Below are positions 1-14,993 of a DNA stretch of 14,993 bases, piece by piece; positions within the stretch are counted from its first letter, which is position 1; each line of letters opens with the position of its first letter. The notes beneath the pieces are model-generated. The model did no database searches and was not told the origin of the DNA. It saw only the letters and a program-made list of their open reading frames with translations. The stretch comes from Candidatus Latescibacterota bacterium. GTDB taxonomy: Bacteria; Latescibacterota; UBA2968. The stretch lies in assembly GCA_038279365.1 (NCBI GenBank), contig JAYODI010000057.1, positions 1 to 14,993 on the forward strand, given 5' to 3'. The translations under genes and the position numbers were made by a program.

Positions 1-55
1 TAGATATATAAGGCATCGCAGGGTTTGGGATGTTTGGGCAAAATAAGAGAAACAC

Positions 56-83
56 TTGACATTTAAATTTAAACTGGTATTTT
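56..83 (+). promoter_or_regulatory. Putative sigma70 promoter of the Rrf2-trHb operon
   Basis: TTGACA at 56..61, 16-bp spacer, extended -10 TGnTATTTT (TG 75..76, TATTTT 78..83). GGGAGA RBS at 97..102 precedes ATG 108. Confidence 0.65.
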
Positions 84-95
84 ATATACCAGTTT
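71..95. promoter_or_regulatory. NsrR/Rrf2-type operator (inverted repeat)
   Basis: AAACTGGTAT-tttat-ATACCAGTTT, perfect 10-bp arms. Read as 11-1-11 (AACTGGTATTT-T-ATATACCAGTT) it matches the geometry of the NsrR box AAGATGYATTT-N-AAATRCATCTT. It overlaps the -10 element. Confidence 0.75.
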
Positions 96-107
96 TGGGA
101 GAACATC

Positions 108-536
108 ATGCACTTATCCAAATATTGTGATTATGCCCTTCGTTCGCTGATGTATCTTGGGGCACGCTCAGGCAAAATTACTGCTGCCGATGAAATAGCC
201 AAGGCCTTTGGCATTTCAACCAATCATGTGGTTAAAAGTTTGCAAGGGCTTGCCAAAGCAGGCTATGTCACATCTGTGTCTGGGCGTGGTGGTGGGTATG
301 TTTTTGATCGCCCACTTTATAAAATTCGCGTGGGCGATATTGTTGAACGACTTGAACCCAATTTACACATGGCCGAATGTTTCTCAGAAGAAAAAAACAC
401 GTGTCCACTCACACCTGGGTGTGCGTTACAATCTGCACTCTCTCATGCATGTCATACATTTATTGAGACACTTAATCAATATACGCTCGAAGATTTGATT
501 GCTCCCCAAACTCAAAAGCTATTGGCAATAGGATAA
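108..536 (+). CDS. nsrR: Rrf2 family Fe-S transcriptional regulator, NsrR-like (nitric oxide sensing repressor)
   Basis: N-terminal DYALRSLMYL with Asp8, wHTH wing SVSGRGGGY, Cys triad C91/C99/C105 (ECF...TCPLTPGC). Adjacent to a globin gene and an NsrR-like operator. Confidence 0.85.
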   Translation: MHLSKYCDYALRSLMYLGARSGKITAADEIAKAFGISTNHVVKSLQGLAKAGYVTSVSGRGGGYVFDRPLYKIRVGDIVERLEPNLHMAECFSEEKNTCPLTPGCALQSALSHACHTFIETLNQYTLEDLIAPQTQKLLAIG

Positions 537-540
537 AAAG

Positions 541-909
541 ATGATGCTTCTTGAATCCATTACGGAAGATAAAATTCGACAAATGGTCACACAGTTTTAT
601 CACAAGGTGCGCAATGACGACCTTTTGGGCCCTGTTTTTGGCCACCAAATTGCAGATCATGAATGGCCACATCACTTGGATCGCATGTGTGATTTTTGGT
701 CGAGTATTTTGCTTACAACAGGTCGTTTTCACGGGAATCCACGCCTCAAACATATGGCATTACCACATATTGAACCCGAGCACTTTGACCGTTGGTTGGC
801 GTTGTTTGAGCCCACCCTTTACGATATTTATGATGAAGTTACTGCGGCTCAAATTTTTGCACGTGCACTTAGAATGAGAGCGGTGCTTCAGGAAGCTGCT
901 TGTCAATAA
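541..909 (+). CDS. Group III truncated haemoglobin (trHbP/Ctb-like 2/2 globin)
   Basis: Motifs FYHKVRNDDLLGPVF, WPHHLDRMCDFWSS, GRFHGNPRLKH, HFDRWLALF typical of group III trHb. Starts 4 nt after the Rrf2 stop; the start may be ATG 544. Confidence 0.9.
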   Translation: MMLLESITEDKIRQMVTQFYHKVRNDDLLGPVFGHQIADHEWPHHLDRMCDFWSSILLTTGRFHGNPRLKHMALPHIEPEHFDRWLALFEPTLYDIYDEVTAAQIFARALRMRAVLQEAACQ

Positions 910-938
910 GGACGACGGTTGAGCGAGCAGTAAAAATA

Positions 939-968
939 AAAAGGGTGATCCTATTGGATCACCCTTTT
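939..968. terminator. Bidirectional intrinsic terminator between convergent trHb and VOC genes
   Basis: AAAAGGGTGATCC-tatt-GGATCACCCTTTT, a perfect 13-bp stem with A and T runs on both sides. Confidence 0.85.
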
Positions 969-988
969 ATGTTCTCTTGTAGAATTTT

Positions 989-1363
989 TTATAAAATCTG
1001 CCCGATATCCAATCGGTTACCATCCGGGTCGGCAATTACAAAATCACGCAACCCATACTCAGCATCACGCATACCTTTGACAATGCGTACACCCGCTTCA
1101 TCTAATGCCTGATAAAGTACTTGAGCATCACTGACCAATAGATGCAATACATTGCGGTCTGATGCGTGATGATTGGGCTTTAATGTTAAATGAATTTCTG
1201 CATCGTCTTTTTTTAAAATGACAAAACCAACTGGCTCACCGTTTTCAAAAATCTTTTTAAAACCCAGCTTCTGCGTGTAAAATAATACAGCCGTAAGTAT
1301 GTTTGTTACGGGAATGGTGGGTGCAACACGTCCAAAACGCACAGCATGAGCACCTGTTGTCAT
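989..1363 (-). CDS. VOC family protein (glyoxalase/bleomycin resistance superfamily), 124 aa
   Basis: VAPTIPV...FYTQKLGF and YGLRDFVIADPDGNRLDIGQ motifs. Start moved from the ORF-track 1510 to ATG 1363, which follows a perfect AGGAGG (1370..1375). Confidence 0.88.
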   Translation of the reverse strand: MTTGAHAVRFGRVAPTIPVTNILTAVLFYTQKLGFKKIFENGEPVGFVILKKDDAEIHLTLKPNHHASDRNVLHLLVSDAQVLYQALDEAGVRIVKGMRDAEYGLRDFVIADPDGNRLDIGQIL

Positions 1364-1470
1364 CGCAAACCTCCTCGAAATCAAATGCACACCATCAGAG
1401 GCGGTGCTCATGAGGTGATTGTTTGATCTTTGAATAGAAAGCGAGGCAGTGCCCGCGGTAAAGGATTTCT
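1364..1470 (-). promoter_or_regulatory. Candidate structured 5' leader of the VOC gene (RBS-sequestering, switch-like)
   Basis: Hand-folded stems CCUCG/CGAGG and AGAUCAAA/UUUGAUUU cover part of the RBS. An alternative hairpin at 1441..1456 hides the anti-RBS. Confidence 0.35.
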
Positions 1471-1475
1471 TGTTG

Positions 1476-1504
1476 GATATAGTTACATAATGGGAATCTG
1501 TCAA
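1476..1504 (-). promoter_or_regulatory. Putative sigma70 promoter of the VOC gene
   Basis: Minus strand TTGACA (1499..1504), 17-bp spacer, TATATC (1476..1481), just downstream of the ftsZ terminator. Confidence 0.5.
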
Positions 1505-1539
1505 TATCAAAAATGGTTCTTATGTAACAAGGCTTTCTT

Positions 1540-1578
1540 AAAAAAAAAGCGCAAAGGAAAAATCCTCTGCGCTTTTTT
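1540..1578 (-). terminator. Rho-independent terminator of the dcw cluster (after ftsZ)
   Basis: Minus strand GCGCAGAGGA-UUUU-UCCUUUGCGC (10 bp, one G-U) followed by 9 U. A T6 run on the other side suggests it may work in both directions. Confidence 0.88.
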
Positions 1579-1594
1579 ATTTATGGATGGGGGT

Positions 1595-2770
1595 TTATCC
1601 CTCTTTTTGTTGCATTTGTCGACGCAAAAATGTGGGATATTCTAAATCGTCCAGTGAGGGTTCATTTCCTTTTTTGGTTTCTCGTTTTTGTTCTGCCTCG
1701 GCATTGCCCCCATCTAACTTACGCATAAATGCGGGTACATCAGGGCCCAATGTGCGTGTGGTGCTTGAAGGTTTGCGTGCGTTGTTGTTGGCGTCTGCCG
1801 TTTTGGTTGCTGGAGAGTTAAAACCCGTTGCAATGACTGTGACACGCAGTTCGTCACCCATGCTGTCGTCTAATACGGTACCCCAAATGATGTTGGCTTC
1901 GTTGCCAACGGCTTCGGTTACAAGGCTGACGGCTTTGTCTACTTCAAATAGTTTAAGATCGCTACCGGCTGAAATATTGACCAATACACCCCGAGCCCCT
2001 GAGACAGAAACATCGTCGAGTAAAGGACTTTTAAGTGCCTTTTCTGCTGCTAAAATGGCCCGATTTTCCCCTGAGGCTTCTGCCGTACCCATCAAAGCAT
2101 CGCCCCCTTCTTTCATGACTGTTCGCACGTCGTTAAAGTCGAGGTTGACTTCACCGGGTATGGTGATCAAATCTGAAATACCACGTGTGGCTTGGAGCAA
2201 CACATCATCGGCCATGCGGAAGGCATCGCGCAAAGTGGTGTCGGCAGAACTGATGGCCAACAAACGTTGGTTGGGAATGATGATGACCGTATCGGCTGCG
2301 GCTTTGAGCGCGGCAATACCTGCATCGGCATTGCGACTGCGTGGCAAACCCTCCATGGTGAAGGGTCTGCTGACAATGCCAACGGTGAGGGCTCCGGCCT
2401 CTCGTGCAATTTCTGCAACGATGGGTGCGGCACCTGTGCCTGTGCCACCGCCCATGCCTGCCGCAACAAAAACCATGTCGGAACCCGATAAAATTTCGGC
2501 GACTTGGTCGCGGTCTTCTTCGATGGCCTTGGCCCCTATGCCAGGGTCTGCTCCTGCGCCCAAACCGCGGGTCACATTGCGGCCAATTTGAAGGCGTTGA
2601 GCAGCCTGCGAAAGTTCTAAGTCTTGTTCATCCGTATTAATGGCGATGAAATCAACGCCTCTGAGGCCGGATTCAATCATACGGTTGATGGCATTGCCAC
2701 CAGACCCACCAACACCCACGACCCGAAGTTTGGCCTGGTTTTCGGTATCGACAATTGAAAAGGTTACCAC
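1595..2770 (-). CDS. ftsZ: Cell division protein FtsZ
   Basis: [11 protein letters not shown], tubulin signature [10 protein letters not shown]7 loop NLDFND, C-terminal [14 protein letters not shown] start with AGGAGG at 2777..2782. Confidence 0.99.
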
Positions 2771-2876
2771 GTGATGCCTCCTGTGTTTCGCGGGGAATAA
2801 TTAGAAAAACGATATAAGCCAACAGAAAGAAGAAAGACGGGTATCTTTTTTTCTTTCTCTCTTTTCGCTTTTCCAG

Positions 2877-4106
2877 TTAAAAAAAGTTTTGAACCCATTT
2901 TTTCATGCGGCCAACAATAGAGTCAAAGAAATCATTATCTTCAGACATAAGTGCACGGTTGCGATGGTGTAAGCCAAACAACACCAAACCAACACCTGTT
3001 GCATAGAGTGGGTCTTTTACAGATCCCACAAGACCTGTAATGCCACGTGGGCGTCCGACGGTTACTGGCATTCCAAAAACTTCTTCGGCCAGTTCGGCAC
3101 ACCCGTCTAACATGGCCCCTCCCCCAGTAATAACCACACCCGCAGCGAGCAGATCGGCATAATCTGTGCGACGAATTTCACGATGTACTAGCGTAAAAAT
3201 TTCTTCCATTCGGGCTTCGATGATGGCCGCCATTTCACCGCGTGGCATGTTAAACGATGGTCGTCCAGCAACACCGGGTACTTCAATGACTTCATCGGGG
3301 CCTACCAATGAACGCAGTGCACAACCATATTGCTGTTTGAGCATTTCGGCTTGTTTGCCTGGAGTGCGCAAACCGATGGCCACATCGTGAGTGACATTGG
3401 TGCCTCCCAAACCCACAACGGCTGTGTGCCGAATGGCGCCGTCGTAGAAGACGGCCAAGTCTGTTGTGCCACCGCCTATGTCCACCAGTGCCACGCCCAT
3501 TTCTTCTTCATCAGGTGTGAGCACGGCATAACTGGAGGCAATGGGTTCTAAGACCAGATCGACAACATCAATACCTGCACGTCGAATGCTTTTGCAAATG
3601 TTTTGAGCCGAAGTGACGGCACCTGTTACAATGTGCACATCGGCCTCAAGGCGCACACCCGACATCCCTATGGGGTCTTTGATGCCAGGTTGGTCATCGA
3701 CGACAAAAGACTGTGTCAAAACGTGTACAATTTCTCGGTCGAGGGGAATGGATACCGCCTTGGCCGCTTCTATGACGCGTTCTTCGTCATTGTTGGTAAT
3801 TTCATTTTCTGGGCCAGATACGGCTACCACGGCACGTGTGTTGACACTGCGAATATGATCACCTGCAATGCCTGCATAAACGGCATCTATGCGTGTGCCA
3901 GACATTTTTTCGGCTTCTTCAACTGCGATCTTGATGGATTGGACAGTTTTTTCCACATTGACCACCACACCGCGTTTGAGCCCATCGGATAGGCTGCTGC
4001 CCACGCCGATGATTTTGAGCTGGCCGTTGTTTTCAACTTCGGCCACGATGGCACAAATTTTTGTGGTGCCAATATCCAGGCCAACGATTCGATCACCTTT
4101 GACCAT
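2877..4106 (-). CDS. ftsA: Cell division protein FtsA
   Basis: GLDIGTTKI, VDIGGGTTD and VITGGGA actin-like ATPase motifs, C-terminal amphipathic helix (MKKWVQNFF). ATG 4106 chosen because GAAAGGAA precedes it. Confidence 0.98.
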   Translation of the reverse strand: MVKGDRIVGLDIGTTKICAIVAEVENNGQLKIIGVGSSLSDGLKRGVVVNVEKTVQSIKIAVEEAEKMSGTRIDAVYAGIAGDHIRSVNTRAVVAVSGPENEITNNDEERVIEAAKAVSIPLDREIVHVLTQSFVVDDQPGIKDPIGMSGVRLEADVHIVTGAVTSAQNICKSIRRAGIDVVDLVLEPIASSYAVLTPDEEEMGVALVDIGGGTTDLAVFYDGAIRHTAVVGLGGTNVTHDVAIGLRTPGKQAEMLKQQYGCALRSLVGPDEVIEVPGVAGRPSFNMPRGEMAAIIEARMEEIFTLVHREIRRTDYADLLAAGVVITGGGAMLDGCAELAEEVFGMPVTVGRPRGITGLVGSVKDPLYATGVGLVLFGLHHRNRALMSEDNDFFDSIVGRMKKWVQNFF

Positions 4107-4141
4107 TGTATTTCCTTTCACCCGTTTTTGTCATCTTTGTG

Positions 4142-4963
4142 CTATCGTCTACCGACGACGACTTGATTTTCAAATCGCAGATCGATATAAGCCAAGTCTG
4201 CAATTTTACGCGATGACGCTTGTGTATAAGCGCGGAAGTTTTGCACTTGTTGTTTTGGATTTTTCAAGTGCATATGAAGTGTGAGTTGATCACCAACCAA
4301 ATAGATGGTTGCTGTGTTTTTGTCAGTTATGCGAATTTCAGAAATTTCATTCCAAAAATTTGGCGTTTCGGTTTGAAGTTGTGCCAAAAATGTGGTCCAA
4401 GCGGGCAGGGTTTTGTGTTGATAAGCACCTGTTGAATCTTTTTTAATTTTCAAATTTGTCAAAATCGGCAGGTCAATGGGTGTATTGGGTATTGGAAAAA
4501 GCTGTGTTTCTGTATCCAATCCTAAGAGCCCTTCGGGTGTTGCCACAAGCGCAAGGGGTTGTCTTTCTTCAAGAGATATGACCACTGTTTCTGGGGGTTC
4601 ACGAAGCAATAAAACCCGTTTGACAATGGGTTGATTTTCAATTCGTTTGGTAACCGCATCCAAATCACAGTCAAAAAGATTGTCACCCACCTGAAGTTGT
4701 GACCAAGTTATGACCTCTTGTTCGGGCAACAAATTATTGCCAACCACTTTGATATGAGACATTTTGAAGAAATCGGATTCTGCAAGTGCCGAAGAAGCAT
4801 TTTGAATACCCACAACAAGCAGACCCAACACGGCGATAATGGCCATGAGACGCAGCGTTTGTTTGGGGCGCTTTGTAATTGGCATTGGATTGTTAACAGC
4901 CCCCGAACGATGGTAAATGGTGCGACCTGCTGAAGAAGTGTAAACTATTTTGTTTCTGGTCAT
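4142..4963 (-). CDS. ftsQ: Cell division protein FtsQ/DivIB (TM + POTRA)
   Basis: Basic N-terminus, one TM helix, POTRA-like IKVVGN...PETVVISLEERQP, terminal YIDLRFENQVVV. GGAGGT RBS; lies immediately before ftsA. Confidence 0.92.
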   Translation of the reverse strand: MTRNKIVYTSSAGRTIYHRSGAVNNPMPITKRPKQTLRLMAIIAVLGLLVVGIQNASSALAESDFFKMSHIKVVGNNLLPEQEVITWSQLQVGDNLFDCDLDAVTKRIENQPIVKRVLLLREPPETVVISLEERQPLALVATPEGLLGLDTETQLFPIPNTPIDLPILTNLKIKKDSTGAYQHKTLPAWTTFLAQLQTETPNFWNEISEIRITDKNTATIYLVGDQLTLHMHLKNPKQQVQNFRAYTQASSRKIADLAYIDLRFENQVVVGRR

Positions 4964-5005
4964 AAAACCTCCGAGGGAGAGAAGGGGGAAAACAACACCT
5001 AAAAC

Positions 5006-5938
5006 TTATTCATTTACTATGCCATATTCGCCAATGATGCGGATTTCGGGTTCTAATGTGATGTTGTGAACGCTTTGCACGCGTTGGGTGACCTCTTGAA
5101 TGAGTGCAAGTACATCGTTGGCAGAAGAGCCGCCTAAATTGATCATAAAGTTTGCGTGCACATCTGAAACTTGAACCTGACCGACGGAAAGCCCCTTACA
5201 CCCTGCCTGATCTATGAGTTTGCCAGCAGATGTTCCGGGTGGATTTTTGAAGATGCACCCAGGGCTGCGATTGGATAGGGGTTGTGACGCTTTTCGTTCG
5301 GATAACATTTGGGTCATTTTTTTTTGTATCACTTCAGGATCTTCTTCACCAAGTTGAAAGTTTGCTTCGACAATTAAAAAGTCGGGCGAAAAGTTGGTAC
5401 GCCTATAAGCATATGTGAGGTCTGATTTGTGAAATGTTTCATCAAGGCCACTTTTGAGGCTGATGCCTTTAACGGATATGAGATTGTCAAATGTCTCGCC
5501 GCCCCATGCACCGGCATTGCCCCGAATGGCACCACCAAGTGTGCCTGGAATGCCACAGCCAAATTCAAAACCTGTTTTGCCTGCACGCTGGCATTGCCGT
5601 GAAAAAACTTGAGTACTTGCCCCTGCCTGAACAAAACCTTGCGAGACGTCAATGTGATGGGCCCCTGCGGTTAGGCAGATGACGATGCCTCTAAATCCGG
5701 CATTGCCAACCAAAGTGTTTGTGCCCCCACCCAATGGTAAAATGGGGATATTGGCCTCTTTTAGCAGGGGTATAGACAAAGCCAAATCGTCAAGATCGGC
5801 GGGTAAAAAGAATAAGTCTGCACACCCACCTAAACCAAATGTGGTGTGTTTGGATAACGGTTCTTGTATGCGCAGTTGCCCACGGCATGTTTCTTGTAGT
5901 TTTTTGATGAATGTGTTGTTTTGTGAGTTGTGCGTCAT
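5006..5938 (-). CDS. murB: UDP-N-acetylenolpyruvoylglucosamine reductase
   Basis: HTTFGLGG, LGGGTN, GIPGTLGGAIRGNAGA, YRRT, GCIFKNP, HANF, LEPEI. ATG 5938, 8 nt after the murC stop, preferred over the overlapping ORF-track start 5974. Confidence 0.97.
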   Translation of the reverse strand: MTHNSQNNTFIKKLQETCRGQLRIQEPLSKHTTFGLGGCADLFFLPADLDDLALSIPLLKEANIPILPLGGGTNTLVGNAGFRGIVICLTAGAHHIDVSQGFVQAGASTQVFSRQCQRAGKTGFEFGCGIPGTLGGAIRGNAGAWGGETFDNLISVKGISLKSGLDETFHKSDLTYAYRRTNFSPDFLIVEANFQLGEEDPEVIQKKMTQMLSERKASQPLSNRSPGCIFKNPPGTSAGKLIDQAGCKGLSVGQVQVSDVHANFMINLGGSSANDVLALIQEVTQRVQSVHNITLEPEIRIIGEYGIVNE

Positions 5939-5946
5939 GATGATTT

Positions 5947-7314
5947 TTAGCTTTGTTTTTGCAGTGCTTGCCACACTTGGTGGGGCACTTTTTCTATGTC
6001 ACCGGCACCCATAACAACAAGTAAGTCACCGGGTTTTAGATTTTGAATGAGTGTGTCTGTTAAGTTTGCAATTGTGGGTGCATAGTTTGCATGGGGTATT
6101 TTGTTTGTAATAAACATGCCGTCTATACCAGATATAGGTTTTTCACGTGCAGGATAAATGTCGGTTAAATAAACCTGATCGGCGGCTTGTAACTCCTTTG
6201 CAAATGCATCTCCAAAGTCGCGTGTACGAGAGTATAAATGCGGTTGAAACGCGGCCACAATACGCCCTGTCCATCCCTGACGTGCGGCTTGTAAGGTGGC
6301 GCGAATTTCGGTGGGATGATGCGCATAATCATCAACAACTGTGATGTTGTTTGCCGTACCCAATATGTCAAATCGGCGGTGCACACCTCTAAAAGACTCG
6401 ATGCCTTTTTTAATGTGTTGCCAGTCGATATTGAGAAAACGCCCGACACCTATGGCGGCCAATGCATTGCGTACATTGTGGATTCCCGGCACTTGGAGGG
6501 TGAGGGTGTCTATTTTTGTTTGATTGTCAAAGAGCGTAAATGTGCTGCCAAATTCTGATGCCTTGAGGTTGTCAAAACGAAGTTGACTGCTTTTGTTTTG
6601 GCCATACATCATTTTTGAAGCTTGCGTATTAAGATGCAGGGTGCAAATTTCGGGTTCGTCGCAACATAAGATTGCACACCCATGTGAGGGGAGCAAATTG
6701 ATAAACTGTTCAAATGTGTTGCGTATGTCGTTGAGATCTTTATAACAATCGAGGTGGTCGGCTTCAAGCGTGGTGACCACGGCAACGGTGGGTTTTAGTG
6801 CCAAAAATGTTCGGTCGTATTCGTCGGCTTCAATGACCCAATATGGACCTTTGCCTATTTTTAGATTGTTTTCTAAACCTTGAACAATTCCGCCTACCAG
6901 AAGGGTTGGATCAAGCCCACCTGCTTCAAGTACGGCGCCCACCATGGCTGTGGTGGTGGTTTTTCCATGTGTGCCAGCAATGCAAATGGTTGGGTGTGAT
7001 TGCGTTAAATAACCCAACAATTCTGCCCGACGCACCAAGGGCACATTTTTTTGTGTGGCGGCTTGTCGTTCGGGGTTTGTAGGATCGGTTGCTGAGGTGT
7101 AAATGACCACATCGGCATTTTGAATATTTTCTGCCGCGTGTCCAATCTTTATTGAAATACCAAGGGTTTTAAGCCTGTCGGTTAAGGCTGAGGCTTGGCG
7201 ATCAGACCCCGATATATGGCAACCGCGTTGGTGCAAAAGCTCGGCCAACGCGCTCATGCTCACGCCACCAATGCCAACAAAATGCACACGGGTTCCGGTC
7301 TTTAGTTCGACCAT
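5947..7314 (-). CDS. murC: UDP-N-acetylmuramate--L-alanine ligase
   Basis: HFVGIGGVSMS, AGTHGKTTTT, EADEYD, DDYAHHPTE, FQPHLYSRT, MGAGDI. Start set to ATG 7314. Confidence 0.98.
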   Translation of the reverse strand: MVELKTGTRVHFVGIGGVSMSALAELLHQRGCHISGSDRQASALTDRLKTLGISIKIGHAAENIQNADVVIYTSATDPTNPERQAATQKNVPLVRRAELLGYLTQSHPTICIAGTHGKTTTTAMVGAVLEAGGLDPTLLVGGIVQGLENNLKIGKGPYWVIEADEYDRTFLALKPTVAVVTTLEADHLDCYKDLNDIRNTFEQFINLLPSHGCAILCCDEPEICTLHLNTQASKMMYGQNKSSQLRFDNLKASEFGSTFTLFDNQTKIDTLTLQVPGIHNVRNALAAIGVGRFLNIDWQHIKKGIESFRGVHRRFDILGTANNITVVDDYAHHPTEIRATLQAARQGWTGRIVAAFQPHLYSRTRDFGDAFAKELQAADQVYLTDIYPAREKPISGIDGMFITNKIPHANYAPTIANLTDTLIQNLKPGDLLVVMGAGDIEKVPHQVWQALQKQS

Positions 7315-7438
7315 GCAAACAATCCGCAAATTTATGGGAAATAATAGTGTGGGGAAAAACAAGACGGCAAATGGCAAACGACAAACGTGTCCATATTGAA
7401 GCAAATGTTTAGAGACGTATGACGTTTTTCCTTTTGCT

Positions 7439-8632
7439 TTAACCGAATGTATGACCGGACCGGGGAAAGGTTCGGGGAGACCATATTTCGGAGCGGTTTG
7501 GCAAGGCGCTTTTGTCGCGTGCACCTTGTCGGCCAATGCTGATGAGAATGCCTGTGGCCATCAGCGTGAACAGCAGGGAAGAACCACCATAACTGATAAA
7601 AGGGAGGGGAAGTCCCGTGGCAGGTAACAGCCCGGTGGTTACACCCATGTTGATAAGTGCGTAAACCAAAATGAGACAGGTTAAACCCGATGCCAACATG
7701 TATCCAAATGCATCGGGGGCCGTGCGGGCAATGCGAAAGCCCAAGCGCCCAAAAATGAGAAAACAGAATAAAACACCCAACGTACCCAACAACCCAATTT
7801 CTTCACCAATAATGCTAAAAACAAAATCGGTATGTGGCTCGGGCAAAAAGAAGTACTTTTGCTGACCTTGTCCCAACCCAACACCTGTAAGCCCACCGCT
7901 GCCTAATGCCAGAAGCGATTGGGCAACGTGATAGCCTGTGCCTTGAACATCATCGGCTGGAAAGAGAAAGGTCAACACGCGTTCTTTGCGATAGCCGATG
8001 ACAAAAATGATCAAATACAAAAAGGGTAAGAGGGCCAAACCTGTTGCAAAAATGTGTTGTAAACGTACACCTGCTAAAAAAAGCATCAATGTGCAGGTGA
8101 TGCCAATGGCCAATGCCGTACCCAAATCGGGTTGTAAGATGATCATGCCCATTGCAAGTGCAATGATAACGGCATGGGGGATAAACCCTTGTTGAAAATT
8201 TTTGATAAATTGTTGGCGGCGCGTTAATGAATCTGCCAAATAAATGACCAATACCAAGCGCATCATGTCGGCAGGTTGAAATGCGCCCCCTGGTAAGGGT
8301 ATCCAGCGATAGGCGCCGCGCACTTTGCCCACGCCAAAAACTTTGAGCATCAGAACGATGAGCAACCCCAAAAAACCGATGGCCAACAACAACCGAGCAG
8401 CTTTGCGCCAAATGCGATAATCTATGCGTGCCATAACGGCCATGACGCACAAGCTGATGACCATGCGAATGGTCCAACGTTTGAGAAAAAAGTTGCTGTT
8501 TTCAAAGCGAAATTGTGCCAAACCTGAGCTGGAACTGTAAATCATAACGGTTCCAAAACCGATGAGGCCTGCCACAACCAACAACAGTGCGATCCACGTT
8601 TGGCGATCACCTTGTTCGGATATGAAAGTCAT
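7439..8632 (-). CDS. ftsW: SEDS family peptidoglycan glycosyltransferase FtsW
   Basis: About 10 TM helices with GAYRWI, FQP, QPDLGT, LPEPHTDF, PATGLPLPFISYGGSS; position in the dcw cluster. Confidence 0.96.
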   Translation of the reverse strand: MTFISEQGDRQTWIALLLVVAGLIGFGTVMIYSSSSGLAQFRFENSNFFLKRWTIRMVISLCVMAVMARIDYRIWRKAARLLLAIGFLGLLIVLMLKVFGVGKVRGAYRWIPLPGGAFQPADMMRLVLVIYLADSLTRRQQFIKNFQQGFIPHAVIIALAMGMIILQPDLGTALAIGITCTLMLFLAGVRLQHIFATGLALLPFLYLIIFVIGYRKERVLTFLFPADDVQGTGYHVAQSLLALGSGGLTGVGLGQGQQKYFFLPEPHTDFVFSIIGEEIGLLGTLGVLFCFLIFGRLGFRIARTAPDAFGYMLASGLTCLILVYALINMGVTTGLLPATGLPLPFISYGGSSLLFTLMATGILISIGRQGARDKSALPNRSEIWSPRTFPRSGHTFG

Positions 8633-8674
8633 AGGGGAGACAAAGAGCGCTGATTGTGCTCTTTTTCTTTCAGG

Positions 8675-10063
8675 TTACAGTTTAAACCCCAATGCCTCTA
8701 CAATGCGTTCCATTGCCAAGCCACGAGACCCTTTTACAAGTAGGGTATCACCTGGGGTTATAAATGCTTTGAGTGTTGCAATCAATGTTTCTGAATCGGT
8801 AAATGCATGGCTCATTGTGGGCGAAAGGCCCGCCGATTTTGCAGCGTCTGTGACCAGGTGTGCATGCTCACCTAAAGCAAAAAGCGCATCTACTTTGGAT
8901 CCTGTTTCTTTTCCCAAATCTTGATGTGCCTGATTTGCCATATTGCCCAACTCGCGCATATCGCCCAATACGGCGATGCGTCGCCCCCCAGCACTTATGT
9001 CAATTTGTGACAAAATTTCAAGTGCGGCGTGCATCGATGCTGGGTTGGCATTGTAACTGTCGTTGATGAGGCGTAACCCATTTTGTGATATCACTTGGCT
9101 GCGCAATTTGGTTGGCACAAAGTGGGCCAACGCGTGTGCGGCCTTTTCTAAAGGCACATTGAGTGCGACCCCTGCTGCTATTGCTGCCAACGCATTGTAA
9201 ACATTGTGACGCCCCGGTACAGACAAAGAAAAAATACGGCCCTGCAGAGTGAAATGACCTCGACGCTCCTGATCCAGACTGAGTCCCTCCCCACGAAACT
9301 GACTATGTTGCTCGATACCGAAGCCAAGGAGTCTCCCCTTAACTTTTACTCTCTCCTTGGACAGTAACAGGTCATCGAGATTCATTATAGTCATTGAAGA
9401 CTCATCCAGGTATTCCAGGAGTTCCCCTTTGGCCTTAGCCACCCCCTCTACAGAGCCTAAAAACTCTAAATGTGTTGGTCCTACGTTTGTGATGATGCCA
9501 ATTGTTGGTTGCGCAATGTGACACAGATACCGCATTTCACCAAAGCCGGCAATGCCCATTTCAATGACGGCCACTTCGTGCTGGGCATTGAGTTGAAACA
9601 GTGTTAAAGGCACCCCCAACTGATTGTTGAGGTTCCCTTGTGTGGCTAAAACGTTGTACTGGGTTTGTAAAACGGCAGCGACCATGTCTTTGGTGGTGGT
9701 TTTGCCATTGCTGCCAGTGATGCCAATAACGGGAATTTGAAACTTTTTGCGATAAGCCCTGGCCACATCTCCCATTGCCAGATCGGGTGCTTCAACAACA
9801 ATTAAGGGTTTCGATGGGCGTGGGGTTTGTGCTTCAAACCACTGACGACTCACAACACCTGCCGAAGCACCGCTTTGGAGGGCGGCGTCAACAAATTGAT
9901 GACCATCGACGCGCTCACCAGGTAAAGCAAAGAAAAGTTCGCCTTCTTTGATGGTGCGGTTATCGCGTTCACCACCTGTTGGGAAAATGTGTGTGGGATC
10001 GGTTTGCCCTACCCACTCGCCGTTTGTGGCCGTGATGACCTCTTGAAGCGAAAAACCTTCCAT
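8675..10063 (-). CDS. murF: UDP-N-acetylmuramoyl-tripeptide--D-alanyl-D-alanine ligase
   Basis: LPGERVDGH, ITGSNGKTTTK, GNLNNQLGVP, IEMG, HLEFLGS, NDSYNANP, LGDMRELG, KGSRG. ATG 1 nt after the murE stop. Confidence 0.98.
   Translation of the reverse strand: MEGFSLQEVITATNGEWVGQTDPTHIFPTGGERDNRTIKEGELFFALPGERVDGHQFVDAALQSGASAGVVSRQWFEAQTPRPSKPLIVVEAPDLAMGDVARAYRKKFQIPVIGITGSNGKTTTKDMVAAVLQTQYNVLATQGNLNNQLGVPLTLFQLNAQHEVAVIEMGIAGFGEMRYLCHIAQPTIGIITNVGPTHLEFLGSVEGVAKAKGELLEYLDESSMTIMNLDDLLLSKERVKVKGRLLGFGIEQHSQFRGEGLSLDQERRGHFTLQGRIFSLSVPGRHNVYNALAAIAAGVALNVPLEKAAHALAHFVPTKLRSQVISQNGLRLINDSYNANPASMHAALEILSQIDISAGGRRIAVLGDMRELGNMANQAHQDLGKETGSKVDALFALGEHAHLVTDAAKSAGLSPTMSHAFTDSETLIATLKAFITPGDTLLVKGSRGLAMERIVEALGFKL
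9238..9457 (-). other. Long (~220 nt) irregular RNA hairpin embedded in the murF coding sequence; candidate novel structured RNA element
   Basis: Eight nested helices found by hand, including a 12+9-bp basal stem and a perfect CCAAGGAG/CUCCUUGG apical stem. G-U pairs favour the mRNA strand. Confidence 0.7.
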
Positions 10064-10064
10064 T

Positions 10065-11522
10065 TTAAGCCTTGCTCATCGTCTTTAAAATGTTTCGAGC
10101 CACTTCTCGGTCGTCAAAGTGTGTTTTGACGTGGTTGATTTCTTGGTAATCTTCGTGGCCTTTGCCTGCAATAATGATCAAATCGCCGGGTTGTGCTTTT
10201 TGGATGGCCATTTCAATGGCTTTTTGGCGATGTACTTCAACAACGTGTGGTGCATGACCGACGCCAGGTAAAATGTCGGCAATAATGGCTTCTGGGTCTT
10301 CTGTGCGGGGGTTGTCGGAGGTGACAACCGTTAAGTCGGCCAATCGCGCCGAAATTTCACCCATAACAGGTCGTTTGCCTCTGTCGCGATCTCCGCCACA
10401 GCCAAAAACGCAGATGAGTTGCCCTTGTGTAAATTCGCGTGCGGTGGTGAGTACGTTTTCAAGACCATCGGGTGCATGGGCATAATCGACAATCACGCCA
10501 AATTTTTGCCCACAATCGATGCCTTCAAAACGCCCCGGCACACGCACTTCACGCACGGCTTCAGAGATGACACCTGGGGCAATACCCAGTGCCAACCCTG
10601 TTGCTACCGCTGCGGCGACATTGTAAAACTGAAAACGCCCTTGCAAGACCATAGACAAGTCCATTTTGCCAACAGGTGTTTGCAGTTGCAATTGGGTACC
10701 ACGCCAATCGGTTTTGCCCTGAAGGATACGCACATTGGCATTTTCAGCTTTGCCATAGCGTATGACCTTGGCTTGGCAATGGGCCAAAAGCTTTTCGGTG
10801 GCTTTGTCGTCTGTGTTAACGATTGCGCTTGAATCTGATTTTAAGTTGTCAAAGAGCGTTGCCTTGGCGGCAAGATAAGCATCGAAGGAGCCGTGATAGT
10901 CGAGATGGTCGCGGGTCAAATTTGTAAAAACAGCGGCTTCAAAGTGAAGACCTTCAACCCTTTTTTGAGCAAGGCCTTCAGAAGTTGCTTCCATAACGGC
11001 CGATTGGCATTGTGCATCAGTCATGGCCCGAAACAAACGATGGAGATCATGGGCTTGAGGTGTTGAATTTTGAGAAATTTCTCGATTGTCACCCCATTTG
11101 TGTTCAATGGTGCCAATAAGACCGGGTGCCAATTGTGCTGCTTTTAAAATGGCATGTATGAGGTAAACTGTTGATGTTTTACCATTTGTGCCAGTTACAC
11201 CCACCAGTCGGAGTTGGTCTGTAGGGTGATTATAGAACTTTTTTGCCAGAAAGGCCAGTGTTTGGTGTGTGTCATTTGTATAAATAAGTGGCACAGACCC
11301 CGTTTCGGCATCTTTTTCGGCTACAATTGCAGCGGCTTTGGCCTCAATGGCTTGTGTAATAAAAGGGTGTCGATCTGGTAATTTGGCATCCCCTCTTAAG
11401 GCCACAAACAGGTCACCAGGTTTGACACGGCCCGAATGGGTGGCTATTCCGCCAATGTTGGGGTCGCTGTCTATTCGATATCGGATATTGGGTAGGTCGG
11501 CCAATAATTCGCTAAGGCGCAT
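10065..11522 (-). CDS. murE: UDP-N-acetylmuramoyl-L-alanyl-D-glutamate--2,6-diaminopimelate ligase
   Basis: VTGTNGKTST, FTNLTRDHLDYH, VDYAHAPD, GCGGDRD, SDNPR (DNPR indicates meso-DAP specificity), AGKGHE. Confidence 0.98.
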   Translation of the reverse strand: MRLSELLADLPNIRYRIDSDPNIGGIATHSGRVKPGDLFVALRGDAKLPDRHPFITQAIEAKAAAIVAEKDAETGSVPLIYTNDTHQTLAFLAKKFYNHPTDQLRLVGVTGTNGKTSTVYLIHAILKAAQLAPGLIGTIEHKWGDNREISQNSTPQAHDLHRLFRAMTDAQCQSAVMEATSEGLAQKRVEGLHFEAAVFTNLTRDHLDYHGSFDAYLAAKATLFDNLKSDSSAIVNTDDKATEKLLAHCQAKVIRYGKAENANVRILQGKTDWRGTQLQLQTPVGKMDLSMVLQGRFQFYNVAAAVATGLALGIAPGVISEAVREVRVPGRFEGIDCGQKFGVIVDYAHAPDGLENVLTTAREFTQGQLICVFGCGGDRDRGKRPVMGEISARLADLTVVTSDNPRTEDPEAIIADILPGVGHAPHVVEVHRQKAIEMAIQKAQPGDLIIIAGKGHEDYQEINHVKTHFDDREVARNILKTMSKA

Positions 11523-11525
11523 GGC

Positions 11526-13583
11526 TTAACTTTCACGTGTACATGCCACTTTGCACAAGGTGCCTGGGATAACTTGTGAGCCTGGTGCGGGTGTTAGACG
11601 CATTACTTTGCCACTGCCCTGAATTTCTACGCGCAGGCCCAATGCTGTCAAATGTGATATGGCTTGGCGAACAGATGTGCCACGCAGGTCTGGTATTTGA
11701 AGTGCCTTGTGATCGGGCATTGGATTTGCAAGTACCAAGTGGGCTTCGCGTTGCTTCATATTGAGTTGTTGCTCAATTACTTTGGTTCCATTACCCGAAA
11801 ATTTCCATGTCCAGCCAAGGCGTTTGAGCACATCTGTTGCGGTTTGGCTTGAAAGCCCTACCAAGTGTATGTCTGAATTGCTTGTGGTGTCTTTTTGACT
11901 TTCAGCCAAGCGTGCTTTGTGGCGCAAGGGGGTTTGGCGCAAACTGAGGATGCGTTGCATAATACGACTAAATGCAGGTGCTGCGACTTGACTGGCAAAA
12001 TGTATGTCTTTTGGACTGTCGATGGCAACCAAGCAGAGCAGTTCGGGGCGTTCGGCCGGCAAAAATCCGATGAAGGAGGATATGTAACGATCTGGATCGT
12101 AACCGGCTTGCCCTTCTTTGATTTGCTGTGCGGTTCCCGTTTTGCCAGCCACGCGATATCCGGGCACTTGGGCATTTTCACCAGTACCGTGTGTGACCAC
12201 GCCTTCTAATATGGCAGTGAGCTCGGCTGCGGTTTCGGGTGAAATGACTTGGCGAATGGGGCGGGGCGCATTTTCTAAGGTGGTGATTTCACCCCGCGTT
12301 GTTTTTTTAAATATGGTGGGTGTCATCAAATGACCACCATTTGCAATGGCCCCATAAGCGGTGGCCACTTGAAGGGCTGTGGCGGCAATTTCCTGTCCGA
12401 TGGAGAGGGTTTCGAGTGACCGTTCAGACCATTCGGATGGATGGCGCAGTTGCCCTGAGGTTTCGCCAGGTAAGTCACTGCCTGTTTTGGCACCAAACCC
12501 AAAGAGGCGCATATAGCGAAACATATCGACTTTGCCTATTTCACGTGCAATTTTGATTGTTCCAATGTTGCTCGACTCTTCAACAATTTCGCGTACGGTC
12601 AACCACCCACTGGGGTGGGTATCGTTAATGACTTTGCCGCCTGCTACGGGCAGGCGACCATTTTCGCAAAAGAATTTGTCATTGGACCGAATCTTTTTTT
12701 CCTCAAGACCTGCCGCAACGGCCACCACCTTAAATGTGGAACCGGGTTCAAATTGGTCTGTGACAACACGGTTGCGTCGTTTCCAAGATTTGTATTCGGT
12801 AAAGGCATTTGGGTTGTATGTCGGTACATTGGCAATAGCCAAAATTTCACCCGTATGGGGTGCCATGACAATGGCAATGCCACTGTGGGCCTGAAATGTG
12901 TTGATGGTTGCTGATAATTCTTCTTCGGCAATAGATTGGTAATCGGCATCGAGGGTGAGATACAGATCTTCACCATCTTGAGGCATATTCTTGATGGCTC
13001 CCAAAGCACTAATAACATTGCCACGGGCGTCAACGCGTGCCGATAACTCTCCGGGTTTGCCTCGCAAAATGGGATCAAAACCGCGCTCAATGCCTTCAAT
13101 GCCCAAATTGTCTGTATCGGTATATCCCAGTACTTGCCCGGCCAGTGCGCCCATTGGATAACTGCGTCGCATTTCGACCACGCGTCCAATGCCATTGGGC
13201 AGATTATCGGGTGAAGGCCCATTCATCATTTTGCGTTCCAACCAAACAAAAGGACGATTTTGCTTAAGCCTTTTTAAAAGCGTCGTTTCGTTTTGCCCGG
13301 CTTCGTTTGAAAAACGCACTGCCAAAGAGTGTAGGCTGTCGAGATTAGAAACGCTGTTGACAAAGAACGATTGCGACTCAAGGTTGGTCGCCAATACCCG
13401 GCCCTGATGGTCTAAAATGCGCCCCCGATTGGCCTGTAATACTTTTTGTTTGACATGCTGGTTTCGGGCGCGGTGGGTATAGATGTCTACAGACCATATT
13501 TGCAAAGATGCCAGTCTTAAAGACAGCAAGAGGGCAAAACTCAAGCCTAAAAAGGCAATGATTTTGAGGCGATCTGTTGGCAT
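11526..13583 (-). CDS. ftsI: Class B penicillin-binding protein FtsI/PBP3 with C-terminal PASTA domain(s)
   Basis: N-terminal TM, RGRILD, RSYP, catalytic motifs STFK, SSN, KTGTAQ; C-terminal IPDLRG...GSGKV...P.PGS PASTA-like repeat. Confidence 0.96.
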   Translation of the reverse strand: MPTDRLKIIAFLGLSFALLLSLRLASLQIWSVDIYTHRARNQHVKQKVLQANRGRILDHQGRVLATNLESQSFFVNSVSNLDSLHSLAVRFSNEAGQNETTLLKRLKQNRPFVWLERKMMNGPSPDNLPNGIGRVVEMRRSYPMGALAGQVLGYTDTDNLGIEGIERGFDPILRGKPGELSARVDARGNVISALGAIKNMPQDGEDLYLTLDADYQSIAEEELSATINTFQAHSGIAIVMAPHTGEILAIANVPTYNPNAFTEYKSWKRRNRVVTDQFEPGSTFKVVAVAAGLEEKKIRSNDKFFCENGRLPVAGGKVINDTHPSGWLTVREIVEESSNIGTIKIAREIGKVDMFRYMRLFGFGAKTGSDLPGETSGQLRHPSEWSERSLETLSIGQEIAATALQVATAYGAIANGGHLMTPTIFKKTTRGEITTLENAPRPIRQVISPETAAELTAILEGVVTHGTGENAQVPGYRVAGKTGTAQQIKEGQAGYDPDRYISSFIGFLPAERPELLCLVAIDSPKDIHFASQVAAPAFSRIMQRILSLRQTPLRHKARLAESQKDTTSNSDIHLVGLSSQTATDVLKRLGWTWKFSGNGTKVIEQQLNMKQREAHLVLANPMPDHKALQIPDLRGTSVRQAISHLTALGLRVEIQGSGKVMRLTPAPGSQVIPGTLCKVACTRES

Positions 13584-13657
13584 AGTGGGGAGAAGGTTAA
13601 ATGTGAATCTGCAAATCGGCGATTTAAAGGCTTTGTTTTGTGATTCCCTATTCGTTT

Positions 13658-13960
13658 TTACTTTGTTTGTGCTTCCAAATACAGGTTTCTCGGCGGATCA
13701 GCCGGGAAGACCATGTCGAGTTTGTTTGCTGCAATGGTGCGAATACGGGTGCTTTGTTTAAGTCCTGCAATGTTGGCTCGAAACCGATCTTGCTCGTGCA
13801 AAAGAGCTTTGCGTTCGGCGCGCAACTGGGCCAATCTTTGGCCTTGGTTCATGGTTTGGACATGCCCCCACAAATAAATGAGCAACACACCGACAAACAA
13901 AATGAGCGATAAAAAGTAGGTGCGATATAAGTTTGTGGATTTTTTGCCTTCTGTGCTCAC
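13658..13960 (-). CDS. ftsL: Cell division protein FtsL-like bitopic coiled-coil protein
   Basis: Short basic N-terminus, one TM, heptad coiled coil, RIRTIAANKLDM ending; sits between rsmH and ftsI. GTG 13960 overlaps the rsmH TGA (GTGA) and follows AAGGA. Confidence 0.85.
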   Translation of the reverse strand: MSTEGKKSTNLYRTYFLSLILFVGVLLIYLWGHVQTMNQGQRLAQLRAERKALLHEQDRFRANIAGLKQSTRIRTIAANKLDMVFPADPPRNLYLEAQTK

Positions 13961-14940
13961 GAAGGGATTCCTTGCTGACAGACCCAAGGTTGATTTTTAA
14001 TGTTTAATTTTTCTGCTACACGCAATGTGGCGCTGCGTGCTCGTGTGTTTTGGGCGATGTCTTCCTGTTTTGGGCGAATCCCTTTGCGCGTAATAAGCCG
14101 AAGCATGGGTTGCCGCAGACAGGGGCATATGGGCAATTTAAGTTCGCTGATGCAGTCTCGGGTGGCGCATTGGAACACTTGTTTGACTATGCGGTGTTCC
14201 AGTGAGTGATAAGACAAGACAGCAATGCGACCACCGGGTTGGAGCAGGTCAATGGCGGTCTGAAAAATGTGCTCCAGGTGTGACAACTCATTGTTGACTT
14301 CGATGCGAATGGCTTGAAAAATTCTGGCCAATGTTTTTTGAATATGTGGGCCTTTAACGGTTCGATCTATGAGGTCGGCCAACTGTATGGTGGTGGTGAT
14401 GGGTTCTTCATCACGCACCCTGCAAATGGCTCTGGCAATGATTGGTGATGCGCGTTCTTCGCCGTAGGTTCGAAAGATGCGTGTGAGCTCTGTTTGCGAA
14501 TAGGTGTTAACCACTTCTGATGCAGATCGGTTGGCATCTGGGCCCATGCGCATATCTAAGGGGCCATTTTGTTGAAAACTAAATCCACGCTCAGATGCAT
14601 CAATCTGATGGGATGAGACCCCTAAGTCGAATAAGATACCTGCAATTTGCTGAACACCCTGCGAGGCGAGCGCATCAGGTAAATGCCAAAAGGGCATTTG
14701 GTGAAATGTGACACGGTCTTTAAATGGAGCCAGGCGTTGCGATGCTTTTGTTATGGCTTCTGGGTCTCTGTCTATGCCGATGAGTTGACCTTGTGGAGAC
14801 AGTTCTTTTAAGATGTTTTCGGCGTGCCCACCCCCGCCTAATGTTGCATCTACATAAATGCCCTGACGATCTGTTATCAGGTTATTCGACACATCTGGCC
14901 CCAGAACAGGAATGTGATACTCTGGGGCTTTTTTGTGCAT
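13957..14940 (-). CDS. rsmH: 16S rRNA m4C1402 methyltransferase RsmH (MraW)
   Basis: HIPVL, DATLGGGGHA, FDLGVSSHQID, RGFSF, PLDMRM, YGEE, FQAIRIEVNNEL, SYHSLE, RARSA. Confidence 0.98.
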   Translation of the reverse strand: MHKKAPEYHIPVLGPDVSNNLITDRQGIYVDATLGGGGHAENILKELSPQGQLIGIDRDPEAITKASQRLAPFKDRVTFHQMPFWHLPDALASQGVQQIAGILFDLGVSSHQIDASERGFSFQQNGPLDMRMGPDANRSASEVVNTYSQTELTRIFRTYGEERASPIIARAICRVRDEEPITTTIQLADLIDRTVKGPHIQKTLARIFQAIRIEVNNELSHLEHIFQTAIDLLQPGGRIAVLSYHSLEHRIVKQVFQCATRDCISELKLPICPCLRQPMLRLITRKGIRPKQEDIAQNTRARSATLRVAEKLNIKNQPWVCQQGIPS

Positions 14941-14993
14941 ATTGTATTGTTTTTTTGAAGGTTATTTGTTTTTGGAATAAATATTCGAATATT

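Follow-up and report, generated by a model that had tools for sequence, protein, structure and literature searches.

A candidate ORF-internal structured RNA within the murF coding sequence of Candidatus Latescibacterota

Can the gene for an essential enzyme also carry, entirely within its own codons, a large RNA whose shape is maintained by selection? The question is raised by a locus in a metagenome-assembled genome of Candidatus Latescibacterota, of which we analysed a stretch of 14,993 nucleotides (hereafter, the window). An earlier note on this DNA had described a ~220-nt rod-like RNA hairpin hidden in the murF reading frame and had proposed that it is a selected, dual-coded element of the sense strand; the sequence at 9238–9457 of the minus strand matches that description. 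The host ORF, in which Pfam recognizes only three Mur-ligase domains, is called murF because of its position between murE and ftsW and because of its orthologues. Specifically, the hairpin occupies codons 203–276, within the Mur ligase middle domain (Mur_ligase_M, residues 115–297 aligned to positions 1–199 of the 200 of the profile) and without insertion relative to the Pfam profile, and it is located midway through a dcw cluster of 11 genes, all on one strand. It is contained wholly in protein-coding sequence, on the sense strand, and an intact MurF is still encoded, as had been claimed: the murF frame runs without a stop through 77 of 78 sequences, and each of the remaining five frames is closed across the hairpin, being stop-free in just 0–3 of the 78. 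The conservation profile of murF contains no upstream conserved block able to serve as a promoter, and a scan of the minus strand found no promoter-like site.

The fold and its stability

RNAfold predicts a single rod-like hairpin of −86.5 kcal/mol for 9238–9457(−) (Table 1; hairpin position p corresponds to window position 9457 − p + 1). Most of the eight helices described earlier are present in this structure, namely the outer helices of 12 and 9 bp, CUCCUGG/UCAGGAG, UGAGUCUU/GGGACUCA, CUCGAU(g)ACC/GGUAUCGAG and CCAAGGAG/CUCCUUGG, as is the 21-nt purine-rich terminal loop, whereas in the consensus of the relatives CUGGA/UCUGG shrinks to three pairs and UGACUAU/AUAGUCA to four. The closing region forms a nearly continuous duplex of 14 + 5 + 4 + 7 pairs, internal loops of 3 × 12 and 11 × 8 nt flank a 4-bp helix that shows covariation, and four GGA motifs occupy unpaired or loop positions.

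The synonymous positions of three unpaired G-rich motifs are frozen. Besides those of the asymmetric internal loop, they comprise third positions A30 and G33, to which the invariance of the AAAGGGGAR bulge extends, and third positions G120, G123 and A126 in the last nine bases of the apical loop (AAGGGGAGA, 9332–9340), which are likewise invariant; the first part of that loop is variable, and genera g2 and g3 have lost 6 nt of it. All three motifs double as conserved Gly codons, and a role in the RNA is argued by their third positions only. The U-rich tract that follows the closing stem is confined to families f1 and f2, and it is therefore no conserved part of the element.

Table 1. The hairpin, its parts and host gene in the window, and the coinciding RNA pieces from contig sets X12, X15, X17 and X18 (depths are those of assembled contigs)
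Feature	Window positions	Strand	Hairpin positions	Remark
murF (UDP-MurNAc-pentapeptide synthetase), host gene	8675–10063	−		462 aa
Complete 220-nt rod-like RNA element	9238–9457	−		also the block of suppressed synonymous change
Closing stem, 5′ arm	9438–9457	−	1–20	pairs with 9238–9258
One-sided 9-nt bulge AAAGGGGAR	9422–9430	−	28–36	invariant in 71 of 71 non-redundant sequences
Helix 3, 5′ arm	9415–9421	−	37–43	pairs with 9266–9272
Apical helix, 5′ arm, includes AAGGAG	9353–9362	−	96–105	pairs with 9323–9331 (includes CUCCU)
Purine-rich apical loop, 21 nt	9332–9352	−	106–126	
Conserved asymmetric internal loop GUUUCGUGGGGA	9288–9299	−	159–170	third-position U165 and G168 invariant
Helix 5, 3′ arm GGGACUC	9281–9287	−	171–177	pairs with 9397–9403
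Closing stem, 3′ arm	9238–9258	−	200–220	X12 and X17 RNA contigs stop at 9239
U-rich tract GUAUUUUUUCUUUGU, directly 3′ of closing stem	9220–9237	−		families f1 and f2 only
RNA piece, X12	9239–9439			depth 290; neighbouring pieces 2.4–4.7
RNA piece, X18	9273–9442			depth 286; neighbouring pieces 2–3.4
RNA piece, X17	9239–9432			depth 20.8; neighbouring pieces 2.1
RNA piece, X15	9242–9445			depth 11.9; neighbouring pieces 4.8–10.1

The hairpin is more stable than its shuffled controls. For the fixed segment, dinucleotide shuffles gave z = −3.94, with none of 200 equally stable, and the plus strand of the segment reaches only −61.2 kcal/mol (z = −2.45). Codon-preserving shuffles, which the earlier note had named as a check, gave z = −4.97 when synonymous codons were permuted across murF (0 of 1000 equally stable) and z = −4.23 when the permutation was restricted to the hairpin region (1 of 1000). 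When RNALfold was run over the full 15 kb, however, at least six other places turned up with a z equal or lower, among them 8002–8205(+) at −5.7, and energy alone would therefore not single the hairpin out. As judged from sequence, the hairpin is real and selected, and it is the comparison of relatives rather than the folding energy that decides this.

Conservation among relatives

Of 151 genomes from the phylum searched with a covariance model of the element, 112 have exactly one full-length copy, always within murF. The carriers make up every family of one class and one further family, and each of the six misses in that class (6 of 6) lacks an intact murF in its assembly. Across these 112 genomes of four-plus families, the block diverges in step with its carriers. 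Matches in family f6 score 71–73 bits and only 59.5% of the window's pairs hold there in the codon alignment, such that the f6 version may be a diverged or partial form; a match in family f12 (genome G050; E 2e-4, 29.5 bits) is doubtful, with a segment z of −2.6. The adjacency of murF and ftsW is shared by two non-carrier families, and a link between the element and gene order was rejected on this ground.

Synonymous codon variation drops 3–5 fold in murF codons 201–280, and it does so in two separate clades. The block of low entropy sets in at codon 203 and tapers off near codon 280, so that the local synonymous drop proposed earlier as a check was found with limits matching the borders of the hairpin. 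Synonymous codon entropy is 0.24–0.55 inside the block versus 0.99–1.69 outside it in families f1 and f2 (n = 38), and 0.33–0.65 versus 1.18–1.88 in families f3 and f4 (n = 37). Among 29 orthologues with a protein identity of just 60–67%, third-position identity to the window is 0.67–0.84 in the block versus 0.21–0.48 in the flanks. The neighbouring genes murE (29 sequences) and ftsW (30 sequences), used as controls, have no 20-codon window with a synonymous codon entropy below 0.87 and no comparable dip. The protein is affected as well: amino-acid identity is 0.64–0.92 across the block versus 0.31–0.81 in the rest of murF, and the segment of MurF encoded by the 3′ arm, which is normally variable, is nearly fixed here. 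MurF itself has been shaped by the RNA, at a cost to the protein.

Base pairing is maintained through these changes. Each of the 38 orthologues from the order adopts the rod fold (−80 to −101 kcal/mol), and across 58 diverse sequences pairing holds in 92.8% of 3615 cells, versus 39–51% with slid partners. Double compensatory changes, also named earlier as a check, occur at 29 of the 63 base pairs in these 58 sequences, versus 8–13 with slid partners and 15.8 in shuffles, of which 0 of 500 reached 29. Helix 1 has them at 9 of its 19 pairs and the apical helix 8 (94.6% paired) at 3, and the clearest case, C-G to U-A at positions 39/190 in helix 3, has both sides changed in 14 of 35 distinct sequences; in helix 5, 97.8% of cells are paired. 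A structure-blind, protein-guided codon alignment of f3 and f4 gives the same picture, with 85.8% of cells paired versus 43–53% slid and double changes at 20 pairs versus 5–10. The same murF segment from five non-carrier families has z values of +0.8 to −1.0, and the fold is therefore not a general property of murF.

The strand also matters: in line with the earlier remark on wobble pairs, the G-U pairs favour the sense strand (99.6% and 85.8% paired) over an antisense reading (82.1% and 75.0%). Together, these sequence comparisons show that the fold is kept by selection acting on the sense-strand RNA, and the synonymous dip and the compensatory changes support the earlier proposal of a selected, dual-coded element in murF.

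RNA pieces and the readings they suggest

In four of four metatranscriptome contig sets, from four studies, there is a separate piece of ~170–205 nt that coincides with the hairpin, in agreement with the discrete RNA that the earlier note had suggested looking for. The depth of this piece far exceeds that of the flanking murF pieces in three of the four runs and is slightly in excess in X15. These depths are those of assembled contigs of RNA runs rather than of reads, and contig depth measures expression poorly and sums over organisms. With a total length of just 170–224 nt, the contigs do not belong to any longer abundant transcript. The X12 piece has a loose end of 23 nt, which we take to be an Illumina adapter, abutting 9239. 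The 5′ limits of the contigs (9432–9445) lie where 31-mers start to be common to other species compared (14 of the 190 hairpin 31-mers, all at the 5′ end) and do not define an RNA 5′ end. Stretches of the window that no RNA contig covers prove nothing. With these qualifications, the hairpin seems to accumulate as a small RNA of its own. Among the functions suggested earlier, an sRNA derived from the coding sequence fits these separate pieces best, whereas translation pacing leaves a separate, deeper RNA piece unexplained.

Our best reading of the analysis is that the hairpin may be a stable structured RNA of a new kind, internal to an ORF and comparable in function to FtsO of E. coli. Specifically, we give a probability of roughly 0.55 to murF being a dual-function gene in which codons 203–276 specify, besides a portion of the Mur ligase middle domain, a ~220-nt rod RNA that is probably an FtsO-like decoy or scaffold. 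The outer helices join bases ~200 nt apart and would form only where no ribosomes occupy the murF mRNA. Once they had formed, cleavage or trimming would remove the single-stranded flanks as far as the closing stem, leaving a nuclease-resistant rod that outlives the mRNA. On this rod, the AAAGGGGAR bulge, the AAGGGGAGA part of the apical loop and the internal loop with GUGGGGA, all three G-rich, unpaired and invariant, would be the places where a partner acting in trans docks, be it a protein or an RNA rich in C and U, and the supply of such a decoy or scaffold would be tied to transcription of the dcw operon, as for FtsO in E. coli.

It is also worth considering that the stable fragment could be the by-product of a purely cis-acting element in the dcw mRNA: a site of processing or decay of the RNase III type, or a stability barrier, whose duplex would form when murF is untranslated and would set the ratio of expression of the upstream (mraW–murE) to the downstream (ftsW–ftsZ) genes. 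A processing site was among the functions suggested earlier, and we regard this reading as the less likely of the two. The closing region provides at least about two turns of duplex, which is long enough for RNase III, the element lies in the middle of the one-strand cluster, and excising the observed piece necessarily destroys that copy of the murF mRNA. However, a plain duplex cleavage site needs no invariant unpaired synonymous motifs, all 220 nt are conserved with the apical part included, in three of four runs the fragment apparently reaches a much greater depth than the mRNA pieces, and the contigs gave no readable cleavage ends with a 2-nt overhang.

We consider it improbable that the rod is a housekeeping-grade global regulator, acting as a 6S-like polymerase decoy or as a mimic of a ribosome-binding site that titrates 30S subunits or C-rich sRNAs, with its dosage hard-wired to the operon. 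If true, that dosage would follow both how much the cell-wall and division operon is transcribed and how densely ribosomes occupy it, and a large functional noncoding RNA gene would exist with no DNA of its own. In the window, UCUCCCC directly precedes the start codons of ftsI and ftsW; these C-rich motifs are not conserved, and pairing of the apical loop with them was dropped since the one before ftsW is not conserved in relatives.

A 6S-like regulator nested in murF, that is, a bubbled rod that binds RNA polymerase, is very unlikely. The element has the size (~200–220 nt), the rod shape and apparently the abundance of 6S RNA, and its 3 × 12 and 11 × 8 loops around a 4-bp helix resemble the 6S outline, but that helix covaries and splits the central loops, a single large central bubble seems to be lacking, and the element lies within a coding sequence, where to our knowledge no 6S RNA is embedded. 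Rfam gave no match at gathering scores in the whole window and, for 9100–9600 at E ≤ 10, returned only chance-level rows (Enterococcus-1 at 16.5 bits, snoR35 at 14.2 bits). The hairpin itself thus matches no Rfam family, and the earlier statement that it was not recognized as 6S or SRP RNA agrees with the lack of RF00013 (6S, E ≤ 10) and RF00169 (SRP) matches to it; SRP RNA, rejected as a candidate, is encoded elsewhere in the genome (G000 C17:4868–4968, 72.6 bits). The window's own genome has no RF00013 match even at E ≤ 10 and none for 6S-Flavo, and none of the 117 carrier-clade genomes searched has a 6S match, which speaks for this reading. However, the non-carrier families f5, f7, f8, f10, f11, f13 and f14 gave no 6S match in any of their 27 genomes either, and its absence in carriers therefore says little. 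Sub-threshold RF00013 matches occur in f9 (5 of 6) and f12 (1 of 1) and in none of the other 144 genomes, carrier or not; their contexts differ (YjeF/DnaG versus DeoR/PFOR), which leaves no synteny to follow. Complementary distribution fails to discriminate carriers from non-carriers and was rejected as an argument for 6S.

Just as unlikely is an intragenic intrinsic terminator or attenuator, in which the GC-rich closing stem and the U tract would stop transcription when ribosomes lag. A U-rich tract does begin no more than 2 nt after the stem in the window and in most f1 and f2 relatives, but it is absent in f4, most of f3 and part of g2 and g3, where the hairpin is kept, and the RNA contigs end at the base of the stem (9239–9242), outside the tract. 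A terminator scan found none, with a loop limit of 3–8 nt that excludes such a rod.

Causes other than RNA (an overlapping ORF, a protein-bound DNA palindrome, a recent segment transfer or chance) are scarcely credible. The inverted repeat exists on the DNA too, and its folding energy is matched elsewhere in the window, but the closed state of the other five frames rejects an overlapping ORF, pairing is better on the sense strand than on the antisense owing to the G-U pairs, and both the double compensatory changes and the divergence of the block in step with its many carriers speak against causes of this sort. Finally, a sponge in which the four GGA motifs titrate CsrA as CsrB and RsmZ do, one form of the protein sponge suggested earlier, is refuted as a general mechanism and deserves next to no weight: the window's genome has CsrA, but none was found in the 20 genomes of genus g5 or the 19 of family f2, of which many are single-contig and 95–100% complete and all carry the element.

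Relation to known RNAs

Structured RNAs are usually sought in intergenic DNA, whereas here 220 nt with 63 conserved pairs lie entirely within the codons of an essential enzyme. Local drops in synonymous change inside genes thus offer a practical way to such RNAs in metagenome-assembled genomes, and a defined RNA is now available for partner fishing in Latescibacterota-rich samples. A literature search turned up no published account of RNA elements in either murF or Latescibacterota, which is no proof of absence.

As a large, clade-restricted and highly conserved structured RNA, the hairpin resembles OLE, raiA, ROOL and GOLLD, none of which was matched in the Rfam search. Those RNAs are intergenic stand-alone genes whose function is not known, whereas the hairpin is entirely dual-coded inside an enzyme gene. 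It also shares with RNase III substrate hairpins, which are known in mRNAs and in rRNA precursors, a long imperfect duplex that joins distant parts of a transcript, and excision of the enclosed part is therefore plausible; here, in contrast, the enclosed part is conserved in sequence and structure and contains invariant unpaired motifs.

The closest likeness is to FtsO, an ORF-internal sRNA inside E. coli ftsI (Adams et al. 2021, PMC7815308). Like FtsO, the hairpin lies on the sense strand wholly within the coding sequence of an essential dcw-cluster gene, its wobble positions are much more conserved than those of the remainder of the gene, its RNA is apparently far more abundant than the host mRNA (to judge from contig depths), and its release is probably by processing rather than from a promoter of its own. 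For FtsO, PMC7815308 gives a wobble identity of 91% versus 67% and reads orders of magnitude above the mRNA, describes sponging of RybB through a pairing site in an unstructured region, and cites Dar and Sorek 2018 for coding-sequence-derived RNAs. The two differ in that the hairpin resides in murF, not ftsI, and in another phylum, has no sequence relation to FtsO and no Rfam match at E ≤ 10, and forms a ~220-nt rod with 63 conserved pairs and covariation, in contrast to the unstructured FtsO pairing site. ORF-internal RNAs have so far been functionally documented for FtsO in E. coli (PMC7815308); the present case would add a large structured RNA from an uncultured candidate phylum, located once more in the division and cell-wall cluster.

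A sense-strand RNA structure under selection within murF

The minus-strand RNA of 9238-9457 is predicted to adopt a single rod fold (-86.5 kcal/mol), which includes the helices from which an earlier note, working from sequence alone, had proposed a selected, dual-coded hairpin in murF; the opposite (plus) strand reaches only -61.2 kcal/mol. When the segment is held fixed, none of 200 dinucleotide shuffles is equally stable (z -3.94), and its stability also exceeds that of synonymous-codon permutations made gene-wide (z -4.97; 0 of 1000 equally stable) or in the region only (z -4.23; 1 of 1000), but the segment was picked post hoc and these z-scores apply to it as fixed. Because, in addition, an RNALfold scan of the whole 15 kb places the rod at z -4.9 and finds at least six further sites that score no higher, thermodynamics alone is not decisive. 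Among other local folds (Table), two lie in ftsI, those at gene ends (876-1067 and 1459-1603) may be terminators, and the one antisense to ftsW shows neither a conservation signal nor a synonymous dip in relatives.

Comparison with relatives shows that the structure is under selection. A motif scan in which each species was represented by one genome gave 47 records, every one with a single match; their titles are mostly Candidatus Latescibacterota and, in a few cases, Gemmatimonadota or "uncultured bacterium" MAGs. The nearest murF orthologues examined share only 60-67% protein identity, and codons 203-276 retain 82-89% DNA identity in 32 relatives aligned gap-free, with third-position identity to the window of 0.67-0.84 in the block versus 0.21-0.48 in the flanks. 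By per-codon entropy the block starts exactly at codon 203 and fades near codon 280, matching the limits of the hairpin. Synonymous codon entropy, computed from just those sequences with the majority amino acid, is 0.24-0.55 at codons 201-280 and 0.99-1.69 in the rest of murF for families f1 and f2 of the carrier class (n=38), and 0.33-0.65 and 1.18-1.88 for its families f3 and f4 (n=37); no 20-codon window of murE (29 sequences) or ftsW (30 sequences) falls below 0.87.

Base pairing is conserved as well. Folded individually, each of the 38 orthologues from the order gives the rod (-80 to -101 kcal/mol), a 6-nt deletion in two genera (g2, g3) being placed in the apical loop, and the RNAalifold consensus has 63 pairs in nine helices. 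In these 38 sequences 99.5% of cells pair, versus 40-53% with slid partners, and four pairs show double changes. In a set of 58 diverse matches the paired share is 92.8% of 3615 cells (39-51% slid) and double changes occur at 29 of the 63 pairs, versus 8-13 when slid and 15.8 in shuffles, none of 500 of which reaches 29. This alignment was fitted to the covariance model, so the count was repeated on a protein-guided, structure-blind codon alignment, where f3 and f4 still give 85.8% pairing (43-53% slid) and 20 double-change pairs (5-10 slid). Reading the codon alignment as antisense lowers pairing from 99.6% to 82.1% in f1 and f2 and from 85.8% to 75.0% in f3 and f4, a drop that assigns the G-U pairs to the sense strand. 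The earlier note's expectations of stability beyond codon-preserving shuffles, a local synonymous drop, compensatory changes and sense-specific wobble pairs are thus all borne out, the drop in two clades and with the hairpin's own borders.

Three unpaired G-rich motifs (Table) are invariant, synonymous third positions included, among 71-72 non-redundant sequences. Neither pairing nor protein explains this invariance, which points to sequence-specific recognition of the rod RNA through these motifs. The sequence UCUCCCC, directly 5' of the ftsI and ftsW start codons, is complementary to the apical-loop GGGGAGA; such pairing is probably a coincidence, since the motif is not conserved before ftsW in relatives.

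Features of the window and of the murF rod (rod positions count from 9457 downward; depths are those of assembled contigs, not reads, and are a poor measure of expression)
Feature	Position	Strand	Details
murF	8675-10063	minus	462 aa; rod at codons 203-276
AAAGGGGAR	rod 28-36	minus	one-sided bulge
AAGGGGAGA	rod 118-126	minus	3' part of apical loop
GUGGGGA	rod 164-170	minus	asymmetric internal loop
UCUCCCC, ftsI	about 13584-13596	minus	
UCUCCCC, ftsW	about 8633-8642	minus	
Local fold	12242-12479	minus	RNALfold z about -4.9 to -6.5 (all five folds)
Local fold	11666-11840	minus	
Local fold	8002-8205	plus	
Local fold	876-1067	both	
Local fold	1459-1603	minus	
X12 contig	9239-9439		224 nt; depth 290; other pieces 2.4-4.7
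X18 contig	9273-9442		170 nt; depth 286; other pieces 2-3.4
X17 contig	9239-9432		194 nt; depth 20.8; other pieces 2.1
X15 contig	9242-9445		204 nt; depth 11.9; other pieces 4.8-10.1; excess slight

Host gene and distribution in the phylum

The rod codons lie within the Mur ligase middle domain, which has no insertion relative to the Pfam profile. The minus-strand dcw cluster reads mraW, ftsL, ftsI (product with a PASTA domain), murE, murF, ftsW, murC, murB, ftsQ, ftsA, ftsZ; mraY, murD and murG are missing from it, and ftsW directly follows murF, ahead of murC and murB (5947-10063). This adjacency recurs in 29 of 29 f1 and f2 relatives examined and in two non-carrier families (f14, f8); in three further non-carrier families (f11, f10, f7) murF is followed by mraY, as usual. 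As listed, the murC frame (529 aa, from a TTG at 7536) shares 98 nt with the end of ftsW (7439-7536). Since its Mur ligase domain does not begin until residue 84, the real start codon probably lies further downstream.

A covariance model trained on the 38 sequences of the order found one full-length match each in 112 of 151 phylum genomes: 26 of 29 in f1 plus the window's own, 19 of 19 in f2, 61 of 64 in f3, both in f4, both in f6 of another class (about 71-73 bits) and, doubtfully, the single f12 genome (29.5 bits), with 0 of 33 in f5, f7-f11, f13 and f14. The window's genome has a single copy of the element; carriers in general have just one, and it is always located in murF. Each of the six in-class misses comes from an assembly without an intact murF: five (G001, G002, G007, G074, G106) gave no murF match, and that of G103 carries the gene in two pieces at contig ends, broken within the hairpin. 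In this 98%-complete genome the murF ends (L156 on C115, L157 on C8) overlap in residues 230-250; assemblies may break at this point because of the inverted repeat or of local strain variation. In five non-carrier families with murF (35-44% identity by tblastn), the same segment folds no better than synonymous permutations (z +0.8 to -1.0); the rod is thus a clade-specific acquisition rather than a property of murF. The f6 (L152, L153) and f12 (L154) loci hold weaker versions (z -2.3 to -3.4) that retain the apical AAGGGGAGACUCCU and the encoded KGRLLGF and mostly do not keep the outer pairs; they may be an ancestral or decaying form.

Evidence for a discrete RNA

One search found six metatranscriptomic runs with part of murF; for four of these, each from a different study, the contigs were mapped on 8000-10800. 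All four contain a short, separate contig coinciding with the hairpin (Table) and showing zero mismatches to the window. The remaining 23 letters of the X12 contig abut 9239 and are, we assume, Illumina adapter; if so, a very large number of fragments stop at the closing-stem base. Of the 190 hairpin 31-mers, only 14 occur in any other species examined, all in the first 44 nt, so cover from relatives cannot explain the depth, and this sharing at the 5' end may account for contigs stopping at 9432-9445, short of 9457. The earlier note had suggested looking for a discrete peak of about 220 nt; the assembled contigs speak well, though not conclusively, for a discrete and stable RNA of some 200-220 nt.

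Possible origin, alternatives and precedent

Pairing in the outer helices spans 200 nt, suggesting that the rod forms only once the murF mRNA is free of ribosomes; the flanks would then be lost as far as the closing stem, leaving the rod, whose three frozen G-rich loops are the likely contact surface for a partner. Upstream of the rod there is no conserved block that could be a promoter, which makes processing likelier than separate transcription. A purely cis-acting processing or stability element is a less likely possibility, compatible with this reading of a processed, partner-binding RNA. A 6S-like role is neither supported nor excluded: the rod does not match RF00013, and that model detects no 6S RNA in 145 of the 151 phylum genomes, carriers and non-carriers alike, nor, even at E<=10, in the window's genome; the only matches, in f9 and f12, are sub-threshold. 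The 6S RNA of Latescibacterota is apparently as yet undescribed. CsrA is patchy in the phylum: 51 of 151 genomes have it, among them that of the window (G000 C194:20737-20889), and it is absent from 20 of 20 genomes of genus g5 and 19 of 19 of f2. A CsrA sponge fails on these 39 carriers without it. A terminator is rejected (the U tract is not conserved and the RNA contig ends are misplaced), overlapping ORFs are excluded, and the SRP RNA is located elsewhere in the genome.

Rfam has no family for the rod, in keeping with the earlier note, which did not recognise it as 6S, SRP, tmRNA or a known riboswitch, and our literature searches found no paper on such an element. RNAs internal to reading frames are a known kind; what is new is the size, the covariation-supported rod and the class-wide conservation in a gene for an essential enzyme, in a phylum without cultured members. 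The closest precedent is FtsO, an ORF-internal RNA inside E. coli ftsI, with a wobble identity of 91% versus 67%, reads orders of magnitude above the mRNA, a 5' end made by processing, and a role as a sponge for RybB (PMC7815308).
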